A DNA stretch of 64,000 bases, taken from assembly GCA_038212275.1 (NCBI GenBank), contig JBBQUR010000003.1:128001-192000 (forward strand), read 5' to 3'. The translations under genes and the position numbers were made by a program. The DNA comes from Planctomycetota bacterium (GTDB taxonomy: Bacteria > Planctomycetota > B15-G4). A model generated the notes under the pieces. It did no database searches and had not been told where the DNA came from. It was given only the letters and a program-made list of their open reading frames with translations. Within the stretch, counting starts at the first letter, position 1. Each line of letters starts with the position of its first letter. This document shows positions 1 to 64,000 of the stretch, piece by piece.

Positions 1-987
1 GGCACCGGCTGGTTCGATCCGGTGGCACGGACCTGGGACGCCGCCACGCTGTCTGCACTGGATGCGCTCACGACCTCGGCGCTCCCGCGCGGCGCCGGCG
101 CGTCGCGCCTCTCCGAGTTGCTCCCGCCGCTGCTCGCGCCCGGAGAGCCGGCCGGCGCGCTCTCCGCGGCCGGCGCGGCGCTGCTCGGCCTGCGCGCGGG
201 CATTCCCGTCGCGGCCGGGGGCGGCGACAACATGTGCGCGGCGGTGGGCAGCGGGGCGACCTCGCCCGGCGCGATGGTGGTGAGCCTCGGCACGTCGGGC
301 ACGCTCTTCGCGTACAGCGCCAGGCCGATGGTGGATCCGGCGGGCCTCATCGCGCCCTTCTGCGACAGCACCGGCGGCTGGCTGCCGCTGCTTTGCGTCA
401 TGAACTGCACCGGTGTCGCGGAGGAGATCGTCGCGCTGACGGGCAGGTCGCACGAGGAACTCACCGCGCTTGCGACGGCCGTGCCCGCCGGTTGCGACGG
501 AGCGCTCATGCTTCCCTACCTGCAGGGCGAGCGCGTGCCGGACCTGCCGCACGCGCGCGGCAGCCTGCACGGCCTGCGCCCCGGCATGGCGACGCCGGGC
601 CTGCTGTATCGCGCTGCGCTCGAGGGCGTGGCGCTGAATCTTGCCTGGGGTGCTGCGCGGCTGGCCGTGCTGGGACTCCCGGCGCGCAGCGTCGCGGTGG
701 TCGGCGGCGGCGCGCGCAATGCGCTGTGGCGGCAGATCCTCGCCGACGCGCTCGGTGTGCCGGTGACGCCGCTCGCCGAGCCCGAGGCGGCGGCGCTGGG
801 CGCGGCGCTCCTCGTCCAGTGGACCGTCAGCCGGCTGGACGGCCGCGAGCAGAGCCCCGACGCGCTGGCCCGGCGCAGCGTCCGTGCCGGCGGTCCGGCC
901 AGCCTTCCCGACGCCGCCCGCGTCGAAAGCTGCGGGGAGGCGCTCCTCCGCTTCCGCGCACTGGTCGAACGCCTGCACGGCAGCTGA
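1..987 (+). CDS. xylB: Xylulokinase (FGGY carbohydrate kinase), 5'-truncated by window edge
   Basis: Frame open from base 1 (GTGWFDP...); motifs GGGDNMCAAVG, SLGTSGT, LPYLQGERVPDLP, RAALEGV, VGGGARNALWRQILAD. Confidence 0.85.
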   Translation, partial: GTGWFDPVARTWDAATLSALDALTTSALPRGAGASRLSELLPPLLAPGEPAGALSAAGAALLGLRAGIPVAAGGGDNMCAAVGSGATSPGAMVVSLGTSGTLFAYSARPMVDPAGLIAPFCDSTGGWLPLLCVMNCTGVAEEIVALTGRSHEELTALATAVPAGCDGALMLPYLQGERVPDLPHARGSLHGLRPGMATPGLLYRAALEGVALNLAWGAARLAVLGLPARSVAVVGGGARNALWRQILADALGVPVTPLAEPEAAALGAALLVQWTVSRLDGREQSPDALARRSVRAGGPASLPDAARVESCGEALLRFRALVERLHGS

Positions 988-991
988 GCCC

Positions 992-1099
992 GCCGGCGAC
1001 GATCGGCGTGCAGTCGACGATCGGCGTGCCGGCGGCGAGCGGCGTGCCGGCGACGAGCGGCGTGCCGGCGACGATCGGCGTGCCGGCGACGAGCGAGAG
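992..1099. repeat. Intergenic 18-bp tandem repeat, ~6 copies (consensus gccggcgacga(t/g)cggcgt)
   Basis: Directly visible immediately after the xylB stop codon. Confidence 0.9.
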
Positions 1100-1244
1100 C
1101 CCCGGTCGCGAGCGACACGCCGGCGCCGCACGTGGCGCGCGGGAACCTGCTAAGACTTCTGAAACCGCCAGCGGCCGGACACCCGTGGTGAAAACCGCCG
1201 CGGCTTCCTGCTAACGTCGCTCGCATCCTGAAGGAGGCGCTGCC

Positions 1245-1847
1245 TTGCCCACTGCCATCATCGTGCTCATCGTCGTCGGCGGCCTGGCGCTGCTGCTCGT
1301 GCTGTGGGTGGTCGGCATCTTCAACCGCCTCGTCACGCTGAAGAACCGTTTCGAGAACGCCTTCGCGCAGATCGAGGTGCAGCTCAAGCGGCGCTACGAT
1401 CTCATCCCCAACCTGGTCGAGGTGGCCAAGGGCTACATGAAGCACGAGCGCGAGACGCTCGAGGCGGTCATCACGGCTCGCAACCGCGCGGTCACCGGGC
1501 TGCAGGCCGCGGCGCGCTCGCCGGGCGATGCGAGCGCGATGGCCGGGCTGGCCGGCGCCGAGCAGGCACTGACCGGCGCGGTCGGCAAGCTCTTCGCGCT
1601 GGCCGAGTCCTACCCGGACCTCAAGGCCAACCAGAACATGATGTCGCTGCAGGAGGAGCTGACCTCCACCGAGAACAAGGTCGCGTTCGCACGGCAGGCC
1701 TACAACGATTCGGCGACGGTCTACAACATCTACAAGCAGACCTTCCCGCCGGTCGTGTTTGCCGGCATGTTCGGTCACGGCCAGAACGCGGCGCTGCTGG
1801 AGTTCGACAGCAAGGCCATCGCGCAGCCGCCGAAGGTCGCCTTCTGA
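1245..1847 (+). CDS. lemA: LemA family membrane protein
   Basis: N-terminal TM helix; QIEVQLKRRYDLIPNLV, ESYPDLKANQN, TENKVAFARQAYND; AAGGAGG RBS upstream of TTG. Confidence 0.95.
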   Translation: MPTAIIVLIVVGGLALLLVLWVVGIFNRLVTLKNRFENAFAQIEVQLKRRYDLIPNLVEVAKGYMKHERETLEAVITARNRAVTGLQAAARSPGDASAMAGLAGAEQALTGAVGKLFALAESYPDLKANQNMMSLQEELTSTENKVAFARQAYNDSATVYNIYKQTFPPVVFAGMFGHGQNAALLEFDSKAIAQPPKVAF

Positions 1848-1947
1848 TCGGCGCGACGTGCGCGCGGCGCGGCGCGCGGAGTTCGTGCCGGGCGGCACCC
1901 CGCGTGTCCGCAGCGCGGATGAGCCCTCTGCGGGGGCCTGACCTCTG

Positions 1948-4107
1948 ATGGACTTCTTCGAGACGCAGGACGTCGCGCGCAAGCACACCGGGCGACTGGT
2001 CGTGCTCTTCGTGCTCGCGGTGCTCGGCATCATCGTGAGCACGTACCTGCTCGTGGCCGGCGTGGTCATAGCCAGCGGGCACGAGCAGAGCGCCGGGCAC
2101 CTGACGGATCCCGGGCTGCTGCTGCTGATCGGCGGCGCCACGATCCTCGTCGTCGGCGGCGGCAGCCTTTACAAGCTCAACCAGCTGCGCGGCGGCGGGC
2201 GCGTCATTGCGGAGGAGCTCGGCGGACGGCTGCTCGTCTCCGCCGGGGCGGACTGGAAGGCCCGGCGCCTGCTCAACGTGGTGGACGAGATGGCCATCGC
2301 CTCGGGCATCCCGGCGCCGGCCGTCTACCTGCTGGATGCGGAGCGCGGCATCAACGCCTTCGCGGCCGGCTTCACGCCGGCGGACGCGGTCATCGGCGTC
2401 ACGCAGGGCTGCCTCGACCGGCTCAACCGCGAGCAGCTGCAGGGCGTCATCGGCCACGAGTTCAGCCACATCCTCAACGGGGACATGCGCCTCTCGCTGC
2501 GGCTCATCGGCGTGCTGCACGGCATCCTGCTCATCGGGCTGCTCGGTTACGGCGTGCTGCGCATGCTGGGGCATTCGGGCGGCATGCGTGTGGGCGGCTC
2601 GCGCCGGAGCGGCAAGAGCAACGACAAGGGCGGCGGCATCGCGGCGGTGTTCGCCATCGCCATCGGGCTCATCGTCATCGGCTTCGTGGGTGTGTTCTTC
2701 GGCAACCTCATCAAGGCCGCGGTCAGCCGGCAGCGCGAGTATCTGGCCGATGCCTCCGGCGTGCAGTTCACCCGCAACCCGGATGGCCTTGCCGGCGCGC
2801 TGAAGACGATCGGTGCGGTGCCCGGCGGCAGCAAGCTCGTCGCGGCCAAGGCCGCCGAGGCGAGCCACATGTACTTCGCGAAGGGCCTTTCCTCCGGCCT
2901 CCAGTCGATGTTCGCGACGCACCCGCCGCTGGCCGCGCGCATCCAGCGCCTCGATCCCTCATGGGACGGCGCCTTTCCCGAGCTGCCCGAAGAGCCGTCA
3001 GACGCCGACGTCGCGGACGACGTGGACACGCCGGTCGCGCGTTCTGGCCGCGGCGTCGGGAGCGGTCGCGCCGGTGTCGCCGGTGACGCCGGTGACGCCG
3101 GTTTCGCGGCGCTGGCGGGCGCAGACCTTGCGGCCCAGAGCCGTGCGCGGGGAGCCGCGACGCCTGCCGCAACCGCTTCACCCGAGGTCTGGCGCTTGGA
3201 CAGCGGCGCGGCCGGCCACCGGGCGGTCGAGCGCGCGGGCCGTCCGACGCCGGCGCACGTGGAGCTGGCCGCGGCGCTCATCGACAGCCTGCCCGAGGTG
3301 CTGCGCACGGCTGCGCGCGAACCGTGGGGGGCGCGCGCCGTGGTCTTGGCCTTGCTCGTGCACCGCGACGGCGCGCCGCGGAGCGCCCAGCTCCGGCGGC
3401 TCGCGGCACTGGCGGACCCGGGGCTCGCGGAGTTCACCGAGCAGATCCTGCCGCAGGTCGAACGCCTGCCGCCCTCCACGCGACTGCCGCTGGTGGATCT
3501 CGCCATCCCGGCGCTGCGTGCGCTCTCGCCCGCGCAGCACGACGAGTTCATCGCCACGCTCGACGACCTCTTCGCGGCCGACGGGTCGATCGACCTGTTC
3601 GAGTGGTCGCTGTCGCGCATCCTGCGCCGGCACCTGGCGTCGTCGCGCCATCGCGTGGCGCCGCCGCGCCTGAGCGGGCGGACCCTGGCGGATCTGCGCA
3701 CGGAGATCTCGGTGCTGCTCTCGGCGCTCGCCCGCGCCGGTGCAGCGGATGAGTTCACGCCGGGGCCCGCGGCAGGCAGCGACCGCTCGGCGAAGGCCGG
3801 AGCGACGTCCGCCCAGTCGTCGGAGGCTGCCGCCGGCCAGGCCCTGAAGCGCGCGGCGGCCGCCTTGTCGATGCCCGAGATCAAGCTGCTGCCCGAAGCC
3901 GAATGCGGCACGGCGGCGCTCGATGCGGCTCTCGATGCACTGTCCGCACTGCACCCGCTGCGCAAGCGCGAGTTGCTCACGGCCTGCGCGGAGTGCGTGG
4001 CCGCCGATGGCGAGGTGCGCATCAGCGAAGCGGAACTCGTGCGCGCTTTCGCCGACGGCTTCGGCGTGCCGATGCCGCCCTTGCTGGGCGGCTCGCCGCA
4101 GAACTGA
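1948..4107 (+). CDS. M48 family (HtpX-like) zinc metallopeptidase with long C-terminal helical extension
   Basis: INAFAAG, HEFSHILNGD (HExxH), SRQREYLADA, ATHPPL; several TM helices; usual partner of LemA. Confidence 0.9.
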   Translation: MDFFETQDVARKHTGRLVVLFVLAVLGIIVSTYLLVAGVVIASGHEQSAGHLTDPGLLLLIGGATILVVGGGSLYKLNQLRGGGRVIAEELGGRLLVSAGADWKARRLLNVVDEMAIASGIPAPAVYLLDAERGINAFAAGFTPADAVIGVTQGCLDRLNREQLQGVIGHEFSHILNGDMRLSLRLIGVLHGILLIGLLGYGVLRMLGHSGGMRVGGSRRSGKSNDKGGGIAAVFAIAIGLIVIGFVGVFFGNLIKAAVSRQREYLADASGVQFTRNPDGLAGALKTIGAVPGGSKLVAAKAAEASHMYFAKGLSSGLQSMFATHPPLAARIQRLDPSWDGAFPELPEEPSDADVADDVDTPVARSGRGVGSGRAGVAGDAGDAGFAALAGADLAAQSRARGAATPAATASPEVWRLDSGAAGHRAVERAGRPTPAHVELAAALIDSLPEVLRTAAREPWGARAVVLALLVHRDGAPRSAQLRRLAALADPGLAEFTEQILPQVERLPPSTRLPLVDLAIPALRALSPAQHDEFIATLDDLFAADGSIDLFEWSLSRILRRHLASSRHRVAPPRLSGRTLADLRTEISVLLSALARAGAADEFTPGPAAGSDRSAKAGATSAQSSEAAAGQALKRAAAALSMPEIKLLPEAECGTAALDAALDALSALHPLRKRELLTACAECVAADGEVRISEAELVRAFADGFGVPMPPLLGGSPQN

Positions 4108-4144
4108 GTCGCGCGGCGCGCGGCTCGGCTTGGCTCAACTCAGC

Positions 4145-4555
4145 TCAGCGCGTCGACTTTTTGAGCGCGCTCTTGCTGGTGAGGAAGAAGCGGCCGATGG
4201 CGGCCTCGAAGGTCGCGCCGCCCTCGACCTGCATGCGATAGCTGCCTTCCATCGTGCCCCACGCGGTGGTGAGCGGGCAGGCGCTTTCGTATTCGAAACT
4301 CTGGCCCGGCGCGAGGTCGGGCGTCTCGCCGACGACGCCGGGTCCCTTGACCTCCTCGCGCGAGTTGTCGGCGTCGAGAATGATCCAGTGGCGCGAGAGC
4401 AGCTTGGCTCGGCGCGTGCCCTCGTTCTTGATCACGATGCGATACGCGAAAAGGTACTGGCTGCGATCGGGGTCGGACTGGTCGGCCACGAAGCGCGCGG
4501 ACGCCTGGACGCGGATGCCATCGGTCACGGTGTCGGAATCAGGTGATTGCGTCAT
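4145..4555 (-). CDS. apaG: ApaG protein
   Basis: YLFAYRIVIKNEG, LLSRHWII, GPGVVGETP, GTMEGSY. Confidence 0.95.
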   Translation of the reverse strand: MTQSPDSDTVTDGIRVQASARFVADQSDPDRSQYLFAYRIVIKNEGTRRAKLLSRHWIILDADNSREEVKGPGVVGETPDLAPGQSFEYESACPLTTAWGTMEGSYRMQVEGGATFEAAIGRFFLTSKSALKKSTR

Positions 4556-4637
4556 GGCAGCAAGCCTACCGATTCCAGCCGGTTTCGTCCGCAGTCAGTC
4601 CGGGATCGCGGGCTGCGGCGGCGCGCCGTCGTCAGCC

Positions 4638-6026
4638 TCAGGCCGCGTTCAAATAGCCGTAGAAGACGGTCCGGATGAGGATGCGGACGTCCAGCGCCAG
4701 CGACCAGTGCTCGATGTAGAAGAGGTCGTGGTCGATCCGCTCGGTGAGGCTGGTGTCCGCGCCGCGCAGCCCGTGGATCTGGGCCCAGCCGGTGATTCCG
4801 GGCTTGACCCAGTGCTTGTGCGCGTAGCGCGGGATGCGCTCCTTGAAGGAGCGGATGAACTCCGGCCGCTCCGGCCGCGGACCCACGAGGCTCATGTGCC
4901 CGAGCAGCACGTTGACCAGTTGCGGCAGTTCGTCCAGGTTGGTGCGGCGCAGCAGCGCCCCGAGGCGCGTGCAGCGCGGGTCATCGGTGATGGCCATGAC
5001 GGGCCCCGTGCCGGCCTCGGCGTCCGCCGCCATCGTGCGGAACTTCAGCATGCGGAAGACCTTGCCGTGTGCGCCGACGCGCTCCTGCACGAAAAGGGCC
5101 CCGCCCGCCGACGTCAGGCGCACGGCCAGCGCGATCGCGAGCATGGGCAGCGCCATGAGGAGCAGCAGCGCGCTGGCCACGGCCATGTCGAAGCAGCGTT
5201 TGACGGCGAGCGCTCCGAGCGGCAGCTCTGCAGTGACGAAACCCAGCAACGGCACGCCGCCGACGCGCTGCCACGTGGGCACCAGGTTCGTGGCGGGGAA
5301 CATCGTCGAGGTGATGTGCACCGAAATGCCCTCGCGGTCCGCGATGGCGAGGATCTCCTGCAGCAGGTCGTGCTGAAGCGTCTCGGCCTCGACCAGCACC
5401 TGGTCCACGGAGCCCTGGTTCAGCAGCTCCAGCGCCTCCTTGAGGTCGAGGCGCGGGCCGAGGTCCGTCGGCACGACATCTGCAGCCACGCCGATGAGGT
5501 GCATGGGGGCGTGCGGCCCGCGCTGCAGGGCGGCCAGCAAGCGCAGCACCCGGCGCGACATGCCGAAGACCAGCAGCCTCTCGGAGCCCATGCCGTCGCC
5601 ATGGATCGTCCGGCCGCCGCGGCTCACGAGCAGACGCGACAGCACGAGCGCCAGCACGGCCGTCCCCAGGAAGAGGTAGCGGACCGGGCGCATGTCCTGG
5701 TCGGGGTAGAGCAGCACGCGCGTGAGCCCGAGCACGGCCATCGTCGCCAGCCCACCCCAGAGCGGCTCGACGCTGGCGGTCAGCCGAGGCCAGACCGGCT
5801 CCTGCCCGGCGCGGTACAGGCCGAAGGCCCACAACGAGATGGCGATGAGCGGCGCGGCCACGAGGTACATCCGCGCGCAGGCCGCGACGCCGGGAATCGT
5901 GCCGGCGGCGATGAGGTCGTAGCGGAGCGCCACGGCCGCGGCAAACGCGGCAGCCAGCAGCAGCTGATCCAGCACGAACAGGCTGATGCGCGAGGTTTCG
6001 GACTGTCGAGAAAGCATGCCCCTCAT
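4638..6026 (-). CDS. Polyprenyl-phosphate glycosylphosphotransferase (WcaJ/WbaP-like priming glycosyltransferase)
   Basis: N-terminal TM helices; KRCFD, LKFRTM, DELPQLVNVLLGHMSLVGPRPER, KPGITGWAQIHG. Confidence 0.92.
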   Translation of the reverse strand: MRGMLSRQSETSRISLFVLDQLLLAAAFAAAVALRYDLIAAGTIPGVAACARMYLVAAPLIAISLWAFGLYRAGQEPVWPRLTASVEPLWGGLATMAVLGLTRVLLYPDQDMRPVRYLFLGTAVLALVLSRLLVSRGGRTIHGDGMGSERLLVFGMSRRVLRLLAALQRGPHAPMHLIGVAADVVPTDLGPRLDLKEALELLNQGSVDQVLVEAETLQHDLLQEILAIADREGISVHITSTMFPATNLVPTWQRVGGVPLLGFVTAELPLGALAVKRCFDMAVASALLLLMALPMLAIALAVRLTSAGGALFVQERVGAHGKVFRMLKFRTMAADAEAGTGPVMAITDDPRCTRLGALLRRTNLDELPQLVNVLLGHMSLVGPRPERPEFIRSFKERIPRYAHKHWVKPGITGWAQIHGLRGADTSLTERIDHDLFYIEHWSLALDVRILIRTVFYGYLNAA

Positions 6027-6071
6027 TCATTGGCACAGGACGGTGGCTTGCCCCGACCACGCATGGCGAGT

Positions 6072-7436
6072 CTAGAGAGAGCCCGAGTCCGATCCAAGAA
6101 CAGCCTTGCCGCTGCGAGGTTGCTGTTCCGTTGAAAGATCCCGCAGCGCCGTCGCGGGTCGAGCATCGGATGCATCCGGCGCGGCAGCGGGCGGCGAGAT
6201 GCCGAGCACGTCGGACAGTTCACGCAGGAAGCGGGCCGTGGAGAAGTGTTCGGCGCGCGCACGCGCGGCCTCCGGGTCGAAGTGCGGTTCGAGCTCGCGC
6301 TCGAAGCGCAGGATCGCCGCGCAGAGCGCACCGATCTCGCTTTCGGCCTCGGGCCTCTGCACGTGGGGCGAGTGCACCGGCATGTCGCCCGAGGTCTGCG
6401 CGTCCTCGTCGCCCGCGTCGGCTCCGAAGAGGCATCCCGTCACGCCGTCGACGACAGTCTCCGTGGCGCCGCCGCGGGCCAGCGCGATGACGGGTCGGCC
6501 ACAGGCCATGGCCTCCACCGGCACGAGGCCGAAGTCCTCTTCGCCGGGAAAAAGCAGCGCGCGAGCCTGACGGTAGAGCGTGCGCACGGCAGCGTCGTCC
6601 GGGTCCGGAACGAAGCTCGTGACCGGGCTCGGGGGGATGCGCGCCGCCAGGGCCGCGAGACGTCGGCCGCCGCCGGCCACCACGAGCGGACGTTTCAGCC
6701 GCCGGCACGCCTCGAGCGCGATCTCGAAGCGTTTGTAGGGCACGGCCTCGCCCAGCAGCAGGTAGGGCGCCGCGGACCGCTGGCCGGCGCGCTCGCGTGC
6801 CGTCCGATCGGGCACGAAGAACTCGGTGTCCACCGGCGGATACAGCACCTCGCTCTCCCGGCCGTAGCAGCGCGCGATGCGCTGCCTCACGTGCTCGGAG
6901 ATGGCGAGGAAGCGGTCCACGCGCTGCGCGCCGCGCAGATCCGCCGCGCGCACGCGGGCCAGCACCGCGCGCACGGCGGGGCGCGCCAGGGCGGGCACGG
7001 AGGTCTTCAAGTAGAGCTCCGACAGGTCCCAGGCCCAGCGCGGCGGGCTGTAGCAGTAGCAGATGTGCGTGGCGCCCGGAGGCACGCGCACGGTCTTGGC
7101 CAGCGCGGCGTCGCTGCTGAGCACCAGCCGGTGGCCCGACAGGTCCAGCGAGCGCCACGCGGCGGCGTGCCACGGCAGCAGCGCCCGGAAGCTGCGCGCC
7201 GCCGCCGGCAGCTGCTGCAGCGGGGAGGTCACGACGCGAGAGATTCCCGCCGGCGCCGGACAGGCGCGCCGGTCGTGCACCAGCGTGTAGAGCGTGGCGC
7301 CCGGCACGAGGCGCGACAGCACCTCCAGCACGCGCTCGCCGCCGCGCCGCGACACCAGCCAGTGATGGACCAGGGCGACGTGCTCGTCCGGCCGAAGGGC
7401 ACGCAGCTTCGTGTCTGCACTCGCTCCGGGGCTCAT
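6072..7436 (-). CDS. Glycosyltransferase family 4
   Basis: HHWLVSRRGGERVL, CYCYSPPRWAW, EDFGLVPVEAMACGRPVI; ATG at 7436 overlaps the FIST gene stop (ATGA). Confidence 0.9.
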   Translation of the reverse strand: MSPGASADTKLRALRPDEHVALVHHWLVSRRGGERVLEVLSRLVPGATLYTLVHDRRACPAPAGISRVVTSPLQQLPAAARSFRALLPWHAAAWRSLDLSGHRLVLSSDAALAKTVRVPPGATHICYCYSPPRWAWDLSELYLKTSVPALARPAVRAVLARVRAADLRGAQRVDRFLAISEHVRQRIARCYGRESEVLYPPVDTEFFVPDRTARERAGQRSAAPYLLLGEAVPYKRFEIALEACRRLKRPLVVAGGGRRLAALAARIPPSPVTSFVPDPDDAAVRTLYRQARALLFPGEEDFGLVPVEAMACGRPVIALARGGATETVVDGVTGCLFGADAGDEDAQTSGDMPVHSPHVQRPEAESEIGALCAAILRFERELEPHFDPEAARARAEHFSTARFLRELSDVLGISPPAAAPDASDARPATALRDLSTEQQPRSGKAVLGSDSGSL

Positions 7437-8611
7437 TCCGCCGGTGCGGCCGCCTCGCGGAACAGCGCGATGCTTGCAGTGAAGCCGTGGGCGAAGGACT
7501 GGCCGCTCACGGGGCCGATCTCGCCGGCGGCGAAGAAGCCCGCGGTGGCGACATCGGGGAAGCCGCGATGCACGCCCTCGATGTCGTGATTGGGCGAGCC
7601 GAAAAAGCGCTTGCCGCGTGCGCCGCAGGAGAAGAGCAGCGCACCCAGCGCCGGCCCGCGCAGCGCCTCCTCGGCGAGCACCTCGGCCATGTCCTCGTCC
7701 GCGGTGGCGCTGTCGCGCACGAGGAACTGCACGGACTGTCCCGGGCGGATGAAGTCGTTGAGGGTGAGCGTGCCCTTGTCGCGATCGATGTCGAGCACGT
7801 CGCGTACGAGGAAGTCGCGCCGGTCGAAGCTGCTCTTGCGCTCGTCGACGACTCGACCGATGTGCAGCGCCTTCTGCATGAGGCCCTGGTCGCGCGCGTC
7901 CGCCTCGTGGAACACGGTGTGGAGCTGCTCGAGCGCCGGTTTGCCGCCCAGCGTGCCGATGACGTTGCGCGTCGCCGACGTGATCACGAAGTGCTTGCCG
8001 ATCGGTCGGCAACCATGGCTCACGACGGGATCCACGCGCACGCCGCCGCCGATGGCGAGGCCAAGGCAGCCCTCATCCTGCACGCCGTCGGCGGTGAGCA
8101 GCAGGGCCTGACCCGGGCCGGGTGCGCCGCTGGCGATGCCCCCGATGACGGGCGCCCCCGGAAAACGCGTCGCGAAGCCTTCCAGCAGCGTGTCCAGCGG
8201 CGTGCTGTGCGGGTCGGCCAGCACGAGGAAGCCGGTGCCGGGCTCCACGGTCTCGGGCCAGCCCTGCAGCTCGATCTCGCCGTCCACCTCGTCGGCTTCC
8301 AGAGTGAAGGGGCGCAGCACGGCGCCTGGCCAGCGCGCCGCCCAGAGCGCCACCGCCGGGCCGGATTCCAGCTCGTCATTGCCGCCGATGATGCCGGCGC
8401 CCGGGCAGCCGAGCAGCACGCGGGGCTTCAGGCGGTCGAGCACGCGCCGTCGCAGCACGTCGATCTCGCCCGCGTGATGCGGCGTGTAGAAGGCCAGCAC
8501 CAGGTCGGGCGGCCCGGGGCCGAGTTGCTCCGACAACTGCGCACACAGCTCGTCGAGGCCTCGCACGAGGTTGGCCTGGCGGGTGGTGACGACGGCGCAC
8601 TTCACGGGCAT
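7433..8611 (-). CDS. FIST domain (FIST_N + FIST_C) sensory protein
   Basis: LLGCPGAGIIG, PVIGGIASG, VSHGCRPIG, FLVRD, LLFSCGARG, GFFAAGEIGP; start chosen at MPVKCAVV. Confidence 0.88.
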   Translation of the reverse strand: MPVKCAVVTTRQANLVRGLDELCAQLSEQLGPGPPDLVLAFYTPHHAGEIDVLRRRVLDRLKPRVLLGCPGAGIIGGNDELESGPAVALWAARWPGAVLRPFTLEADEVDGEIELQGWPETVEPGTGFLVLADPHSTPLDTLLEGFATRFPGAPVIGGIASGAPGPGQALLLTADGVQDEGCLGLAIGGGVRVDPVVSHGCRPIGKHFVITSATRNVIGTLGGKPALEQLHTVFHEADARDQGLMQKALHIGRVVDERKSSFDRRDFLVRDVLDIDRDKGTLTLNDFIRPGQSVQFLVRDSATADEDMAEVLAEEALRGPALGALLFSCGARGKRFFGSPNHDIEGVHRGFPDVATAGFFAAGEIGPVSGQSFAHGFTASIALFREAAAPAE

Positions 8612-8754
8612 CTCCGAGGCTCGGTCACGCGCCGACCCGGAAAGCCTGGCGCCGCGCGGGTGTACCAAATCGCTATGCTCGGGAGCTTCGGCCGGCGCCC
8701 CACCCGTCGGGTCGCCGCAAGCCGCCATTCCCGGACGGGTCAGCGGAGACTGCG

Positions 8755-9099
8755 ATGAAACATGCATGGAAGGCCCTGGCTCTGAGTGTGGTGCTGGTCT
8801 GCGCGGCCTGTTCGGATGCGGCCTCGACGTCGGCGACTCCCGAGGGTGCGAAGAAGGTCGGTGAGACGGCTGCTGCAACTGGCGTTGCAGCCGCGCCGGC
8901 CGCCGGCACGGCCGTGGCGAGCATCAATGCGCTGTGCCCGATCATGGGCAACCCGGTGGAGGCCGAGGGCGGCACGACCGAGTTCGCGGGCAAGACGGTC
9001 GGCTTCTGCTGCCCGAAGTGCTCCGGCAAATTCGCGGCGCTGGACGACGCGGGCAAGCTGAACGCGCTGGCCAAGCACGGCACGACGCTGCCCCAGTGA
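8755..9099 (+). CDS. Lipoprotein with a single YHS/TRASH-like Cys-rich metal-binding domain
   Basis: Signal peptide with lipobox-like CAAC; NALCPIMGNPV...GKTVGFCCPKC. Confidence 0.8.
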   Translation: MKHAWKALALSVVLVCAACSDAASTSATPEGAKKVGETAAATGVAAAPAAGTAVASINALCPIMGNPVEAEGGTTEFAGKTVGFCCPKCSGKFAALDDAGKLNALAKHGTTLPQ

Positions 9100-10457
9100 G
9101 GGTGGGCCGCGACGCTCCGCGCCGCGGCCGTCAGCGCGGCGCCATCGCTCAGTGGCTCGCTTGCTGCGCGCTGTCCGCGGCGTGCGCTGCGCAGTCGCCC
9201 GAGGTGTCCGACAGCGCGGGGTCTGAAGCAGACCAGGCAGGCGGCCAGCGCCTCGCGTCGCGCGCCTTGCTCCCCGAGGAGAGCGCGCGGCCGGCCGATG
9301 CGCCGCACCTCGCCGTCGGTGACGATGGCGTCGTCGCGGTCGTCTGCGCCAGCGACGACACCATCCTTGTCACGCTGTCGCTTGACGCCGGTGCGTCGTG
9401 GCGGCAGCCGGTGAGCGTGGGCAGCGCGGGGCGGCTCGAACACGGCCTCATGCGCGGACCGCGCGTGGCCGTCACACCGGCCGCGCTCGTCGTGGCGGCC
9501 GTGTGCGGCGACCAGCTTGGCGGCCACGACGGGGATCTGTTGGCGTGGCGCTCGCTCGATCGCGGCACGAGCTGGCTCGGGCCCGTGCCGATCACCGACG
9601 CGCCGGCCGCGGCGCGCGAGGGTCTGCACGCGCTGGCGGCCGACAGCGCCGGCCGCCTGCTCTGTGCATGGCTCGATCTGCGCCACGAGCGCACGGAGTT
9701 GTGGGGCAACTGGTCGCTCGACGGCGGCGCACACTGGTCGGCCAACGCCTGCCTCTATCGCGCGCCGGGGGGCGGCATCTGCGAATGCTGCCCGCCCGCG
9801 GTGGTCTTCTTGCCCGCCGATGCGCCGACCCCCCAGTCCGGCATCGAGCCGCCCTCCGCGCCCGCAAAGGTGTCGATCCGCGACGCCGACCAGGCCGTGG
9901 TGCTGTGGCGCAATCTGCTCGCGGGCAACCGCGACCTCTTCGCGCTCGCGGTCGGGCCCGACGGGCCGGCGGATCCCGCCGGTGCGCAGCCGCTCGGAGC
10001 GGGCCACTGGGCGCTCGACGCCTGTCCGATGGCGGGGGGCAGCGCCGCGGCCTTGCTGCAGGCCGCTGCATCGGACGGCAGCGGCCGTCCGGGCGTCGGC
10101 CTCGCGGGGATGCTGAGCTTCTGGCGGCGCGGCGGCGACCTGTTCACCGCGATCGGCAGCGACGCCGAGCAGCGCTGGGCCGCGGGACGCGAGACGCACG
10201 CCGCCAGCGGCCCGGGTGGCCCGCACCTGTTGTGGACCGACGACGCCGGCCACGTGCGCAGCGCCGTCTGGCCTGCGTCCGCGAGCACGGCCGTCGACTG
10301 GGGGCGAGGCTTCAACGCGGCCGTCGCGGGCGCTCCCGATGGCTGCGGGCCCGTGCTCGCGGTCTGGGAGTCCGCAGAGGAGGGCCCGGGTCACGTCCGG
10401 ATCGCGACGCTGTCGCCCCGCGCGCCGTCCCCGGAATCGAACCGGATGCGGCGCTGA
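9096..10457 (+). CDS. Secreted BNR/Asp-box (sialidase-like) repeat protein
   Basis: Asp-boxes SLDAGASW, SLDRGTSW, SLDGGAHW; CECC and WALDACPMAGG motifs; GTG start overlaps the upstream stop (GTGA); start uncertain. Confidence 0.75.
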   Translation: MRVGRDAPRRGRQRGAIAQWLACCALSAACAAQSPEVSDSAGSEADQAGGQRLASRALLPEESARPADAPHLAVGDDGVVAVVCASDDTILVTLSLDAGASWRQPVSVGSAGRLEHGLMRGPRVAVTPAALVVAAVCGDQLGGHDGDLLAWRSLDRGTSWLGPVPITDAPAAAREGLHALAADSAGRLLCAWLDLRHERTELWGNWSLDGGAHWSANACLYRAPGGGICECCPPAVVFLPADAPTPQSGIEPPSAPAKVSIRDADQAVVLWRNLLAGNRDLFALAVGPDGPADPAGAQPLGAGHWALDACPMAGGSAAALLQAAASDGSGRPGVGLAGMLSFWRRGGDLFTAIGSDAEQRWAAGRETHAASGPGGPHLLWTDDAGHVRSAVWPASASTAVDWGRGFNAAVAGAPDGCGPVLAVWESAEEGPGHVRIATLSPRAPSPESNRMRR

Positions 10458-10539
10458 GCGAGGCTATCCTTGCGGCCCGCGTCGGCCGTCGGCCCGCGCT
10501 CGGTTCCGCTTCCTGTTTCCGCCTTTCGGAGTCACGCGC

Positions 10540-11364
10540 ATGCTCAGCCTGCGATCGATGTTGCCGTCCCTGCTGCTTGCACTCGCCGTGCCGGTGGCCG
10601 CGCAGACCGAGGCGAGCCGTCCCGAGGCAGCCGCTGCTCCGCAGACGGCGCCCGCGCGCGCCGAGGCCGCCGCGCCCGCTGCGACGATGTCCGATGACGA
10701 GATCATCGCCGCGCAGAAGCCGAGCTATCCGCTGAAGACCTGCCTCGTCAGCGACGAAGCGATGGGCGGCTCGATGGGCGCGCCCGTGGACGCCGTCTTC
10801 CAGGGCCGGTACATGCAGTTCTGCTGCGCGGAGTGCATGCACAACGTGGAGAAGGAGCCGGCGAAGTTCCTCGCCAAGCTGGACGCCGCCGTCATCGCCG
10901 CGCAGAAGCCCGGCTATCCGCTCAAGACGTGCGTGATGAGCGGCGAGACGCTGGGCAGCCGGCCGGTGGAGTTCGTCTACGGCACGCGACTCGTTGAGTT
11001 CTGCTGCAACGACTGCAAGGCCGACTTCCTCAAGAACCCGACGCCCGCGCTGAACACGATCGACGTGGCGCTCATGGCCGCGCAGAGCGCCAGCTATCCG
11101 CTGACGACCTGCCCCGTGAGCGGCGAGAAGCTGGAAGATCCGATCGAGGTGCTCTACGGCGTGCAGCTGGTGAAGTTCTGCTGCAAGCAGTGCGCCGGCG
11201 AGTTCCGCGCCAATCCCGAGAAGTATCTGGCGATCGTGCAGGCGGCACGCCCCGCGGTTGACGCCGCACCTGCTGCGCCTGCCGCACCGGCCGCACCTGC
11301 TGCACCGGCCGCCGGCGAGCACGCCGGCCACGGCGAGGGTCATCCCGCCCCGCGCGGCAACTGA
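10540..11364 (+). CDS. Secreted protein with three tandem YHS/TRASH-like repeats and a His-containing tail
   Basis: Three copies of YPL(K/T)TCx(V/M)SxE...FCCxxC; signal peptide; C-terminal EHAGHGEGHP. Confidence 0.82.
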   Translation: MLSLRSMLPSLLLALAVPVAAQTEASRPEAAAAPQTAPARAEAAAPAATMSDDEIIAAQKPSYPLKTCLVSDEAMGGSMGAPVDAVFQGRYMQFCCAECMHNVEKEPAKFLAKLDAAVIAAQKPGYPLKTCVMSGETLGSRPVEFVYGTRLVEFCCNDCKADFLKNPTPALNTIDVALMAAQSASYPLTTCPVSGEKLEDPIEVLYGVQLVKFCCKQCAGEFRANPEKYLAIVQAARPAVDAAPAAPAAPAAPAAPAAGEHAGHGEGHPAPRGN

Positions 11365-11550
11365 CGCCCGACGCGGCCCGCGCCGGCCGGCCGAGCGGAT
11401 GTTGCCGCCGAGCGCTGCCGGATCGTGAACGCCCGAAATGAGGTTTGCCTCGCCGTTCGCGTACGCGTCCCGGGGCACCGCCGCTGACGTGGCAGCACGG
11501 ATTCACTATCCTCTGCCGCCCATGCGACACGCCCAGGAGCTTCCTTCGCC

Positions 11551-12735
11551 ATGAATTCCCAGGACATCGTCATTGCCGGAGCGGTGCGCACGCCGATCGG
11601 CAAGTTCATGGGCGGCCTGCAGTCCGTCAGTGCGGTGGAGCTGGGCGTGCACGTCACGACGGCGGCGCTCGCGCGCGCGGGACTGGCCGCCGCGGACGTG
11701 GACCAGGTGATCTTCGGCATGGCGCGACAGGCGGGCAGCGGCCCCAACGTGGCCCGCCAGGTGCAGATCCGCGCGGGCCTTCCGGAGAGCGGTTCGGCGA
11801 TCACGATCAACCAGGCCTGCGCCTCGGGACTGCGCGCGGTGTTCATGGCGGCGCAGGAGGTGCGCAGCGGCGCGGCGCGCGCGGTGGTCGCGGGTGGCAC
11901 GGAGTCCATGTCGCGCATTCCCTTCCTGCTGCCGGACATGCGCGCGGGTTACAGGCTCGGGCACGGCATGGCACTCGACGGCAACTTCCAGGACGGCTTC
12001 AACTGCCCGCTCGCCGAGTCACCGATGGGCGCGACGGCCGAGACACTGGCGGATCGTTACGAGATCTCGCGCGAGTCGCAGGATGCCTTCGCGCTGGAGA
12101 GCCAGCACAAGACCGAGGCCGCGCAGAAGGCCGGCCGTTTCAGGGACGAGATCGCACCGCTCACGGTCAAGAGCCGCAAGGGCGACGTCGTGCTGGACAC
12201 CGACGAGCATCCGCGCAGCGGCTCCACGCTGGCGGACCTTGCGAAGCTGCCGGCCGTCTTCCGCAAGGGCGGCACGGTGCACGCGGGCAACAGCTCGGGC
12301 ATCACCGACGGCGCGGCCGCGATGATCGTCACGACGGCGGGCTTCGCGAAAGAGCGCGGACTGAAGGTGATGGCGCGGCTCGCCGGTGAAGCCCTCGCAG
12401 GCGTGGACCCCAGGGTCATGGGGCTGGGCCCCGTGCCGGCGACGCGTGCGCTGCTGGCGCGCACCGGCCTGTCGCTGAAGGACATCGACCTCATCGAGCT
12501 CAACGAGGCCTTCGCAGCGCAGGTCATCGCCTGCGATCGCGAGCTGTCGCTCGACCATGCGCGGCTCAACGTGAATGGCGGCGCCATCGCGCTGGGTCAC
12601 CCGATCGGCGCCACGGGCGCGCGCATCGTGGTGACGCTGCTGCACGAGATGGCGCGGCGCGGCAGCCGGCGCGGCCTCGCGACGCTCTGCGTCTCGGGCG
12701 GCATGGGCATCGCGGCGCTGTTCGAGCGCGACTGA
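11551..12735 (+). CDS. Acetyl-CoA C-acyltransferase (thiolase)
   Basis: [45 protein letters not shown]. Confidence 0.95.
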
Positions 12736-14612
12736 TGCGCTCGCCTTCGCGCGCTGCGCCGGACGCCGCGCGACGTGCCTCCGGTGTCGCGACGACGCCT
12801 CGGTGGCGGCGCGTGATCGCACGCTGCCTTGCAGCCTGCTGCTGGCCGCTGCTCGCCGGCGCTGCGGGGTGTGCGTCCGAGACCGTCGTCGTCGGGCCGG
12901 AGGTGTCTTCCGCGCGCGGCCTCGTGGTGAGCGAGGCGCCGCTTGCGAGCCGCATCGGCGCCGACGTGCTCGCGCGCGGCGGCAATGCGGTGGATGCCGC
13001 GGTGGCGACGGCCTTCGCGCTTGCCGTCGTCTATCCGACGGCAGGCAACCTCGGGGGCGGCGGCTTCCTCGTCGTCCACATGCAGGGCCGGGAGTGGGCG
13101 CTCGACTTCCGCGAGACCGCGCCGGCCGCGGCGACGCGCGACATGTACGTCGTCGCCACGGCTGCCGCCGACGCGCACGATCCGGGCACGCAGGCCGTGA
13201 CCGCGGACGCCTCGCTCACGGGACAGCTCGCGAGCGGCGTGCCCGGTTCCGTCGCGGGACTCTTCGCGGCGCACGCGCAACTCGGCGCGCTGCCGTGGGC
13301 TTCGCTGCTCGCTCCGTCCATCGCGCTCGCCGAGGACGGCTTCGTCGTGGATACGGCCTTCGTGGAGGACCTCGACACGGAAGCCGCGCGGCTGCGGCGA
13401 TTCCCGGCCTCGGCGTCGCTGTACCTGACGGGTGGCGACGGGCCGGACGCCGCGCCGCTGCGCCCGGGCGACGTCTGGCGCAATCCCGACCTCGCCGCGG
13501 TGCTGCGTCGCATCGCGGCAAGCGGGCCAGACGGTTTCTATCGCGGCGCGACGGCCGACGCGATCGTCGCCGAGATGGCGCGCGGCGGCGGGCTCATCAC
13601 GCACGCGGACCTCGCGGGTTATCGCGCCGTCTGGAGGCAGCCGCTTGAGTTCGACTACCGCGGCGCGCGCATCTGCTCGATGCCGCCGCCGTCGTCCGGC
13701 GGCGTCGCGCTGCAACTGCTGTGCGCGCTGCTTGCACCCTACGACCTGCCCGCGCTCGGCTGGCATTCGCCGGCCGCGCTGCACCTGCAGGCCGAGGCCT
13801 CGCGCCGTGCCTTCGCCGCGCGCAACGCCTGCCTCGGCGACCCGGACTTCGTGGAGAACCCGCTGGCGCAACTCTTCGACCCGGCGTGGGCCGACGCGCA
13901 GCGCGCCGGCATCTCGCCCGACCACGCCACGCCGTCACGCGACGTGGACCCGGGCCTGCCGCCGGGCGTGCGCCGGGGCAGCGACCTGAGCGAGGCGCAG
14001 CACACCACGCACCTCTCCGTGATCGACGCGCGCGGCGACGCGGTGGCGCTCACGACCACGCTCAACGGCTCGTACGGCAGCGCGGTCGTCGTCACCGGTG
14101 CGGGCTTCCTGCTCAACAACGAGATGGACGACTTCGCGACGCGGCCCGGCACGCCCAACACCTACGGACTCGTGCAGGGCGAGTCCAATGCGATCGAGCC
14201 AGGCAAGCGCATGCTGTCGTCGATGACTCCGACCATCGTGCTGGACGCCGACGGCCGCGTGCTGCTCGTGACCGGCGCGGCCGGCGGCCCGCGCATCATC
14301 AGCGCGACCTTCGGCATCGTGAGTGCGGTGCTGGACTTCGGTGCGGACGTCCGCGCCGCCGTGTTCGCGCCGCGCATTCATCATCAGCACCTGCCCGACG
14401 AACTCATGGTGGAGACGCAGGACCTGTCCGGCGCCGGGACGTCGGCAGGCCCGGAAGCAACGCTTGACGCACTGCGCGCGCTCGGGCACGCGCTCCATCG
14501 CGTGAAGGCTCTCGCGGCTGCCCCGTCGATCGGCCGTGATCCGGCCGATGCCGCGCGCTGGCTCGGCGTGGCGGAGCCGCGCTCGCACGGCGCGGCCGCC
14601 GGCGTGCGCTGA
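12735..14612 (+). CDS. ggt: Gamma-glutamyltransferase
   Basis: GGNAVDAAVA, DFRETAP, HTTHLSVID (Thr nucleophile), LNNEMDDF, PGKRMLSSMTP; possible lipoprotein signal. Confidence 0.93.
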   Translation: MRSPSRAAPDAARRASGVATTPRWRRVIARCLAACCWPLLAGAAGCASETVVVGPEVSSARGLVVSEAPLASRIGADVLARGGNAVDAAVATAFALAVVYPTAGNLGGGGFLVVHMQGREWALDFRETAPAAATRDMYVVATAAADAHDPGTQAVTADASLTGQLASGVPGSVAGLFAAHAQLGALPWASLLAPSIALAEDGFVVDTAFVEDLDTEAARLRRFPASASLYLTGGDGPDAAPLRPGDVWRNPDLAAVLRRIAASGPDGFYRGATADAIVAEMARGGGLITHADLAGYRAVWRQPLEFDYRGARICSMPPPSSGGVALQLLCALLAPYDLPALGWHSPAALHLQAEASRRAFAARNACLGDPDFVENPLAQLFDPAWADAQRAGISPDHATPSRDVDPGLPPGVRRGSDLSEAQHTTHLSVIDARGDAVALTTTLNGSYGSAVVVTGAGFLLNNEMDDFATRPGTPNTYGLVQGESNAIEPGKRMLSSMTPTIVLDADGRVLLVTGAAGGPRIISATFGIVSAVLDFGADVRAAVFAPRIHHQHLPDELMVETQDLSGAGTSAGPEATLDALRALGHALHRVKALAAAPSIGRDPADAARWLGVAEPRSHGAAAGVR

Positions 14613-14769
14613 AACGGGTTTCGCGGCCCTTGCGGTTTTGCTTGCGATCGCCGCGGAGGGTACGCACCATGCCGCCGCGCGCTGCGTGCGCCTGCCGCGG
14701 ATCGGCGGGCGCGGGTCACGACGTGTCGCCGCAGCGTGGGTTCACGATTCATTCCTTCGGAGTCCAGAC

Positions 14770-15504
14770 ATGCGACAGAGATTCTGGTTCGTTCCGTTGA
14801 CGGGTTCGCTCGTCCTGGCCCTTGCCTTCACGCTGCACGCCGATGCGGTGAAGGCCAAGGCCCCCGCCAACTGGGGCGGCAGGCCGGCTCAGGCAGCCGA
14901 CGTGACGTCGCTTCCCGACCCCGGTGCCGGCGGTCAGGTGAACGGTGTCGTGCCGCCGATCCTCACCGACCAGTGGCTGAAGATGAAGGTGAAGTGCAAG
15001 GGCAAGACGGTGGATGCGTTCACGTCGCTCACGGCTTCGAAGAGCCTCAGTTTCACGGTGTACATGCAGCTCATCGCGCACTCGATGGGGGCTCTCACGG
15101 GTCCCGGCGACGGAGGTGGCGCCGGCGTTCCGACCTACGACTACATCGTGTGGGTCGAGGACGGCGACGGGAACTGGTCCCCTCAGTCGTATCAGGGCAC
15201 GCTCTACACCGACGGTCTCGATGCCAACGGGCAGACCGCACTCGTGGTGAACAGCTTCCTCGGCTTCGAGCTCTACAACGGGTCTGTGGCCTCGGTCCAG
15301 TCGGCCACGCTGACGATCAAGGTGGACAACGAGGGCGTGCTCAAGAGCGCCAAGTACAAGACGATCAGCTCGGACATCCTGCAGTCGTTCCTGCCGGCTC
15401 AAAGCCTCTCCCTGGGTGTGGACGGCTTCGAGTACTTCGGGGCGATGACGATCACCGGCTCGCTGGTGGCTGTCGACAAGCTGCCCTTCAACCCGGAGAT
15501 CTGA
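14770..15504 (+). CDS. Secreted hypothetical protein, beta-strand-rich
   Basis: Signal peptide ending HADA; GGAG RBS upstream; protein-like composition; no family recognised. Confidence 0.75.
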   Translation: MRQRFWFVPLTGSLVLALAFTLHADAVKAKAPANWGGRPAQAADVTSLPDPGAGGQVNGVVPPILTDQWLKMKVKCKGKTVDAFTSLTASKSLSFTVYMQLIAHSMGALTGPGDGGGAGVPTYDYIVWVEDGDGNWSPQSYQGTLYTDGLDANGQTALVVNSFLGFELYNGSVASVQSATLTIKVDNEGVLKSAKYKTISSDILQSFLPAQSLSLGVDGFEYFGAMTITGSLVAVDKLPFNPEI

Positions 15505-15528
15505 GCGGGGCGTCTTCGCGGCCTGCGT

Positions 15529-16650
15529 TCAGGCGATCCAGAGCACGCGCTGTCCGTCGGGGGCGATTCCCTCGGCGGACAGCGCGCTGGCGAGACGCGC
15601 GCGCGCCGGCGCCATGCCGAACGCCGCCAGCAGCAGCTCCGATGTCGCCGACCGCACCGCCGCCGGGAGCGCCTGACCGGGGCGCCACTCCAGCGCGGCC
15701 GACACGTCGACTCCGTTCGCCAGGAGCGCGTCGCGCCAGGCGACCAGCGTGCGGCCGGTGGAGAGCAGAAGCACCGGGCGCGGTGTCGCGCCGGCTCGGC
15801 CGATGAGCCGCGCCAGGTAGTGCGCTTTGCCGGCGCGCAGGGCGTCGAGCGCATGGCTGCCGCCGTGGATGTCTCCGGCGCGCGTGGATTGTGCGTCGTG
15901 CTGTCGCCAGCGGTAGAGCACGCGCGGAAGCTTGAGGACGGGAAGCTCTCCGCGCAGCGCATCGTGCTCGAACCAGCGCAGCCAGAAGTCGAGGTCCAGC
16001 GGCCAAGCGCCGCGCGGCTTGTAGCCGCCGACGGTGCGCACGGCCGCCGTGCGGTAGAGGCCGGTCTGGTGCAGCGCCGGGATCTCGAGAAAGCGCGCCT
16101 CCGCCAGGCTGCGGTGCGTGAGCAGCGCATTCTGCCAGTCGAGATAGCGGCGCATGCCCGGCGTGCGCGCACCGCACTGAGCTGCGCGACTGACCACCGC
16201 GGCGAGGGGCGTGTCGCGCGTCCCGTCCACCGACGTGGCGTGCAGCGCGGCGTGCAGGCGCGCGAGCCGGTCGGGCGGGCAGCGGTCGTCGGCCTCCATG
16301 TGCGCGAAGCTTCCGGTTGTCACGGCGGCGAGACCGACATCCAGCGCCGCGCCGGCGCCGCGGCCCGGGCCGCGCAGGACGAGCAGGCGTGGCTCGCGCG
16401 TCGCGAGGTCCTCCACCCACGCGCGCGACGCGTCGGGCACGGCGGCGGGGCGCGCGTCGTCCACGATGGCGATCACGCGCACGCTCACGTCGCGCTGGGC
16501 GAGCAGGTCGGCGCATGCTGACGGCAGGGTGCGTCGCGCGCCGCGCACCGGCAGCAGCACGTCGATCTCCGGCCGGCCGCGCCCGTGGACGCTGCCTTGC
16601 GGCGCGGCCGTCGGGAGCGGCTGGAGAGTCAGGCGTGGCGGCCGAGGCAT
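15529..16650 (-). CDS. Glycosyltransferase family 2
   Basis: IDVLLPV, IVDD, GAGAALDVG, HMEADD (DxD-like), DLDFWLR, LYRWRQH; start approximate. Confidence 0.82.
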   Translation of the reverse strand: MPRPPRLTLQPLPTAAPQGSVHGRGRPEIDVLLPVRGARRTLPSACADLLAQRDVSVRVIAIVDDARPAAVPDASRAWVEDLATREPRLLVLRGPGRGAGAALDVGLAAVTTGSFAHMEADDRCPPDRLARLHAALHATSVDGTRDTPLAAVVSRAAQCGARTPGMRRYLDWQNALLTHRSLAEARFLEIPALHQTGLYRTAAVRTVGGYKPRGAWPLDLDFWLRWFEHDALRGELPVLKLPRVLYRWRQHDAQSTRAGDIHGGSHALDALRAGKAHYLARLIGRAGATPRPVLLLSTGRTLVAWRDALLANGVDVSAALEWRPGQALPAAVRSATSELLLAAFGMAPARARLASALSAEGIAPDGQRVLWIA

Positions 16651-16723
16651 CGCACGACGGTGCCACGTGTCCGGGCACGGTGGAATCCCCCGGCCCGCGG
16701 CGGCGGTCGCTACACTCCCGGGC

Positions 16724-17338
16724 ATGGACGAACTGCTGCTGGTCCGCGCCTCCGACTGCCGCCCGCTGCGAGCGGCCATCCTGCGTCCCGGCCAGCCGCC
16801 CGAGGCCTCGACCTACGTCACGGACGACGATGGCCAGGCGCTGCATTTCGCGGTGAAAACCGCCAAGGGCGCGGTGCAGGGCGTGGCCAGCGTGTTGCCC
16901 GAGGCGCGTACCGACGGCGGGCCGCAGACCTGGCGCCTGCGCGGCATGGCCGTGATTCCGGAGCGCCGCGGTGACGGCCTCGGCCGCATGCTGCTGCAGG
17001 CTGTGCAGGCGGTGGTCCAGCAGCGCGGCGGCGGCCTGTGGTGCACGGCGCGCACGCCCGTCGAGGGCTTCTATCTCGCGCACGGCTTCCGGCGCGAAGG
17101 CGACGTCTTCGACCTGCCCGGCGGAGGGCCGCATGTGGTCATGACCTGGGAGGGCGTCGGCAAGCGCATGAAGCCCGTGCCGCGGCGCGGGGCTCACAGC
17201 GGCAGCCCCGAGGGCGAGTTCGCCGATGCACTCGAGGACGACGACGCCGCCGAAAGCCCGGGCGAGGACGACGACGAGCTGCCCGATCTCGGCGCCGACC
17301 CGACCGACCTGGATCTCGACGAACCGCCGAAGCGCTAG
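16724..17338 (+). CDS. GNAT family N-acetyltransferase with acidic tail
   Basis: LRAAILRPG, WRLRGMAVIPERRGDGLG, WCTAR, GFYLAHGF. Confidence 0.88.
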   Translation: MDELLLVRASDCRPLRAAILRPGQPPEASTYVTDDDGQALHFAVKTAKGAVQGVASVLPEARTDGGPQTWRLRGMAVIPERRGDGLGRMLLQAVQAVVQQRGGGLWCTARTPVEGFYLAHGFRREGDVFDLPGGGPHVVMTWEGVGKRMKPVPRRGAHSGSPEGEFADALEDDDAAESPGEDDDELPDLGADPTDLDLDEPPKR

Positions 17339-17416
17339 GCCTCAGCCCGAGGGGGGCGAGGGGGGCGAGGGACGCGAGGGGGGCTCCGGACAGCGGCCGG
17401 CGCGGCCTTCGCAAGG

Positions 17417-17444
17417 TTGCGCCCCGCAGCCCTTTCCGTATCAT
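17417..17444 (+). promoter_or_regulatory. Candidate sigma70-type promoter (TTGCGC-16 bp-TATCAT)
   Basis: -35/-10-like hexamers in an otherwise GC-rich intergenic region about 260 nt upstream of hbd. Confidence 0.45.
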
Positions 17445-17702
17445 TCACCCCTTCCATTCCGGGTCTCGGAAGCAGGACGGGCGGGGCACGATCGCGGCGG
17501 ATGCGCCTCGGTCACGACCTGCCGGTCTTTCGGGTTCCCGCAGGGGCCCACCGGGACGGAGTCGGTGCGGACGTGTCCGGCCATGCGGCAGCGTGACAGC
17601 ACGCCGCGTTCGGAGCCCGACCTGCCGTGTCCACGGGGCCGTCCGCAGGACGGTGCCAGTCAACTGCCAGTCAGTCGCCAGCAACAGGAGCGCGAGCTTT
17701 CC

Positions 17703-18572
17703 ATGGTCGTCAAGAAGGTCGGAGTCATCGGTTGTGGCCTCATGGGTCACGGCATCGCCCAGGTCGCGGCCCAGGCCGGTTGCACGGTCGTCGTGCGCGA
17801 GTCGGAGCAAGGCGCGCTCGACAAGGGTGTCGGCCGCATCCGCAAGAGCCTCGACAAGCTGGTCGAGAAGGAAAAGCTCACGAAGGCGGCTGCCGATGCG
17901 GCGTTCGCGCACATCTCCGGCACGCTCGAGCTGTCCGCGCTGGCCGACTGCGACCTGGTCGTCGAGGCCATCGTCGAGAACCTCGACGTCAAGAAGACGC
18001 TCTACGCCGAACTCGGCAGGCTCTGCAAGCCGACGACAATCTTCGCCAGCAACACGAGTTCGTTCTCGATCGGCGAGATGGGCCGCGCCTCGGGCCGCCC
18101 GCAGCGCATGGTCGGCCTGCACTTCTTCAACCCGGTGCAGCTCATGAAGCTGGTCGAGGTGGTGCGCGCCAAGGAGACCTCGGACGAGGTCTTTGCCGAA
18201 GCCAAGGCCTTCGGCGAGGCCTGCGGCAAGGTGCCCGTTGCCGCCAGCGACACGCCCGGCTTCGTCGTGAACCGGCTGCTCGTCCCGTACATGGCCGAGG
18301 CCATCCGCATGGTCGAGCGCGGCGACTCCACGCCGGCCGACGTGGACGCGGGCATGACCCTGGGCTGCGGCTATCCCATGGGCCCCTTCACGCTGACGGA
18401 CTACGTGGGCCTCGACACCACGCTGTCCATTCTGGAGGGCTGGCACAAGCTGGAACCCGGCAACCCGCTGTTCAACCCGCCGAAGCTGCTGGTGGACAAG
18501 GTCAAGGCGGGCAAGCTCGGCCGCAAGTCGGGCGAGGGCTTCTTCAAGTGGGACGGCGACAAGCGCGCCTGA
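17703..18572 (+). CDS. hbd: 3-hydroxybutyryl-CoA (3-hydroxyacyl-CoA) dehydrogenase
   Basis: VGVIGCGLMGHGIA, VEAIVE, ASNTSS, GLHFFNP, PGFVVNR, PMGPF, GRKSGEGFF. Confidence 0.93.
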   Translation: MVVKKVGVIGCGLMGHGIAQVAAQAGCTVVVRESEQGALDKGVGRIRKSLDKLVEKEKLTKAAADAAFAHISGTLELSALADCDLVVEAIVENLDVKKTLYAELGRLCKPTTIFASNTSSFSIGEMGRASGRPQRMVGLHFFNPVQLMKLVEVVRAKETSDEVFAEAKAFGEACGKVPVAASDTPGFVVNRLLVPYMAEAIRMVERGDSTPADVDAGMTLGCGYPMGPFTLTDYVGLDTTLSILEGWHKLEPGNPLFNPPKLLVDKVKAGKLGRKSGEGFFKWDGDKRA

Positions 18573-18585
18573 CCCGACCGGAGCG

Positions 18586-19842
18586 ATGAGCATCAAGACC
18601 GCAAAGCGATGGCTGGCAGGCGCGTTGGCCCTCGGGCTGACTCTCGGCGCCGGCTGTGCGGGTGCGGCTTCCGCTGACGCGGCCGCGCGCGCGCAGGCCG
18701 AGGCCCGGGCGTCGCAGCACGCTGCCGCCCAGGCCGACGCGGCGCACCGCTCAGCCATCGAGGCCGAGGCGCTGGCCGACGCGCGCCGGTACATCGACGG
18801 GCCGGTCGCCTCGACGAAGGCTGCCGCAGTCGGCACGGGAGTCGTCGGCACGACCGCTGCGGATGCGACCGCTGCGGATGCGGCCGCTGCGGATGCGGAT
18901 GCTGCTGCTGCGAATGCGGATGGGGATGCTGCCGCTGCGGCCAAGGCTGACGCCGCCGTGCAGGCCAAGGTGGCGGCCAAGACGAAAGCCATGGCGGAGG
19001 AATCGCTGCGCCAGGAACAGGCCCGGCTGCAGGCAGTTGCCGTCAAGGCCGCCGCGCAGGCGGCCGCCGCCGCCGAGCAGGCGCGAGCGGAAGCTGACAA
19101 GCGCGCCGCTGCCGCCTCGACGGCTCAGGCGCAGGACGCTGCCACCGCGCCCGCCGCAACCGCAACCGCAACCGCAACCGCAGCCGCAGCAGAAGCAGCA
19201 GCAGAAGCAGCAGCAGCGAGGGCGCAGGACGTCGCGGCCGATGCCGCGACCACCACGGAGCTCGTCGTCACGGCCTCGAGCAGCGTGAGTGCTGCCGACG
19301 CCGCCGGCATCGCGGCGACTGCCGGTGCCGCCGCCGCCGTCAACCCTGCGGACTACGCGGGGCTCGTGGCGGAGATCCAGACCAGCAAGGGCACCCTGGT
19401 GCTTGCCTTCCGCACGGACAAGGCGCCGGGCCACGTGAAGAACTTCGTGGATCTCTCGCGCCGCGGCTTCTACGACGGCCTGAGCTTTCACCGCATCATC
19501 CCCGGCTACATCATCGAAGGCGGTGACCCGAAGGGCGATGGCAGCGGTGGCCCCGGCTACCAGATCAAGGCCGAGTTCAACGATCTTCCCCACGTGCGGG
19601 GCACGCTGTCGATGGCACGCGCCGGCCACCCCGACTCGGGCGGCAGCCAATTTTTCATCTGCCAGGCGGACGCCCGCGCCCTCGATGGCAAGTACACCGG
19701 CTTCGGCATGCTCGTGGCCGGCTGGGACACGCTGGACGCGATTGCCGCCGTCGGCAGCGCGGGCGGCGTGCCCACCGAGACGGTCACGATCACGAAGGTC
19801 GTCATCCGTCCCGCGCGGCCCGAAGAACAGCCCAAGCCGTAA
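18586..19842 (+). CDS. Cyclophilin-type peptidyl-prolyl isomerase lipoprotein with Ala-rich linker
   Basis: LGAGC lipobox-like; FYDGLSFHRIIPGY, GGDPKGDGSGGPGY, SMARAGHPDSGGSQFFI. Confidence 0.9.
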   Translation: MSIKTAKRWLAGALALGLTLGAGCAGAASADAAARAQAEARASQHAAAQADAAHRSAIEAEALADARRYIDGPVASTKAAAVGTGVVGTTAADATAADAAAADADAAAANADGDAAAAAKADAAVQAKVAAKTKAMAEESLRQEQARLQAVAVKAAAQAAAAAEQARAEADKRAAAASTAQAQDAATAPAATATATATAAAAEAAAEAAAARAQDVAADAATTTELVVTASSSVSAADAAGIAATAGAAAAVNPADYAGLVAEIQTSKGTLVLAFRTDKAPGHVKNFVDLSRRGFYDGLSFHRIIPGYIIEGGDPKGDGSGGPGYQIKAEFNDLPHVRGTLSMARAGHPDSGGSQFFICQADARALDGKYTGFGMLVAGWDTLDAIAAVGSAGGVPTETVTITKVVIRPARPEEQPKP

Positions 19843-19858
19843 CCAGGAACAGACACAC

Positions 19859-21007
19859 ATGACCACGTTCTCACCCGACAGCCGCGCGATCCTCCGCACC
19901 TCGATGGGCGCCATGACCATCGAGTTCCTGCCCCGGCAGGCTCCTCGCACCTGCGAGCACTTCGTGCGCCTCGTGCGCCGCGGCTACTACGACGGGCTCA
20001 TCTTTCACCGCATCATCAAGGGCTTCATGGTGCAGGGCGGTTGCCCCAAGGGCGATGGCACGGGCGGCCCCGGCCAGACCATCCGCGCGGAGTTCAACGA
20101 GACCCCGCACGTGAAGGGCGTCATCAGCATGGCGCGCGGCAATGACCCGCACAGCGCCGGCAGCCAGTTCTTCATCGTGCAGGGCGATGCCCGCTACCTC
20201 GACAGCCGCTACACCGCGTTCGCGCGCGTCGTCGATGGCCTCGACGTGCTCGATCGCATCGCGGCCGTGCCGGTGGAGGAGAACCGCTTCCGCGAACGCT
20301 CCGTGCCGCGTGAGCCGGTCTTCATCAACGGCATCGAGTTGGAAGGCATCGAGTTCGACGCCAACGACCAGCCCCAGCACGACCAGGGCCGCCAGCAGGG
20401 CCCGCCGCAACAGCAGGGGCACGGCAATGGCAACGCCGGTGGCAACAGCGGTGGCAACGCCGGTGGTGGCAGCGGTGGTGGCGGCCACGCGAGCGGCAGC
20501 AACGCAGGGGGCGGAGGTCAGCCGCGCGACCAGCGTGAACCGCGAGAGACTCGAGATGCGCGAGACACGCGAGACAGTCGCGAGCCGCGTGAGCCGCGTG
20601 AACCGCGCGAGCCGCGCGAGCCGCGCGAGAACCGGGACACCCGCGAGCCGCGCGAGAACCGCGACTCGCGCAACCCGCCGCGCGAGGTGCGCGAGGTTCG
20701 TGAGCCACGCGACGTGGGCGAGTCGGAGGACGTGCCGTCGCCGGCAGCGGCTTTCCTGGCCGAGACGCGCGGCGGCAAGCGTCGCGGTGACGCGCCGCGT
20801 GCTGCGGCGCCCGTCGAGGCGAAGGGCCACGACGACGATGATCTCGGCGACGAGCCTGCGGAGGACCGCGATGCCGGCCCGGAGACCGGCTCCGAGGCCG
20901 ACACCGAAGCAAGCGGCGACACGAGCACCCGCAAGAGCGGCGCGGCACCGGCCGCGCCCCGCAAGCCCCGCACCCGTCGCGCTCCGCGACGCAAGCCCAA
21001 GGAGTGA
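19859..21007 (+). CDS. Cyclophilin-type peptidyl-prolyl isomerase with long low-complexity C-terminal tail
   Basis: YYDGLIFHRIIKGFMVQGG, SMARGNDPHSAGSQFFI; tail with G/N/Q, (REP)n, acidic and basic blocks. Confidence 0.9.
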   Translation: MTTFSPDSRAILRTSMGAMTIEFLPRQAPRTCEHFVRLVRRGYYDGLIFHRIIKGFMVQGGCPKGDGTGGPGQTIRAEFNETPHVKGVISMARGNDPHSAGSQFFIVQGDARYLDSRYTAFARVVDGLDVLDRIAAVPVEENRFRERSVPREPVFINGIELEGIEFDANDQPQHDQGRQQGPPQQQGHGNGNAGGNSGGNAGGGSGGGGHASGSNAGGGGQPRDQREPRETRDARDTRDSREPREPREPREPREPRENRDTREPRENRDSRNPPREVREVREPRDVGESEDVPSPAAAFLAETRGGKRRGDAPRAAAPVEAKGHDDDDLGDEPAEDRDAGPETGSEADTEASGDTSTRKSGAAPAAPRKPRTRRAPRRKPKE

Positions 21008-21795
21008 AGGCCGTGGCCTACGAGAACATCATCCGGGAGGACCGCAACGGCATCGCGTTCGTGACGGTGAATCGTCCCGACAAGCTGAACGCGCTGAACA
21101 ACGCCACGGTCGGCGAGCTGCAGCACTGCTTCGAGGCGCTGGCCACGGATGATTCCGTGCAGGGCGTCATCCTCACGGGCTCCGGCACCAAGGCCTTCGT
21201 GGCGGGCGCGGACATCGGCGAGCTGGCGACGCAGTCGCCGCTGCAGGCGCGGCCGCTCGCGCTGCGCGGCCAGAAGCTGACCAACACCATCGAGGCCTGC
21301 CCCAAGCCGGTCATCGCGGCGGTGAATGGTTATGCCTTCGGCGGCGGATGCGAGCTGGCGCTTGCCTGCCACATCCGGCTCGCGTCGGACAACGCCGTGC
21401 TTGGCCTGCCCGAGGTGACGCTGGGCATCATCCCGGGTTACGGCGGCACGCAACGGCTGCCGCGCCTCATCGGCAAGGGCCGCGCGCTGGAACTCATTCT
21501 CACCGCCGCGCGCGTGGACGCCGCAGAGGCGCACCGCATCGGCCTCGTCAACAAGGTCTATCCGCAGGCCGAACTGCTCGGCGCGGCGGAAGCCATGCTG
21601 CGCAAGACGATGTCCTTCGGCCCGGTCGCGGTGAAGTTCGCGCTGGATGCCGTCGGGCACGGCGCCGACATGCCGCTGTCGGACGGCCTCAACTACGAGG
21701 CCACCTTCTTCGGCCTGCTCGCCGCGACCGACGACCAGAAAGAGGGCATGGCCGCCTTCATGCAGAAGCGCCCCGCGAAGTTCACGGGAAAGTAG
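21004..21795 (+). CDS. crt: Enoyl-CoA hydratase (crotonase)
   Basis: NRPDKLNALN, AFVAGADI, GYAFGGGCEL, GLPEVTLGIIPGYGGTQRL. Confidence 0.92.
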   Translation: MKAVAYENIIREDRNGIAFVTVNRPDKLNALNNATVGELQHCFEALATDDSVQGVILTGSGTKAFVAGADIGELATQSPLQARPLALRGQKLTNTIEACPKPVIAAVNGYAFGGGCELALACHIRLASDNAVLGLPEVTLGIIPGYGGTQRLPRLIGKGRALELILTAARVDAAEAHRIGLVNKVYPQAELLGAAEAMLRKTMSFGPVAVKFALDAVGHGADMPLSDGLNYEATFFGLLAATDDQKEGMAAFMQKRPAKFTGK

Positions 21796-21901
21796 GCCCG
21801 CGAACACACGCCCTTCGCGCTGACCCGTTCCCATTCCGGCCCGTCGCTCCGGCGAGCCGTCCACTCACTACACCACGACCTCCCGCACGGACGAACGACC
21901 G

Positions 21902-23107
21902 ATGACTTCCCACGAATACGTGATCCTCTCCGGCGCCCGCACCCCGATGGCCGAATATGTCGGCACGCCGGGCTACGGCAAGCTGGCCGGCTTCTCCGCG
22001 CTGGAACTCGCCGCCATCGCGTCGCGCGCCGCGCTCGAGCGCAGCGGCGTGAAGCCCGAGCAGGTGGATCACGTGGTCATGGGCAACGTGCTCTACACCA
22101 GCGCCGACGCGCTCTACGGCGCGCGGCATGTGGGCCTCAAGGCGGGCGTTCCGATCAGCGTGCCGGCTCTCACCGTCAACCGCCTCTGCGGCAGCGGCGT
22201 GCAGTCCGTCGTCTCCGCGTGCCAGATGCTCGCGACCGGCGACGCGACCACCGTGCTGGCCGGCGGCATGGAGAGCATGAGCCAGGCGCCGCACGTGCTG
22301 TGGAATGCGCGTGGCGGCTACCGCTTCGGACAGAAATGGGAACTGCAGGACATGCTCATGGGCAGCCTGCAGGACCCGATGTGCGGGCTCTTCATGGCGC
22401 AGACCGCCGAGAAGCTCGCCGTGAAGTACGGCATCTCGCGCGCCGCGCAGGACGAGTTCGCCTTCCGCAGCCACCAGCTCGGCGCGAAGGCCGTGAAGAG
22501 CGGCGTCTTCGCGGATGAGATCGTCAAGGTCGAGATCAGGAAGGGCGACACCGTCGTCGGCACCGTGGACACGGACGATCACATCCGCCCCGACACGACT
22601 CTCGAGGGCCTCGCGAAGCTGCGGCCGGCCTTCGGCAAGGACGGCACCGTCACCGCGGGCAATGCCTCGGGCATCGTGGATGCCGGCGCGGCGCTGCTGG
22701 TCACGACGGCGGCGCACGCGCGCGCCAACAACTGGAAGCCGCGCGCGCGCATCGTGGCCTGGGATGCGGTGGGCGTGGAGCCCAGCGAAATGGGTATCGG
22801 CCCGGCGCCGGCCATCCGCAACGTGCTGGACAAGGCCGGCATGGAGCTCGGCAAGATCGACTTCTTCGAGATCAACGAGGCCTTCGCCGCGCAGTATCTC
22901 GCGGTGGAGAAGGAGCTGGAGCTCGACCGCAACAAGGTCAACGTGAATGGCGGCGCCATCGCGATCGGGCATCCGCTCGGCGCGACGGGCACGCGCCTGC
23001 TGCTCACGCTCATGCACCAGCTCGAGCGCGCGCGCAAGAGCTACGGCATCGCCTCGGCCTGCATCGGCGGCGGCCAGGGCATCGCCATGCTCATCGAACG
23101 CCTCTGA
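21902..23107 (+). CDS. Acetyl-CoA C-acyltransferase (thiolase)
   Basis: VNRLCGSG, NEAFAAQ, GGAIAIGHPLGATG, ACIGGGQG. Confidence 0.95.
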   Translation: MTSHEYVILSGARTPMAEYVGTPGYGKLAGFSALELAAIASRAALERSGVKPEQVDHVVMGNVLYTSADALYGARHVGLKAGVPISVPALTVNRLCGSGVQSVVSACQMLATGDATTVLAGGMESMSQAPHVLWNARGGYRFGQKWELQDMLMGSLQDPMCGLFMAQTAEKLAVKYGISRAAQDEFAFRSHQLGAKAVKSGVFADEIVKVEIRKGDTVVGTVDTDDHIRPDTTLEGLAKLRPAFGKDGTVTAGNASGIVDAGAALLVTTAAHARANNWKPRARIVAWDAVGVEPSEMGIGPAPAIRNVLDKAGMELGKIDFFEINEAFAAQYLAVEKELELDRNKVNVNGGAIAIGHPLGATGTRLLLTLMHQLERARKSYGIASACIGGGQGIAMLIERL

Positions 23108-23185
23108 GTCGCGGCCTTTCGCGCCACGCACCGCGCAGAACGTTCGCCCGAGACACACGCCCCTGATTCCAGGATCGCGAGCCCG

Positions 23186-25255
23186 ATGTCCGCACCCGAC
23201 AAGCTCATCCGCCTCGATCCGCGCAAGCGGGTCCTGTTTCTCACGCGCGACCTCGACCTCATCGGCAGGCAACTGCGCGGTGAGGTGAATCTGCGCATGG
23301 AGGACCTCCGCGTGGAGGACCTCCTCGATGACATCAACACCGACGTGATGACCCCCGCGTGGGTGTGCTTCAACCACCGGCCCGAGGACATCGCGCTCAA
23401 TGCCTATGCCGGCCTCATGAAGGACGGCCAGCGCGTCTTCGGCGAGCGCGCGCTCATGGACGGCGGCTTCGAGGTCATCGTCTCGGGCTTCCGCAAGGGC
23501 ACGGGCAGTTCGCGCGAGACGGCGCCGCAGTGCGAGAAGTGGTGCGGCATCCGGCTGGTCATCGCGGCCTCTTTCGCGCCCATCCACGAGCGCAACAACA
23601 TCAACCTCGGCCAGCTCATGGGCGACCACGCGCAGCTCGTGCGCCTGCAGCGCGGCGAGGCGCTGCCGCTCGAGGAATTCACCGGCCGCTACGACCCGGT
23701 GACGCGCATGATCCTCGAGCTGGGCGGGCTGTTCCCGTTCAGCAAGGCGCTCGTCGAGGGCCGCATCTCGGTCCCGCGCCCGACGACCGCGCCGCGCCCC
23801 ATGAACATGGCGGAGAAGATCCTCTCCGCGCACCTGGTCGGCGGCCCCGGCCCCGTGCAGCCGGGCGACGTCGCCATGGCGCGCGTCGACGGCGGCTACA
23901 GCCACGAGTTCACCACGGCGCAGGTGCATCACTTCCTGCAGCAGGAATTCGGTGACGGCTACGCGCTGCCGGACGCGAGCAAGTTCGCCGTCTTCGAGGA
24001 TCACCTGCTCTACGCCGATGGCGTGAAGCGCATGGCGCCCTTCGCGGACAAGATCGCCACGCTGCGCCGCCTGCAGACCGAGTTCATGAATCACACCGGC
24101 GTGCGCGACTACCAGAGCCGCGGCGGCATCTCGCCCGGCATCTGCCACGAGGTCGCGCGGCGCGACTTCATCGACCCGGGCGACTTCGTGCAGGCCACCG
24201 ACAGTCACACCTGCATGGGCGGCGGCAACAACGCGCTGGCCTGGGGCGTGGGCGCGACGGAATACGCGGCGCTCATCGCGAGCGGCGCGACCTTCGTGCA
24301 GGTGCCGGAGAGCATCCGGTTCGAGCTGGTGGGAACGCTCGCGCCCGACGTCACCGCCAAGGACGTGATGCTGCACATCCTCGCCAACCACGCGCGCCAG
24401 GAGCTGACGCTCGACCGCGTGATGGAGTTCGGCGGTCCCGGCCTGCTGGGCATGTCATTGGACGAGCGCGCGACGCTGGCCAACATGGCCACCGAGTGCA
24501 CCGCGAAGACCGGGATCTGCGAGGGCGACGAGAAGCTGGTGGACTGGATTCTCGCGAACCGCGCGTCCGACGCCGCCAACGCGTCGAGCGGCGCGGCGGG
24601 AGATGCCGCGCGGGCCCGCACTGCCGCGGCCGGAGCCGCGCCGACGCGCGAGGCGCTGCGTGCCAAGCTCGTCGCGCCGGACAAGGGCGCGACCTACGCG
24701 GGCGGCGTGCACGTCATCGACCTCTCCACGCTGCGCCCGATGGTCGCGCACCCGGGAGACCCCGACCGCGGCATCCCGAGCGACCCGACCAACGGCGCCT
24801 TCGTCGCCGACCTCGGCGCCGTGAAGATCGACATCGCTTACGCCGGCTCCTGCACCGCCGGCAAGGTGGACGACTTCGAGATGTACGCCCGCGTGCTGAA
24901 GGACGCCGTCGACTCCGGCCGCAAGGTCGCCCCCGGTGTGCAACTCTTCATCCAGTACGGCAGCGAGGCGACCGCGAAGGTCGCGCGGGCCAAGGGCTGG
25001 GACAAGATCTTCGAGGCCGTCGGCGCGCAGATCATCAATCCGGGTTGCGGTGCGTGCATCGGGTGCGGGCCGGGCGTGTCGGACACGCGGGAGCAGGTCA
25101 CGGTGTCTGCGATCAACCGCAACTTCCAGGGCCGCAGCGGGCCGGGGAAGCTTTATCTCGCGTCGCCGTTGACCGTCGCCGCGAGTGCGATCGAGGGCCG
25201 CATCGTGAGCTACGCGCCGGGGATGTTCCGCGATCCAGTGGGGGCTGGGCGCTAG
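23186..25255 (+). CDS. Aconitase-family hydro-lyase; N-terminal LeuD-like swivel domain fused to a LeuC-like Fe-S domain
   Basis: Swivel: DDINTD, GTGSSRETAP, IAASFAPIH; catalytic: AEKILSAH, EDH, GICH, TDSHT, GSCTAG, PGCGACIG, NRNFQGR, LASP. Confidence 0.88.
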   Translation: MSAPDKLIRLDPRKRVLFLTRDLDLIGRQLRGEVNLRMEDLRVEDLLDDINTDVMTPAWVCFNHRPEDIALNAYAGLMKDGQRVFGERALMDGGFEVIVSGFRKGTGSSRETAPQCEKWCGIRLVIAASFAPIHERNNINLGQLMGDHAQLVRLQRGEALPLEEFTGRYDPVTRMILELGGLFPFSKALVEGRISVPRPTTAPRPMNMAEKILSAHLVGGPGPVQPGDVAMARVDGGYSHEFTTAQVHHFLQQEFGDGYALPDASKFAVFEDHLLYADGVKRMAPFADKIATLRRLQTEFMNHTGVRDYQSRGGISPGICHEVARRDFIDPGDFVQATDSHTCMGGGNNALAWGVGATEYAALIASGATFVQVPESIRFELVGTLAPDVTAKDVMLHILANHARQELTLDRVMEFGGPGLLGMSLDERATLANMATECTAKTGICEGDEKLVDWILANRASDAANASSGAAGDAARARTAAAGAAPTREALRAKLVAPDKGATYAGGVHVIDLSTLRPMVAHPGDPDRGIPSDPTNGAFVADLGAVKIDIAYAGSCTAGKVDDFEMYARVLKDAVDSGRKVAPGVQLFIQYGSEATAKVARAKGWDKIFEAVGAQIINPGCGACIGCGPGVSDTREQVTVSAINRNFQGRSGPGKLYLASPLTVAASAIEGRIVSYAPGMFRDPVGAGR

Positions 25256-25371
25256 GAGGGTAGATTCCCGCGGATTCCGAGGTGCATCAGTGCCCAGATC
25301 AGTGAGATGTCGTCGCTCAAACCACCGATCAGCAGTTCGATTTCACCCGGGCTGGGAAAGTCGGGATGCCG

Positions 25372-25692
25372 TCAGCTGATGTCGTGCAGCAGTCTGCCGA
25401 GATCTTCCGGGTCCCGCGCGCCATGGACGATGGACACGATCGTCACTGGTTTCGAGCGCGGCGCGTAGACGACGAGCCAGGAGAACAGCGCCCAGAATCG
25501 CAGCGATGGATCTTCGGTGAGGTCGGGCCGTCGATGTCCCAACGAAGGGCGCTCCGCAAGCAACTGAAACGCCGTGGCGAACTCCGTGAGCACGTGATCC
25601 GCCGTGGCAGCACTGGCTGCTTCCACGACGTATCCGATGATCTCGGCCAGGTCGCGCTCCGCACGTGTCGTCAGCTTGAAGTTCGGGCTCAC
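25372..25692 (-). CDS. parE: Type II toxin, RelE/ParE family
   Basis: FKLTTRAERDLAEI, LAERPSLGHRRPDL, IVSIVHGARD; overlaps the antitoxin stop. Confidence 0.9.
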   Translation of the reverse strand: MSPNFKLTTRAERDLAEIIGYVVEAASAATADHVLTEFATAFQLLAERPSLGHRRPDLTEDPSLRFWALFSWLVVYAPRSKPVTIVSIVHGARDPEDLGRLLHDIS

Positions 25693-25946
25693 GCACGCTT
25701 GCGACGACGTGCCGTCTTGATGGTGGAACGGATGCCTGCCACCGCCTTGGCTCCGTCGACGACCCGTCCGGCCTTCAGGTCTGCAAGCCCCTCGCCGATC
25801 TTGCGTCTGACTTCAGCTTTCCACTCATCGTCGTCAGACAGCAGACGCAATCCCTCCCGCACGACTTCGCTGGCGGAGCTGTAGCGGCCCGAGGCGACCT
25901 TCTTGCTGATGAAGGCTTCCAGTTCACGGGTGAGGTGGATGTTCAT
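25689..25946 (-). CDS. parD: Type II antitoxin, ParD family (RHH)
   Basis: MNIHLTRELEAFI...VASGRYSSASEVVREGLRLL. Confidence 0.92.
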   Translation of the reverse strand: MNIHLTRELEAFISKKVASGRYSSASEVVREGLRLLSDDDEWKAEVRRKIGEGLADLKAGRVVDGAKAVAGIRSTIKTARRRKRA

Positions 25947-26074
25947 GCGGGGAAGTGTAGCCACCCTGTCCGATACTGGCCAGATCGGACAGGCCGGATT
26001 CGCGCTCTGCCGTGTCGGTCACCCGGCCTCACGGGCATCGCCCCGTTTCCCACTTCGTCCTGGAGGAGTTCCCC

Positions 26075-26527
26075 ATGCCCGCTGCCACCGGCACCGTCCG
26101 CTTCCAGCGCGTGCTCCGCGCGCCGCCCGACCGCATCTACCGCGCCTTCATCGACCCGGACGCGATGGTGAAGTGGCTGCCGCCGCATGGCTTCACCGGC
26201 AAGGTGCACCAGATGGATGCGCGCGTCGGCGGCTCCTACAGGATGTCCTTCACGAACTTCAGCAATCAGCAGAGCCACTCCTTTGGCGGCACGTACCTCG
26301 AGCTGGTGCCGGGCGAGCGCATCCGGCACACGGATGTCTTCGATGACCCGAACCTGCCCGGCGAGATGCAGGTCACGATCACGCTGAAGAAGGTGCTGGT
26401 CGGAACCGAGGTGAACATCGTGCAGGAAGGCATTCCGGCGGTGATCCCGCCCGAAGCCTGCTGCCTCGGCTGGCAGGAGTCGCTGTCGCTGCTCACGCTG
26501 TTGGTCGAAGCCGAGATTCCTTCCTGA
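26075..26527 (+). CDS. SRPBCC/AHSA1-like domain protein
   Basis: RVLRAPPDRIYRAF, KWLPPHGF, HSFGGTYLELVPGE, CCLGWQESL; GGAGG RBS. Confidence 0.9.
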   Translation: MPAATGTVRFQRVLRAPPDRIYRAFIDPDAMVKWLPPHGFTGKVHQMDARVGGSYRMSFTNFSNQQSHSFGGTYLELVPGERIRHTDVFDDPNLPGEMQVTITLKKVLVGTEVNIVQEGIPAVIPPEACCLGWQESLSLLTLLVEAEIPS

Positions 26528-26575
26528 GGCACGCGCCGTTGCGGGTGCGGAGGATCTGCGGCAAGCTGGACTCGC

Positions 26576-27187
26576 GTGGGGACCAGCAGAAGATTCGCCG
26601 CACTGGCAGCGTTCGGAGCGGTTGTGGGCGCTGCCCTCTGGGTGGTGAGCGCGCTTGGCGATGGCGCTCAACCCGCTGCGACGCAACCGGGTGATCTGCT
26701 CCGCATGTCCTCGCCCTCGCCCGCAGCGGCGCCCGTCCTGTCCGAGGCGCGCACTGCAGTGCCGGAGCCGCTGGTCGTGCCGACCGCAGCAGACGCGCCG
26801 GCCGCGGGGCCGGGCTTCACGATCGAAATCTCCACGATGTGGATGCTGCCCACGGGAGCGCAGGGTCCGTCCTCCGTCGCGGCGCTCGAAGTCGGCATCA
26901 GCAACCGCTATGGCGAAACGGGCGAAGCCTTGATGCCCTTGAAGACTGCGCCGGACGGGAAGGCGCAGGTCGCATTCCCGCGGAGCCGCGTGCCAGAGGC
27001 GACGCCCGGGCAGCAGCAGTGGTTGTGGTTGCGCTCGGCAGGCGCCGGGCTGCTCACGCGCACCGCGTGGGAGCGGCTGCCCGGAGCCGACGGCGCCTAT
27101 CTTGGCGAAGCCGTGATGACCCGCCCGGACAGCAGCCCTCCCGAACTCGCGGCGCGCCTGATCGAGAACTTCCTCGACGCGCCGTGA
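26576..27187 (+). CDS. Hypothetical membrane-anchored protein (possibly a truncated remnant)
   Basis: N-terminal TM helix, Pro/Ala linker, short globular part; no family recognised. Confidence 0.5.
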   Translation: MGTSRRFAALAAFGAVVGAALWVVSALGDGAQPAATQPGDLLRMSSPSPAAAPVLSEARTAVPEPLVVPTAADAPAAGPGFTIEISTMWMLPTGAQGPSSVAALEVGISNRYGETGEALMPLKTAPDGKAQVAFPRSRVPEATPGQQQWLWLRSAGAGLLTRTAWERLPGADGAYLGEAVMTRPDSSPPELAARLIENFLDAP

Positions 27188-27250
27188 TCGAGGCGGCTCG
27201 CCGATTGGCCTGGGTTGCACCGAGCCGGCACCCGGCGGCTCGCTGGTAAA

Positions 27251-27287
27251 GAAAACTTGACTAGCAATCCCCGCTAGTCAAGCTTTC
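27251..27287. promoter_or_regulatory. Inverted repeat cttgactagc-N7-gctagtcaag containing a TTGACT -35-like box; candidate operator of the Fic gene
   Basis: Perfect 10-bp arms (27256-27265 and 27273-27282) about 85 bp upstream of the fic ATG. Confidence 0.55.
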
Positions 27288-27365
27288 GTTCCTGACGAGG
27301 GCCGCAAGGAACGCCATTGTTACTGCTTTCCCTCGTTCCGCGGCGATCCTCGGGAGGACCCGACC

Positions 27366-28547
27366 ATGAAGCGCACCACTGGTACCTACGAGCGCATCAC
27401 CGTGGGCGATGAAGAGGTTGCCTCCTTCATCCCGGCGCCGTTGCCGCCTCGAAATCCGCCGCTCGATGTCTCGGGCGCCTTGGCGGATCGGCTGCATGCC
27501 GCCGAACAGGCGCTCGGCCGCCTTGAACTCGCCGGCGCGATGGTGCCCTCGCTCGATTGGTTCATCTACGCCTTCGTCCGCAAGGAAGCCGTCATCACCT
27601 CCCAGATCGAGGGCACGCAGTCCACGCTCATGGACCTGCTGCGCTTCGAGACGGAGGACGGGGCTGCGCCAGGGGCCGATCTCGAGGAGGTCTGCAACTA
27701 CCTCGTGGCCCTGACGTGGGCGCGGAGCCGACTCTCCGACAGCAGGGGCCTGCCGCTCTCCATGCGGCTGCTCAACGAAACGCACGCACGGCTGATGCAG
27801 GGAGTGCGCGGCGCCGACAAGCATCCCGGCGAGGTGCGCCGGAGCCAGAATTGGATCAGTGGATCGCGGCCGGGAAACGCGGCCTTCGTGCCGCCACCTC
27901 CGCACGCGATTCCTGATCTGCTGGCCGAGCTCGAGAAGTCGATGCACGCGAAGCAGGGTCACCCGGCGCTCATCCGCGCAGGCCTGCTGCACGTGCAGTT
28001 CGAGACAATCCATCCATATCTCGACGGCAATGGCCGCATCGGTCGTCTGCTCATCATGCTGTTGCTCGAGCACTGGAAGCTGCTGTCACAGCCGTTGCTC
28101 TACCTCAGCCTTTTCTTCAAACGGCATCAAACCGAGTACTACCGGCGACTTGGCGCGGTACGCACCGATGGCGATTGGGAGGGTTGGTTGGACTTCTTCC
28201 TCGACGGTGTGGCAACCATTGCCAAGGAAGCTGCGACCGATGCGCGTGAACTCTTTGCACTCGTGACCCGCGACCGCGAGCGGGTCGTTGCCGCCGACGA
28301 CGCATCCGTTGGGGCCATCCGACTCTTTGAGGGCCTGCCAAAGCATCCGATTGTGAGCGTCAGCTCCGCCATGCGACTGCTTCAGACCACGAAGCCGACG
28401 GCTTCCCGCGCGATCGACGTGCTGGTCAAGGTGGGAGTCCTCGCAGAGACGACCGGGCGTCAGCGTGATCGCTGGTTCGCCTACCAGAAGTACCTGGAGC
28501 GCCTGCGGGTGGGCACGGATCGGGAGCCGCCGCGCGGAAGGCGCTGA
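27366..28547 (+). CDS. Fic family protein with C-terminal HTH-like region
   Basis: KEAVITSQIEGT; canonical Fic motif HPYLDGNGRIGR; GGAGG RBS. Confidence 0.93.
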   Translation: MKRTTGTYERITVGDEEVASFIPAPLPPRNPPLDVSGALADRLHAAEQALGRLELAGAMVPSLDWFIYAFVRKEAVITSQIEGTQSTLMDLLRFETEDGAAPGADLEEVCNYLVALTWARSRLSDSRGLPLSMRLLNETHARLMQGVRGADKHPGEVRRSQNWISGSRPGNAAFVPPPPHAIPDLLAELEKSMHAKQGHPALIRAGLLHVQFETIHPYLDGNGRIGRLLIMLLLEHWKLLSQPLLYLSLFFKRHQTEYYRRLGAVRTDGDWEGWLDFFLDGVATIAKEAATDARELFALVTRDRERVVAADDASVGAIRLFEGLPKHPIVSVSSAMRLLQTTKPTASRAIDVLVKVGVLAETTGRQRDRWFAYQKYLERLRVGTDREPPRGRR

Positions 28548-28564
28548 GTGCGCTGCCCTCGTGC

Positions 28565-29521
28565 TCAGCTGAACACGCGCGCCTCGTGCCACGCCAGCGC
28601 ATCGCGGCTCGGGCACTTCACCGGATCGGCCGGCGGCCGGATGCGCTCGCCAGCCAGGCGGTAGTAGTCCTTGCCGTTGCTGTACTCCTGCTCGACCCGC
28701 TCGCTCACGCGGAAGCGATAGTCCGGGGTGATCGTGACGTAGCCGGCGTCGTAGAGCTTGTGCAGGTCGGCGCGAAGCACCAGCCCGTTCTGGATGTGGT
28801 TGCTCGCCGGCCCGAGGTATGGCTGGATGTGCGCCGCTTCGAGCACGGGGACGACGCGCTCGCCGGTGAGCGCGCAGCGCGAGTCGTAGGCTTCGAGCAA
28901 GCGGAGCCGGAACGTGCCCTGGCCATCGCGCGCCGCGACGACCTGCTCGCGCAAGCGGCGCTCGTCGCATGCCAGCGGCGAGAAGCGGTCGGGCAGCAGA
29001 TCGAGCGGCATCGCGTTCGCGCCGCCCTCGGCGAGCAACTGCATGAGCCGTCGCCCTGGCACGGCGGTCAGGTCGTAGCTGTTGTCGTTGACGATGTTCG
29101 GGCTCCAGCCCTCCGCGGCGCCCCACGGCAGCCAGCGCTCCGGCGGCAGCAACGTGACGTCGCGCAGGACGATGCAGCCGATGGGCAGCGCGCCCGGCGC
29201 CGCGGGATCGGCGCCGCGGAGCCGCGTGATGCTGCTGCGAAACTCCTCGAAGCCCGGTGCGCCGTTCTTCTCGCGGAACAGCGCCCATGCGTCGCGGAGG
29301 GAAACGAGCTGCCAGTGCGCGAAGAAGCCCCAGCCCGCGATGGCGTAGGTCGGCTTCTTGAGGCGCAGGAAGAACGGCGCGCCGGGGCCGATGATCTTCA
29401 CGGCGTGCTGGTCTTTCGGCCGCCAGAAGTTCACCTCGTCGAGGCAGCCGTTGCGGTCGCGCCCCAGCGTGGCGAGGTGGTCGAACCACGTGCGGTCGGT
29501 GTTGGACACGAGCCCGAGCAT
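28565..29521 (-). CDS. HNH endonuclease (putative restriction endonuclease)
   Basis: C-terminal RDGQGTFR..LLEAY..RCALTG..LEAAHI..NGLVLRADLHKLYD; N-terminal NTDRTWF..DEVNFWRP domain. Confidence 0.88.
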   Translation of the reverse strand: MLGLVSNTDRTWFDHLATLGRDRNGCLDEVNFWRPKDQHAVKIIGPGAPFFLRLKKPTYAIAGWGFFAHWQLVSLRDAWALFREKNGAPGFEEFRSSITRLRGADPAAPGALPIGCIVLRDVTLLPPERWLPWGAAEGWSPNIVNDNSYDLTAVPGRRLMQLLAEGGANAMPLDLLPDRFSPLACDERRLREQVVAARDGQGTFRLRLLEAYDSRCALTGERVVPVLEAAHIQPYLGPASNHIQNGLVLRADLHKLYDAGYVTITPDYRFRVSERVEQEYSNGKDYYRLAGERIRPPADPVKCPSRDALAWHEARVFS

Positions 29522-29574
29522 CAGCGACAGATCTCCCGGCCGTCAGCGTAGCCGGTCGTCGATTCGCCTCGCAG

Positions 29575-29960
29575 TCAGTTCTTCGCCGCCTTCGCTCCCG
29601 CCACGCACAGACAGCTCGCCCCGATCGTCACGTCCGCCTGCGCCCACGCCTTGCGAAAGCGCTCATCCACCTGCGCGGCTTCGGCGACGCGGCCCGCTTC
29701 GAGCAGCACCGCGCCGAGCGCGTGCCGCACCGGCAGCGGCCACTCGGGCGGCTCCATGTAGGCGACCTGCTTCTCGATCTGCAGCGCGTCCGTGAGCGCG
29801 GCGATGGCGCGCGGCATGTCGCCCTTGCGGTAGGCGATCTCGCCGTCGAGCACCTTCTCGGCGATGGCGAAGATCCGCGTCGCCCCGCGCGTGGTGCCGC
29901 ATCGCGCGCAGGACGGTCAGGTACCCCGGCGGCTCAGGCTCGGCCAGCATCTCGTCCCAC
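29575..29960 (-). pseudogene. C-terminal remnant of a TPR-repeat protein, frameshifted and internally deleted
   Basis: WDEMLAEPEP..RHHARG in one frame; LDGEIAYRKGD..YMEPPEWPLPVRHALGAVLLEAGR..FRKAWAQADV in another; no N-terminal part. Confidence 0.65.
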
Positions 29961-29999
29961 AGCGACTTCGGAGCAAGCAGTCAATGCGGTCGACTTTGC

Positions 30000-30053
30000 A
30001 GTGACAAGCTGTGACACGGAGCTGTGACAGGGTGTGACACGGTGGCTGTGCCG
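30000..30053. repeat. Cluster of (T/A)GTGACA direct repeats (4 copies, spaced 10/13/10 bp)
   Basis: agtgaca 30000, tgtgaca 30010, 30023, 30033; degenerate tgtgccg 30047. Confidence 0.75.
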
Positions 30054-30464
30054 TCTGTAGAGCCGATCCAGGTGTTGCACTGGCGCGGATGCGCAGGCGA
30101 GGACTCATGGATCACGGAATGACAGGCGCCAGCACTTCGCCGAGTTCGACCTCCTCTCGCAGTCGATCCGCCTTTTCGTCCCCGACACGACCTTTGTGCG
30201 TGCCAAGCAGCGCTGCCGGTGGAGCGGTGTCGGCCTGAGGCGAGACGGCCCGGGATGCGGACGTTGCGCGTGTTCGTGAAACGAGCGCGGCCTCGCAGCG
30301 CCTCGCAGCGCCGCCGTGCCGTGGTAGAACCTGCCTCCTGCCTGCGGGAAGCAGGCGGTCCTCCTGGAGTGCACGATGACTCGCTCAAGACAGGCCGCGC
30401 AAAGGAGAGGCGCCAGGATCGTGTTCAGCGCCACAATCGCGGGCTCGGGGGCGGAGGTTCGGGC

Positions 30465-31304
30465 GTGAGCGTCGGCGACATGCTCCTGCGCCTGCGCAGC
30501 CGCAGCCTCTGGCACGACCCGGCGCGCACGCTGCTGACGCTCGAGAGTTTCGCGCGGACGGAAGAAGACGGCGGCCGCGACATCGCCTCGGCCGCGCGGC
30601 GCGTGACCGATCGCGAGCTTGCCAATCACCTGCACCGGCACGCGCTGGACGAGGTGAAGCACGCCGGGCTCTTCAAGCGCCGTGCCGCCGAGCTGCGCAC
30701 GGCCGGCGAGTCCGCGGCGACGGCGGCGCGCGAGGCCGAGGTCGCCGCCGACAGCGCCTACGACCTGTCGCGCGGCCGGCCGTCCACCGAGGTGGACGCG
30801 CACGGCTTCCTCACCCTGGGCCTGCTGGACGAGCTGGGCGAGGTGCCCTACGTGGCGATGCTGCACGTCGCCGAGCAGCGGGCCGCGGCGCTCTTCCACG
30901 TGCACCGCGACCTGACGCGCCACGACCCGCAGACCTGCGCCATCTTCGAGGAGATCCTGCGCGACGAGAATTATCACGTCGCGTGGACTGCTGCGATGCT
31001 GAAGTCCTGGCGCACCGCCGGCCGCGACGAGGAGGTGACGGCCGCGCTCAAGTCGGCGAAGGCCAATCGCTGGCTGGGCGCGTGGAAGCGCCTCGGCGTG
31101 CGATCGGGCGGCCACTTCGGGCGCGTGGTGCTCGTGGTTCTCTACGGCACGTTGCTCGCGCCCTTCGGGCTGGCGGCGCGACGCGGCCGCAACGGACAAG
31201 CCGGCTGGCGCGGCGCGCCCGGCGGCGCGCCACGCAGCGCGTCGGACGCCGGCTCCAGCGCGTCCCGGGAAGCCGCCCTGGCGCGCGCGCGGTCGCAGAA
31301 CTGA
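30465..31304 (+). CDS. Ferritin-like diiron-domain protein with C-terminal SxtJ-like membrane segment
   Basis: Paired E..ExxH ligands (TEED/DEVKH; AEQR/DENYH); C-terminal FGRVVLVVLYGTLLAPFGLAARR; GGAGG upstream of GTG. Confidence 0.75.
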   Translation: MSVGDMLLRLRSRSLWHDPARTLLTLESFARTEEDGGRDIASAARRVTDRELANHLHRHALDEVKHAGLFKRRAAELRTAGESAATAAREAEVAADSAYDLSRGRPSTEVDAHGFLTLGLLDELGEVPYVAMLHVAEQRAAALFHVHRDLTRHDPQTCAIFEEILRDENYHVAWTAAMLKSWRTAGRDEEVTAALKSAKANRWLGAWKRLGVRSGGHFGRVVLVVLYGTLLAPFGLAARRGRNGQAGWRGAPGGAPRSASDAGSSASREAALARARSQN

Positions 31305-33001
31305 TGCAGATCCTCGGCTTGTCGGCCTTTGGCAGTGATGCATCGGCCGTGCTGCTGCGCGACGGCGTCGTCGTGGCCGCCCTGCAGGAGGAGCACTTCA
31401 CGCGCGTGCCGCGCGACGCATCCTTCCCCCGGCGCGCGCTGCGCGCCTGCCTGCGCGAGGGCGGCATCACCACGGCCGAGCTGGACTGGGTCGTGTTCCA
31501 CGAGAAGCCGCTGCGCCGCTTCGAGCGCGTGCTCGCCAGCCAGCTGCGCGGCTTTCCGCGCTCCGCCGGCAGCTTCTCGCGCAGTCTCTTTCTGTGGCTC
31601 GGCGACCGTCTCTGGCTGAAGAACCGCATCGCGACGGAGCTGGGCATCGCGCCGGAGCGCGTGCTCTTCAGCGCCCATCACGAGAGCCACGCCGCCAGCG
31701 CCTTTCTGGCTTCGCCCTTCGCAGACGCGGCGGTGCTCGTCGTCGATGGCGCCGGCGAGTGGGCCACGACGAGCCTGTGGCGCGGCAGCGGTCCGCAGCT
31801 GCAGCTCCTCGACGAGCAGCATTACCCGCACTCGCTCGGACTCTTCGTCTCGGCCATGGCCGAGCATCTCGGCTTCGCTCCGGGCGGCGGCGAGGGCCGT
31901 CTCATGGAACTGGCCGCGCACGGCAAGCCGAGCATGCGCGCGGAAGTCGATCGACTGCTGCGCGTCGGCAGCGACGGCGGCGTGACGCTGGACATGTCCT
32001 GCTTCCGCTTCGACAACGACAGCGAGCGCCTGTGCAGCGACGCACTGACAGCAGTCCTCGGTCCGGCGCGCATCCCCGGCGCACCGCTGCGCCGCGCACC
32101 GGGCGACTCCCGCGATGCAGACCTGGCGGCCTCGGTGCAGGCTGCGGTGGAGGACGCGCTGCTGGCTCTCGTCGCCGAACTGCACCGCCGCGCGCCGGGC
32201 GAAAACCTCTGCCTGGCGGGCGACATGGCGCTCAACACCGCGGCCGTCGGACGCATCGTGCGCGAAGCTCCCTTCCGCCGCGTCTTCGTGCAGCCTGCGG
32301 CCGGAGATGCCGGATGCGCGCTGGGCGCCGCGCTGCACGTGCATCACGCGGTACTCGGTGCGGAACGCGGGTGGCACCAGGAGCACGTCTTCCTCGGCGA
32401 AAGCCTGCTCGCCGAGCCCGGCCCGGAAAGCGCGCCGCTGCGTGACGACGCCGCCGTACTGGACGCACTGCTCGCCGCGCTGCAGAGCGGCGGCCTCGTG
32501 GGCTGGGTGCGCGGCCGCAACGAGTGGGGGCCGCGCAGCCTCGGGCATCGCAGCCTGCTGGCCGACCCGCGGCGCGCGGATGCGGGCGACCTCGTGAGTC
32601 GCGCGGTCAAGCGTCGCGAGGACTTCCGGCCCTTCTCGCCCGCCGTGCCCGCCGAACGCGCCGCGGAATTCTTCGATCTCACGGGGGCCGACGCGAGTTG
32701 GCCGCTGCGCTTCATGCAGCTTCAGGTGCCTGCTCGCGCGGCGATGATGGCCGCCGCGCCGGCGGCCGTGCATGCCGACGGCACGTGCCGTCCGCAACTC
32801 GTCCATGCCGCCGAAGACCCGCTGTTCCACGCGCTGCTCACGCGCTTCGGGGAGGCCACCGGCGTGCCGCTGCTGCTGCACACCTCGCTGAACCTGCGCG
32901 GCGAGCCGCCCGTGCGCGGCGAAGCGGACGCGCTGGCCCTCTTTGCGCGCAGTGAGCTGCCGGCGCTCGTCGTGGAAGACCGCCTCTACGCGCGACGCTG
33001 A
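31304..33001 (+). CDS. NodU/CmcH/SxtI-family carbamoyltransferase (divergent motifs)
   Basis: MQILGLSAF, HHESHAASAF, DGAGE, PHSLG, QPAAGDAG, EWGPRSLGHRS, REDFRPF, TSLNLRGEP; TGATG coupling to the upstream gene. Confidence 0.88.
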   Translation: MQILGLSAFGSDASAVLLRDGVVVAALQEEHFTRVPRDASFPRRALRACLREGGITTAELDWVVFHEKPLRRFERVLASQLRGFPRSAGSFSRSLFLWLGDRLWLKNRIATELGIAPERVLFSAHHESHAASAFLASPFADAAVLVVDGAGEWATTSLWRGSGPQLQLLDEQHYPHSLGLFVSAMAEHLGFAPGGGEGRLMELAAHGKPSMRAEVDRLLRVGSDGGVTLDMSCFRFDNDSERLCSDALTAVLGPARIPGAPLRRAPGDSRDADLAASVQAAVEDALLALVAELHRRAPGENLCLAGDMALNTAAVGRIVREAPFRRVFVQPAAGDAGCALGAALHVHHAVLGAERGWHQEHVFLGESLLAEPGPESAPLRDDAAVLDALLAALQSGGLVGWVRGRNEWGPRSLGHRSLLADPRRADAGDLVSRAVKRREDFRPFSPAVPAERAAEFFDLTGADASWPLRFMQLQVPARAAMMAAAPAAVHADGTCRPQLVHAAEDPLFHALLTRFGEATGVPLLLHTSLNLRGEPPVRGEADALALFARSELPALVVEDRLYARR

Positions 33002-33037
33002 GCCGGCACGCCGCGGTGCCCGCACCCCGCGGTGCCC

Positions 33038-33144
33038 GCGCGCGGCTCGTGACGGGCGCGCGGCTCGTGCCCGCACGCGGCTCGTGACGGGCGCGCGGCT
33101 CGCGACGGGCGCGCGGCTCGCGACGGGCGCGCGGCCCGTGACCG
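33038..33144. repeat. Intergenic 18-bp tandem repeat, 6 copies (gcgcgcggctcg(t/c)gacgg)
   Basis: Directly visible between convergent genes. Confidence 0.9.
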
Positions 33145-33154
33145 GCGCGTCGGA

Positions 33155-34021
33155 TCAGGCGCGCGCCTGCGCGGGGCCGGCGCGGCGCCGCGCGAGCAGG
33201 CACACGAGGCCGGCATCCTCGTCGGTCATGCAGCGGACGGCCCAGCCCCAGCGGCGCCAGAGCAGCGCCAGCGAGCCGGGCTCCGGCGTCGCGGCGAAGA
33301 GGTCGCGGCCCGGCGTGGCGGGCGGCACGGACGAGAGCCAGGTGAAGCCGGCCGATTTCACCGTGGCCAGCGTCGCCGTGAACGACAGGCTGTGCTCCAG
33401 CGGGTGGCGGTACTGGTCCTCGATCCACGTGAGCTTCTTCTCGTCGTCGAGGTCGCGCCGGCGCAGCACGGGATCCAGCGCGGCGATCGGCCGCCGGCCG
33501 TTGAGCGAGAGCACGCGGCGCGCATGGTGCGGCAGGCGCGCGATGCTCTCGTAGATGCCCAGCAGCAGCACGCCGCCTGGGCGGACGTGGCTGCACACGG
33601 AGCGGATGGCGCGGTCCGGGTCGTGCGTGTGATGCACCACGCCGCGCGAGATCACGACATCGAAAGCGGCCTGCGGCAGCGGCAGCACGAAGATGTCGGC
33701 GCGCATGAGCGACAGGTTGCGGACGTGCGCGCGCCGGCGGAAGTCCTCTGCCGCGGCGAGCGAGGCGGCGCAGCGATCCGCTCCGAAGATGCGGCGTCGT
33801 GGCGCGGCCAGCGCGAGGAAGTTGCTGATCTGCCCGGTGCCGCAACCCGCGTCGAGGATGCGGGCATCCGGTGCAATGGCCTGATCGAGCGCCTGCAGAA
33901 ACGGCGAGCGCCGGCAGCGGTCCAGCAGCGAGGAGGCGTCATCACCGGGTGCATAGCCGGGGAAAGGGCGCGCCTCGTAGAAGGCAGCGACCTCGGGCGC
34001 GCGGGGCAGCGTCGTATTCAT
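33155..34021 (-). CDS. Class I SAM-dependent methyltransferase
   Basis: ILDAGCGTGQ, FDVVISRGVVHHT, VRPGG; N-terminal FYEARPFPGY. Confidence 0.9.
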   Translation of the reverse strand: MNTTLPRAPEVAAFYEARPFPGYAPGDDASSLLDRCRRSPFLQALDQAIAPDARILDAGCGTGQISNFLALAAPRRRIFGADRCAASLAAAEDFRRRAHVRNLSLMRADIFVLPLPQAAFDVVISRGVVHHTHDPDRAIRSVCSHVRPGGVLLLGIYESIARLPHHARRVLSLNGRRPIAALDPVLRRRDLDDEKKLTWIEDQYRHPLEHSLSFTATLATVKSAGFTWLSSVPPATPGRDLFAATPEPGSLALLWRRWGWAVRCMTDEDAGLVCLLARRRAGPAQARA

Positions 34022-34164
34022 CGCCACGCGCCTGCATCGAGCCGACGCGCGTGCGCTGTCACGGCGCTCGACGCAGCGTGGACGTTGCGCGAATCGCGGG
34101 TTAGTCTTCGCCCCGCCATCAGGCTCGTGCTGGACTTCGACATCGAGGTCCTCATCCGGAGGTC

Positions 34165-34356
34165 GTGGACGTGGTCGCTTTCACCCGCAAGCTGCGTGTC
34201 GGTGCCTCCACGGCCAGGGAGCTGATCGTCGGGCTGTGGCGCGGGCCGTACTGGTGGTTGGTGCCGGTGATGTGCGTGCTGCTTCCGGCCGCCATCGTGT
34301 TCGTCGTGCTGCAGACTGTGCCGGTCGTCGCACCCTTCGTCTACACGTTGTTCTGA
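34165..34356 (+). CDS. Small membrane protein, DUF5989/SxtK-like
   Basis: YWWLVPV-hydrophobic helix-VAPFVYTLF terminus; GGAGG RBS before GTG. Confidence 0.85.
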   Translation: MDVVAFTRKLRVGASTARELIVGLWRGPYWWLVPVMCVLLPAAIVFVVLQTVPVVAPFVYTLF

Positions 34357-34373
34357 AGGCGTCCGCGGCACGT

Positions 34374-35960
34374 TCAGTCGCCGGCGCACGCGATGCGCAG
34401 CGGCCTGAACGAGGCCAGCTCGAAGGTGTTGCCGATGTTCTGGACCACCCAGCGCGGCGAAACGAGCTTCACCTCCAGCAAGGCCTTCGGGTCGCGCTGT
34501 GGCGGCAGGGGCAGCGAGGCGCGCACCGGGCCGTCCGCGGTCAGCGTGACGACGCCGAGACTCCGGCCGTCCAGCTCCACGGCCACGTCCAGCGGATACA
34601 GGTCGGGGCGCTTCTCGATGGGCGCCAGTTCGAGCTCGATGCGGGAGCCGCCGGGCGCAAGCAGCAGCAGCAGCCGTGCGCCGACGACGCCGTTCTCGCT
34701 GACGCCTCCGTAGACCTGCCCGACGGAGCGACCGGTCGTGAAGTCCACTTCGGATTTCAGCAGATGGCGATCGTGGTCGTGCTGCGGCTTGACGTAGGCC
34801 GTCAGCAGCTCATTGGTCAACGCCGGCGCCCGCAGCGCCTCGAACTCCTCGGGCACGGCTGGCAGCGGCGCGCCGGCGCCGCGGTCCACGAGCCCCTGAT
34901 TGAGGAGCGCCTGCGCCACCAGCGTCGCCGTGACCCGGGCCGTGCGTGCGTTGGGGTGCGGGTCGTAGCCCAGCGTCATGTCCGCCGGCAGAGACGTGAA
35001 CAGCGGAGCGGCTGGAAACTCCGGATACACGGCGCGCAGGCGCGACAGCAGGTAGTAGCCGAATGAGTGCTCGATGCAGGGCATGAGGATCATCGTCCGG
35101 TGCTGGGAGGCCTGCCATCGCGCGAGGCTCAGCAGGCACTCCGCACTCTCGTCGTAGCGCCTCGTGGACTCGGGCGAGAGGTCGGCGTTGAGCGCGTCCA
35201 GGCCGTAGTCCCCGGGGAGCACCGGCTTGCCGGCTGCCTCGGCCACGGAGTTCAGCCGCGCCACGAGCTTCTTGTTGTCGCCGGCGCACACGTGCAGCCA
35301 CGGGTCGGGTGAGGCGGGGTCCGGGGCGCATTCGCGGTGCCCGGACTCCGACACGAGGTCCGTGTCGGAGAGTTCGTTGGGGTAGCTCATGTACACCACG
35401 ATGTCGGGGTGTAGGTCCATGATGTGGTCCATCAGAAAGCTCACCGCGCTGCGCGTGCTCCAGCGCGTCATGGCCACCGTGCGGCACACGACGGGGCGGG
35501 CGTCCGGCCCGCGCGAGGCCGCCAGTTGCTCCTCCAGCTGATTCGCGATGGTGTCCTCGTCCGAGAGCCCGAACCCGAAGGGCACGGATGCCCCGGCGAT
35601 CGCGATGACGATCGGCCGTTCCGCGGGCATCGGTCGCGGACGGCTCCGCAGCCCGAGCGCGTCGCTCCGGATCTTTCCGCCGAGGATGTCCAGATCGGTG
35701 TTGCTGCGGAGCACGTAGCCGACGCGGGGGTCGGCGTGGAGCCGGAGCACGCCGGGATTGCTTGCCGCAGCGAGCTTGCGCTCGTCCTCGCTCCGCGAGC
35801 GCCAGTCGAGGTCGGCCCCGGGAACGGCGCTGTCCAGACCCAGCGGCAACTTCCGGAGCAGCGAGCCGCCGGCGAAAGTCGTGACGAAGCCCTCGAACGC
35901 GAACAGCGTCACGACGGCGATCAGGACGGCCCCGACGAGGCGACCCTTGGAGGAGGTCAT
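34374..35960 (-). CDS. Membrane-anchored SGNH/GDSL-like hydrolase-fold protein
   Basis: N-terminal TM helix; SDALGLR, IAIAGASVPFG (block I Ser), YPNEL, DPHPN. Confidence 0.72.
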   Translation of the reverse strand: MTSSKGRLVGAVLIAVVTLFAFEGFVTTFAGGSLLRKLPLGLDSAVPGADLDWRSRSEDERKLAAASNPGVLRLHADPRVGYVLRSNTDLDILGGKIRSDALGLRSRPRPMPAERPIVIAIAGASVPFGFGLSDEDTIANQLEEQLAASRGPDARPVVCRTVAMTRWSTRSAVSFLMDHIMDLHPDIVVYMSYPNELSDTDLVSESGHRECAPDPASPDPWLHVCAGDNKKLVARLNSVAEAAGKPVLPGDYGLDALNADLSPESTRRYDESAECLLSLARWQASQHRTMILMPCIEHSFGYYLLSRLRAVYPEFPAAPLFTSLPADMTLGYDPHPNARTARVTATLVAQALLNQGLVDRGAGAPLPAVPEEFEALRAPALTNELLTAYVKPQHDHDRHLLKSEVDFTTGRSVGQVYGGVSENGVVGARLLLLLAPGGSRIELELAPIEKRPDLYPLDVAVELDGRSLGVVTLTADGPVRASLPLPPQRDPKALLEVKLVSPRWVVQNIGNTFELASFRPLRIACAGD

Positions 35961-36008
35961 GCAGGCAGCTCACCAATGAATATCTGCATTTTCATGAGGT
36001 CTCCGGTG

Positions 36009-36076
36009 CGCATCGCCGCATCGCCGCACGCCGCACGCCGCATCGCCGCACGCCGCATCGCCGCACGCCGCACGCC
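36009..36076. repeat. 7-8 bp microsatellite (cgca(t)cgc)n in the divergent intergenic region upstream of leuB
   Basis: Directly visible. Confidence 0.85.
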
Positions 36077-36299
36077 TCCACGTCCCGTCCGCGCGGCGGG
36101 GGATCTTACCGGGAAACTTCCGTCGGCGGCTTCACCGCGGCGCCGCCGCCACGAGGCGGTGCCGCGCTGCAGGCAGCGAAAGAGCGCCTCGCCGATGGCG
36201 CGCGCCGGCCCGAAGTTTCTTAGGCTCTTGGCCCCTCGCCCGGGACCTCGGGCGCAGGCAGTCCCCTCGACGCCCCTCGCACAGCCTCCGGACCCGGAC

Positions 36300-37391
36300 A
36301 TGACCAGCACCACGCACAGCACCCGCACGCACCGCATCGCCGTCATCGGCGGGGACGGCATCGGCCCCGAGGTCGTCGCCGAGGGCCTCAAGGTCCTCGC
36401 GGTCGCCGCCGAGCGCTTCGGCATCAAATACGAGACGGTGATCTACCCCTTCGGCACCGACCGCTGGCTGGCGACGGGCGGCACGAACGGCGGCGAGACG
36501 CTGCCCGACTCTGCCTTCCGCGAGATCCAGCAGATGGACGCGGTGCTGCTCGGCGCCATCGGCGACCCGCGCGCGCCGGTCGGCCTCGTCGAGCACGGCG
36601 TCATCATGCGCCTGCGCGTCGGCCTCGACCTGTTCGTGAACCTGCGCCCGGTCAAGCTCTATGACGCCCGCCTCTGCCCGCTCAAGGACAAGACGCCCGC
36701 CGACGTGGACATGGTCATCGTGCGCGAGAACACCGAGGACGCGTACACCGCGTCGCCGGAGTTCACCGCCAAGGGAACGCCCGACGAGGTCGCGATCCAG
36801 CCGATGCGCTACACGCGCAAGGGCACCGAGCGCGTCATCCGCTATGCCTTCGAGCTGGCCCGCAAGCGCAACAAGCACAAGAAGCTGCTCATGATCGACA
36901 AGGCCAACGCGATCCGCGCGCAGGACCTGTGGACGCGCGTCTTCGCGGAGGTGGGCAAGGAGTATCCGGACATCACGCAGGAGCACGCCTACATCGACGC
37001 GGCCTGCATGTGGATGGTGAAGAACCCCGAATGGTTCGACGTGGCCGTCACCACCAACCTCTTCGGCGACATCATCACGGACGTCGGCGCGATGGTGCAG
37101 GGGGGCCTCGGCATCGCCGCCTCGGGCAACATCCATCCCGGACAGGTCTCGCTCTTCGAGCCCATCCACGGCAGCGCGCCCAAGTACAAGGGGCAGAACG
37201 TCGCCAACCCGGTCGCGTCCGTGATGGCCGTGGCGATGCTGCTCGACCACCTCGGCCACGGCGAGGCGGGGCGCGCCATCGAGGCGCAGGTCTCGCGCCT
37301 GCTCATCGAGAACCGCATCCGCTCGCTCTCGGCGGGCGTGCAGAAGACGTCCGAGATCGGCGACCTGCTCGCCGCAGCCGTGGCGGGCTGA
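36300..37391 (+). CDS. leuB: 3-isopropylmalate dehydrogenase (beta-decarboxylating dehydrogenase family)
   Basis: GGDGIGPEV, LRVGLDLFVNLRP, VRENTE, DKAN, TNLFGDIITD, FEPIHGSAP; exact substrate inferred. Confidence 0.82.
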   Translation: MTSTTHSTRTHRIAVIGGDGIGPEVVAEGLKVLAVAAERFGIKYETVIYPFGTDRWLATGGTNGGETLPDSAFREIQQMDAVLLGAIGDPRAPVGLVEHGVIMRLRVGLDLFVNLRPVKLYDARLCPLKDKTPADVDMVIVRENTEDAYTASPEFTAKGTPDEVAIQPMRYTRKGTERVIRYAFELARKRNKHKKLLMIDKANAIRAQDLWTRVFAEVGKEYPDITQEHAYIDAACMWMVKNPEWFDVAVTTNLFGDIITDVGAMVQGGLGIAASGNIHPGQVSLFEPIHGSAPKYKGQNVANPVASVMAVAMLLDHLGHGEAGRAIEAQVSRLLIENRIRSLSAGVQKTSEIGDLLAAAVAG

Positions 37392-37392
37392 G

Positions 37393-38787
37393 ATGGCCGA
37401 CCCGCGCACGGCTGCCGGGCCCGCCGCCGAGGGTGCCGGCGGTGCCGGCGGCGTCGGCGCGGCCGGTGAGGCGCCGCGTCCGGCGAGCCGTGTCGCCGCG
37501 GTGCTGGGCGCGCATGCCTTCATGCTGCGCGTCGGGCGCGAGCTGTCGGGGCCCGCGCCGGACATCGGCGGGGGGCCGGCCGCAGAGGGCCAGGCGCTCA
37601 CCGTGTCGCTCGACGCCGTGCTGCTCGACGGGCCGGGCGCCGCGGCCCTGCTTGCGGCCTCCGGCGCGGCCGGCGCGCGCACCATCGTCCCGAGCAATGC
37701 GCCGCCGCTCTCGCCGGGCCAGCTCGTCTTCGTGCCGGGTGCCGAGCAGCCGCGCGACGATCGCCGCCGCATCCGCGGCCATGCGCGTGAGCACGGCCTG
37801 CCGCTCGGCTTCGCCATCGGTCGCTCCGGCTGGCCCGCCGTGGTCGCCGCGGACGAAGGCCTGCTGGGCAGCCACGACCTGATCGGCGGCGGCACGCCGG
37901 ACGTCGGCTCGCTGGGGGGGCTGGGCTGCATTCCCCTGCGCTGCCAGGTCACGGAGCTCAACGGCCTGCTCGCACGCAATGCGCTGCCGGTCGTCGTCCC
38001 GCCGACGCGCTTTGTGCGCGTCACCGGGCGCATGCCGCGCTGGGTGGGGCCCTTCGACCTGGCGGTGGCGCTGCTCGGGCTGTGCGGCGGAGCGGCCGGG
38101 CTCCGCGGCGCGGTCCTGGAACTGCACGGGGACACGATCGCCGCGCTCGACATCCCCGAGCGCCTCAGCCTGTGCGGGACGCTGGCGGCCGCCGGCGTGG
38201 CCTCCGTCGTCCTGCCCGATGCGCGCACCGTCGCGTGGCTGGCGGCCCGACGACCCGAGCGCGATCGCCGCCCCGATCCGCCCTCCCGGCCCCCGGCGGA
38301 TGCCGCGTGGCTGGAACTCGACGCCCGCAAGCTGCGCCTCGTCGCCCTCGCACTCAGCGAGGGGCAGCCGTGGCCCGGCCGCCTGCTCTCGCCCGAAGCG
38401 CCCGGCGGCGGCTCGCCCACGCCCATCGACGAGGTCGTCATCGCCGGCCGGCTGGAGGATCTGCGCGTCGCGGCCGAGGTGCTGCGCGAGCGCAACGTCC
38501 ATCCGGGCGTGGACTTGTCCATCCTCCCGGCCAGTCAGCGCGTGCTCCTGCATGCCATCGACGAGGGGCTGATCGCGGACTTCCTCCGCACCGGTGCACG
38601 ACTGCTCGCGGCGGGCGGCCTGCCGAGCCACCTCGTGCGAGGCGACCGACGACTGGTCAGCGGACCCGCAACGAGCATGGATCTGGTGGCGGGTCCCGCG
38701 GTCGCCGCCGCGAGCGCCGCCGCCGGCCGACTCATCGATCCCGAAAGCATGCGCCAGAGCCAGCGTCGCAGCGCCCGCCTCGGCTGA
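37393..38787 (+). CDS. Degenerate LeuC/aconitase large-subunit homolog lacking the Fe-S cysteine motifs
   Basis: VRVTGRMPRWVGPFDL, LELHGDTIAALDIPERLSLC, IDEVVIAGRLEDLRVAAEVL, PASQRV, GPAVAAASAAAGRLIDP. Confidence 0.75.
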   Translation: MADPRTAAGPAAEGAGGAGGVGAAGEAPRPASRVAAVLGAHAFMLRVGRELSGPAPDIGGGPAAEGQALTVSLDAVLLDGPGAAALLAASGAAGARTIVPSNAPPLSPGQLVFVPGAEQPRDDRRRIRGHAREHGLPLGFAIGRSGWPAVVAADEGLLGSHDLIGGGTPDVGSLGGLGCIPLRCQVTELNGLLARNALPVVVPPTRFVRVTGRMPRWVGPFDLAVALLGLCGGAAGLRGAVLELHGDTIAALDIPERLSLCGTLAAAGVASVVLPDARTVAWLAARRPERDRRPDPPSRPPADAAWLELDARKLRLVALALSEGQPWPGRLLSPEAPGGGSPTPIDEVVIAGRLEDLRVAAEVLRERNVHPGVDLSILPASQRVLLHAIDEGLIADFLRTGARLLAAGGLPSHLVRGDRRLVSGPATSMDLVAGPAVAAASAAAGRLIDPESMRQSQRRSARLG

Positions 38788-38890
38788 GCGCCGAGCGCCC
38801 AGCACCGAGCGCCCAGCACCGAGCGCCCAGCACCCAGCGCCGAGCACCCAGCGCCGAGCAGCGAGCAGCGAGCAGCGCGCGCCGAGCGCG
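38786..38890. repeat. 7-bp microsatellite, ~15 units ((g/c)agc(g/a)cc)
   Basis: Starts at the stop codon of the LeuC-like gene. Confidence 0.9.
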
Positions 38891-39080
38891 TCGCGCGTGA
38901 GTCCCGCGCGACGCGCGGCGCACGGACATCGCTTGCGTCGCGCGCGGCTTGCGTGCTACCCCCCTCCCCGCATTCGGGCGCGAAGGTCTATCATTGTCCG
39001 TGCAGGTGGTGGCGTGTGGTGCTCGTGCGGCGTGCAGCGGGTGCGGCGTCGACGGCAGGTGTGGCGGAGCGGGAGGTCTC

Positions 39081-42000
39081 ATGGCAAAGCGGTTCACGGC
39101 GTGCCCTCAGTGCGGGCGTTCCTTCCAGGTGGATGAGGCGAACGCGGGTCGCCGCGCGCGCTGCGGCGCGTGCGCTCACGCCTTCGTGATCCGCTTCGAC
39201 GAGGCCGCGCCCTCTGCCTCCTCCGCGCCCTCCGCGCCGGACGATGCCGCAGCCCTCGCCGCCGCGCAGGCCGAAGCCGCGCAGCAGCGTGAACTGCTCG
39301 ATCAGGCACAGGTCGTGGCACAGCAGGCCATCGACGAGGCGCATGCCGAGGCCGATCGCCTGCGCGCCGAGCAAGACACCGAAGAACGCGCGCCAGGACG
39401 CGCGCCAGGACGCGCGCCAGGACGAGCGCCGGCGCGGGCCGTAGTCGGCTCGGAGCAGCGCGATGAGCTGGCGGCGCATGAACGTCAGGCCGCGACGCAG
39501 CTCGCTGCGATGGAGGCTGCGCAGCGCGCCGCTGCGGAGCGCGCGACGGCCGCCGAGGAGCGCGCCGCGGCCGCCGAGCATCGTGCGAGCGAGCTGGAAG
39601 ACGAGATTCACGACGCCGAGCATCAGCACGCCGAAATCGGCGTGGAGATCCGCCGGCTCGAGGAGCGCGCGCGCCAGCTGGCGGCACGCAGCGCCGAGGC
39701 CGAGCAGGAGCTCGAGCGCGGCGTCGAGCAGGCGCGCGGCACGATCGCCAAGTACACGTCCGCGAAGACGGCGCTCGCCGAGGTGGAGGCCGCGCGTGCG
39801 CGCAGCGAGCGCGCGCGGCACGATGCCGACGAGGCGCTGGCGGCGGCGCAGGCGGCACTGGAGTTGCTCGCGACGCGTCGCGCCGCGGAGGAGCAGCAGC
39901 TGGCCACGTTGCACGCGCAGCGACAGGCGGCGATCGAACAGTCGCAGGCGGCGAGCGCGACGGTCGCCGAAGCGGAGTCCACGGTCGAGGCGACGCGCGC
40001 GCAGGCCGCCGCGCTGGCGGGTCGCGTGCGCGCCGCCGAGGCGCGGCTCGCGGACGTCGAAGCGGCCGCGCAGCTTCGCGAGGCGCAGCTCGAAACCTCC
40101 GTGCACCAGCGCACCGAAGCGCTGGAAGGCGAAGCGCGCCAGCGCACCGAAGCGCTGGAAAGCCACGCGAGCCAGCGCGTCGAAGCGCTCGAGAGCGAAG
40201 CGCGCGAGCGCGCCGAATCCCTGCAGAATGAGGCGCAACGGCGCGTGGATCTGCTGGAGAGCGAGGCGAAGGAGCGGCGCGAGCACGCCACCGTGCTGCA
40301 GCAGCAGGTGCGGCTGTGGAAGGACCAGCTTGCGGAGTTGCAGCACGCGGTGCAGAGCCAGCGCAGCGCTGCCGACGCGCGCCTCGCGAAAACGTCCGCC
40401 GACGCCGACACCGCCGAGCAGCGCCGTGCGCAGCTCGAACAGGCCTGCGCCGCACTGAGCGCGCAGTCCGCGACCGCGAGCGAGGCGCTCGCCGCCCTGC
40501 AGGCCGGCGCCGCGGAGGCGGAGGCCGCTTGGGAGGCGGCCAAGCAGGCGCGCGCCGCCGCGGAGCACCGGACGCAGCTGGCCGAGCAGCGCGCCGCCGA
40601 GCTGGCGCAGCAGGAGCGCGAACGCCTCGCCGCGCTGCAGGGCCAGGAGCACGCCGCCGAAGAGCGCCTCGCCGCACGTCGCGCCGAGGCCGAGTCCCTC
40701 GAGGCAGCCGCCGATGCGGCACGGGTCGCGCTGGCGGAGCTCGAGCAGCAGGGCCAGCAGCAGCGCGCCAGCACGCAGGCCTCCGTCGCCGCGTGGAACG
40801 AGGAGCAGCAGTCGCTCGCGCAGCGTCGCGCGCAGGAGAGCCAGGCCGCCGCGCAGCGCCTGTCGGCCGTGGAATCGGCGCACGCCGAGCGTCTCGCCGC
40901 GCTGCAAGCGGCGCACGAGCAGCATCGCGACGTGCAGGCGCGCGTTCACGAGGCGGAGCAGCGTGTCGCGGACCTGGCCGAGCGCGCGCGCGTCGGCGAC
41001 GAACAGTGCCTCGCCACGCAGGCGCGCGCCGACGAGCACGCCGTGCGCGTGCAGCGCCTGACGGAGCAGGCCGAGACGCTGACGCTCCAGTCGCGCGAGA
41101 TGATCGAGCGCTATCGCTCCGCGAAGGCCTCGCTGGCGGAGGCCCAGGCCAGCCAGCAGGCGGTGGAGGATCGGCGCGCGCGCACCGAGGCCGAGGCGGC
41201 GGCGCAGGCCGAGCGCGTCGCGGCCCTGATCACCGAGGCGCAGGGCGCCGAGACGGCTCGCACGGAGGCCGAGCGCGTGGCGCTCACGTGGAAGCACGAG
41301 GCCGACACGTGGCAGCAGCGCGCGCAGTCTTTGTCGGGCCAGGTCGAGCAGCTCTCGCAGCAGGCGACGGCGCAGCGCGCGGCGCAGGAGGCGGCGGCGG
41401 CGCGGTTCGCGCAGCAGGAGCGCGAGGCGCAGCAGCGCGTCGCGGCGCTGGCGGGCCGCGCGGCATCTACCGAGCAGAGCCTGACGGAGCATCGCGACCA
41501 GCTGGACCTGGCGCGTGCGGCGCTGGCCGCCGTCGAGGCGCGCGCGGCCGAGTCGCAGGCGCGCGCGGAGGATCTCGCTGCCGAGATCGAAGCGGCCGAG
41601 CAGCATGCCGGCGAGTTGACCTCCGCGGTGGCCGAGCAGCAGGCGCGGCTTGCGGAGCTGGACGCGTCGGTGAACACCGCGAGCGGTCGGCTCGAGGAAC
41701 GGCGTCGCGGCATTCACGAGGCGACGGCGTCGGCTGCCGCGCTGGCGCAGCGGCTGGCCCAGGCCGAGGCGCAGCTCTCGGCCGCGGAAGCCCTGCGCGC
41801 GGAGCAGGAGCGCGCCGCCGAGGAGGCCTCGGCGGCCTCACGCAGCGCGAGCGCGCACGCCCGCGCCGCGCAGGCCGAGGCGCTGGAGGCCACGGCGCGC
41901 ACCGCGGCCGCCCGCGAGGAGACGGGGGCGCTGACGGCGCGTTCCTACGAGTTGCGCGATCAGCTCACGGCGCTGGCGGCGCAGGCCGAGGCCGCGGCAG

Positions 42001-43850
42001 GTTCGGCGCGCGAGGCCGAGGTGCGCGCGGACGAAGCTCGTCAGCGGCAGTCGGAGGCCGAGGCCCGCATCGAGGCGGCCGACCAGCGCGTCTCCACCAA
42101 GCTGGCCGAAGCGCGCGGCGTCATCGAGGCGCGGCGCGCCGAGCTGGCCGAGATGCAGGCGCAGCGCCAGGAGCTCGAACAGACCAACGCGTCGCTGCGC
42201 TCCGAGGGCGACAGCCTCTCGCATGACGTGGCCTCCGTGCGCGACGCGCTGGCGACGCTGGACCGCCAGCTCTCGGCGCTCTCCACGGAGCGCGCCAATG
42301 CCGAGTCGGGTCGCGCGCGGCTGGTCCAGGAAGTGGCCGAGCTGCACGCGCAACGACAGGCGGCGCAGGAGGCGCTCGCGCAGGCCGTCACGCAGGCGCA
42401 GGCGGGGGACAACCAGTTGCGCGAACTGCGCGTCGCGCTGGCCACCATGGCCGCCGGGCGCGAAGCGGCCGCACGCGACGCGGAAGCGGAGCAGGAGGCG
42501 CGCGGCCTGGTCGCCGCGCAGGAGCGCGCCGCGCACGAGGATGCGATCGCCGCGCTGGACCGCCGCGCCGCCGAGGCGCGCACGCTGCTCGGCCAGCTCA
42601 ACGTGCAGAAGCGGGACGTCGAGGCCGAACTCGTGCGCACGTCGGAGCTGCTCTCGGCCACGCGCCACACGCACGAGGAGGCGCTGGGAAGCCTGGAGCG
42701 CACGCGCCACGAGCAGGCCGAGCTCGTGGGCCGCGCTCGGCAGGACACGGAGCGACTGCTCGCGCAGCGCCAGGAGCAGGAGAGCCGGCTCGCGCAGATC
42801 GCGCAGGAGCAGGCCGGGCGCGTGGAGGCCGTCGCGGCGCTGGAGCTGCAGCGCACGCGCATGGAGCAGCAGGTCGCGGTGCTGGCCGCGCGCGAGGGCG
42901 AGGTTCGCGGCGAACTGGAAGCGCGGCGTGGCCGGCTCGAAGCGCTGCGCGCCGAAGTGGCCAGGGTGGAGGACCACCTCGTCGTCGCGACGGGGCAGCT
43001 TGCGGAGACCGAGGCGCGGCAGGCCGAGGTCGGCGCGCTGGTGGAGCACACGCGGCGCGGGCACGAGCAGCTTGTCGCGCGCGCGGCGGATGAAGGTCGC
43101 CGCATGAAGGACGAGAAGGAGCGCCTCGAGCAGCAGCTGGCCGAGCTGCGCACGCGCACGGCCGAGCAGGCCGACGAATCGGCGGGCCGCATCAAGCGCC
43201 TCGCCGAGCAGCAGGGCGGGCTCGAGGCGCGCTGCGGCGAACTGCGGCACGAGCTGGACGCGCTCATCGCGCGCGGCCAGGAGGCGCGCACGGAGCTGGC
43301 CGAGCTGGACGCGCAGACGGTGGAGGCGCGCGAGGCCTCCGAGCAGAACATGGCGCAGGCGCGCAAGGCACGCGAGGCGCTCGTCGCCATCCGGCAGGAG
43401 CTGGCCGACCATGAGCTGGTGGCGCGCGAGACGATGCGCCGGCTGGCGGCCGCGGAAGAGAAGCGCCGGCAGGCCATCGAGGAGCGGCTGGAGCTGGAAG
43501 GACGCACGCGCGCCCAGCGGCTCGAGGCCGAAGATGCGCTGCGCGTCGCGAAGGAGCGCCAGGCCGCCGCTCAGAAGGCCCAGGCGCAGTTCCTGCAGAA
43601 GATCAACGAGGATCGCGAGGAGGCCCAGGCGCGGGTCAAGGCCGCGGGCGATGCGATGGCCGCGGCGCTGGCCGCACAGCGCCAGGCCAGCGACCGCTCC
43701 ATCGAGGAGCGCCGCCGCGTGCAGGCCGAGCTGGACGAGGCCACGCGCAAACTGGAGGAGTCCGAGCGCGTGGCCCGCGAGATCTACGAGGGTATCCGCA
43801 AGGTCCAGAAGGAGCGCGCGACGGAGCTGGAGATTCCCGACAGCATGTAG
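39081..43850 (+). CDS. 1,589-aa protein: N-terminal Zn-ribbon (MJ0042-like CxxC..CxxC) followed by a very long coiled-coil
   Basis: GGAGG RBS; CPQC..RARCGAC; A/E/R/Q/L-rich and nearly Pro-free over about 1,450 aa; no TM segment or P-loop seen. Confidence 0.85.
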   Translation: MAKRFTACPQCGRSFQVDEANAGRRARCGACAHAFVIRFDEAAPSASSAPSAPDDAAALAAAQAEAAQQRELLDQAQVVAQQAIDEAHAEADRLRAEQDTEERAPGRAPGRAPGRAPARAVVGSEQRDELAAHERQAATQLAAMEAAQRAAAERATAAEERAAAAEHRASELEDEIHDAEHQHAEIGVEIRRLEERARQLAARSAEAEQELERGVEQARGTIAKYTSAKTALAEVEAARARSERARHDADEALAAAQAALELLATRRAAEEQQLATLHAQRQAAIEQSQAASATVAEAESTVEATRAQAAALAGRVRAAEARLADVEAAAQLREAQLETSVHQRTEALEGEARQRTEALESHASQRVEALESEARERAESLQNEAQRRVDLLESEAKERREHATVLQQQVRLWKDQLAELQHAVQSQRSAADARLAKTSADADTAEQRRAQLEQACAALSAQSATASEALAALQAGAAEAEAAWEAAKQARAAAEHRTQLAEQRAAELAQQERERLAALQGQEHAAEERLAARRAEAESLEAAADAARVALAELEQQGQQQRASTQASVAAWNEEQQSLAQRRAQESQAAAQRLSAVESAHAERLAALQAAHEQHRDVQARVHEAEQRVADLAERARVGDEQCLATQARADEHAVRVQRLTEQAETLTLQSREMIERYRSAKASLAEAQASQQAVEDRRARTEAEAAAQAERVAALITEAQGAETARTEAERVALTWKHEADTWQQRAQSLSGQVEQLSQQATAQRAAQEAAAARFAQQEREAQQRVAALAGRAASTEQSLTEHRDQLDLARAALAAVEARAAESQARAEDLAAEIEAAEQHAGELTSAVAEQQARLAELDASVNTASGRLEERRRGIHEATASAAALAQRLAQAEAQLSAAEALRAEQERAAEEASAASRSASAHARAAQAEALEATARTAAAREETGALTARSYELRDQLTALAAQAEAAAGSAREAEVRADEARQRQSEAEARIEAADQRVSTKLAEARGVIEARRAELAEMQAQRQELEQTNASLRSEGDSLSHDVASVRDALATLDRQLSALSTERANAESGRARLVQEVAELHAQRQAAQEALAQAVTQAQAGDNQLRELRVALATMAAGREAAARDAEAEQEARGLVAAQERAAHEDAIAALDRRAAEARTLLGQLNVQKRDVEAELVRTSELLSATRHTHEEALGSLERTRHEQAELVGRARQDTERLLAQRQEQESRLAQIAQEQAGRVEAVAALELQRTRMEQQVAVLAAREGEVRGELEARRGRLEALRAEVARVEDHLVVATGQLAETEARQAEVGALVEHTRRGHEQLVARAADEGRRMKDEKERLEQQLAELRTRTAEQADESAGRIKRLAEQQGGLEARCGELRHELDALIARGQEARTELAELDAQTVEAREASEQNMAQARKAREALVAIRQELADHELVARETMRRLAAAEEKRRQAIEERLELEGRTRAQRLEAEDALRVAKERQAAAQKAQAQFLQKINEDREEAQARVKAAGDAMAAALAAQRQASDRSIEERRRVQAELDEATRKLEESERVAREIYEGIRKVQKERATELEIPDSM

Positions 43851-43974
43851 GCTGGCGGAGGCTGCACCGGATCGCGTCTCGCCGCGGGCTCGGCCGGCGG
43901 CCATCCGACCGCCCTTGATCGGTCGGCCCATTTCCCCCACACTTCCAGCCCCTTCCGGTCGATCGGCAGGGCGC

Positions 43975-44050
43975 GGGCAGATAGCTCAGCTGGTAGAGCA
44001 CTGCACTGAAAATGCAGGTGTCCCCGGTTCGATTCCGGGTCTGCCCACCA
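43975..44050 (+). tRNA. tRNA-Phe (GAA)
   Basis: 76-nt cloverleaf: GGGCAGA acceptor, D-loop AGCTGGTA, anticodon arm CTGCA-CTGAAAA-TGCAG, GGTTCGATTCC, encoded CCA. Confidence 0.98.
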
Positions 44051-44184
44051 CCGCATCACGCGAGGCCACGTGTCGCTCGTCGACGCGTGGCCTCGCTCCT
44101 TGGTGGCGTGGCATGATGCGCCGCCTCGACCCAGCCGCGACGCTCCCGGAAGGCACCTCCGGAACCCACCCCCGGAATCCACCA

Positions 44185-44832
44185 GTGAATGGCCAGCTCC
44201 CCAACGCCGATTCCGCGCCCGAGAACGAGGCGCACGACACCGACCTGAACGAGGCCGCGCTCGCGGAGTCGTCGGAGCCGTCTGCAGGCGACGGCACCGA
44301 AGACGGCGGCGCCGACGACGACGGAGGCCATGCCGGTGATGCGGCCCACGCGGCCGACGCATCCGATGTGGCCGTCGAGAGCAGCGAGGTCGTCGAGAAC
44401 GGCGAGACAGCGGGCGAGACGGCGACGGGCGATGGCGGCGCCCTCGGCGGCGACGCGTCGTCGGCCGGCGACGCTGCCGGCGGCGGCGAGCACCCCGAGC
44501 GTCCGCGCAAGCCGCGGCGGGAGAGACCCAAGCGCGATCCCTACGAGACGCCGTTCGGCGGCATCTTCCTCGACACGCTGCAGCGGCTCGCCGGCCTGCG
44601 CGGGCAGTTCGCGTACGGCGTGCCCGAGAAGCTGTGGCGCGCCAACCGCGAGCAGACCATCCGCATCCTCCGCGAGGAGGTGCCGATGCCCACGTTCAAG
44701 AACCAGATCCACTGCATCCTCAACTCGGATCCCGAGTGGCTCGCCTACGACGTCCACTACGAGATGCTGAGCTCCGCGACGCCGCCCGAAGACAGCTTCC
44801 GCTGGCTGTGGCTCTACATGATGCTGCGCTGA
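44185..44832 (+). CDS. Hypothetical protein: acidic disordered N-terminus plus ~95-aa globular C-terminal domain
   Basis: Coding-like GC3 bias; C-terminal DPYETPFGGIFLDTL...FRWLWLYMMLR; start uncertain. Confidence 0.7.
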   Translation: MNGQLPNADSAPENEAHDTDLNEAALAESSEPSAGDGTEDGGADDDGGHAGDAAHAADASDVAVESSEVVENGETAGETATGDGGALGGDASSAGDAAGGGEHPERPRKPRRERPKRDPYETPFGGIFLDTLQRLAGLRGQFAYGVPEKLWRANREQTIRILREEVPMPTFKNQIHCILNSDPEWLAYDVHYEMLSSATPPEDSFRWLWLYMMLR

Positions 44833-45050
44833 CGGCCGCTGCGGCGCGCCGTGCTTGGCTCAAGACTCGCGCGCTGTCGCTCATGTCGCTCGTCGTCGGC
44901 GGTGGGATCGGGCTGCTGCTCCGCCTGCAGGGAGCCCGGAATCACCGAGCAGATTTGCCTCCTCGGACAGCGGCGAGAGCGACTGGCGCGGCGGCATGGT
45001 CGACGCAGCGGACCGGCCCGCGGCGTTGCTTGCGGCATCCGGGCGCCTCT

Positions 45051-45083
45051 GGTCAGCGGGTCAGCGGGTCAGCTGGTCAGCGG
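45051..45083. repeat. 8-bp repeat ggtcagc(g/t) x4 between convergent genes
   Basis: Directly visible. Confidence 0.75.
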
Positions 45084-47629
45084 GCCGTCAGCTTCAGGCC
45101 GTTGCTCGCGGCCAGTCCGACCGGACCGTGGGCATCGACGAGCCAGGCCTGTGTCCAGATCGGCGTGCCCGCCGGCACGCCGGCCGGCCAGGTCGCCGGG
45201 AACACGGCGTGGCCGCCGGGCGCTGTCTCGAACGTGATGAGCAGCTGCGGCACGGGAACCATGACGCCGCCGCGGAAGGCCGTGAAGGCAGGCGTCGCGC
45301 CGATCACGAGCGCCGCCGCCGCCGGGAACGCGGCGCTGGACAGCGCGAGCTGCACGGGCGTGGCCGGCAGGAGCAGTCCGGCGCCCTGCAGTCCGGGTAC
45401 GCCATGGATGCCGGCGAGGCCGAACCCGACGTCGAGGAATGGTTGCTCCGGCGAGCGACTCCGGAATGCAGTGACCGACCGTGCGTTGTGTTGCGAGTTG
45501 GTGACCGCGAGGTCGGGGTGCCCGTCGCCGTCCAGGTTGCCGACGGCGATGCCGAAGGTCTGCAGCTGCGCCGCGAAGAACTCGTGTGTCGTCCAGTGCA
45601 TCGCGCCGTCGTTCACGAGCAGCTCGGCGGAACTGTGGCCGACATCGGGCACCGCGAGGTCGCCGTAACCGTCGCCGTCGAAGTCGGCGATGGCGATCGA
45701 TGATGCGATGCTCGACGTGGGCCAGCTCGTCGGCGTGTTGAGGCCGCCAGTGCCGGTGGCGAGGAACACGTGCACCAGTGCCAAGGCGCTGTCCGCGATC
45801 GCGACGTCCGCCACGCCGTCGGCATTGATGTCGGCGGCGGCAATCGCGCCGGCACTGCCGGGAACCGTGGCGAGGATCGGCAACCCGAACGAGCCGTCGG
45901 CGTTCCCCGGGTACACCGCGATCGACGGCGGGACCGCGAGGCTCACGACGGCGTCGGGCACGCCGTCGCCGGTCACGTCGGCGACGGCCACGCCGGCGGG
46001 CGTGCCCGCGAGCGGGCTCGTCTGCTCGGGCAGAAACGCGCCGGTGCCGCCGGTCGTCGTGGCGCGGCGGACCGACAGCAGGCCGGACGCCTTGCTCACC
46101 GTGAGCAGGTCGGCATGCCCGTCGAAGTTCAGGTCGGCCACCTCGAAGGCGGTCGGCGACCCCGACATCGGCCAGTTCGTCGCTGCGAGGAGCGCACCTG
46201 TGCCGACACCGGGATGGATCGTGATGCCGGTCGCGATGCCGATGGACGCAACGTCCGCATGCGCGTCGCCGGTGAGTTCGGCGATCCGCACGTCGCGCGT
46301 GCCGATGCCCAGTTTGGTGGTCAGCGTCGAGGTGAGGACACCTGTGCCGTCGTTGCGCACCACGGTGAGACCGCCGTAGTCGTAGATGTCCTCGCCCGCA
46401 CAGGCCACGACCAGCTCGTCGCGTCCGTCACCGGTGAGGTCGCCGAACGCGACGCCCAATGGCTTCACCAGTACGGAGGCGCGTTGCGCCGCGGTGAAGG
46501 ACCGGACGCCGACCTGCCGCAGGACGTTCACGCCCGTCGAGTAGCTGGCGACCAGCAGGTCGACGAGGCCGTCGCCGTTCACGTCGCCCGTGGACATGCC
46601 GTAGGCGCCGGCGCCCACGACCAGCCCGAGCGGTGCGGTGAACGCGCCGTTGCCGGTGCCGAAGGCGACGTGAGCCGTCGCCGAGAAAAGGGACACGCCT
46701 GCATCGGTGGCGGCGAGGTCGAGGAGGCCATCGCCGTCGAGGTCGGCGACCTCGATCTCGAACGGCGAACTGCCGGTGCCGATCAGAGTGATGGCGCCGA
46801 AACCTCCGGCGCCGTCGCCGAGCATCACGCCGAGGGAGTTACTTGAGAGGACGGCGAGCGCGAGGTCGACCTTGCCGTCCTGATTGAGGTCCGCAGCTGC
46901 AGCCGTGAGCGGGCCGTAGCCTGCCGGATGCGTGACCGGCGCGAGGAACACGCCGCCGCTGTTGAGCGCGACGGAGATCTGGTGCGAGAACTGGTCCACC
47001 GAGACGAGGTCGAGGTCGAGATCGCCATCCAGGTCGCACAGCACGACATCGGAGGGGTGCTGCCCGACCGCCCAGGCCTGCGCCGTGACGAAGTTGCCGG
47101 CACCGTCGCCGTGCAGCACCGAGACCGTGTCGCCGTAGTAGTTGGCCACCGCGACATCGACGAAACCGTCACCATTCATGTCGCCGCTGGCGAGTTCCCG
47201 AGGTCCCGTGCCCACTGGAAACGAAGTCTTTCCCAGCAATCCGCCAGTTCCGTCACCGAGGCGCACCGTGATCGTGTCGGCGTTCGCGTCGGCGCTGATC
47301 ACGTCGGGGCGGCCGTCGCCGTTGACGTCCACGACATCGATGTCACTCGCACCGGCGCCCATCGGATAGTCCGCGCCGCCAGCGAATCCGCCCACGCCAT
47401 TGCCGAACCGGATCGAGACCGTCCCGGCGCCAGCGCTCGCCGAGACGAGATCGAGGCGCCGATCGCCGTTCAGGTCGATGGCCACGACATCACTCGCACC
47501 GCCCGTCAGCTGGATGGTCGAGCCATCGAGCAGAGGCACCGCCGTGATCTGCGCCATGACCGGCGACGGGCAGGCGAAGGCGGCAACGATGCAGAGGAGG
47601 GACATGTCGAGCGTGTGAATGTGTGCCAT
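45077..47629 (-). CDS. Secreted FG-GAP/VCBS repeat (beta-propeller) protein with distinct C-terminal domain
   Basis: Signal peptide; about 13-14 D(L/V/F)(N/D/T)GDGxxD repeats; unique C-terminal ~120 aa. Confidence 0.92.
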   Translation of the reverse strand: MAHIHTLDMSLLCIVAAFACPSPVMAQITAVPLLDGSTIQLTGGASDVVAIDLNGDRRLDLVSASAGAGTVSIRFGNGVGGFAGGADYPMGAGASDIDVVDVNGDGRPDVISADANADTITVRLGDGTGGLLGKTSFPVGTGPRELASGDMNGDGFVDVAVANYYGDTVSVLHGDGAGNFVTAQAWAVGQHPSDVVLCDLDGDLDLDLVSVDQFSHQISVALNSGGVFLAPVTHPAGYGPLTAAAADLNQDGKVDLALAVLSSNSLGVMLGDGAGGFGAITLIGTGSSPFEIEVADLDGDGLLDLAATDAGVSLFSATAHVAFGTGNGAFTAPLGLVVGAGAYGMSTGDVNGDGLVDLLVASYSTGVNVLRQVGVRSFTAAQRASVLVKPLGVAFGDLTGDGRDELVVACAGEDIYDYGGLTVVRNDGTGVLTSTLTTKLGIGTRDVRIAELTGDAHADVASIGIATGITIHPGVGTGALLAATNWPMSGSPTAFEVADLNFDGHADLLTVSKASGLLSVRRATTTGGTGAFLPEQTSPLAGTPAGVAVADVTGDGVPDAVVSLAVPPSIAVYPGNADGSFGLPILATVPGSAGAIAAADINADGVADVAIADSALALVHVFLATGTGGLNTPTSWPTSSIASSIAIADFDGDGYGDLAVPDVGHSSAELLVNDGAMHWTTHEFFAAQLQTFGIAVGNLDGDGHPDLAVTNSQHNARSVTAFRSRSPEQPFLDVGFGLAGIHGVPGLQGAGLLLPATPVQLALSSAAFPAAAALVIGATPAFTAFRGGVMVPVPQLLITFETAPGGHAVFPATWPAGVPAGTPIWTQAWLVDAHGPVGLAASNGLKLTAR

Positions 47630-47844
47630 GCGCCTGGGATCCTTCGAGGGAATGCAGTGAGTGCCCCATCGAGAGTTCGCAAATTCAGGACCGATGCGGA
47701 GCGGCCTGAACGAACAGCCGTATCGCGCTCATGGCCATGCGGGAATTCGCTTCCGATGTGAACTCACTGACATGCGACGCGCGCCCGCACGGGTGTTACT
47801 TCCTCTGGTTCACACACGAGTTCATTCCCCGAGGCCAGACTTCC

Positions 47845-48975
47845 ATGCGTCCCATTCTCGCCCTCCTCCTGTTGTTCGCATCCGTTCCCGTCGTGTCCGC
47901 GCAGACGGCCTTCACTGCGCAGCTGACTGGCAACGCCAACGTTCCTCCGGTCACGACGGCCGCCAAGGGTGTCGCGCTCGCCGTGCTCGATCCCGCGACG
48001 TCGACCGTGGACTACCAGGCCGACTTCACCGGGCTGGCGGGCAGCGTGATCGCGGCCGAGGTGCGCCTCGGGGCGGTCGGAACGAGCGGGCAAGTCATCT
48101 TCGCCCTGGCCGGCGTCGCTCCGCATTTCGAAGGCAAATCGCCCGCACTCACCGCGAGCCAGGTCGCGGAGCTGCAGGCAAATCACGCCTACCTCACCGT
48201 CCGCACCACGACCTGGCCGGGCGGGCAGGTCCGCGGCCAGCTCACGCTGGGAGCGAACCAGTTCTATGCGTTGCTGACCGGCGGGAAGGCCGTCCCGCCG
48301 TCACCGACGACGATCGTCGGGTACGCCAACTTCGGGCTGCTCAGCAACGGGGTGCAGCTCACCTGCATGATCCACGCGTTCTCTGGCGGCGGAACCGCGG
48401 TGCTCAGGCTGGGCGGGCCGGGCAGCACCGGCACGACGATCGCGGCGATTCCCTTCGACTTCGCGGGCGTGTGGCACGCCGTCGTTGCGCTCGATCCTGT
48501 CCGCATCGAGATGCTGAAGTCGGGACTCGTCTACGTCGAGGTCACGTCCACGTCGGGGACCGAGGTCGTCCGCGGGCAGTTGAACAGCACCTTCGCGCAG
48601 TTCGGCGCCGGCTCCGGCAAGTCGCAACCACCAGTCTTCACGGCGGCCGGCACTCCATCCCCGAACTCCTACGTCTCGCTGACGCTCAAGGGCGGCGCGC
48701 CGTTCTCCTTCGCGCTCCTGCTCGTCTCCCCGAATGCCGGGCTCGTGAACGCGGCGGGCTGCCCGCTCTACGTGTCGTTGCCCGCGGCGCTCACGCTTGT
48801 CGTCCCGCTCGATACCTACGGATCCGGGTATTTGTCGGTCGCCCAGCTCCCGGCGACGACCCCGACGCCGCTGTTCATCGAGTGCCAGGCGCTGTGTGCC
48901 GATGCCGCCGCAGCCAACGGGAAGTTCACGTCGAGCAACGGAGTGACCATCGGCATCTCGACCTTCCCCGACTGA
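47845..48975 (+). CDS. Secreted protein with two CHRD-like domains plus C-terminal domain
   Basis: Signal peptide (VSA/Q); FTAQLTGNANVPPVTT..YLTVRTTTWPGGQVRGQL and a second FYALLTGGKAVPP..VRGQL. Confidence 0.85.
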   Translation: MRPILALLLLFASVPVVSAQTAFTAQLTGNANVPPVTTAAKGVALAVLDPATSTVDYQADFTGLAGSVIAAEVRLGAVGTSGQVIFALAGVAPHFEGKSPALTASQVAELQANHAYLTVRTTTWPGGQVRGQLTLGANQFYALLTGGKAVPPSPTTIVGYANFGLLSNGVQLTCMIHAFSGGGTAVLRLGGPGSTGTTIAAIPFDFAGVWHAVVALDPVRIEMLKSGLVYVEVTSTSGTEVVRGQLNSTFAQFGAGSGKSQPPVFTAAGTPSPNSYVSLTLKGGAPFSFALLLVSPNAGLVNAAGCPLYVSLPAALTLVVPLDTYGSGYLSVAQLPATTPTPLFIECQALCADAAAANGKFTSSNGVTIGISTFPD

Positions 48976-49026
48976 TCGCCGGCAGGGCGTCGCCGTCGGG
49001 CGCAGTTCACACAAGCGCCCGCTTCG

Positions 49027-49968
49027 CTATCCCGGCAACCGCAGCACCGCCCGCGCGGCCTCGCAGTCCCTCGCGATCTGCGCCTTCAGCGCTTCCACGC
49101 TTTCGAAGCGCTGCTCGCGGCGCAGCGACTGGTGCAGGACGACCTCCACCTGCTCGCCGTAGAGCGCGAGGTCGTGCGTGTCCAGCACGTGAATCTCGAA
49201 CACGCCGCGCGCCGCGTCCTGATGAAAGGTCGGACGCAGGCCGTAGTTCATGACGCCGGGGAGGTCGCCCTGGCGCGTGCGCGCGGTGACGGCGTAGACA
49301 CCGAGCGGCGGGAAGGCCTCGCTGCGCACCTCGAGGTTGGCGGTGGGGAAGCCCAGGGTCGCGCCGCGGCCGTCGCCGTGCACCACGGTGCCCAGCAGCG
49401 ACATCGGGCGCCCGAGCAGGCGCGCGACACGCGGCAGGTCGCCGGCGGCGATGGCCGCGCGCACCGCGGTGGAGGAGACGACCTCGCCGTCGACAATGAC
49501 GCCGCCGACGGCCACGACGTGGAAGCCGTAGTGCTTCCCGGACTCCGCGAGGAAGGCCGCGTTGCCGCGCCGGTCGCGGCCGATGGCCGTGTCGTGCCCG
49601 ATGACCAGCGTGGCCACGCCCAGCCTTCGCACGAGCAGCTCTTCGACGAAGGACTCCGGTGGCAGCGCCGCGAACTCCGGCGAGAACTCGATGACCACGA
49701 CATCGTCCACGCCGTGGCGGCCGAGCAGCTCCAGCCGGTGCTCCAGCGAGAGCAGCGCGCGCGGCGCCTCGCCCTTGAGCACGGCCCGCGGATGCACGGA
49801 AAACGTGACGGCCACCGCGGGCAGCGAGGCCTCGCGCGCCGCTCCGGTGAGCCTCTGCAGAATGGAGACATGCCCGAGATGCAGCCCGTCGAACACGCCG
49901 ATGCTGACCACCGAGCGCGCGTGCAGCCGCGGCAGCTCGGTCAGGGAGCGGATGCGGTGGTCACGCAT
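49027..49968 (-). CDS. ribF: Bifunctional riboflavin kinase/FAD synthetase
   Basis: IGVFDGLHLGH, TFSVHP, VSSTAVR, GDGRGATLGFPTAN, NYGLRPTF. Confidence 0.95.
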   Translation of the reverse strand: MRDHRIRSLTELPRLHARSVVSIGVFDGLHLGHVSILQRLTGAAREASLPAVAVTFSVHPRAVLKGEAPRALLSLEHRLELLGRHGVDDVVVIEFSPEFAALPPESFVEELLVRRLGVATLVIGHDTAIGRDRRGNAAFLAESGKHYGFHVVAVGGVIVDGEVVSSTAVRAAIAAGDLPRVARLLGRPMSLLGTVVHGDGRGATLGFPTANLEVRSEAFPPLGVYAVTARTRQGDLPGVMNYGLRPTFHQDAARGVFEIHVLDTHDLALYGEQVEVVLHQSLRREQRFESVEALKAQIARDCEAARAVLRLPG

Positions 49969-50048
49969 GGAATGGTTTGCCGGGAACAGGTGAGTCAGAG
50001 GGCACGGCGCGCGAACAGACTGAAAACGGGGCCGCAGGCACGGCCGCG

Positions 50049-50588
50049 TTACGAGGCGACCTCGTCAGCTTCGTCCGCCTCGTCCAGCTCGGCCACCAGG
50101 TCTTCCAGCTCGCGGCGCCAGCGGATGCGGTCCACGGGGCTCATGCGGTGCCAGAGCAGCACGCCCTCGAGGTGATCCAGCTCGTGCTGCACGATGCGGG
50201 CGGGAAAGTCCTTGATGTCCTCCTCGTGCAGCTCGCCCTTCACGTCATGCCACTGGAGGCGCACGCCGGCGGGGCGGTCGACCTCCACGAAGATCTCGGG
50301 AAACGACAGGCAGCCTTCCTCGGCGCGGCTCTTGCCCCAGCGCTTCACGATCCGGGGGTTGATGACGGCCAGCTCCTGCGCGGCGTCGCGCTTGTGGCCG
50401 CTGGGATTCAGCACCAGCACGCGCGACGACCAGCCCACCTGCGGCGCGGCCAGCCCCACCCCGTGCTCCTCGTACATGATCTCGAACATGCGGGCCACGC
50501 GGTCGGCCAGCTCCTGGTCGAAGGCGGTGACGGGTGGCGCCACCTTGAGCAGCGTCGGGTGCGGGTAGAGGCGCAGTGTCAGCTCCAT
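50049..50588 (-). CDS. def: Peptide deformylase
   Basis: GVGLAAPQVG, EGCLS, QHELDHLEG. Confidence 0.96.
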   Translation of the reverse strand: MELTLRLYPHPTLLKVAPPVTAFDQELADRVARMFEIMYEEHGVGLAAPQVGWSSRVLVLNPSGHKRDAAQELAVINPRIVKRWGKSRAEEGCLSFPEIFVEVDRPAGVRLQWHDVKGELHEEDIKDFPARIVQHELDHLEGVLLWHRMSPVDRIRWRRELEDLVAELDEADEADEVAS

Positions 50589-50660
50589 GTGCCGGATTAT
50601 GGCACGGCCCAAGGGTCGAGGCACGCCCGGCGGCCGCCGGGCCACGCCGCTCCGGCCGCG

Positions 50661-50695
50661 TGTGTGATGGAGAGGCGGTGCCTGCACATCACACA
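50661..50695. repeat. 35-bp imperfect palindrome related to the REP-like arms at 59988-60089
   Basis: tgtgtgatg-gagaggcggtgcctgca-catcacaca. Confidence 0.7.
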
Positions 50696-50783
50696 TCCTC
50701 GCGGCTGCCCGACAGCAGCGGAGCGCTCCGCGGGGGCGCGCCCCCGGGACCGGCGGGGGGGCGCTGTGCTAGCGTGCGTCGCC

Positions 50784-52130
50784 ATGGACCTCAGCAAGTT
50801 CCTTGAGCGCGCCGAGGCTGCGCTGCGCAAGCGCATGCCCGAGCAGGCCATCACGCTCTACCGGCAGATGCTGGTCGCCTCGCCGGGCCACGGCGGGGCG
50901 CGCGCGGGTCTCATGACGGCGTATCGCAAGCGCGCCGAGCTGAAGGGCGGCCCGTCCATCATCGACAAGGCGGCGGCGCGCTCGATGTATGCGGCGGCGC
51001 TCGGACTGCGCAGTTCGGGGCGACACCTGGCCGTCGTGCGGAGCTGCGACCTCGGCCTGGAGCGCGACCCCAACGACACCAACCTGGCCTCGCTGCTCGG
51101 CGACGCCCTGGAGGCGCTCGGCCACAAGGAAGAGGCGCTGGCCGCGTGGCTCTCCATGCTCGAGGCCGATCCGAAGTGCCTGCCGGCGCTGAAGGCTGCC
51201 GCGCGCCTGCACTACGCGGTCAAGCAGATCCCGCAGGCGATGGAGTGCCTGGACCGCGCCCACGCGCTCGACCGCAACGACCCGGAGGTGGAGCGCCTGC
51301 GCAAGAACCTGGCCGCGGAGGGCACGCTCGCGGCCAGCAACTACACGACGGCCACGTCCTCGCGCGACGTCATCCGCGACAAGGACTCGCTGCGCCGCAA
51401 CGAGCAGAGCCAGCGCCTGCAACGCAGCGCCGACACGCTGGACCAGGACATCGATGCGCTGACGGCCCGGCACGCCGAAGACCCGGCCAACTCCGACCTG
51501 CGCCGCCAGCTCGTGAAGTCGCTGCAGGAGGCGGGACGCGCCGACGAGGCCGAGAGCCTGCTCGTCGCGGCGCTGGAGCGCGCCCCCGGCGACGAGGCCG
51601 TGCAGGACGCGCTGGGCGACTGCCGGCTGGCCCGCAACGAGGCCGCGCTGAAGGCCGCCCACGCGGCCGGCGACAGCGCCGCCGAGCAGCGCCTCCGCGA
51701 GGAGCGCACGGCGCTGGAGATCACCGAGTTCGAGCGGCGCGTGCGCTTCGCCCCGGGGGACGGCGCGCTGCGCCTGCGCCTCGCCCGGGCCCAGTACCGG
51801 GCCGGCGGCCCGGCTGCCACGGACCGGGCCATCGAACACTTCCAGGCCATCGTCGCGGACCCGCGCTACCTGCTCGATGCGCGGCAGGGGCTCGGCGCCT
51901 GCTTCTTCCGCAAGGGTCTGTACCCGCTGGCGGCCCGGCAGTTCGAGGGGGCGCTGGCCGCGAGCGGCGGCCTCGGCAGCGACCGCGGCAAGGAGATCTG
52001 CTACCATCTCGGGCTTGTCTGCGAGCGGCAGAATGACCGCTCGGGAGCCGCGGCCCGGTACCTGCAGATCTACGAAGTGGATATCAGCTACCGGGACGTC
52101 GCTGCCAAGATCGAAGCACTGAAGACCTGA
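50784..52130 (+). CDS. Tetratricopeptide repeat protein
   Basis: Repeated helical TPR-like units; C-terminal KEICYHLG..YLQIYEVDISYRDV. Confidence 0.85.
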   Translation: MDLSKFLERAEAALRKRMPEQAITLYRQMLVASPGHGGARAGLMTAYRKRAELKGGPSIIDKAAARSMYAAALGLRSSGRHLAVVRSCDLGLERDPNDTNLASLLGDALEALGHKEEALAAWLSMLEADPKCLPALKAAARLHYAVKQIPQAMECLDRAHALDRNDPEVERLRKNLAAEGTLAASNYTTATSSRDVIRDKDSLRRNEQSQRLQRSADTLDQDIDALTARHAEDPANSDLRRQLVKSLQEAGRADEAESLLVAALERAPGDEAVQDALGDCRLARNEAALKAAHAAGDSAAEQRLREERTALEITEFERRVRFAPGDGALRLRLARAQYRAGGPAATDRAIEHFQAIVADPRYLLDARQGLGACFFRKGLYPLAARQFEGALAASGGLGSDRGKEICYHLGLVCERQNDRSGAAARYLQIYEVDISYRDVAAKIEALKT

Positions 52131-52187
52131 CCACACTGCGCCCACGGCTCTGCGACAGCGAGCCGCGCGGCCCCTCCGAGGAAGCGA

Positions 52188-52451
52188 ATGCCCACCAGCC
52201 TCTCTGCATCCAAGCGCGTGCGCCAGAACGAGAAGAAGCGCCTCGCCAACCGCAACAAGACGTCGGCCCTGAAGACCGCCATCAAGCGCCTCGACAAGGC
52301 CGTGGCTGCGGGCAACAAGGACGAGGTCAAGAAGGCCGTCGCGGTCGCCTACAAGAAGATCGACAAGGCTGCCGAGGCGCACGTGATGCACAAGAACACG
52401 GCCGCGCGGCGCAAGTCGCTCGTGGCGCGCAAGGCCGCCGCCCTCAAGTAA
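52188..52451 (+). CDS. rpsT: 30S ribosomal protein S20
   Basis: SASKRVRQNEKKRLANR, IDKAA..MHKNTAARRKS. Confidence 0.97.
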   Translation: MPTSLSASKRVRQNEKKRLANRNKTSALKTAIKRLDKAVAAGNKDEVKKAVAVAYKKIDKAAEAHVMHKNTAARRKSLVARKAAALK

Positions 52452-52511
52452 GGCGTCCCGGCGCGGCGCGGCCCGCACCGACACGACCGCCTCGAGGACG
52501 ACGGCGGTCTG

Positions 52512-54101
52512 TCAGTGCGCGCCCATCACGGTGGCGTAGCGGGAGTAGACCTCCAGCGTCAGTGCCAGGATTGCGGTCGAGTAGACCCGTCCCCCGGTGC
52601 TGCCCCACGGGTCGGGCTGAGGGTCCCAGCTGCCGCGCCGCTCGCCTTCCTTGTGCTGATGCCCGGCGATGGCCGGCAGGAGCGCCCGCTCCCAGGTCTT
52701 CCACGCGTCGCCGCCGACCTGGAAGAGCGCATAGCTGCCGTAGTACCAGAAGTAGAAGTCGCGCCGGCCCGGGAGCTCGTCGCTCCACAGCGGCGGCAGC
52801 GCGGCGATGGCGGCCGCGCCGCGCTTGACCATCTCCTGGTCGCCGGGCGCCTTCAGGTCCGGGTCCGCGAAGATGCGGCACAGCACGCCCACGGCCGTCA
52901 TCGACTGGCTCTGCGCGGCGGGCCACAGCGCCTCGCTGCCGGCCTCGCGCGCGGGGCGGCCTCCGCGGCTGGTGTAGCCGGTGATGCCGGTGTCCGGGTC
53001 CGTCATCTCGTCCAGGAAGGCCAGCGCGTCGCCAAGCGCGCGCTCGTCGATGCGCAGGCCGTACTTCTTCGCCACGGTCAGTGTCAGGATGGCCCAGCCC
53101 GTGACCGACATGTCGTTGGGCGTCGTGCTCATCTCGGGATGGAAGGGCCGGTAGCGCCACGCACCGCCCGGATTGCGGAGCGACGCGAGGTGCGCGAGGC
53201 CCCGTTCAGCCGGCGCGCGGAAGCGGAGGTCGCGGCCGGAGAGTTCCCAGACCTCCACCAGCGCGAGCGTCGCCAGCACGTGGTCGTAGGTGGATTGCGC
53301 CGAGGTCGGTGAGCCGAAGTTTCCGTCGGGCTGCTGCACGTTGACGAGGAAGCGCAAGCCATCGCGCACGGTGCGTGCGTGCTCGCCGTGGCGGTCCGTC
53401 TGACCGGCGCCCAGGAAGGCCAGCAGCGCGAGGCTGCTCACGCCGACGTCGAAGGCCGGACTGCCGGCGCCGTCGCAGAGCGTGTCGGCGCCGCGGTGGC
53501 CGCACTGCTCGTCGAAGGCGGCGCACGACCAGTGGCCGTCCGGCGACTGATGAGCCGCCAGCCACGCGAGCGCATCGGCGACCGGGCCGGCCACACGCGC
53601 GTCCGGCGCACCGCGACGGTGCGGGCCGCCGCCGCCGCCGTCGCCCTGGTTCAATCCACCGTCACCGGCGCCCAGCACGGAGTTGAGCCCGGCGCTGTCC
53701 CCGCCGCCGCCGGGAGGGGAATCGTCGGCCGCGTCACTGGCCGACTCGGTGTCGGGGGACGGCTGCTCGGTCAGCGTCGGGTCCTCGATCCGCGTGAGGT
53801 TCTCCTCGATGAGGCGCGGCTCGACGAGCGGCTCGAGCTGCGGCAGCAACTCGACATCGGGCAGCCGCTCGGCCACGAGCACGCGCGCGACCTGCAGCGA
53901 GGGCGCGGGCGCCGAGGTGGCGAAGGCCAGCAGCAACACCGCGTGCACGATGAGCGAGACGACGAGATACGGCGACTCGCGCAGCAGCTCGCGCAGCGCG
54001 TCCTCCAGGCTGCGCGGCGTCTGTTCCGCCGCGTGCAGGCCGTGCGCCTGCGTCTGTGCCGAGTCTCGACGGAGGACGTGCGAGCCGTGTTCGTGTGCCA
54101 T
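52512..54101 (-). CDS. Membrane-anchored prenyltransferase/squalene-oxidase-repeat (alpha/alpha-toroid) protein, paralog 1
   Basis: TM SPYLVVSLIVHAVLL; QW-like motifs ALAWLAAHQSPDGHW, LVNVQQPDGNF; YFWYYG; GSWDP; GGRVYSTA. Confidence 0.85.
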   Translation of the reverse strand: MAHEHGSHVLRRDSAQTQAHGLHAAEQTPRSLEDALRELLRESPYLVVSLIVHAVLLLAFATSAPAPSLQVARVLVAERLPDVELLPQLEPLVEPRLIEENLTRIEDPTLTEQPSPDTESASDAADDSPPGGGGDSAGLNSVLGAGDGGLNQGDGGGGGPHRRGAPDARVAGPVADALAWLAAHQSPDGHWSCAAFDEQCGHRGADTLCDGAGSPAFDVGVSSLALLAFLGAGQTDRHGEHARTVRDGLRFLVNVQQPDGNFGSPTSAQSTYDHVLATLALVEVWELSGRDLRFRAPAERGLAHLASLRNPGGAWRYRPFHPEMSTTPNDMSVTGWAILTLTVAKKYGLRIDERALGDALAFLDEMTDPDTGITGYTSRGGRPAREAGSEALWPAAQSQSMTAVGVLCRIFADPDLKAPGDQEMVKRGAAAIAALPPLWSDELPGRRDFYFWYYGSYALFQVGGDAWKTWERALLPAIAGHQHKEGERRGSWDPQPDPWGSTGGRVYSTAILALTLEVYSRYATVMGAH

Positions 54102-54187
54102 GCCACGGCTCTAGGCACACATGCGGCGCAGGCAACGCAAACGGGCGCGCTGTCACGCGGAACGGGACGCCGCCGCGCGGCGCGAAC

Positions 54188-55753
54188 TCAGTGCGCGCCG
54201 ATGACCGACTCGTAGCGGTAGAAGACCTCTAGGGTCAGGCAGAGGATCGCCGTCGAGTAGACGCGCCCGCCTTCGCTGCCCCACGGATCGACCTGCGGAT
54301 CCCAGCTTCCCTGCAGCTCGCCTTCCTTGTGCTGATGGTCCGCGATGGCGGGCAGCAGGGTCTTCTCCCACTCCTTCCACGGCTGCTTGCCGTACTGGTA
54401 CATGGCGTAGGTGCCGTAGTACCAGAAGTAGAAGTCACGCCGGCCGGGCAGGTTGTCGTTCCACACCGGGGGCAGCGCGGAGATCGCCTTGATGCCCAGC
54501 TCGATCATCTCCTTGTTGCCGGGACGCTCGAGCTTCGGGTCCGCAAAGATGCGGCAGAGCACGGCGACGGACGTCATGGACTGGGTGTCCGCGAGCGGCC
54601 ATTGCACATCCTTGCCGAAGCCGCGTGCGGCGCCGCCGCCCCGCGCGTAGTAGCCCGTGATGCCGCTGGTCGGGTCGGTCATCTCCTCGACGAAGAGCAA
54701 CGCGTCCTCGAGCGCGGCAGGTTCGAAAGGCAGGCCGTACTCGTGGGCCAGCGTCATCGCCAGGATGGCCCAGCCGGTCACCGACACGTCGTTCGGGTGC
54801 GCGGCCATCTCCGGGTGCGTGGCGGCGTAGCGCCACGCGGCACCCTTGTTGCGCAATCTGTACATGAAATTGAGCGCGTTCTTGGCCGGCGTCTCGAACA
54901 GGTGGTTCTTGGTGAGCGCGTAGGCCTCGACCATCGCCAGCGTGGCAATGATGTGGTCGTAGGTGTACTGGCCGAACTGCGCGTTGCCGAAGTTGCCGTC
55001 GGCCTGCTGGACCTCCACGAGGTAACGAAGCCCTGCCTTCACGGTCTTGGCGTACTTGCCTGTCTTGTCGGTGTTGTCGGCGCCGAGGAAGGCGAGCAGC
55101 GAGAGGCCGGTGCAGCCGACGTCGAACTGCGGGATGCCCGTGCCGTCGCAGATCGTGTCGTCGCCCTGCTTGCCGCACTCCTCGTCGAAGGCGGCGCACG
55201 ACCAGTGGCCGTCGTCGCTCTGGTGGTTCTTCAGCCACTTGAGCGCGTCGTCCACGGCCTTGTTCAGCGGCTCGCCGCCCGCCTTGCCGCCGCCCTTGCG
55301 GCGGCCACTCAGCTTGCCGAAGCCCGCGCCGCCGCCGCCGCCGACGCCGATCACGTCATTCAGGCCCGAGTTCTCGAACTCGCCCTTGCCCTGGTAGATG
55401 TCTTCCGAAGGGTCGACCTCGTCGTTGGTCTCGGTGGCGTCCGTCTCCGAAATCGTCGGCTCCTCGACGATCACCTTCTCCTTCTCTTCGGGTGGCGGCG
55501 GGGGTGGCGGCGGAGGCGGCAGCGCCTCGGTCGGGACCTCGTTGCTCGCCTTGATGATCTGCGTCGGGGCCTTCTTCGGGCCGTCGCTTCCGGAGGCGAA
55601 AGCGATCAGCAGCACCGCGTGGATGAGGATGGAGATGACGAGATACGGCGAGTCCCGCAGCAGTTGCCGCAGCGTGTCCTCGAAGGTCGCGGCCTCGGGA
55701 TGACCCGGGTTGTGGCTGTGCTGGGAGACCAGCTCGGGAATCGCATTGGCCAC
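54188..55753 (-). CDS. Membrane-anchored prenyltransferase/squalene-oxidase-repeat protein, paralog 2
   Basis: Same architecture with poly-Pro linker; ALKWLKNHQSDDGHW; long near-identical blocks shared with paralog 1. Confidence 0.87.
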   Translation of the reverse strand: MANAIPELVSQHSHNPGHPEAATFEDTLRQLLRDSPYLVISILIHAVLLIAFASGSDGPKKAPTQIIKASNEVPTEALPPPPPPPPPPEEKEKVIVEEPTISETDATETNDEVDPSEDIYQGKGEFENSGLNDVIGVGGGGGAGFGKLSGRRKGGGKAGGEPLNKAVDDALKWLKNHQSDDGHWSCAAFDEECGKQGDDTICDGTGIPQFDVGCTGLSLLAFLGADNTDKTGKYAKTVKAGLRYLVEVQQADGNFGNAQFGQYTYDHIIATLAMVEAYALTKNHLFETPAKNALNFMYRLRNKGAAWRYAATHPEMAAHPNDVSVTGWAILAMTLAHEYGLPFEPAALEDALLFVEEMTDPTSGITGYYARGGGAARGFGKDVQWPLADTQSMTSVAVLCRIFADPKLERPGNKEMIELGIKAISALPPVWNDNLPGRRDFYFWYYGTYAMYQYGKQPWKEWEKTLLPAIADHQHKEGELQGSWDPQVDPWGSEGGRVYSTAILCLTLEVFYRYESVIGAH

Positions 55754-55863
55754 GACACATCTCCGGGGACGGCGCCGGTTTCGGGAGTCCCGGCGGGGAC
55801 CGAACTCGGAAGTCTAGGCAGACTCGGGAGACTTGGCAACACCGCCGCCACCCGGCGAGTCGT

Positions 55864-56889
55864 TCAGGGGAGATCTTCGGACAGGGGTGGAGGCGTCACG
55901 TCGGCCGGCACCTTCAGGGGCGACGGGGGCGCCGGGGGCTCGCCTGCGAAGAGGTCCGTCGGCCAGAAGGTCGCGTGCTGCGCAAGGTCGACGATGAGGT
56001 TGCGGCGCGCTTCGGCGAGCAGCTCGTTCTGGAGCAGGCGGCGCAGCCGCTCCTGGCTCTCGGCGAAGGTCGTGGGCCGGCCGGACTGGCGCCCCGTCAC
56101 CTGGACGACGAGCGTGCCCTCCGTGGCTTCGATGATGCGCGTGGTGCCGGACGGCGCGTCGGTGAGAAAGGTCGCCACGTCCTCGGGGAAGAGGCCGCGC
56201 AGGGACGGCATCGCGTAGCTGCGGTGCAGGGGCACGATGAGCGAGGGCGGCCCGCCCGGCTCCAGCGACGCCAGCACCGTCCGGGCGCCGGCCTGGTCGG
56301 TGCAGGTGTACACGTCGCAATCCACGGTGTCGGGCATGTCGAAGTAGGCGCGATTGGCCGCAAAGGCCTCGCGCAGCTGCGACGGCGTGACGGTCACCAG
56401 GCGCACCATGAGCGGGTCCGGCGCGATGAGGCGTACGTATTCGGTGCGCATGCCCACGCGATGCATCAGGTAGAGCTCGGCCAGCGCCGCGCGGCGGGCC
56501 AGGGTGCGTTGCCGCTCCGCCGAGGTGCCCGTCTGCGTGGCCAGGGCGTCGTAGTCGGGCTTGCTGCCGCGGCGTCGCTCCCAGTACTCGTCGACGACGC
56601 GTTCGTCGAGCTTGACGCCCAGGCGTTCCAGTTCGGTGGCGAGCAGGATTTCCTCGGCGATGGAGCGCCGGGCGAGCTGCCGGGCCATCGCCGGGTCCAC
56701 CTCCGGGCGCTCATCCATGAGCAGGCGCGCGTAGCCGGCCACGTCCTCCGCAGTGATGGCCTCGCCGTTCACGATGGCGGGACGCTCGACCTTCGTGCCG
56801 CCGCCGCCCTGCGCGCGGGCGACCTCCGCCACGCAGAACAGGAGCGCGAGCGTCGAGAGCACGGCGGCGGAGTGGTGAGCGCGGAACAT
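55864..56889 (-). CDS. Secreted SurA/PpiC-like chaperone
   Basis: Signal peptide; AIVNGEAITAEDV, VTVTPSQLREAFAAN..F..P, TFAESQERLRRLL; parvulin core degenerate. Confidence 0.7.
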   Translation of the reverse strand: MFRAHHSAAVLSTLALLFCVAEVARAQGGGGTKVERPAIVNGEAITAEDVAGYARLLMDERPEVDPAMARQLARRSIAEEILLATELERLGVKLDERVVDEYWERRRGSKPDYDALATQTGTSAERQRTLARRAALAELYLMHRVGMRTEYVRLIAPDPLMVRLVTVTPSQLREAFAANRAYFDMPDTVDCDVYTCTDQAGARTVLASLEPGGPPSLIVPLHRSYAMPSLRGLFPEDVATFLTDAPSGTTRIIEATEGTLVVQVTGRQSGRPTTFAESQERLRRLLQNELLAEARRNLIVDLAQHATFWPTDLFAGEPPAPPSPLKVPADVTPPPLSEDLP

Positions 56890-56945
56890 CGGGATCCTCG
56901 ATCGATGGCGAGAAGGTACCGGAGACGGTGGGGCGCTGTCGCGTC

Positions 56946-58615
56946 TCAGTAGAACTCGATCCAGTCCACTTCGATGTGGAAGGGGCCGTAGGCGGGCGGA
57001 GAAAACGGGCTGTTGCGCGCCTCGAGGTTCAGTCCCGTGATGTCCGCGCCGGTCCAGGTCACGGGCTTGCCGTAGCCGATCTGCTGCAAGGCCTGGAAAG
57101 GCACCTCCGCGACGGCCCATTCCTCGGTCACGCTCAGCGGTGCGGCGAAGACGTTGAGGTCCTTCACGGCGGCGCACTGCACGCTGAGATTCCCGTCGCG
57201 CGGGGTGCCGCGCAGGCGGAGGCGCAGGCCGGTGGAGGCCGACGCATCCGCGAGCAGCTTGCGCTCGCCGTCCCACAGCACGGCGACCCCCGCGAACGCG
57301 CCCCACGCGAAGCCCTGCTCCAGCGAGCCCTGCACACGCAACCGGCCCCCCTCGGCGTCGTCGAGCCACGCCACGGAACAGGACGACTTGCCGCCGGGCG
57401 CCATGGAATCGGCATACGCCTCCCACGCACCGCTCCATCGTCCGAGGACTCCGGGCGCACCGGACGCACCGGGCGCACCGGGCGCACCGGACGCACCGGG
57501 CGCGTCGGACGCACCGGGCGCAGCGGGCGCACCGGGCGCACCGGACGCGTCGGGCGCGCCGGGGGCCGCGGCGGTCAGCGCCTGCGCCGGCGACAGTCCC
57601 GCCTCCACGTAGAGCTGCAGCTCGAAGAGGGCGGACGGCCCGTGCGGCGTGAACGGGTTGCCCGCGTCCGTGCCGAGGCCGATGGGGATGCCGGCGTCCG
57701 CGAGCCGCTTGAGGTTGGAGAGGCAGCGCGCTTCGCCGCCGTCCTTCAGCACGTCGACCATCGGGCTGGCGGCGAGCGATGCGATCTGCGCCGTGTCGTT
57801 CAGTGCCTCCACGATGGCCGGGTGCAGCACCTGCGCGACGAGCGCGCCTCCGTACGGCCGCGCGCCGGCCACGCTGCGTGCGCCGCCGAACACGACCGCG
57901 AGTGTCGGCACGTAGGCCGTGCCCTCGCGCTTCATCGCGTCGATGAGCGCGTCGTCCACCTCGCCGAGGAAGACGCCGTGCGCCAGCGCGCGCGCGTGCG
58001 CTGCCACAGCCGTCTTCGCCTCGTCCAGCGTCCACACGTGACAGAGGAGCGGGAGCTTCGCCTCGCGGGCCTGCGCGCCGACGGCGGAGAGCAGCTCCAG
58101 GTCGAGCGTCGGCATCGCGGGCAGGCCGCCCCAGTGGCCGTGTTCGACGACGGCCTTGATCGCGTCGGGCTGCAGGGGGAGCAGCGCGGCGAAGCGTGCC
58201 CCGACCTCCTCCTCGGAGGTCACGGTGTTGCTGATGTCGCCGCCGAACTGCGTGGGGTGGCCGCCGGGCGCGGTGAAGGCGGCGCCAGCGGCATGCAGCG
58301 TGGCGAGGTCGTCGTCGCTGCGCGAGGCCTCGCGCAGCGCGAAGATCGTTGCGGGGTCGGCGTGCAGGTCGAGCACGCGCGTCACGCCTCAGTCGAGCTG
58401 GCTGGTCAGGTTGTCGGACGGACTCACCGCCGCAGCGAGCTGGTAGCTGCCGCCCGGCACGCTGACGTGCGTGTGCAGATCGATGAGGCCGGGCAGCACG
58501 GTGCACCCCGTCGCATCGATGAGCATCGCGCCGGCCGGCGCCGCGCTTCCGGGAGGAAGCCGCTGCGCGATGCGCCCGTCGCGCAGCACGATGAACGGGA
58601 TGCCGAAGGCCGCAT
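56946..58615 (-). pseudogene. Disrupted amidohydrolase with C-terminal CIA30-like domain
   Basis: IDATGCTVLPGLIDLHTH, then in-frame TGA (58389-58391), then GVTRVLDL..GTDAG..GLSPAQAL; RBS-bearing ATG at 58615 is out of frame; closing beta-sandwich segment absent. Confidence 0.72.
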
Positions 58616-58712
58616 CGAAGTCTCCTGGGTAGGGATGCAGACTTTGCCATGCTGTCGTCACGTCGCGCGAGTGGCGAGAACGAGAGCATGCTGCACCAGC
58701 CGAGGAGCCCGC

Positions 58713-59936
58713 ATGGCACGCAGGACGATTCCCCCGATCTACGGCACGCTTCGCGACGAGGCGGAGCGGACCGCCTACGCGGATCTCATCGCGCAGTGCT
58801 TCGGCATGAGCGTGGACGAGGGCCGGAAGTGGCGCGCACGCACCGAGCCCGAGCGACTGCGCGGATGGCGTGACGCGCGCGGTCGCCTGCTCGGCGGCCT
58901 CAACCTGCTGCAGCTCGGGCAGTGGTATGGCGGGCGCTGCGTGCCGATGGGCGGCATTTCCGCGGTGGGCGTGCTGCCCGAAGCGCGCGGTCGCGGCGTC
59001 GCGCGCGCGCTCATGGACGCCGCCGTGCGGGAGCTGGCCGCCGCGGGCACGCCATTGTCCACGCTCTATCCGGCGACGACGGCGCTGTACCGGCAGTCCG
59101 GCTACGAGCTGGCCGGCAGCCGCTACGAGGTCAGTCTGGATCTGCCGCGGCTCAGGCTGCACGAGCGGCGCGCGCGTCTGCGGCCCGCCACGGCGGCCGA
59201 TGCGCCGGCCATCGAGGCGCTCGCCGCGCGCTACGCCGCGCTGCGCAACGGCCAGGCGCGGCGCGATGCCTATCTGTGGAAGCGCGTGCGTTCGCCCCGA
59301 GTCGGCGAGGCGACCGGCTACGTCGTGGAGGAGCGCGGCGCGATCACGGGCCACGTCTACGTGCAGCGGATGCCGCTGACGGGCGGCCACTACGATCTGA
59401 GCCTCACCGACGTCTGTGCGCTGGATGCGCCGGCCGCCCGCGCGATCCTCTCGTTCCTCGCCGGGCACGCGACGCTGGCCGACCACGCGCTCTTCGCCGG
59501 CTCGCCCGCCGACGCGCTGCTCGCCCTGCTGCCCGAGCGCCACTACGCCCTGCGCCTGCAGGACCCGTGGATGACCCGCATCGTGGACGTGCGCGGCGCG
59601 CTCCTCGCCCGCGGCTGGCCCACCGGCGTGCGCGCGGAACTGCTGCTGTCGGTCAGCGACGAACTGCTGACGGCAAACCACGGCCGCTTCCGCCTGGCCG
59701 TCTCGGGCGGCGAGGCCCGCGTCACGCGCCTGCCCGGCGCGAGAGCCGGCGGACCGAAGAGCGCGCGGGACGCCGCGCTCCACATGCACATCCGCGGTCT
59801 CGCGCCGCTCTACACCGGCCACATGTCGCCGCACGAGCTGGAACTCGCCGGCCTGCTCACTGGCCCGCCCGCGGCGCTGGACCTCGCCGCGACGCTCTTC
59901 GCCGGCCCCGCCCCGACCATGTCCGACATGTTCTGA
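58713..59936 (+). CDS. Eis-like GNAT acetyltransferase (tandem GNAT plus SCP2-like C-terminus)
   Basis: GGISAVGVLPEARGRGVA, STLYPA..LYRQSGYE, WMTRIVDV, NHGRFRL, MSDMF terminus; GAGGAG RBS. Confidence 0.9.
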   Translation: MARRTIPPIYGTLRDEAERTAYADLIAQCFGMSVDEGRKWRARTEPERLRGWRDARGRLLGGLNLLQLGQWYGGRCVPMGGISAVGVLPEARGRGVARALMDAAVRELAAAGTPLSTLYPATTALYRQSGYELAGSRYEVSLDLPRLRLHERRARLRPATAADAPAIEALAARYAALRNGQARRDAYLWKRVRSPRVGEATGYVVEERGAITGHVYVQRMPLTGGHYDLSLTDVCALDAPAARAILSFLAGHATLADHALFAGSPADALLALLPERHYALRLQDPWMTRIVDVRGALLARGWPTGVRAELLLSVSDELLTANHGRFRLAVSGGEARVTRLPGARAGGPKSARDAALHMHIRGLAPLYTGHMSPHELELAGLLTGPPAALDLAATLFAGPAPTMSDMF

Positions 59937-59987
59937 CCCCACGCGCCGGGGCAAGAAGCCTCACGGCGAGGTAGCGCGGCGCACTCG

Positions 59988-60089
59988 TGTGATGTTGAGG
60001 CACTGCCTGCACAAGACGCGGGCGGGCCGGTGGCTGGGCGTCGATGCGGGGAGTGCGGCGATTTGTAGAGGCACTGCCTCAACATCACA
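59988..60089. repeat. REPIN-like element: two inverted 27-bp arms (24/27 complementary), each with an internal AGGCA-C-TGCCT palindrome
   Basis: tgtgatgttgaggcactgcctgcacaa / ttgtagaggcactgcctcaacatcaca between convergent eis-like and mfd genes. Confidence 0.85.
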
Positions 60090-60173
60090 TGGCGGGCCGC
60101 GGGACCGTCGTCGTGTGGTCGGGGAAGGCCGGACTGTCGCGGCGGCAGGGGCGTGCGAGCGGGCGCGGGGCTT

Positions 60174-60222
60174 CGCGGCTCGCGGCTCTCGGCGCGTGGC
60201 TCGCGGCGCGTGGCGCGTGACT
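60174..60222. repeat. 7-bp microsatellite (cg(c/t)ggc(t/g)) x7 at the mfd 3' end
   Basis: Directly visible. Confidence 0.75.
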
Positions 60223-63200
60223 AGCGCCGCGCTTCGCTTGGCTTGCGCGGCGGCGGCGTCGCCGTCTCGGTGAAGCGCGCGAGCAGCCACGCCACGCGCT
60301 GGCTCGGGGTCTTTACGTCGCGCGGCCACGATGCGCGGCAGCGCCCGGGCGAGACGGGCATCGTTTCTCCGGGGCGGAACGGGCCGCGGCGCGCGTAGAG
60401 CTGGTCGTCGCCGATGGTGAGGACCACGCCGCCGAAACCGTCGGCGAGCACGGAGGACAGGCCCGCGAGGCGCACGAGGCGCCGCAGGCGGAACAGCTCG
60501 AGCAGTTCGCTCGCGGGGGCGGGCAGTTTGCCGAAGCGATCGACCATCTCGGTCTCGAGCGCTTCGGACGCTTTGCGGTCCGCGCTGGCGAGGCGCCGCA
60601 GCAGGCTCATGCGCACGGCGGCGTCGGGCACGTACTCGGCGGGCAGGTAGGCGGTCTGGCCGAGGTCGACCTCGATCTCGCCCGGCTCCTCCGGCACGCG
60701 CTGGCCCTTGGCGCGCGACACGGCGGCGCGCAGCAGGCGGCAATACATGTCGTAGCCGACGGTCATGATGTGGCCGCTCTGCTCCGCGCCAAGCAGGTTG
60801 CCCGCGCCGCGCAGCTCGAGGTCGCGCAGCGCGATGGGCAGGCCGCTGCCGAGGCTGCTGTATTCCTCGATGGCCTTCAGGCGTCGCTCGGCATCGCCGG
60901 CGAGGCGCTCCTTCGGCACCAGGAAGTGCGCGTAGGCCTGCACGTTCTCGCGCCCGACGCGGCCGCGCAGCTGGTGCAGATCCGCCAGCCCGAAGTGCTG
61001 GCTGTCCGTGACGATGATCGTGTTGGCGCGCGGGATGTCGATGCCCGACTCGATGATCGCGGTGCACACGAGCACGTCGAGGTCGCCGCGTCCGAAGGCC
61101 TCGATGACGTCGCGCAGCTGCTCCGGCGGCATCTGGCCGTGCGCGACGCCGGCGCGCGCGGTCGGCACCAGGCCGTGCACGCGGTCGGCCAGGCCCTCGA
61201 TGCTCTGCACGCGGTTGTGCAGCACGAAGACCTGCCCGCCGCGCGCGATTTCGTGCATGAGCGCGCGGCGCAGCATGCCGTCCTCGTCGTAGCCCACCTT
61301 GGTGATGACGGCGCGGCGCCCCGGCGGCGGCGTGTGGATGGATGCGATGTCGCGCAGGCCGGACATGGCCATGTGCAGCGTGCGCGGGATGGGCGTGGCC
61401 GAGAGCGTGAGCACGTCCACCGTGGAGCGCAGCTGCTTGAGGCGCTCCTTGTGCGCGACGCCGAAGCGCTGCTCCTCGTCCACGATGACCAGCCCCAGGT
61501 CCGGCAGCTTCACGTTCCTGCCCAGGATGCGGTGCGTGCCGATTAGGATGTCCACCTTGCCCGCGGCCGCGTCCTTCTCGACCTCCTTCAGCTCCTTGGC
61601 GCTGCGGAAGCGCGAGAGCACCTCGATGCGCACCGGCTCCTCGGCCATGCGCCGGCTGAAGGTCTCGTGGTGCTGCTCGGCGAGGATCGTCGTCGGCACG
61701 AGCACCGCCACCTGCTTGCCGCCCAGCACCGCCTTGTAGGCGGCGCGCACCGCGACCTCCGTCTTGCCGAAGCCGACGTCGCCGACGAGCAGCCGGTCCA
61801 TCGGCTGCGCGGACTCCATGTCACCGCGGATGGCGTGCCAGGAGCTGCGCTGGTCGGGCGTGTCCTCGTAGGGAAAGCTGGCCTCGAAGCGCTGCATGAG
61901 CGCGTCGTCCGGCGGGAAGGCGAAGCCCTCGCCGCCGCTGCGCGAGGCCTGCAGCGCGAGCAGCTCGCTGGCGAGGTCCGCCACGGCGCGCGCCACCTTG
62001 TCCTTGCGGTTCTTCCACGTCTTGCCGCCGATGCGGTCCAGCTTCGGGCCGCTGCCGCTCGCGCCGACGAAGCGCTCCACCAGATCGATGCGGCTGGCGG
62101 GCACGTAGAGCTTCGTGTCCTCCGCGAACTCCAGCACGAGGAAGTCCTCCTCGCCTTGCTCGCGCGGCCGGCGCTCCATGCCGGCGTAGCGCGCCACGCC
62201 GTGCGTGAGGTGCACCACGTAATCGCCCGGCTGCAACTCCGCGAGCGAGGACAGCGCCCGCGTGGCGACGACGCGCCGCGCCCGCGCGCGCCGCACCGGC
62301 CGCCGCCCGAGCAGCTCGTGGTGGTGCACGAGCACCGGCCCCGGCGCCGGAAAAGCGAAACCGCTCGCAAGCCGCCCGACGAGAAGCACCGGTGCGCGAC
62401 GTGCCGCGCCGGGGCGAGCAGAGCTTGCCGGCGTGCCCGCTTCGCTGTCCGAACCCAAGCCCGCCGCGGCGAGGCGTTCCGCGAGGCGCTCATTCTCGGC
62501 CTCGCTATCGGAGAGGATGAAGACGGCGCGGCCCTGGTCGCGCCAGTCGGCGAGGCGCTCGGACTCGGGGCGGCGGTCTTCGGCCACGCCGCGCAGTGAG
62601 CAATCGCTCTGTTCGTCGCCGAGGTCCAGAACGAAGAGATCGGCGCCGGGGCGCGTGGCGAGATCCGCGAGTGCGGCGGCCGACTCGCGCGGCGCGATGC
62701 CATGCTCGAAGGCCACTTCCGCGAGGCGGTCCTTCAGCGCCGGCGGATCCAGCAGCACGACGGCCGTGCCCTTCGGCAGTCGCGCGAGCAGGCGTCGCGA
62801 CGGGTCGCGCGGGATGTCGCCGCTGGCGTCGGGCGCGCGCGGCGCACCGCCCAGCGGCAGCTCCACGCGCGAGAGCTGCTCGACGGAGACCTGGCTGTCC
62901 ACGGCGAAGCGCCGCAGTTCCTCGAGCTCCTCGTCGTTGAACTCGAGGCGCACCGGGTGCTGCGCCGCCCACGGATAGACGTCGAGGATGTCGCCGCGCA
63001 GCGAGACCTCGCCCGGCGCGGCGACGAGCGTCACGCGCACGAGGCCCGCGGCCAGCAGCTTGTCGAGCAGAGCCTGCCGGTCGAGGCGCTCGCCGCGGCG
63101 CAGCACGAGCAGCGCGCCGTCGGTGTCGGGCAGCGTCTCGAGCAGCACCGGGCCGGGCACGACGAGCAGGCCGTCCCCGCGCGCGCCGAGCGAGGCCAGC

Positions 63201-63562
63201 GCGACGAGGCGCTCGCTGCGATTGGCCGCCAGCTCGGGGCCCTCGGGCAGGCCTTCTTCCTCGATGGGCAGCAGCGCGCAGGGCGTGCCCGGCAACCATT
63301 GCGAGAGGTCGAGCAGCAGCGACTCGGCGGCCTCTGCGGTCGGCGCGATGATCACGCCGCGCCCGCGCCCGGCGAGCAGTCGCGCGGCGGCCAGCGCGGC
63401 GGCGCTGCCGAAGAGTCCGCCGAGGCGCGCGCGCGCCTCGGGCCGAGCCAGCGCGGCGCGCAGCGGCGGCAGCGCGGCCAGCGTGTCGGACAGCAGCGCG
63501 AAGGCGGCGGTGCGCGCGGCGGCGAGCGCCGGCTCGTGAGCGGGCTCAGTCGGTCGCGTCAT
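60221..63562 (-). CDS. mfd: Transcription-repair coupling factor
   Basis: GDYVVHLTHGVARY, FPYEDTPDQ, GDVGFGKTEV, DEEQRFG, SATPIPRT, HQLRGRVGR, DLELRGAGNLLG. Confidence 0.96.
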   Translation of the reverse strand: MTRPTEPAHEPALAAARTAAFALLSDTLAALPPLRAALARPEARARLGGLFGSAAALAAARLLAGRGRGVIIAPTAEAAESLLLDLSQWLPGTPCALLPIEEEGLPEGPELAANRSERLVALASLGARGDGLLVVPGPVLLETLPDTDGALLVLRRGERLDRQALLDKLLAAGLVRVTLVAAPGEVSLRGDILDVYPWAAQHPVRLEFNDEELEELRRFAVDSQVSVEQLSRVELPLGGAPRAPDASGDIPRDPSRRLLARLPKGTAVVLLDPPALKDRLAEVAFEHGIAPRESAAALADLATRPGADLFVLDLGDEQSDCSLRGVAEDRRPESERLADWRDQGRAVFILSDSEAENERLAERLAAAGLGSDSEAGTPASSARPGAARRAPVLLVGRLASGFAFPAPGPVLVHHHELLGRRPVRRARARRVVATRALSSLAELQPGDYVVHLTHGVARYAGMERRPREQGEEDFLVLEFAEDTKLYVPASRIDLVERFVGASGSGPKLDRIGGKTWKNRKDKVARAVADLASELLALQASRSGGEGFAFPPDDALMQRFEASFPYEDTPDQRSSWHAIRGDMESAQPMDRLLVGDVGFGKTEVAVRAAYKAVLGGKQVAVLVPTTILAEQHHETFSRRMAEEPVRIEVLSRFRSAKELKEVEKDAAAGKVDILIGTHRILGRNVKLPDLGLVIVDEEQRFGVAHKERLKQLRSTVDVLTLSATPIPRTLHMAMSGLRDIASIHTPPPGRRAVITKVGYDEDGMLRRALMHEIARGGQVFVLHNRVQSIEGLADRVHGLVPTARAGVAHGQMPPEQLRDVIEAFGRGDLDVLVCTAIIESGIDIPRANTIIVTDSQHFGLADLHQLRGRVGRENVQAYAHFLVPKERLAGDAERRLKAIEEYSSLGSGLPIALRDLELRGAGNLLGAEQSGHIMTVGYDMYCRLLRAAVSRAKGQRVPEEPGEIEVDLGQTAYLPAEYVPDAAVRMSLLRRLASADRKASEALETEMVDRFGKLPAPASELLELFRLRRLVRLAGLSSVLADGFGGVVLTIGDDQLYARRGPFRPGETMPVSPGRCRASWPRDVKTPSQRVAWLLARFTETATPPPRKPSEARR

Positions 63563-64000
63563 CGTCTTCCGGCGCGGCTTCGCTGGCGTTGCTCGCGTCG
63601 CTCGCGTCGCTGGCGTCGCTGGCGTCGCTCGCGTCGCCGAGGTCGCCGAGGTCCCCGCGGTCGCCGGCCTCGGCGGCATCGGCGGCCTCGGCGGCATCGG
63701 GCGCCGTGACGGCCTCGGGCAGCGCGCCTCTCGAAGCGCGCAGGCGGCGCAGGGCCTGCTGCGCCGCGCGCTGCTCGGCCTGGCGTTTGTTGCGACCGGT
63801 GGCCACGGCGAGCGAGACGCCGTTGAGCATCGCGGCCACGGTGAAGACCTTCTCGTGATCGGGGCCGGCCTCGCTCAGCACCTGGTATTGCGGAGCTGCG
63901 CCGAGCGATCCCTGCGTGAAGTGCTGCAGGTCCGATTTGTGATTGCTGCTGCGATGTCGGTCCGAGGCCGCCTCGATGAGCGGCGCGAAGTCCGCGCTGA
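63546..64000 (-). CDS. rnc: Ribonuclease III, C-terminal dsRNA-binding domain (5' part outside the window)
   Basis: NHKSDLQHFTQ..PQYQVLSEAGPDHEKVFTV..GRNKRQAEQRAA. Confidence 0.88.
   Translation of the reverse strand, partial: SADFAPLIEAASDRHRSSNHKSDLQHFTQGSLGAAPQYQVLSEAGPDHEKVFTVAAMLNGVSLAVATGRNKRQAEQRAAQQALRRLRASRGALPEAVTAPDAAEAADAAEAGDRGDLGDLGDASDASDASDASDASNASEAAPEDDDATD

Follow-up and report, generated by a model that had tools for sequence, protein, structure and literature searches.

The window, a 64,000-nucleotide stretch of Planctomycetota DNA, contains a divergent pair of genes for an FG-GAP protein and a CHRD protein, and profile comparison of the sequences establishes that the homology of their C-terminal tails is real. 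We give about an even chance to the explanation that the domain formed by these tails is an uncleaved handle that takes the place of the dockerins of other Planctomycetota, and by which exported proteins dock to some envelope component without a covalent bond. A preceding sequence-only reading had placed both open reading frames correctly, and the features of the two genes are as follows:

45077..47629, minus strand: FG-GAP protein gene, open reading frame with Pfam FG-GAP_3 (E 1e-74); exported protein, its tail is the shared domain
47552..47629, minus strand: predicted Sec signal peptide of the FG-GAP protein, cleavage between ..VMA and Q, assigned by eye from the sequence
45443..47551, minus strand: FG-GAP passenger region, 13 stretches of Pfam PF13517, beta-propeller repeats
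45080..45442, minus strand: shared terminal domain of the FG-GAP protein, core type, 121 aa (family HMM E 9e-33)
47845..48975, plus strand: CHRD protein gene, open reading frame with Pfam CHRD (E 5e-23); exported protein of 376 aa, its tail is the shared domain
47845..47901, plus strand: predicted Sec signal peptide of the CHRD protein, cleavage between ..VSA and Q, assigned by eye from the sequence
47911..48243, plus strand: CHRD domain, Pfam PF07452, residues 23-133, one stretch
48589..48972, plus strand: shared terminal domain of the CHRD protein, divergent type, 128 aa (profile matches)

The two tails are homologous

The FG-GAP protein has 850 aa counted from the first ATG, and an alternative ATG is located at 47602. 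As the sequence-only reading proposed, the passengers are different (FG-GAP_3 and CHRD according to Pfam), and both proteins start with a Sec-type signal ending in A before Q and lack a C-terminal helix. By eye, a second CHRD-like unit can be distinguished downstream of the CHRD domain, where Pfam counts one.

The tails had been described as alignable, which does not hold for pairwise alignment (best BLASTP E 1.2) but does hold for homology detected through a profile. The FG-GAP tail used as a query matched 90 open reading frames of the genome, and the profile built from these matches, with the CHRD tail left out, recovered the CHRD tail with E 3.2e-10. The CHRD tail scores E 1e-16 against the converged model, and the identity of the two tails in the family alignment is 26%. 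In the reverse test, the CHRD tail matched three open reading frames, and at E 1e-3 a profile of these three misses the FG-GAP tail. The converged model matched 136 of the 38,109 six-frame open reading frames, with 132 of the matches ending at most 10 residues from the stop, and none of the reversed open reading frames at E ≤ 1.

Domain family in the source genome

A broader profile identified the domain on 169 of the approximately 3,400 called genes of the source genome, which is 91% complete. The domain is C-terminal in 158 of these genes, positioned just after the signal peptide in ten, and internal in one; it never occurs in two copies. A genome scan had been expected to find many copies, on proteins with signal peptides and always at the C-terminus. 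The number (more than 100) and, for the most part, the signal peptides agree with this expectation, but the N-terminal and internal copies do not. In a metallo-beta-lactamase-fold protein, a full-consensus copy (E 9e-40) sits directly behind the signal peptide, and therefore a free C-terminus is not needed. The N-terminal placement occurs again in four Kelch proteins from other sources. Furthermore, a multi-pass inner-membrane glycosyltransferase ends in a core-type copy, a fusion that is kept in a second genus.

According to our own pattern rules for signal peptides and lipoboxes, an h-region followed by AxA and cleavage before Q is present in 100 of 154 domain proteins and 217 of 2,411 others, whereas a lipobox-like motif was found in none of the 154 and in 97 of the 2,411. 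A looser signal-peptide rule separates the groups poorly (111/136 versus 517/1,014). There is no conserved cleavage motif before the domain: in 83 core copies, the commonest residue at each of the 12 preceding positions accounts for at most 25%. The residues D, E, K, and R together form a median of 6.9% of the domain, compared to 14.8% of the passenger, and their content is lower in the domain in 113 of 114 proteins; the median of acidic residues in the domain is 4.0%. Copies within one genome share a median identity of 32% and vary in length, and the last strand of the domain is conserved. FG-GAP propellers are the passengers of 33 of the 132 scanned domain proteins. Other passengers include M10, M12, and S8 peptidases, LTD nucleases, an ice-binding protein, SBBP, and an MtrC-like multiheme cytochrome.

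Predicted fold and database searches

The AlphaFold model of the FG-GAP tail (pLDDT 98.1) is a confident all-beta immunoglobulin-like sandwich, the fold that had been proposed from the sequence, with an extra N-terminal arm and an FxGG hairpin, FKGG in the domain model. The arm and the FKGG hairpin are predicted to cover a face composed of strands with apolar residues on either side. The best structural neighbours are LILRB4, alpha-2-macroglobulin, and complement C3 (Z 8.0-8.5, rmsd 2.6-3.2, 86-101 residues aligned). However, the identity to generic immunoglobulin and macroglobulin (MG) domains is 5-19%, and residues 1-11 of the domain are mostly unmatched. The Z scores of 8.0-8.5 indicate a common arrangement rather than family membership.

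The suggested check of Pfam gave no match to either tail at E ≤ 0.1, and no NCBIfam family matches more than one of 134 copies; the domain is in neither collection. The 134-row alignment, searched against PDB sequences, returned two matches (E 0.6 and 1), both attributable to chance. All 30 nearest clusters in the ESM Atlas are without a common Pfam family; the nearest named clusters are CHRD proteins (0.80-0.83), which serve as leads only. The domain is matched by 18,203 protein clusters. A literature search, conducted mostly outside subscription journals, found no paper describing the domain, although tables in supplements may mention it.

Comparison with known sorting systems

The domain is not a T9SS CTD, a PEP-CTERM signal, or a dockerin. 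PEP-CTERM/exosortase and GlyGly-CTERM/rhombosortase (PMC1569441, PMC3237569) likewise assign one C-terminal tag to many exported proteins of a lineage. However, their tags consist of a motif, a membrane helix, and a basic tail, whereas the domain is folded, and a helix-like segment is present within the last 35 residues of only 2 of 154 domain proteins. No PEP-CTERM pattern was found among the called genes, and exosortase PF09721 has no match in the genome (the control matched in one genome).

The type A CTD of T9SS from Bacteroidota (Por_Secre_tail, PF18962) resembles the domain as a terminal, single-copy immunoglobulin-like sandwich carried by many Sec-exported proteins with unrelated passengers and low identity between copies. 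The passenger set of the domain as a whole resembles T9SS cargo. It is conceivable, but unlikely, that the domain is a signal for export across the outer membrane, which an undescribed translocon or a type II secretion system would recognise by shape, as with a T9SS CTD. The single copy, the predominantly C-terminal placement, and the best 150 database matches, all of which are proteins ending at most 10 residues past the domain, are consistent with such a signal, as are eight secretin matches in the genome. According to PMC11285876, T9SS CTDs can bear short extensions at the C-terminus, have little sequence in common, and are 67-108 aa long, compared to approximately 120 aa with the additional arm and hairpin here. 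The domain aligns to PorU residues 1054-1156 (Z 7.0, rmsd 3.2, 93 aligned), but this match ranks 30th among generic immunoglobulin folds. Moreover, T9SS CTDs are confined to the C-terminus, whereas the domain has core-type copies at the N-terminus, inside a protein, and on a multi-pass membrane enzyme, and it has neither a sequence match to the CTD nor a cleavage motif. PorV was not found in the genome, although its positive control matched; for SprA_N, Peptidase_C25, and Por_Secre_tail, neither the genome nor the positive controls gave a match. An Omp85 search gave only two matches. These results agree with the earlier statement that the machinery is not described, in that no described machinery was detected.

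Distribution in Planctomycetota and relation to dockerins

Of 301 Planctomycetota genomes, 64 carry the domain, with families almost always either wholly positive or wholly negative, and its confinement to a set of families supports the claim of lineage specificity. A Verrucomicrobia locus was left out of the family, as it has no score with the family HMM. Like type I dockerins (PF00404), the domain is a single small module that diverse exported proteins carry at one end or the other. The dockerin-like tails found in other Planctomycetota occupy the same place on FG-GAP homologues and have a complementary distribution in the phylum sample: none of the 26 genomes with at least five dockerin matches carries the domain, and no domain-positive genome exceeds two dockerin matches. 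At the level of families, the exclusion is not significant (P 0.09), and related genomes are not independent. In a domain-negative genome, the FG-GAP protein of the window has two homologues that end in dockerin-like modules, one of which passes the Pfam dockerin cut-off. Homologues of the CHRD passenger and of one conserved surface protein exist in dockerin-rich genomes. In contrast to the twin calcium-binding loops of dockerins, the domain is an all-beta sandwich with few acidic residues and no sequence match to them. Cohesin PF00963 has no match in the source genome, whereas the control matched in two genomes.

Proposed docking to the cell envelope

Of the export or attachment tag that had been proposed, attachment appears to fit better, whereas export is weakened by the N-terminal, internal, and membrane-enzyme copies and the missing cleavage site. 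In the docking mechanism, Sec would take the protein across the inner membrane, and folding would occur in the periplasm. Surface cargo would cross the outer membrane by another route, likely a type II-like secretin system that is present. The domain likely stays on the mature protein, and may bind through its apolar, acid-poor surface. If docking is correct, the chance that the target is a protein receptor is about half, and that it is outer-membrane lipid or LPS about a third. Against docking, the 93% C-terminal placement and conserved last strand are also expected of an export signal, an anchor would be redundant on the membrane-embedded glycosyltransferase, and neither a cohesin nor a common repeated scaffold was found.

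The search for a partner used 2.32 Mb of a small genome from another family, with 24 domain copies and 982 one-to-one pairs with the source genome. No scaffold with internal repeats common to both genomes was found, and Big_5 was not found in the source genome. An operon with two secretins, ExbB, and ExbD was rejected as a specific partner, because it is phylum-wide (71/80 genomes), which also counts against the domain as an export signal. A YVTN-propeller lipoprotein is present in 57 of 64 domain-positive genomes, in 35 of 38 domain-rich ones, and in 3 of 36 negative ones. Three domain-positive genomes of a single family are apparently lipoprotein-negative. Its profile is not specific, since two other unannotated exported proteins track the domain almost as well (33/38 and 36/38 domain-rich, 1/36 and 4/36 negative genomes), and the lipoprotein is a weak candidate for the protein receptor.

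It is improbable that the domain serves as an accessory module that binds a ligand (a glycan, lipid, or substrate surface) or assists folding, shuffled among proteins without a role in sorting or retention. Glycosyltransferases carry the domain, and weak Foldseek matches include the Wzt carbohydrate-binding domain and ML lipid-binding domains (E 0.005-0.03), but nothing in the PDB matches at E ≤ 0.001, and the passengers act on unrelated substrates. Accessory modules are usually tandem and internal, whereas 168 of the 169 genes have the domain once and at an end. Self-association, by which approximately 170 proteins would tile an envelope coat or matrix with their passengers outward, is similarly improbable: the apolar, charge-poor composition, one copy per protein, lack of a dedicated partner among those found, a 173-aa gene product of only a signal peptide and a divergent copy, and the Deinococcus HPI S-layer as the second Foldseek row are in its favour, but the S-layer match is not significant (E 0.009), and copies with a median identity of 32% and variable length are hard to fit into one lattice.

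Implications for protein display

We hold a broader possibility tentatively: one large Planctomycetota clade may have a surface-display system not yet described, in which the domain is the address tag and a dedicated receptor or translocon of the envelope, perhaps the YVTN lipoprotein, replaces the dockerin, PEP-CTERM, and T9SS routes of other lineages. The family comprises at least 18,000 distinct sequence clusters and approximately 1 gene in 20 (~5%) of the genome, yet has no Pfam or NCBIfam model. The domain provides a predictor, in a single model, of the exported proteome of a large Planctomycetota group, with peptidases, nucleases, and a multiheme cytochrome among its members. It also opens to testing how these bacteria retain enzymes on the envelope with neither sortases nor cohesins and with no T9SS detected. 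A dedicated receptor or translocon, if there is one, would represent a new route of protein display.

A terminal domain common to two secreted proteins

The window is part of contig C3 in a 4.65-Mb genome (G000; 70% GC, 91% complete). Two divergent ORFs encode proteins with passengers assigned by Pfam to FG-GAP_3 and CHRD, respectively:

45077-47629, minus strand: FG-GAP protein gene
47845-48975, plus strand: CHRD protein gene

The sequence-only reading held that the tails of the two secreted proteins are alignable and represent one domain. Direct BLASTP comparison of the tails is not significant. However, the FG-GAP tail matches 90 ORFs of the genome, and a profile of these ORFs, from which the CHRD tail was left out, recovers the CHRD tail with an E-value of 3.2e-10. 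The domain is therefore common to both proteins, and the tails align through the intermediate profile. The reverse test, starting from the CHRD tail, failed. The proposed database check assigned neither tail to a Pfam or NCBIfam family.

The end of the FG-GAP gene is ~1 kb away from a tRNA-Phe(GAA) gene (43975-44050, plus strand). The window also contains a 1,633-residue ORF (38949-43850, plus strand) that is rich in Ala, Glu, Gln, and Arg, coiled-coil-like, and has two CxxC pairs near its start. Two tandem paralogues of about 525 residues each (52512-55753, minus strand) presumably resemble prenyltransferase/squalene-oxidase repeat proteins.

Copies in the genome and the phylum

The converged model of 122 positions matches 136 of 38,109 six-frame ORFs, a few of which are short fragments, and no reversed ORFs; the domain is C-terminal in 132. 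Iteration over the C-terminal 150 residues encoded by each of 3,417 genes, which were predicted with our own codon model, added 27 divergent copies, with zero to two reversed matches in each round. The broad model applied to whole genes identified 169 copies, none of them sharing a protein with another. The anticipated tens to hundreds of copies are thus present, but not always at the C-terminus: 158 are C-terminal, 10 N-terminal, and one internal. Core copies share a median identity of 32% and a single invariant Gln. A 173-residue protein (C9:46024-46770, minus strand) contains, apart from its signal peptide, just one divergent copy.

The domain is present on 34 of the 52 FG-GAP-like ORFs of the genome; nine of the remaining 18 end in an ASPIC/UnbV-like tail, as judged by pattern. 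One FG-GAP protein lacking the domain (C25:28411-30450, plus strand) ends, by eye, in a dockerin-like twin repeat.

The domain is found in each of the 30 relatives belonging to the same order, with six to at least 143 matches per genome. Of 301 genomes sampled evenly across the phylum, 64 have it, almost all-or-none per family, and G189, a genome from another family, has 24 copies in the 2.32 Mb analysed. The profile matches 18,203 clusters at 50% identity, and in the best 150 of these no more than 10 residues follow the domain. Planctomycetota account for most of the nearest Atlas clusters, and two named domain-bearing contigs are Planctomycetota MAGs. A lineage studied in a bioRxiv paper may carry the domain as well.

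Passengers, signal peptides, and predicted structure

The Pfam passenger scan covered 132 of the 136 ORFs, leaving out two fragments and the two window proteins, which were scanned earlier. By our own count, 33 scanned proteins contain FG-GAP repeats and 53 have no Pfam family at an E-value of 1e-6. Enzyme passengers include M10, M12, and S8 peptidases, sulfatases, LTD nucleases, a di-haem peroxidase, and a PMT_2 glycosyltransferase; others are beta-helices, Kelch and GSDH propellers, an ice-binding protein, and an MtrC-like cytochrome. The latter hints at a surface electron-transfer protein:

L066:6668-9208, minus strand: multiheme MtrC-like cytochrome that carries a Big_9 domain as well as the shared tail

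The domain occurs on signal-peptide proteins, as had been proposed. According to pattern rules rather than a trained predictor, AxA|Q after a hydrophobic stretch is present in 100 of 154 domain proteins versus 217 of 2,411 others (Fisher P = 3e-58), and a lipobox-like motif in 0 of 154 versus 97 of 2,411 (P = 0.004). The predicted mature N-termini that begin with Gln (100/154 by pattern) recall the pyroglutamate Q-rule of Bacteroidota.

The AlphaFold model, computed from 134 alignment rows, is all-beta with a pLDDT of 98.1. No Foldseek match to it reached an E-value of 0.001. A wide structure comparison identified generic immunoglobulin and macroglobulin domains, with Z of up to 8.5, and residues 1054-1156 of PorU, with Z 7.0. 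From reading of the strands, two elements are probably extra to the immunoglobulin core: an arm at the N-terminus, spanning roughly residues 1-12, and a hairpin, residues 51-63, that contains the FKGG motif. Charged residues constitute 6.9% of the domain versus 14.8% of its own passenger, and the domain is the lower of the two in 113 of 114 proteins, mostly owing to fewer Asp and Glu.

Docking handle or export signal

We favor the reading that the domain is a docking handle, with a probability that we consider about even. It is placed like dockerins, but is outside that family. None of the 26 genomes (of 301) with at least five Dockerin_1 matches has the domain, and domain-positive genomes have at most two such matches. 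This exclusion has a P-value of 0.0015 by genome and 0.09 by family (13 families; about 0.07 by hand with 14 families). The best homologues of the window FG-GAP protein in five dockerin-rich genomes are three loci, two of them readable to the end; both have dockerin-like twin repeats there, and one of these scores above the Pfam cut-off. This small sample suggests that the domain and dockerin may take equivalent places on FG-GAP proteins.

It is less likely that the domain is an export signal. It is placed like the T9SS CTD, but is outside that family, and several copies argue against a cleaved C-terminal signal. In a metallo-beta-lactamase-fold protein, a full-consensus copy directly follows the signal peptide; four Kelch proteins from other sources also have the domain at the N-terminus. 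Another full-consensus copy is followed by 171 further residues. Because T9SS CTDs, 67-108 residues long, tolerate short extensions (PMC11285876), such an extension alone is not decisive, and the N-terminal and membrane-bound copies weigh more. The latter include a glycosyltransferase with nine predicted membrane segments:

L061:4303-6672, plus strand: multi-pass PMT_2 glycosyltransferase with a terminal core copy
L233:1501-3972, minus strand: its counterpart in a second genus

The fusion is retained at 43% identity and is present in just two of 41 genomes. Two more multi-pass proteins end in divergent copies (C30:25222-31277). No motif was found upstream of the domain. Searches of the 91% complete genome for PorV, exosortase, and cohesin gave no match, although their positive controls did; those for SprA_N, C25, and Por_Secre_tail also gave none, and there the controls were silent as well.

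Candidate partners

The genome has two Omp85 and eight secretin matches, a type II secretion cluster among them. The following loci were considered:

C6:123441-138758, minus strand (also L085 and L086; G189 L092): operon of a PilM-like gene, two divergent secretins, two TPR proteins, an ExbB-like and two ExbD-like genes (labels besides secretin and TPR from motif reading)
C14:70580-75079, minus strand (C-terminal part L223:862-3603, minus; G189 copy L121:14581-17526, minus): large lipoprotein
C25:38152-40611, plus strand (G189 L137:7580-9943, plus): conserved 770-residue exported protein, no Pfam match, adjoining domain genes in both genomes

The operon is possibly a proton-driven secretin machine; its secretin is phylum-wide (71 of 80 Planctomycetota genomes). 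The lipoprotein family has a Gly-rich linker, immunoglobulin-like domains, a C-terminal YVTN-like propeller, and a conserved ..D[YF][YFW]xQ end. Its only Pfam match, Lactonase, is under whole-family level (E 1e-7), and its model has a pLDDT of 82.9.

The lipoprotein, present in 60 of 301 genomes, tracks the domain: 57 genomes have both, seven the domain only (four with just one or two copies), three the lipoprotein only (weak matches to the propeller part), and 234 neither, although its alignment was made from domain-positive genomes and is biased towards agreement. However, in a panel of 80 genomes the profiles of two control proteins almost match that of the lipoprotein, and shared ancestry therefore accounts for most of the agreement. 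The lipoprotein is absent from the three panel genomes with one or two copies and few candidates, whereas the controls are present in two and three of them; this would be its only edge as a candidate partner. The 770-residue protein, one of the controls (33 of 38 domain-rich versus 1 of 36 negative genomes), is itself a candidate.

Status of the domain

An accessory module is an improbable explanation of the domain, and a self-assembling coat the least probable. No description of the domain was found in the literature searched; the words "secretion" and "FG-GAP" are absent from the searched text of bioRxiv 10.1101/817700. The terminal domain is real, large, and uncatalogued, and belongs to one group of Planctomycetota.
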